Source: a virus (taxonomy: Duplodnaviria > Heunggongvirae > Uroviricota > Caudoviricetes). Taken from it: a DNA stretch of 9,254 bases. Below the pieces are notes generated by a model. The model was not told the origin of the DNA. It did not search any database and saw only the letters and a program-made list of their open reading frames with translations. The stretch lies in the IMG/VR virus record IMGVR_UViG_2778261163_000005; one strand, 5' to 3'. Shown piece by piece: positions 1-9,254 of the stretch. The translations under genes and the position numbers were made by a program. Position 1 is the stretch's first letter. Every line of letters starts with the position of its first letter.

Positions 1-608
1 CGGGCATGGCGCGCATCTGCCTTTACGGGGATTTACAACGATTTGGTCGCCGCATCGACCTTCGTGTGAAAACGGGGGCTGAAGCCATCCGGGCACTGGC
101 CACACAGCTCCCGGCGTTTCGTCAGAAGCTGAGCGACGGCTGGTATCAGGTACGCATTGCCGGGCGTGATACAGGTGAAACGGAATTATCAGCCCGTCTT
201 AATGAACCGCTGGCAAATGGTGCTGTGATCCATATCGTGCCGCGTCTGGCAGGAGCCAAAAGTGGCGGTGTGTTTCAGGCTGTGCTGGGGGCGGCTGTTA
301 TGGCGGTTGCTATATGGATGCCGGGGGTAGGAATTATGGCGAGTAATCTGCTGTTTTCTCTCGGTGCCAGTATGACGCTTGGCGGTGTTGCACAGATGCT
401 GGCACCGAAAGCCAGAACTCCCCGTACACAGACAACGGATAACGGTAAGCAGAACACCTATTTCTCCTCACTGGATAACATGGTTGCCCAGGGCAATGTT
501 CTGCCTGTTCTGTACGGGGAAATGCGCGTGGGGTCACGCGTGGTTTCTCAGGAGATCAGCACGGCAGACGAAGGGGACGGTGGTCAGGTTGTGGTGATTG
601 GTCGCTGA
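1..608 (+). CDS. I: Tail tip assembly protein I (gpI), 5'-partial; reading frame enters the window at nt 3, stop TGA at 606-608
   Basis: The translation (MARICLYGDLQRFGRRIDLRVKTGAEAIRALATQLPAFRQ ... VVSQEISTADEGDGGQVVVIGR) matches lambda gpI as I recall it, starting about 13 residues into the protein, so the true start is upstream of the window. The frame is open to the left edge and the gene sits immediately upstream of J, as in lambda. Confidence 0.9.
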   Translation, partial: GMARICLYGDLQRFGRRIDLRVKTGAEAIRALATQLPAFRQKLSDGWYQVRIAGRDTGETELSARLNEPLANGAVIHIVPRLAGAKSGGVFQAVLGAAVMAVAIWMPGVGIMASNLLFSLGASMTLGGVAQMLAPKARTPRTQTTDNGKQNTYFSSLDNMVAQGNVLPVLYGEMRVGSRVVSQEISTADEGDGGQVVVIGR

Positions 609-626
609 TGCAAAATGTTTTATGTG

Positions 627-654
627 AAACCGCCTGCGGGCGGTTTTGTCGTTT
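627..654 (+). other. GC-rich stem-loop in the I-J intergenic spacer (aaaccgcc-tgcg-ggcggttt followed by a T-rich run tgtcgttt)
   Basis: An 8-bp perfect inverted repeat with a 4-nt loop is visible directly in the sequence, with a broken T run after it. It is terminator-like, but it lies inside the late operon, so any function is unproven. Confidence 0.3.
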
Positions 655-665
655 CTGGAGCGTGA

Positions 666-4067
<3,402 letters not shown>

Positions 4068-4085
4068 ATTTTATAACCCAGAACG

Positions 4086-4109
4086 GGCGTCAGAAATGAC
4101 GCCTTTTTT
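4086..4109 (+). terminator. Intrinsic terminator-like hairpin downstream of J (ggcgtca-gaaa-tgacgcc followed by TTTTTT)
   Basis: A 7-bp perfect stem with a GAAA tetraloop is followed by six T residues on the + strand. There is no T tract on the opposite strand, so it is unidirectional. Confidence 0.65.
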
Positions 4110-4133
4110 ATTGCAGAAAAGCGAGAGGTAATT

Positions 4134-4733
4134 ATGCGTAAACTTTATGCCGCCATTTTGTCCGCAGCCATTTGTCTGGCCGTATCCGGTGCGCCTGCAT
4201 GGGCGTCTGAACATCAGTCCACGCTGAGCGCGGGGTATCTTCATGCCCGGACGAACGTTCCCGGCAGTGATGATCTGAACGGGATTAACGTGAAATACCG
4301 TTATGAGTTTACGGACACACTGGGGATGGTGACGTCGTTCAGCTATGCAGGAGACAAGAATCGCCAGATTACCCGTTACAGCGATACCCGCTGGCATGAA
4401 GATTCCGTTCGTAACCGCTGGTTCAGCGTAATGGCGGGGCCGTCTGTGCGCGTGAATGAATGGTTCAGCGCGTATGCGATGGCGGGTGTGGCTTACAGCC
4501 GTGTGTCGACTTTCTCCGGGGATTATCTCCGCGTAACTGACAACAAGGGGAAAACGCACGACGTGCTGACCGGAAGTGATGACGGTCGCCACAGCAACAC
4601 GTCTCTGGCGTGGGGAGCTGGCGTGCAGTTTAACCCGACCGAATCCGTGGCCATTGATATTGCTTATGAAGGCTCCGGCAGTGGCGACTGGCGCACTGAC
4701 GGTTTCATCGTGGGTGTCGGTTATAAGTTCTGA
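4134..4733 (+). CDS. lom: Outer-membrane protein Lom (Ail/Lom/PagC/Rck family 8-stranded beta-barrel), 199 aa
   Basis: The sequence matches my recollection of lambda Lom ([41 protein letters not shown] ...). It has an N-terminal signal peptide with an AWA-SE cleavage motif, alternating aromatic/hydrophobic beta-strand patterns, and a C-terminal ...GVGYKF ending in Phe, typical of outer-membrane beta-barrels. The ribosome-binding site GAGAGG at 4123-4128 lies 5 nt before the ATG. Confidence 0.92.
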
Positions 4734-4760
4734 TTAGCCAGGTAACACAGTGTTATGACA

Positions 4761-4786
4761 GCCCGCCGGTTCAGGCGGGCTTTTTT
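4761..4786 (+). terminator. Rho-independent terminator downstream of lom (gcccgcc-ggttcag-ggcgggc followed by TTTTTT)
   Basis: A 7-bp perfect G+C-rich stem with a 6-nt loop is followed immediately by six T residues, 27 nt after the lom stop. There is no U tract on the other strand. Confidence 0.8.
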
Positions 4787-4797
4787 GTGGGGTGAAT

Positions 4798-7700
4798 ATG
4801 GCAGTAAAGATTTCAGGTGTACTGAAAGACGGCACAGGAAAACCGGTACAGAACTGCACAATCCAGCTGAAAGCAAAACGTAACAGCACCACGGTGGTGG
4901 TGAACACGGTGGCCTCAGAAAATCCGGATGAAGCCGGGCGTTACAGCATGGACGTTGAGTACGGTCAGTACAGCGTTATTCTGTTGGTGGAAGGCTTCCC
5001 GCCATCGCATGCCGGGACCATCACCGTGTATGAAGACTCACAACCGGGTACGCTGAATGATTTTCTTGGTGCCATGACGGAGGATGATGCCCGTCCGGAG
5101 GCACTGCGCCGTTTTGAGCTGATGGTGGAAGAGGTGGCGCGTAACGCGTCCGTGGTGGCACAGAACACGGCAGCCGCGAAGAAGTCAGCCAGTGATGCCA
5201 GCACATCAGCCCGTGAGGCGGCAACCCATGCGACTGATGCTGCAGGCTCAGCACGCGCAGCCAGCACGTCAGCCGGACAGGCCGCGTCGTCGGCTCAGTC
5301 AGCGACTTCCAGCGCAGGAACGGCATCAACAAAGGCCACTGAAGCATCAAAAAGTGCTGCCGCTGCAGAGTCCTCAAAAAGCGCGGCAGCTACCAGTGCC
5401 AGTGCCGCGAAAACGTCAGAAACGAATGCTGCAGCGTCACAACAATCAGCAGCCACTTCTGCATCCACCGCGACTACGAAAGCGTCAGAAGCTGCCACCT
5501 CAGCCCGGGATGCGGCGGCTTCAAAAGAGGCGGCAAAATCATCAGAAACGAACGCATCCTCGAGCGCCAGTAGCGCAGCTTCCTCGGCAACGGCGGCAGG
5601 CAATTCCGCGAAGGCGGCAAAGACGTCTGAGACAAACGCCAGGTCTTCTGAAACGGCAGCGGGACAGAGCGCCTCGGCTGCGGCAGGCTCAAAAACAGCG
5701 GCTGCGTCGTCTGCCAGTGCCGCGTCAACAAGTGCCGGGCAGGCCTCAGCCAGTGCCACCGCCGCCGGAAAATCGGCAGAAAGCGCCGCATCGTCTGCTT
5801 CAACAGCCACAACGAAGGCTGGCGAAGCCACTGAACAGGCCAGCGCAGCAGCGAGGTCTGCTTCCGCAGCGAAGACATCCGAAACGAACGCGAAAGCGTC
5901 GGAAACCAGCGCAGAATCCTCAAAAACGGCTGCCGCATCGTCAGCCAGTTCGGCGTCGTCATCGGCATCATCTGCGTCTGCTTCAAAAGATGAGGCGACC
6001 AGACAGGCGTCAGCAGCGAAGGGTAGCGCCACGACGGCATCCACGAAGGCGACAGAGGCAGCTGGCAGTGCGACGGCAGCAGCTCAGAGCAAAAGTACGG
6101 CGGAATCTGCAGCAACGCGCGCTGAGACAGCGGCAAAACGGGCAGAGGATATTGCATCCGCCGTGGCGCTTGAGGATGCGAGCACGACGAAAAAGGGGAT
6201 AGTACAGCTCAGCAGTGCGACCAACAGCACTTCCGAGTCACTGGCGGCAACGCCAAAAGCCGTTAAGGCCGCGTATGACCTGGCTAACGGGAAATACACC
6301 GCACAGGATGCAACGACAGCACAGAAAGGGATAATCCAGCTAAGCAGCGCGACCAACAGCACGTCTGAAACGCTGGCGGCAACGCCAAAGGCAGTAAAAG
6401 CAGCCAATGACAATGCTGAGAAACGTCTGCAGAAAGATCAGAACGGTGCGGATATCCCTGGCAAAGACACCTTTACGAAAAATATTGGTGCCTGCCGTGC
6501 CTTCGGTGGGTCAGTAAGCACAACAACAGGAAACTGGACGACTGCACAGTTTATCGAGTGGCTGGATTCTCAGGGAGCATTTAACCATCCATACTGGATG
6601 TGCAAGGGTTCCTGGTCTTATGGCAATAATAAAATCATTACTGATACTGGCTGCGGTAATATTCATCTCGCCGGAGCTGTCATTGAAGTAATGGGGATAA
6701 AGTCAGCGATGACGATCCGCATTACCACACCGACCACCTCCACTGGTGGTGGAACAACTAACGCCCAGTTTACCTATATTAATCACGGAACAGATTATTC
6801 ACCTGGCTGGCGAAGGGACTATAACTCCAGAAATAAGCCAACGGCATCAGAGATCGGGGCGTTACCGTCAGGTGGAACAGCAGTATCATCAGTTAATCTG
6901 TCTTCAAAAGGTCGGGTAACCGCGCTGACAGACAATACGCAGGGGGCAACAGGTCTTGAGTTATACGAGGTGTATAACAACGGATATCCAACAGCGTATG
7001 GAAATATCATTCACCTGAAAGGGATGACAGCCGTTGGCGAAGGTGAGTTACTCATCGGCTGGAGTGGTACAAGCGGTGCTCATGCTCCGGCATTTATTCG
7101 TTCACGACGGGATACGACCGACGCAAACTGGTCGCCGTGGGCGCAGCTTTACACCTCGGCTCATCCTCCTGCAGAGTTTTATCCAGTCGGTGCACCAATC
7201 CCGTGGCCATCAGATACCGTTCCGTCTGGTTATGCCCTGATGCAGGGGCAGACTTTTGACAAATCTGCTTACCCGAAACTTGCAGCCGCTTATCCGTCAG
7301 GCGTGATCCCTGATATGCGTGGCTGGACGATTAAGGGCAAGCCCGCCAGTGATCGAGCCGTATTGTCTCAGGAACAGGACGGCATTAAATCACACACCCA
7401 CAGCGCCAGCGTATCCAGTACGGATTTGGGGACGAAAACCACATCGTCGTTTGATTACGGCACTAAATCCACGAATAACACTGGTGCGCATACCCATAGT
7501 GTTAGCGGTACGGCTGCTTCAGCCGGTGCACATACCCATTCGATGACATTTGTTTCAGGTGGTTCCAGTGGTGCTCCGGGAAGTGGATCACCTGATTATT
7601 CTAAATACAGTGTTAACACTTCTTCTGCAGGCGCTCATACGCACTCTGTATCGGGTACTGCTGCAAGCGCAGGTGCACACGCACATACTGTCGGTATTGG

Positions 7701-7821
7701 TGCTCATACGCACTCCGTTGCGATTGGTTCACATGGACATACCATCACCGTTAACGCTGCTGGTAACGCGGAAAACACCGTCAAAAACATCGCATTTAAC
7801 TATATTGTGAGGCTTGCATAA
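4798..7821 (+). CDS. stf: Side tail fibre protein Stf, intact and enlarged (about 1007 aa from the ATG at 4798; the ORF track begins two codons earlier at GTG 4792)
   Basis: The N-terminus ([26 protein letters not shown] ... [13 protein letters not shown]) matches what I recall of lambda Stf (orf-401). The C-terminus (...[31 protein letters not shown]) matches what I recall of the lambda orf-314 end. The stop overlaps the tfa start. GTGGGG at 4787-4792 is a plausible ribosome-binding site for the ATG at 4798. Confidence 0.88.
5150..6170 (+). repeat. Ala/Ser/Thr-rich low-complexity shaft region of Stf with degenerate tandem motifs (recurrent A-K-[TS]-SETNA..., [16 protein letters not shown])
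   Basis: About 340 codons are dominated by GCN, TCN and ACN codons, and short peptide motifs recur many times. Long open frames appear on both strands in the other registers, which is characteristic of such repeats. Confidence 0.75.
6193..6405 (+). repeat. Two direct copies (about 6193-6273 and 6325-6405) of a roughly 27-aa tail-fibre repeat (KGI[VI][11 protein letters not shown][ST][11 protein letters not shown])
   Basis: The two copies are near-identical at the peptide level and clearly similar at the DNA level, about 130 nt apart. The motif resembles the phage tail fibre repeat found in lambda Stf and relatives. Confidence 0.8.
7484..7689 (+). repeat. Direct repeat pair encoding [17 protein letters not shown][TA]H (7484-7543 and 7630-7689) within a His-x-His-rich fibre tip
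   Basis: Two 60-nt segments encode almost the same 20 residues. Further HxH motifs surround them (SHTHS, GAHTHS, GAHAHT, GAHTHS, GSHGHT). Confidence 0.75.
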
Positions 7822-8405
7822 TGGCATTCAGAATGAGTGAACAACCACGGACCATAAAAATTTATAATCTGCTGGCCGGAACTAATGAATTTATTGGTGA
7901 AGGTGACGCATATATTCCGCCTCATACAGGTCTGCCAGCAAACAGTACCGATATTGCACCGCCAGATATTCCGGCAGGCTTCGTGGCTGTTTTCAACAGT
8001 GATGAGGCATCGTGGCATCTCGTTGAAGATCATCGGGGTAAAACGGTTTATGACGTGGCTTCCGGCGACGCGTTATTTATTTCTGAACTCGGTCCGTTAC
8101 CGGAAAATGTTACCTGGTTATCGCCGGGAGGGGAATATCAGAAGTGGAACGGCACAGCCTGGGTGAAGGATACGGAAGCAGAAAAACTGTTCCGGATCCG
8201 GGAGGCGGAAGAAACAAAAAACAGCCTGATGCAGGTAGCCAGTGAGCATATTGCGCCACTTCAGGATGCTGTAGATCTGGAAATCGCAACGGAGGAAGAA
8301 ACCTCATTGCTGGAAGCCTGGAAAAAGTATCGGGTGTTGCTGAACCGTGTTGATACATCAACTGCACCTGATATTGAGTGGCCTACGAACCCTGTCAGGG
8401 AGTAA
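7821..8405 (+). CDS. tfa: Tail fibre assembly protein Tfa (chaperone for the Stf C-terminal domain), 194 aa
   Basis: The sequence ([54 protein letters not shown] ...) matches my recollection of lambda Tfa, which is also 194 aa. The start ATG overlaps the stf stop (TAATG). GTGAGG at 7807-7812 is a plausible ribosome-binding site. Confidence 0.92.
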
Positions 8406-8419
8406 TCATTGGGATTATG

Positions 8420-8453
8420 CCGCAGAAACGTTGTATGCAATAACGTTCTGCGG
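8420..8453. other. Imperfect hairpin in the convergent tfa / permease spacer (ccgcagaaacgtt - gtatgcaat - aacgttctgcgg); a second 7-bp hairpin lies at 8462-8481 (atgcact-ttcgag-agtgcat)
   Basis: Both inverted repeats are visible in the sequence. Neither is followed by a clear U tract on either strand, so a terminator role is only a possibility. Confidence 0.3.
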
Positions 8454-8617
8454 TTGGCTGATGCACTTTCGAGAGTGCATGTATTGAATTATTTCCAGCT
8501 ATTATCGATTTTACGTATTTTTTGCATGAGAGAATTTGTACCTCCTCCCAACAACGACCTTCCATGACTTTCCGGACTTCTGTGGGCCAGCGGACGATGC
8601 TGTCCTCGGATGTTGTG

Positions 8618-9254
8618 CTAATTGGGTGATGACAAATCCTGTGTATGGGTGTTTCCCTTTGTGCGTGCGTTGATGCTGGTAACGGTGAACGTCATGATGA
8701 ACACAACCGCGAATAAGACGACAATCGTCGGAGCTGGTGCACTGTCGATAAAAAAGGACAACCAGACACCAGTCATTGACACTATTACCGATATGCCAAT
8801 CGCCAGTAGGAGCGCAATATGAAAGCGTTGTGTCAGGAGTACCGCAATGGCGCCAGGCGCAATGAGCAGAGAAATGGAGAGAATGATACCTACCGCTTTC
8901 AGCGTCGCCACAATGGTCAGAGAGACCATGCACAGCAGCCCATAATGCAGACATCTCGTATGCAAACCGCTTACCTGCGCCTGTTGATAATCAAAGCTGA
9001 ACAGCAAAAAATCCCGCCATTTTACGCTAATAACAAGTGTAACCAGCCCGGCAATAATCACCGTCTGGATTATATCGCCGATGGTTACCCCGAGCATGTC
9101 GCCGAAAAGAATATGGTCAAGATGTACGTCTGGTTTGACTGCAATATACAAGATCAGACCTGCGGCAAACATGCCAGAAAAAACAATCCCCATCACTGTA
9201 TCTTGCTTGATTCGGCTGTTGTCTTTCAGGTATCCCGTCGCCACCGCGCAGAAT
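8618..9254 (-). CDS. sitD: ABC-3 family divalent-metal (Mn2+/Fe2+-type) transporter permease, SitD/MntB-like, 5'-partial (frame open to the window edge; stop TAG at 8618-8620)
   Basis: The protein is strongly hydrophobic with multiple predicted membrane helices. It carries family motifs (D-x-x-LFGD near the start of the visible part, and LKAVGIILSISLLIAPGAIA) similar to ZnuB/MntB/SitD permeases. The gene symbol is an inference from the family and from the known association of sitABCD with lambdoid prophage tail regions in E. coli and Shigella; it could instead be another ABC-3 permease. Confidence 0.6.
   Translation of the reverse strand, partial: FCAVATGYLKDNSRIKQDTVMGIVFSGMFAAGLILYIAVKPDVHLDHILFGDMLGVTIGDIIQTVIIAGLVTLVISVKWRDFLLFSFDYQQAQVSGLHTRCLHYGLLCMVSLTIVATLKAVGIILSISLLIAPGAIAVLLTQRFHIALLLAIGISVIVSMTGVWLSFFIDSAPAPTIVVLFAVVFIMTFTVTSINARTKGNTHTQDLSSPN

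Follow-up and report, generated by a model that had tools for sequence, protein, structure and literature searches.

A full-length stfR-type side tail fibre gene apparently assembled from known fibre cassettes

The viral DNA analysed here (9,254 nucleotides, hereafter the window) contains a side tail fibre gene, stf, whose product is larger than that of lambda and differs from it in the middle. This raises the question of whether the gene encodes a new type of side fibre, as a sequence-only reading of the window had implied, or an allele of a type that is already known. Very probably, the region holds stf, here an allele of stfR, and directly after it the chaperone gene tfa, both belonging to a Rac-type lambdoid prophage in E. 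coli. Judged from its sequence matches, the encoded Stf is an ordinary, catalogued allele in which every module is already known.

The window extends from gene I to tfa and also includes sitD. The genes J (669-4067), lom (4134-4733), stf (4798-7821) and tfa (7821-8405) are each intact, and their order is the same as in lambda, Rac and PhiR26_1. The features of the locus are as follows.

4760..4781, plus strand: terminator-like hairpin between lom and stf, with an 8-bp stem (7 GC pairs) and a T-run
4798..7821, plus strand: stf, side tail fibre gene, an uninterrupted ORF of 1007 codons and a stop
4798..5100, plus strand: N-terminal virion-attachment (collar) domain and linker, aa 1-101, placed by Pfam and PDB matches
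5101..6180, plus strand: shaft rich in Ala, Ser and Thr, aa 102-461, a homologue of the proximal coiled coil in lambda
5707..6010, plus strand: shaft stretch of about 105 aa, absent from lambda stf and present in StfR, placed by blastn and the protein offset
6181..6303, plus strand: Phage_fiber_2 repeat (Pfam PF03406), copy 1, aa 462-502
6313..6435, plus strand: Phage_fiber_2 repeat, copy 2, aa 506-546, an extra copy relative to StfR and lambda
6436..6867, plus strand: module A, aa 547-690, a globular module of the Mu S'/P1 Sv' type
6868..7167, plus strand: module B, aa 691-790, a module of the P1 Sv'/StfQ type
7168..7821, plus strand: T4 gp37-type collar and needle (receptor-binding tip), aa 791-1007 and the stop
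7510..7635, plus strand: hypervariable tip loop, aa 905-946, with His boxes on both sides
7821..8405, plus strand: tfa, tail fibre assembly chaperone, 194 aa, its start overlapping the stf stop by one base

The plus-strand ORF is listed at 4792-7821, has a lambda-type ATG at 4798 and contains no internal stop. The limits given in the sequence-only reading, 4798 to 7821, correspond exactly to the ATG and the TAA, and its count of about 1007 uninterrupted codons was confirmed. The length of the ORF and its end-to-end homology to tail-fibre proteins indicate that it is not a chance reading frame; its best PHROG match is phrog_295 "tail fiber protein" (E 1e-251). Three ORFs overlapping the shaft (5295-6044 and 5474-6157 on the minus strand, 5192-6202 on the plus strand) were put down to the composition of the GC-rich Ala/Ser/Thr codons and regarded as artefacts, and the annotated "orf206b" of lambda was likened to them. 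The dN/dS of stf is 0.075 against StfR, 0.106 against PhiR26_1 and 0.167 against lambda. These values of 0.07-0.17 point to purifying selection, that is, constraint on Stf at the protein level. The adjacent tfa product matches Pfam Caudo_TAP (PF02413, E 1.5e-44) and shares 97% identity with lambda Tfa and 95% with TfaR; in many genomes this chaperone is annotated tfaQ. Conservation of the hairpin that precedes stf extends to K-12 Rac, lambda and PhiR26_1.

The closest genome is that of E. coli E275a, matched over the full window at 98.6% identity. The prophage of this strain carries racR, ydaSTUV, trkG, terminase, capsid, tape measure, J, lom, stf and tfa, followed by sitDCBA, uspF and ompN, and it looks complete, with genes for replication, lysis, head and tail. 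Since it is of the Rac type and lies at the K-12 Rac locus, the gene is assigned as an stfR allele. A literature search for sitABCD together with the Rac prophage found nothing; sitABCD itself is a common moron of lambda-type coliphages (PMC6969025).

The stf gene is 99.6% identical at the nucleotide level to the E275a gene for RefSeq WP_071686011.1, a "prophage tail fiber N-terminal domain-containing protein" recorded from E275a and others. The two proteins are equal in length (1007 aa) and differ in a single residue, R282K. The exact protein sequence was not found in a collection of 15 billion proteins; this reflects the single difference from WP_071686011.1 and is not evidence of novelty. 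The architecture, counted where at least 80% of the gene is covered, occurs in 638 of 5426 complete E. coli genomes (about one in eight), and 99 records are at least 99% identical to stf. It is shared by the deposited phages PhiR26_1, for which the recorded host is E. coli K-12 MG1655, mEp460_ev081 and SPF_0923.

The N-terminal part is of the known attachment type. Pfam phage_tail_N (PF08400) covers aa 1-134 (E 1.7e-72), and the N-domain of the Ur-lambda tail fibre (PDB 9E7M/9MGH) matches aa 1-94 (E 1.5e-52); the limits of this domain were set after the Ur-lambda structure paper (PMC12617516). In 30-residue windows, aa 1-101 are 96-100% identical to StfR and 90-96% identical to lambda, and over aa 1-135 the identity to lambda is 86-96%. 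Together with 67% identity, with gaps, over aa 795-1007, this bears out the earlier statement that both ends are lambda-like.

The shaft is dominated by small residues: aa 121-460 consist of 37% Ala, 24% Ser and 12% Thr (74% Ala+Ser+Thr). It is 90-100% identical to K-12 StfR in 30-residue windows. In the comparison with Ur-lambda by blastn, homology ends at 5706 and restarts at 6011, and across this stretch the protein offset to lambda shifts by +105 residues. The same stretch is 96-100% identical in StfR and PhiR26_1. The shaft is thus longer than that of lambda, as had been claimed, by about 105 residues, and a second Phage_fiber_2 repeat is added to it. Tandem Repeats Finder detected no tandem array in stf, and the internal direct repeats of the shaft are degenerate and dispersed; this means that the variation in shaft length is not simple repeat slippage.

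The shaft is followed by two stretches matching Phage_fiber_2 (E 5.8e-37). This 41-residue repeat occurs twice here and once each in lambda and StfR. Copy 2 corresponds to a 44-residue gap in the StfR alignment and is also present in PhiR26_1. At the DNA level, the pair appears as a direct repeat (6173-6279 and 6305-6411) with 77% identity. The two copies share only 28 of 41 residues and 80 of 123 nucleotides, so the duplication is not recent.

In the middle of the protein, GC content falls from about 0.61 in the shaft to about 0.47 in module A. Module A matches residues 178-334 of the Mu gp52/S' fibre (PDB 8JU3, E about 1e-70) and is 81% identical to P1 Sv' aa 215-358. AF2 was used to model aa 540-800 as a monomer, with a mean pLDDT of 62.6; the values for module A are 80-90, and module B is of low confidence. 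The only significant match of this model in a Foldseek search of the PDB was again 8JU3 (E 3e-20). Module B is 64% identical to P1 Sv' aa 47-153; no solved homologue was found for it, and a weak Pfam Gp34_trimer match (E 0.0017) was below the cutoff and was not relied on. From aa 707 to about 905 the protein is nearly identical to the StfQ remnant of K-12 Qin. The A+B cassette is present at a coverage of at least 80% in 800 genomes. Between the window and PhiR26_1, dS is 0-0.02 in this cassette and about 0.11 in its flanks; such near-zero synonymous divergence between diverged flanks indicates that the cassettes move between alleles.

The distal end matches the T4 gp37 tip (PDB 2XGF) over aa 794-1007 (E 5e-86), with Pfam Collar (PF07484) at aa 798-845. 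It has seven His-x-His motifs, all of which align with those of T4 gp37. Outside the loop, the tip is about 96% identical to StfR in 30-residue windows. Nowhere but in the loop at aa 905-946 does the protein depart from PhiR26_1, StfR, StfQ and lambda alike, and the loop differs from that of T4 too. By blastn, the alignment to PhiR26_1 breaks at 7508 and restarts at 7635. The closest phage DNA to the loop is in the gp37-type fibre gene of the T4-like phages AV116 and AV118 (83% nucleotide identity).

From these matches, the gene appears to be a recombinant of known cassettes, with a StfR-type front, a middle of the P1/Mu/StfQ type and a gp37-type tip. The sequence-only reading implied a new Stf subfamily with a novel receptor-proximal domain. 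Against lambda alone, the 244 residues in the middle do look unique: aa ~547-790 have no counterpart in lambda Stf, the best 30-residue windows reaching 20-33% identity, which is noise, and no Pfam model is above threshold there. The claim that the middle differs from lambda is therefore correct. However, close relatives exist for the whole of it in Mu S', P1 Sv' and K-12 StfQ; it is the P1 Sv'/Mu S' module pair, with 698 matching cluster representatives at E 1e-5 or better and PHROG families covering it. The alignment proposed as a check for a novel segment revealed none, and this Stf is a full-length member of a described subfamily, one residue from a RefSeq protein and common among the complete genomes, the very outcome that the sequence-only reading had named as counting against it. 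A new subfamily is thus highly improbable and was rejected on the grounds of prevalence, the WP_071686011.1 match and the homologies to Mu S', P1 Sv' and StfQ. The description as an intact mosaic fibre larger than that of lambda is right, but the implied distinctiveness fails, the front being StfR-type and the last ~300 residues StfQ-type. Lambda is the wrong yardstick for a gene in a Rac-type prophage, and at 1120 and 1025 aa, respectively, StfR and PhiR26_1 Stf exceed the Stf of the window in length. The same homology to the invertible segments of P1 and Mu could suggest that the variable end is a host-range switch operated by a Gin/Cin/Pin-type invertase, as in Mu, P1 and K-12 Rac/Qin/e14, and in K-12 Rac and Qin the genes pinR and pinQ lie directly after tfa. 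This reading is extremely improbable: no inverted repeats of at least 20 nucleotides were found in 4700-9254, sitD and no invertase gene follows tfa, and the window contains no second, opposed copy of a fibre end or of tfa. It was rejected for lack of inverted repeats and an invertase. With crossover sites, invertase and opposed fibre end all missing, the gene is not a member of the Mu/P1 invertible type and shares only modules with it.

It should be mentioned that an intact ORF by itself says little about use, because the stfR of K-12 Rac is intact although that prophage is defective. The prophage from which the window derives might likewise be defective, in which case the fibre would never be built and the gene would be a dormant reservoir of cassettes for recombination with incoming phages. 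The StfQ remnant kept in defective Qin fits such a role, as does the mobility of cassettes indicated by the low dS of A+B; in addition, the completeness of the prophage lies outside a window that spans only I to tfa plus sitD. On the other hand, in the closest genome the genes for replication, lysis, head and tail look complete, the dN/dS values indicate continued constraint, all four genes from J to tfa are intact, and a nearly identical fibre is carried by deposited phages. We consider a dormant reservoir unlikely. The expectation that this phage makes functional side fibres is reasonable in the light of the intact tfa, the dN/dS values, the PhiR26_1 Stf and the E275a prophage, as far as sequence can indicate.

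If the stfR-type gene is expressed in this way, three Stf chains would, by homology, form one fibre, and the N-terminal domain (aa 1-~91) would attach it to the tail. In Ur-lambda, the collar at the gpV/gpM junction consists of twelve copies of this domain and thus accounts for four fibres (PMC12617516). By analogy with the Ur-lambda conformation, the shaft would be an Ala/Ser/Thr-rich coiled coil, and its ~105 extra residues would add a calculated length of roughly 15 nm relative to lambda. Two Phage_fiber_2 repeats and then two globular modules of the P1 Sv'/Mu S' type would follow, modules A and B standing in for the hinge and distal coiled coil of lambda. The fibre would end, by homology, in a gp37-type collar and an iron-stapled needle held by the seven His-x-His motifs, with the distal loop of the needle (aa 905-946) as the probable receptor contact; in tips of the T4 gp37 type, OmpC and/or LPS is bound through the distal loop. 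Tfa, by its homology, would help the tip to fold and trimerise. The structure and role of the Ur-lambda fibre have been described (PMC12617516, PMC11338833): its Stf forms trimers, four per virion, which speed adsorption (PMC12617516). By analogy, the fibre proposed here would hasten reversible adsorption before J binds its own receptor. It is possible, though rather doubtful, that the combination of a StfR-type long shaft, modules A and B and an AV116/AV118-like tip loop gives a receptor specificity uncharacterised for lambdoid side fibres (for example, for an OmpC variant other than that of K-12, or for a type of LPS core); equally tentatively, the low dS of A+B may reflect a recent spread of the cassette through E. 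coli prophages.

As a discovery, a catalogued allele of a well-studied fibre family carries little weight, and the modular, recombining nature of the family has been known for decades. The locus is nevertheless a clean worked example, in which one natural fibre combines cassettes that it shares with the StfR of Rac, a siphovirus prophage, with the S' fibres of myoviruses (P1/Mu) and with gp37 of a T-even phage; the junctions were mapped in the DNA by blastn and can be placed to a few tens of bases. What the full-length parent of the K-12 StfQ remnant looks like can also be seen here. Fibre modularity has already been used to retarget lambda particles (PMC11338833), and candidate splice points for engineered fibres lie here past the second fibre repeat, near "QNGADIP", and at the His boxes flanking the tip loop.

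Among the known systems, T4 gp37 shares only the tip: aa 794-1007 align end to end with 2XGF and all seven His-x-His motifs are conserved, whereas the tip-loop sequence differs and the chaperone in the window is a lambda-type Tfa. The invertible fibre ends of Mu S' (gp52) and P1 Sv' have the "QNGADIP" junction motif in common with the Stf of the window. P1 carries module B ahead of module A, the reverse of the order in the window. In contrast to Mu and P1, the distal receptor-binding end here is gp37-type, and the N-terminus is of the siphovirus Stf type instead of one for attachment to a myovirus baseplate.

The Ur-lambda Stf (774 aa; PDB 9E7M/9MGH; PMC12617516) agrees with the window in gene position, in its N-terminal collar domain, in its Ala/Ser/Thr shaft, in its gp37-like tip and in having Tfa, with 81% identity over aa 1-352 and 67% over the tip. 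By comparison, the shaft of the Stf in the window is longer by about 105 residues, the fibre repeat is present once more, and modules A and B take the place of the Ur-lambda hinge and distal coiled coil (aa 394-525). There are seven His-x-His motifs here and eight in lambda, and the tip loops differ. What the sequence-only reading stated about lambda proved accurate: orf-401 and orf-314 are annotated separately in J02459, and the intact-stf record KT232076 has a single Stf of 774 aa.

The prophages of K-12 are closer. Residues 3-201 and 259-320 of Qin StfQ (b1547, a 320-aa remnant) are virtually identical to aa 707-905 and 946-1007 of the Stf of the window, and its tip loop is longer and different. 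StfQ lacks everything upstream of module B, which marks it as a truncated remnant. Rac StfR (b1372, 1120 aa) corresponds in prophage type and, in the closest genome, in locus. It is nearly identical over aa 1-494 and 503-554 (96% nucleotide identity over 4648-6279), and most 30-residue windows over aa 1-554, the "longer" shaft included, are 90-100% identical. Over the collar and needle the identity is 81%. The fibre repeat occurs once in StfR, against twice here, and an unrelated middle of ~383 residues stands where the window has A+B (229 aa, nucleotides 6459-7147); the tip loops differ as well. Furthermore, pinR and ynaE come after tfaR in K-12, whereas sitD comes after tfa in the window. 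The order of modules is shared in full with PhiR26_1 Stf (PV340555, XSB42120.1; 1025 aa), which is 93% identical as a protein and whose differences are essentially confined to the tip loop, aa ~905-946.

The stf gene runs exactly from a lambda-type ATG at 4798 to a TAA at 7819-7821, with 1007 codons and zero internal stops, within a + strand ORF at 4792-7821 in the six-frame ORF list. The uninterrupted frame of about 1007 codons described in the sequence-only reading was thus confirmed. What it said of lambda was also correct: J02459 annotates orf-401 and orf-314, into which the frameshift splits the gene, and KT232076, lambda with intact stf, has a single 774-aa Stf. The genes of this region are as follows.

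Genes in the window
6-608, I, tail assembly protein
669-4067, J, 1132 aa
4134-4733, lom, Ail/Lom outer-membrane protein
4798-7821, + strand, stf, side-tail-fibre gene
7821-8405, tfa, 194 aa, its ATG overlapping the stf stop by one base
3' end at 8618, minus strand, sitD, running off the window

The mosaic was mapped by 30-aa windows for the protein and by blastn for the DNA junctions. Residues 1-135 (attachment domain and beginning of the shaft), matched by Pfam PF08400 and PDB 9E7M, are 96-100% identical to StfR, the fibre of K-12 Rac, and 86-96% identical to lambda; the N-terminus is lambda-like, as had been claimed. The Ala/Ser/Thr shaft (aa 136-461; 74% A+S+T) is 90-100% identical to StfR, and lambda is without nt 5707-6010, about 105 aa of shaft. 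Therefore, the longer shaft first noticed is real in comparison with lambda but not distinctive, being merely the StfR form. Two Phage_fiber_2 repeats follow (aa 462-502 and 506-546), whereas StfR and lambda have one copy each. The two copies share 28 of 41 residues and 65% nucleotide identity, and therefore reflect an old duplication or acquisition, not recent slippage. ORFs of 227-336 aa also lie within the shaft in another frame (5192-6202, +) or antisense (5295-6044 and 5474-6157, -). The lambda record annotates a comparable antisense "orf206b", and these ORFs most likely arise artefactually from a codon composition that is GC-rich and periodic.

The region replaced relative to StfR is nt 6459-7147, where GC is about 0.47, as against about 0.61 in the shaft. 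Its upstream junction lies at a conserved 11-residue motif containing QNGADIP, which in Mu S, Mu S' and P1 Sv' likewise sits at module boundaries. The cassette consists of modules A (aa 547-690) and B (aa 691-790). Module A corresponds to residues 178-334 of Mu S' (gp52, PDB 8JU3; E about 1e-70) and shows 81% identity with P1 Sv' aa 215-358, and module B shows 64% identity with P1 Sv' aa 47-153. In P1 Sv' the two modules are thus in the reverse order, which means that A and B are independent cassettes. When aa 540-800 were modelled as a monomer by AF2 from 25 homologues, module A was confident (pLDDT 80-90) and module B was poor. A Foldseek search of the PDB with this model gave 8JU3 as the sole significant match (E 3e-20), with no other for the poorly modelled module B. 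A weak, sub-threshold Gp34_trimer match is only a hint. The different middle module seen earlier holds in that two globular modules stand where lambda has a hinge and a distal coiled coil, but not as a novelty, since they are of P1/Mu S' type. Synonymous divergence from the deposited phage PhiR26_1 was about 0-0.02 in modules A and B (6459-7147) and about 0.11 in the N-domain, shaft, repeats and collar. This suggests a recent spread of the cassette among otherwise diverged stf alleles.

Residues 791-1007, including the Collar domain, can be aligned over their whole length with the T4 gp37 tip (2XGF, E 5e-86), and all seven His-x-His motifs are aligned with those of gp37. Outside a hypervariable loop (aa 905-946, nt 7510-7635) between His boxes, the tip is about 96% identical to StfR, nearly 100% to StfQ, the 320-aa remnant in K-12 Qin, and 86-96% to lambda, in agreement with the lambda-like tip proposed before. 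The loop differs from those of all four compared fibres (lambda, StfR, StfQ and PhiR26_1). The closest phage DNA to the loop region (7468-7671) is the gp37-type fibre gene of AV116 and AV118, T4-like phages of ~168 kb, with 83% identity across 97% of the region; among the collection's lambdoid phages, matches are confined to its edges. The T4-like match is an instance of fibre tip exchange between T-even and lambdoid phages at the His boxes.

The stf DNA is 99.6% identical to the E. coli E275a gene encoding WP_071686011.1, a protein of equal length that differs only by R282K. Because of this single difference, the exact-sequence protein look-up gave no match. Of 5426 complete E. coli genomes, 638 cover at least 80% of stf, and 99 records are at least 99% identical. 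Such coverage is unreachable without the 689-nt cassette, and therefore these 638 genomes share the architecture. The cassette alone reaches at least 80% coverage in 800 of the 5426, and in 1070 records, some partial, the best match reaches 99% identity or more. The same architecture is found in the deposited phages Salmonella phage SPF_0923, mEp460_ev081, PhiR26_1, PhiR68_2, PhiR42_1 and PhiR29. PhiR26_1, whose recorded host is E. coli K-12 MG1655, has a Stf of 1025 aa that is 93% identical, with differences confined to the tip loop. The known protein, its prevalence, and a map in which every segment has a close known relative (30-aa windows, blastn, Pfam and PDB comparison) refute a novel Stf subfamily. 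The original description was accurate, but the distinctiveness it saw was not borne out: the allele is already known, and the gene belongs, as a common, catalogued and full-length member, to the family of StfR/StfQ-type side fibres.

The E275a chromosome matches the whole window at 98.6%, within a complete-looking prophage of 49 kb. This prophage carries racR, ydaS/T/U/V, trkG, lysis genes, terminase, portal and capsid, and later tail tube, tape measure, L, K, I, J, lom, stf and tfa, followed by sitDCBA, uspF, ompN and nifJ. K-12 Rac has trkG, ydaY, lomR, stfR, tfaR and pinR, then ttcC, uspF and ompN. The same position and gene content indicate that the window stf is an allele of stfR in a non-degraded Rac-type prophage. 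K-12 Rac is also the precedent for a dormant stf in a defective prophage. This explanation seems unlikely here, in view of the complete prophage in the nearest genome, the deposited phages with the same fibre, and the constraint on the gene, which is clearly under purifying selection (dN/dS 0.075 against StfR, 494 codons; 0.106 against PhiR26_1, 900 codons; 0.167 against lambda, 300 codons). An invertible host-range switch might be considered from modules common to the G and C segments, but is hardly conceivable, as 4700-9254 contains zero inverted repeats of at least 20 nt and no invertase follows tfa.

In place of pinR and ynaE of K-12 Rac, the sitABCD iron/manganese transporter operon lies directly after tfa (8406-9254). 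Homology of other E. coli prophages to the window ends at about 8455-8574, which marks the junction of this cargo. Lambda-type coliphages are known to carry sitABCD often as a moron; 70% of those isolated in PMC6969025 have it. A hairpin just past the tfa stop (8419-8455, +; GCCGCAGAAACGTT...AACGTTCTGCGG) has a counterpart at the same place in PhiR26_1 (GCCGCAGCACGT...ACGTGCTGCGG), where the stem sequence is different and still pairs; the structure seems to be conserved and is probably a terminator that has no T-run. Rfam IS009 (RF02111) gave a full-length match at 8164-8362 (+; 229 bits where the gathering score is 117, E 6e-57), wholly within the tfa coding region. What this "sRNA" family models may therefore be no more than conserved tfa coding sequence, such as K-12 cryptic prophages also carry. 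On either side of lom stands a strong terminator-like hairpin with a T-run (4085-4104 and 4760-4781, +), which fits a moron that was inserted between J and stf and is expressed autonomously. Lambda, Rac and PhiR26_1 all retain the second of these hairpins; in lambda its loop and stem are variant.

In the Ur-lambda structure, Stf has five parts: collar domain (aa 1-91), linker (aa 92-101), proximal coiled coil (aa 102-393), hinge (aa 394-422), and a distal part with a receptor-binding domain that resembles gp37 and docks on OmpC. At the gpV/gpM junction the twelve N-domains are arranged as a ring, and there are four trimeric fibres, which make adsorption 10-30-fold faster yet are non-essential (PMC12617516). 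From this structure we infer assembly, fibre length and receptor contact. The window fibre would attach to the tail as in Ur-lambda. Its proximal shaft would be ~105 residues longer, roughly 15 nm if helical, followed by the second fibre repeat and by the two globular modules replacing the lambda hinge and distal coiled coil. The end would be a gp37-type needle stapled by iron, and its distal loop should make the contact with the receptor; since this loop is allele-specific, the receptor is not deducible. The chaperone expected to fold the fibre is Tfa, which shares 97% identity with its lambda counterpart. Along its length J shares 90% identity with that of lambda, but the last ~150 aa (from about aa 983; ~3615-4067) are strongly divergent and GC falls to ~0.47 across its 3' part, so that the central-fibre receptor-binding domain is probably not of the lambda LamB-binding type. 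Both adhesins of the phage would then differ from those of lambda.

Mosaicism of tail-fibre genes is long established among lambdoid, P1/Mu/P2 and T-even phages. It has already been exploited for engineering (PMC11338833). As judged by alignment, the present fibre combines a StfR front, a P1/Mu S'-type middle and a StfQ rear. From aa 707 it is nearly identical to StfQ, which starts inside module B and keeps this identity as far as the tip loop (stfQ at 8889-9848 of the K-12 Qin locus against 6916-7821 of the window). The 320-aa "protein" of K-12 is thus the C-terminal remnant of exactly this fibre type, and the window shows its former full-length parent.

What the first reader, a model, noticed from the sequence alone, without database searches (positions are those of the whole stretch)
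8618..9254. Metal-uptake ABC permease as cargo directly downstream of the tail-fibre module
A SitD/MntB-like ABC-3 permease gene converges on tfa, in the position occupied by the non-essential b region in lambda. Mn/Fe uptake systems of the sitABCD type are fitness and virulence factors and are known to be associated with prophage-like islands in E. coli and Shigella. The gene is AT-richer than the tail genes by eye. This suggests the prophage carries, or has fused with, a metal-acquisition operon.
Basis: partly seen in the sequence, partly recalled or inferred. Interest (0 to 1): 0.45.

Follow-up and report, generated by a model that had tools for sequence, protein, structure and literature searches.

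The report
Phage-borne sitABCD metal-uptake operon (known)
The gene fragment is the end of sitD, the last gene of a manganese/iron uptake operon that this E. coli Rac-like prophage carries as cargo just inside its right attachment site, an arrangement already described for many lambda-like coliphages.

Summary
Window 8618-9254 (minus strand) encodes the C-terminal 211 residues of SitD, an ABC-3 family permease (Pfam E=9e-52). It converges on tfa across a 212-bp spacer.

In the closest complete genome (E. coli E275a, 100% identical over tfa-sitD), sitC, sitB and sitA follow. Next come Fur- and MntR-type operators, then the prophage P arm, then the 26-bp Rac/ttcA att core, and only then the host gene uspF. 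Genomes with an empty site read dbpA-ttcA-uspF without sit. K-12 Rac has pinR-ydfK-ynaM in the same slot. So sitABCD lies inside the prophage, in the position of the lambda b region.

It is not new. Twenty-seven phage records carry the same cassette, including phage 21. Published work reports sitABCD on 70% of infant-gut lambda phages (PMC6969025), as cargo at the tail end of an EAEC 042 prophage (PMC2808357), and as expressed morons of the LF82 phage Perceval (PMC9928086).

The "AT-richer" remark is only partly true: the sitD fragment is 48.4% GC, tfa 48.7% and J 55.9%.

Verdict: real, correctly read, ordinary and already known. Low interest.

The parts
8618..9254 (-). 3' 636 nt of sitD: the C-terminal 211 codons plus a TAG stop at 8618-8620. 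The full gene is 285 codons and the frame is open at the window end.
   Evidence: open frame. (Pfam ABC-3, E=9e-52). (100% identical to RefSeq sitD, WP_000968131.1). (closest solved structure is a Mn ABC permease, 7kyo, E=9e-39).
8598..9254 (-). Left end of the conserved ~3.66-kb sit cassette shared with phage 21. Homology starts 20 bp beyond the sitD stop.
   Evidence: L001 20778-24433 matches phage 21 L003 8981-12638 at 97.6% over 3658 bp (window coordinate = L001 minus 12180); most other chromosomal copies start matching at window 8598, and plasmid copies at 8589 or 8611.
8406..8617 (.). 212-bp convergent spacer between tfa and sitD, GC 0.453. It has two stable hairpins on the + strand, at 8419-8454 and 8461-8480. 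No canonical intrinsic terminator was found.
   Evidence: fold, z=-3.2. (no terminator-like site). (minus-strand fold not significant). (GC).
8436..8571 (+). Spacer segment 'X'. Here it lies between tfa and sitD. In phage 21 it lies on the other side of the cassette, upstream of sitA.
   Evidence: L001 20616-20751 matches L003 12630-12761 at 86% identity. In phage 21 the junction falls in the middle of the first hairpin.
7821..8405 (+). tfa (tail fibre assembly protein), the last gene of the tail module. Its ATG overlaps the stf stop.
   Evidence: (Caudo_TAP, E=1.5e-44). (annotated tfaR). Homology to K-12 Rac ends at window 8383.
4792..7821 (+). stf, the side tail fibre (context). RefSeq places the start at the ATG at 4798.
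   Evidence: phage_tail_N, Phage_fiber_2, Collar.

Best explanation
The fragment is the 3' end of sitD, the last gene of a sitABCD operon. The operon is lysogenic-conversion cargo (a moron) of a Rac-like lambdoid prophage integrated in ttcA of E. coli. It occupies the slot between the tail-fibre genes and attR, which corresponds to the lambda b region. SitA is the periplasmic Mn2+/Fe2+-binding protein, SitC and SitD form the ABC-3 membrane permease, and SitB is the ATPase. The operon is transcribed leftward, opposite to the late tail operon, from its own promoter upstream of sitA. That promoter region carries a Fur box and an MntR palindrome. Expression in the lysogen is therefore inferred to be set by host iron and manganese status rather than by the phage lytic programme. 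The expected benefit is Mn/Fe supply and peroxide resistance for the host, and so for the prophage. Shown here: gene identity, operon completeness in near-identical genomes, position inside attR, absence from empty sites and from K-12 Rac, presence in 27 phage records, and presence of the operator sequences. Taken from the literature or inferred: transport specificity, Fur/MntR repression, expression in lysogens, and the fitness effect.
For: Identity: Pfam ABC-3 E=9e-52. The DNA is 100% identical to annotated sitD. The nearest solved structures are Mn permeases, 7kyo/7kyp, at about 1e-38, against ZnuB at 2e-14. Operon: sitD-sitC-sitB-sitA are contiguous in E275a and in record ON032529. Boundary: the GGGGCAAAA arm repeats and the core GCCCTTACTTGTTCAGGTTGTATTGTTCTTTCTT occur once right of sitA (L001 24599-24632) and once next to int (L002 29249-29282). 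Empty-site genomes start matching at L001 24607, inside ttcA, and read dbpA-ttcA-uspF. K-12 Rac homology starts at the P arm (L001 24454), and K-12 has pinR-ydfK-ynaM where this prophage has sit. int, xis, recET, racR, ydaSTUV, trkG and the lysis, head and tail genes lie between the two cores. Prevalence: 495 of 5426 complete genomes have sitA-P arm-core-uspF. sitD is present in 2343 genomes. Phage carriage: 27 phage records, including phage 21, where sit lies between stf and attP/int. Regulation: a Fur box at L001 24324-24342 (2-3 mismatches; 0.01 expected by chance) and a perfect AACATAGC-N4-GCTATGTT palindrome at 24281-24300 (0 expected). Literature: sitABCD on 70% of infant-gut lambda phages, each with a Fur box (PMC6969025). 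It is cargo at the tail end of EAEC prophage 042p3 (PMC2808357). SitA, SitB and SitD are expressed 5-13-fold above prophage background (SitC 4-fold) in the LF82 Perceval lysogen (PMC9928086). Mn/Fe transport and MntR/Fur control are reviewed in PMC3852070.
Against: The window stops inside sitD, so sitCBA, the promoter and attR are read from other genomes. The best whole-window match is only 98.6% identical. No canonical terminator was found after sitD or after tfa. NCBIfam has no SitD-specific model, and all hits (AztB, SloB, ZnuB) are below their cut-offs. No expression or transport data exist for this particular prophage. Its ability to excise and package about 53 kb was not tested.
Confidence: 0.93

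Rival explanations
1. The prophage ends between tfa and sitD, and sitABCD is ordinary chromosomal DNA (or a separate island) that merely abuts the prophage.
For: The genes converge, and the 212-bp spacer is AT-rich (GC 0.453). Homology to K-12 Rac stops at window 8383, just before the end of tfa.
Against: No att core lies between tfa and sitD. In the two E275a stretches read, the only two cores are next to int and beyond sitA. Empty-site genomes have ttcA-uspF with no sit. The phage 21 genome record holds the cassette between stf and attP, and sit-bearing lambda phages were sequenced from cultivated virions (PMC6969025).
Confidence: 0.02
2. sitABCD belongs to an older, decayed element at the same ttcA site, and a newer Rac-like phage integrated beside it. 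The present unit would be a fusion of two elements, not one phage's cargo.
For: Tandem occupancy does occur at this site. The int-proximal att in E275a has a P-arm-like sequence on its outer side, followed by a P2-like remnant with IS66.
Against: A tandem arrangement would leave a hybrid att core between tfa and sitD, and none is present. The same cassette sits in the same slot in phages with a different integrase and att site (phage 21, which integrates at icd). 495 genomes share the sitA-P arm junction.
Confidence: 0.03
3. The permease belongs to a zinc (ZnuB/AztB-like) or other non-Mn/Fe transporter, and the name SitD is misleading.
For: The best NCBIfam hit is the zinc permease model AztB (E=1e-31), and ZnuB also hits.
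Against: Those hits are far below the family cut-offs (110 bits against 280, and 67 against 284). The Mn permease structures score much better than ZnuB. A Fur box and an MntR palindrome, not a Zur box, precede sitA. Sit systems of E. coli, Shigella and Salmonella have measured Mn2+/Fe2+ transport (PMC3852070).
Confidence: 0.02

Closest known systems
sitABCD moron of lambda-like temperate coliphages: phage 21 (OL657228), the Lambda_ev/Lambda_2E9 series (Mathieu et al. 2020, PMC6969025) and LF82 phage Perceval (PMC9928086)
   Same: The same 3.66-kb cassette (97.6% identical to phage 21). The same slot between the tail-fibre genes and the att site. The same orientation, opposite to the late genes, and the same Fur box upstream.
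   Different: The backbone here is Rac-like (ttcA att site, recET, racR) rather than the phage 21 backbone (icd att site). The insertion point differs: here the cassette lies right of spacer 'X', directly against the P arm. In phage 21 it lies left of X and next to a 57-bp tfa-3' remnant.
EAEC 042 prophage 042p3 / ROD21 (Chaudhuri et al. 2010, PMC2808357)
   Same: [quoted passage not shown]
   Different: Not compared at sequence level here. The paper reports a 15-bp direct repeat, whereas about 26-34 bp are shared here.
Rac prophage of E. coli K-12
   Same: The same integration site (ttcA, next to uspF), and the same P arm and core (99.8% from L001 24454 onward). The same int/xis/recET/racR/ydaSTUV/trkG gene set, and related stfR/tfaR.
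   Different: K-12 Rac has pinR-ydfK-ynaM between tfaR and the P arm, and no sit. It is also a truncated, defective prophage, whereas the E275a element has full head and tail modules.
Plasmid-borne sitABCD of ColV/ColBM-type APEC/ExPEC plasmids
   Same: The same operon, at about 94% identity in sitD and 89-92% in the sitA upstream region. 1010 plasmid places were found among 5426 genomes.
   Different: On the one plasmid examined (pAPEC-O2-MS1266-1) it is flanked by IS1 and a Tn3 transposase fragment, not phage genes. It is a separate allele group.
Salmonella SPI-1 SitABCD, Yersinia YfeABCD and S. pneumoniae PsaBCA (cluster A-I Mn/Fe ABC importers)
   Same: The same transporter architecture and ABC-3 permease family. 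The PsaC structures 7kyo/7kyp align over residues 5-266 at E about 1e-38. Mn2+/Fe2+ specificity and MntR/Fur control are reported for the enterobacterial systems (PMC3852070).
   Different: Those operons are in pathogenicity islands or core chromosome, not in a phage genome. Sequence identity to them was not measured here, apart from the PDB comparison.

Membership tests
ABC-3 family permease of cluster A-I metal ABC importers (Pfam PF00950) | Significant match to the ABC-3 profile above the gathering score | tested here: met
   176.6 bits against a cut-off of 20.1, E=9e-52, covering profile positions 66-257 of 258.
ABC-3 family permease of cluster A-I metal ABC importers (Pfam PF00950) | Encoded with a second permease, an ATPase and a periplasmic metal-binding protein | tested here: met
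   sitC, sitB and sitA are contiguous with sitD in E275a and in ON032529. This was seen in near-identical genomes, not in the window itself.
SitABCD (enterobacterial Mn2+/Fe2+ importer) | Sequence identity with proteins named SitD | tested here: met
   The visible part is 100% identical in DNA to RefSeq sitD, WP_000968131.1. It is 98.1% identical to phage 21 SitD.
SitABCD (enterobacterial Mn2+/Fe2+ importer) | Fur and MntR operators in the sitA promoter region | tested here: met
   A Fur box at L001 24324-24342 (2-3 mismatches to the 19-mer; 0.01 expected). The palindrome AACATAGCAACGGCTATGTT at 24281-24300 (0 expected). The consensus sequences used are from my own knowledge. Binding was not tested.
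SitABCD (enterobacterial Mn2+/Fe2+ importer) | Transports Mn2+ and Fe2+ | not testable with these tools
   Literature only, for homologues (PMC3852070).
Zinc permeases ZnuB / AztB (NCBIfam equivalogs) | Score at or above the curated equivalog cut-off | tested here: not met
   Full-length SitD scores 183 bits for AztB (cut-off 280) and 73 bits for ZnuB (cut-off 284).
Phage moron / lysogenic-conversion cargo | Lies between the prophage attachment sites | tested here: met
   The att cores are at L002 29249-29282 (next to int) and L001 24599-24632 (beyond sitA), and none lies between tfa and sitD.
Phage moron / lysogenic-conversion cargo | Absent from the unoccupied site and from related phages, so dispensable | tested here: met
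   The empty site reads dbpA-ttcA-uspF. K-12 Rac has pinR-ydfK-ynaM instead.
Phage moron / lysogenic-conversion cargo | Present in genomes of isolated phage particles | tested here: met
   27 phage records, including phage 21. Phages cultivated from infant-gut E. coli strains and viromes were sequenced in PMC6969025. Not shown for this exact prophage.
Phage moron / lysogenic-conversion cargo | Own promoter and terminator, and expressed in the lysogen | tested here: inconclusive
   Operators are present, but the promoter scan found no consensus -35/-10 for sitA and no canonical terminator. Expression in a lysogen is reported for Perceval only (PMC9928086).
Rac-like prophage at ttcA | att core within the 5' end of ttcA, with the Rac early-gene set | tested here: met
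   The core encodes KKEQYNLNK of TtcA on the minus strand, and the ttcA feature lies under the match in empty-site genomes. int, xisR, recET, racR, ydaSTUV, kilR, sieB and trkG are annotated.

The most novel reading that the evidence does not exclude
The sit cassette may be a discrete mobile unit. Its ends agree to within about 25 bp in a Rac-type prophage, in phage 21 and in ColV-type plasmids. It sits at two different insertion points relative to the same flanking 'X' sequence. This could mean it moves by a specific, unrecognised mechanism rather than by sporadic illegitimate recombination.
Probability: 0.05. Interest if true: 0.35.

Novelty: already known. Interest (0 to 1): 0.1.

Why it matters
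It is a clean textbook case of a temperate phage carrying a host-fitness and virulence factor. SitABCD supplies Mn/Fe and peroxide resistance, and phage carriage explains its patchy spread. It is present in 43% of complete E. coli genomes, on chromosomes and on plasmids. This has already been published for lambda-like coliphages and for prophages of EAEC 042 and LF82, and it is annotated in the phage 21 genome record. The present window adds only one more instance, on a Rac-type backbone at the ttcA site.

Tried and rejected
1. Consensus terminator and promoter scans of the tfa-sitD spacer and the sitA upstream region found no canonical terminator and no convincing sitA promoter. The minus-strand fold of the spacer was not better than shuffles.

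2. NCBIfam has no SitD-specific model, and only sub-threshold AztB, SloB and ZnuB hits came back. Naming therefore rests on RefSeq identity, Pfam and PDB.

3. I looked for direct or inverted repeats flanking the cassette that would indicate transposition. Only short chance-level matches were found.

4. I searched for a second att core between tfa and sitD, to test the tandem or fusion model. None was found.

5. An Rfam scan of the sit region for a riboswitch or sRNA found nothing in sit. The only hit was IS009, inside tfa.

6. I tried to read Fisher et al. 2009 (Shigella sit locus) by DOI and by PMC id, but it is not held. A broader Shigella literature search returned nothing specific.

7. I looked for a genome identical to the whole window. 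The best is 98.6%, so the source genome itself is not in the collection.

8. The composition argument for foreign origin was rejected, because sitABCD at GC 0.504 equals the E. coli-like background.

Full report
**What is in the window.** The window is the right arm of a lambdoid prophage. It holds gpI (6-608), gpJ (669-4067), an Ail/Lom outer-membrane protein (4134-4733), the side tail fibre stf (4792/4798-7821) and tfa (7821-8405), all on the + strand. From the window end (9254) down to a TAG stop at 8618-8620, the minus strand carries an uninterrupted frame of 211 codons. That frame matches Pfam ABC-3 at E=9e-52. The observation as written is therefore correct, including the convergent arrangement and the count of 211 residues.

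**Identity of the gene.** The tfa-sitD stretch (7821-9254) is 100% identical to the chromosomes of E. coli E275a and HN68, where the gene is annotated sitD. The full 285-aa protein is most similar, among solved structures, to the manganese ABC permease of entries 7kyo/7kyp (E about 1e-38). It is much less similar to ZnuB (2e-14). NCBIfam returns only sub-threshold hits to zinc and metal permease models, so it is not a ZnuB or AztB equivalog. In E275a the gene is followed by sitC, sitB and sitA, and the same order is found in record ON032529.

**Where the prophage ends.** In E275a, sitA is followed by about 200 bp of AT-rich upstream sequence. Next comes a block of GGGGCAAAA repeats (L001 24454-24510). 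Then comes the sequence GCCCTTACTTGTTCAGGTTGTATTGTTCTTTCTT (L001 24599-24632), and about 200 bp later the host gene uspF.
- In the two E275a stretches read, the same repeats and core occur at one other place, immediately outside the integrase gene about 53 kb away (L002 29249-29282).
- Between the two cores lie int, xisR, recET, racR, ydaSTUV, kilR, sieB, trkG, and the lysis, terminase, head and tail genes. This is a complete Rac-like prophage.
- Read on the minus strand, the core encodes the N-terminal KKEQYNLNK of TtcA, the known Rac integration target. That it is the known target is from my own knowledge.

**Three classes of genome.** A search with the sitA-to-uspF segment sorts the 5426 complete E. 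coli genomes into three informative classes.
- 495 genomes carry the full sitA-P arm-core-uspF arrangement.
- K-12-type genomes match only from the P arm onward (L001 24454). They have pinR-ydfK-ynaM between tfaR and the P arm.
- Unoccupied genomes match only from L001 24607, inside an intact ttcA. They read dbpA-ttcA-uspF-ompN with no phage and no sit.

The 26 bases from 24607 to 24632 are thus the part shared by attB and attR. The sit operon is inside the prophage, in the slot that the b region occupies in lambda.

**Phage carriage.** The sitD fragment hits 27 records in the phage collection at 98-100% identity. In phage 21 (OL657228, annotated as isolated from Paris sewer in the late 1950s), sitDCBA lies between the side tail fibre genes and attP/int, in the same orientation as here. 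The cassette shared by phage 21 and this prophage runs from 20 bp past the sitD stop (window 8598) to 186 bp upstream of the sitA start. It is 3658 bp long at 97.6% identity.

**Junctions of the cassette.** The junctions differ between the two phages.
- Here the cassette lies to the right of a spacer segment 'X' (window 8436-8571) and abuts the P arm.
- In phage 21 it is preceded by a 57-bp remnant of the tfa 3' end and followed by X. The break falls in the middle of the first spacer hairpin.
- No flanking repeats were found.
- Plasmid copies end within about 25 bp of the same points. On the one plasmid examined, the copy is bracketed by IS1 and a Tn3 transposase fragment.

This pattern fits repeated illegitimate or homologous exchange of a module among mosaic lambdoid genomes. 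I see no evidence for a dedicated mobility mechanism.

**How it most likely works.** Upstream of sitA there is a Fur-box-like 19-mer (L001 24324-24342, 2-3 mismatches, 0.01 expected by chance). There is also a perfect AACATAGC-N4-GCTATGTT palindrome (24281-24300, 0 expected). The palindrome is the MntR-type operator, as far as I recall its consensus.
- Published work reports repression of sit by Fur and MntR, and Mn2+/Fe2+ transport by enterobacterial Sit systems (PMC3852070).
- A Fur box was found upstream of every phage-borne sit operon in one survey (PMC6969025).
- The sit genes are expressed above prophage background in a lysogen (PMC9928086).
- The operon is transcribed against the late genes.
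- The spacer contains two stable hairpins on the late-transcript strand (8419-8454 and 8461-8480; z=-3.2), but no canonical terminator.

I therefore infer a host-regulated cargo operon, independent of the phage repressor, that supplies Mn/Fe under limitation or oxidative stress. Expression and benefit were not tested for this prophage.

**Composition.** The sitD fragment has GC 0.484. tfa has 0.487, the stf C-terminal half 0.502, gpJ 0.559, and the whole sit operon 0.504. The 'AT-richer' impression holds only against the GC-rich tail genes and says nothing about origin.

**Novelty.** The arrangement is already in the literature.
- sitABCD 'resided on 70% of the lambda phages' cultivated from infant-gut E. 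coli, and was counted there as a moron (PMC6969025).
- LF82 phage Perceval encodes it as expressed morons (PMC9928086).
- The phage 21 GenBank record annotates it.
- The gene is common. sitD is in 2343 of 5426 complete E. coli genomes, at 1646 chromosomal and 1010 plasmid places.
- The exact tfa-sitD junction of this window is rarer (63 genomes). That only reflects tail-fibre mosaicism.

**Limits.** The window ends inside sitD. Everything to the right is inferred from genomes that are 100% identical over tfa-sitD but at best 98.6% identical over the whole window. The source genome itself was not found.

**Verdict.** It is an ordinary, already described feature.

Noticed in passing
window 8164-8362 (+): Rfam family IS009, a candidate sRNA, matches at 229 bits (gathering score 117), entirely inside the 3' half of the tfa coding sequence. 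The family may simply model conserved tfa sequence rather than a separate RNA.
   Followed up: no
window 8419-8480 and 8436-8571; L003 12630-12761: The tfa-sitD spacer has two stable hairpins (z=-3.2) without T-runs. Its segment 'X' recurs in phage 21 on the opposite side of the sit cassette, and in many E. coli genomes without sit (window 8416-8545, rows H89-H99).
   Followed up: partly
L004 (ON032529.1, 'Salmonella phage SPF_0923') 13802-17314: This GenBank 'phage' record runs past the att core into the E. coli host genes uspF, ompN and nifJ. It looks like an over-extended prophage excerpt rather than a virion genome. The gene order matches the E. coli ttcA-uspF locus despite the Salmonella host label.
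   Followed up: partly
L002 29290-29480 and 29541-40001 (E275a, outside int): The outer side of the int-proximal att is not ttcA. It is a second P-arm-like sequence (GGGGCAAAA repeats, 82% identical to the attR arm), followed by a tail-fibre gene, IS66 and P2-like tail genes. This points to a tandem or remnant element at the same site.
   Followed up: partly
L002 12819-16993 (E275a prophage, between the replication genes and the DUF1367/DUF1364/DUF1133 genes): A cluster of SIR2-family deacylase, non-canonical purine NTP pyrophosphatase, adenosine deaminase and a TetR regulator sits inside the prophage. It may be a second cargo or anti-phage defence island. trkG is also present, as in K-12 Rac.
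   Followed up: no
window 4134-4733 (+): An Ail/Lom family outer-membrane protein gene (Pfam E=4.5e-120) lies between gpJ and stf. It occupies the position of lom in lambda and, as far as I recall, is another classic lambdoid moron in the same window.
   Followed up: no
window 5190-6200, both strands: The Ala/Ser/Thr-rich central part of stf (GC about 0.61, AT skew up to 0.5) generates long spurious ORFs in other frames and on the opposite strand: 336 aa at 5192-6202 (+), 249 aa at 5295-6044 (-) and 227 aa at 5474-6157 (-). An 87-bp segment is repeated at 80% identity, at 6193-6279 and 6325-6411.
   Followed up: no
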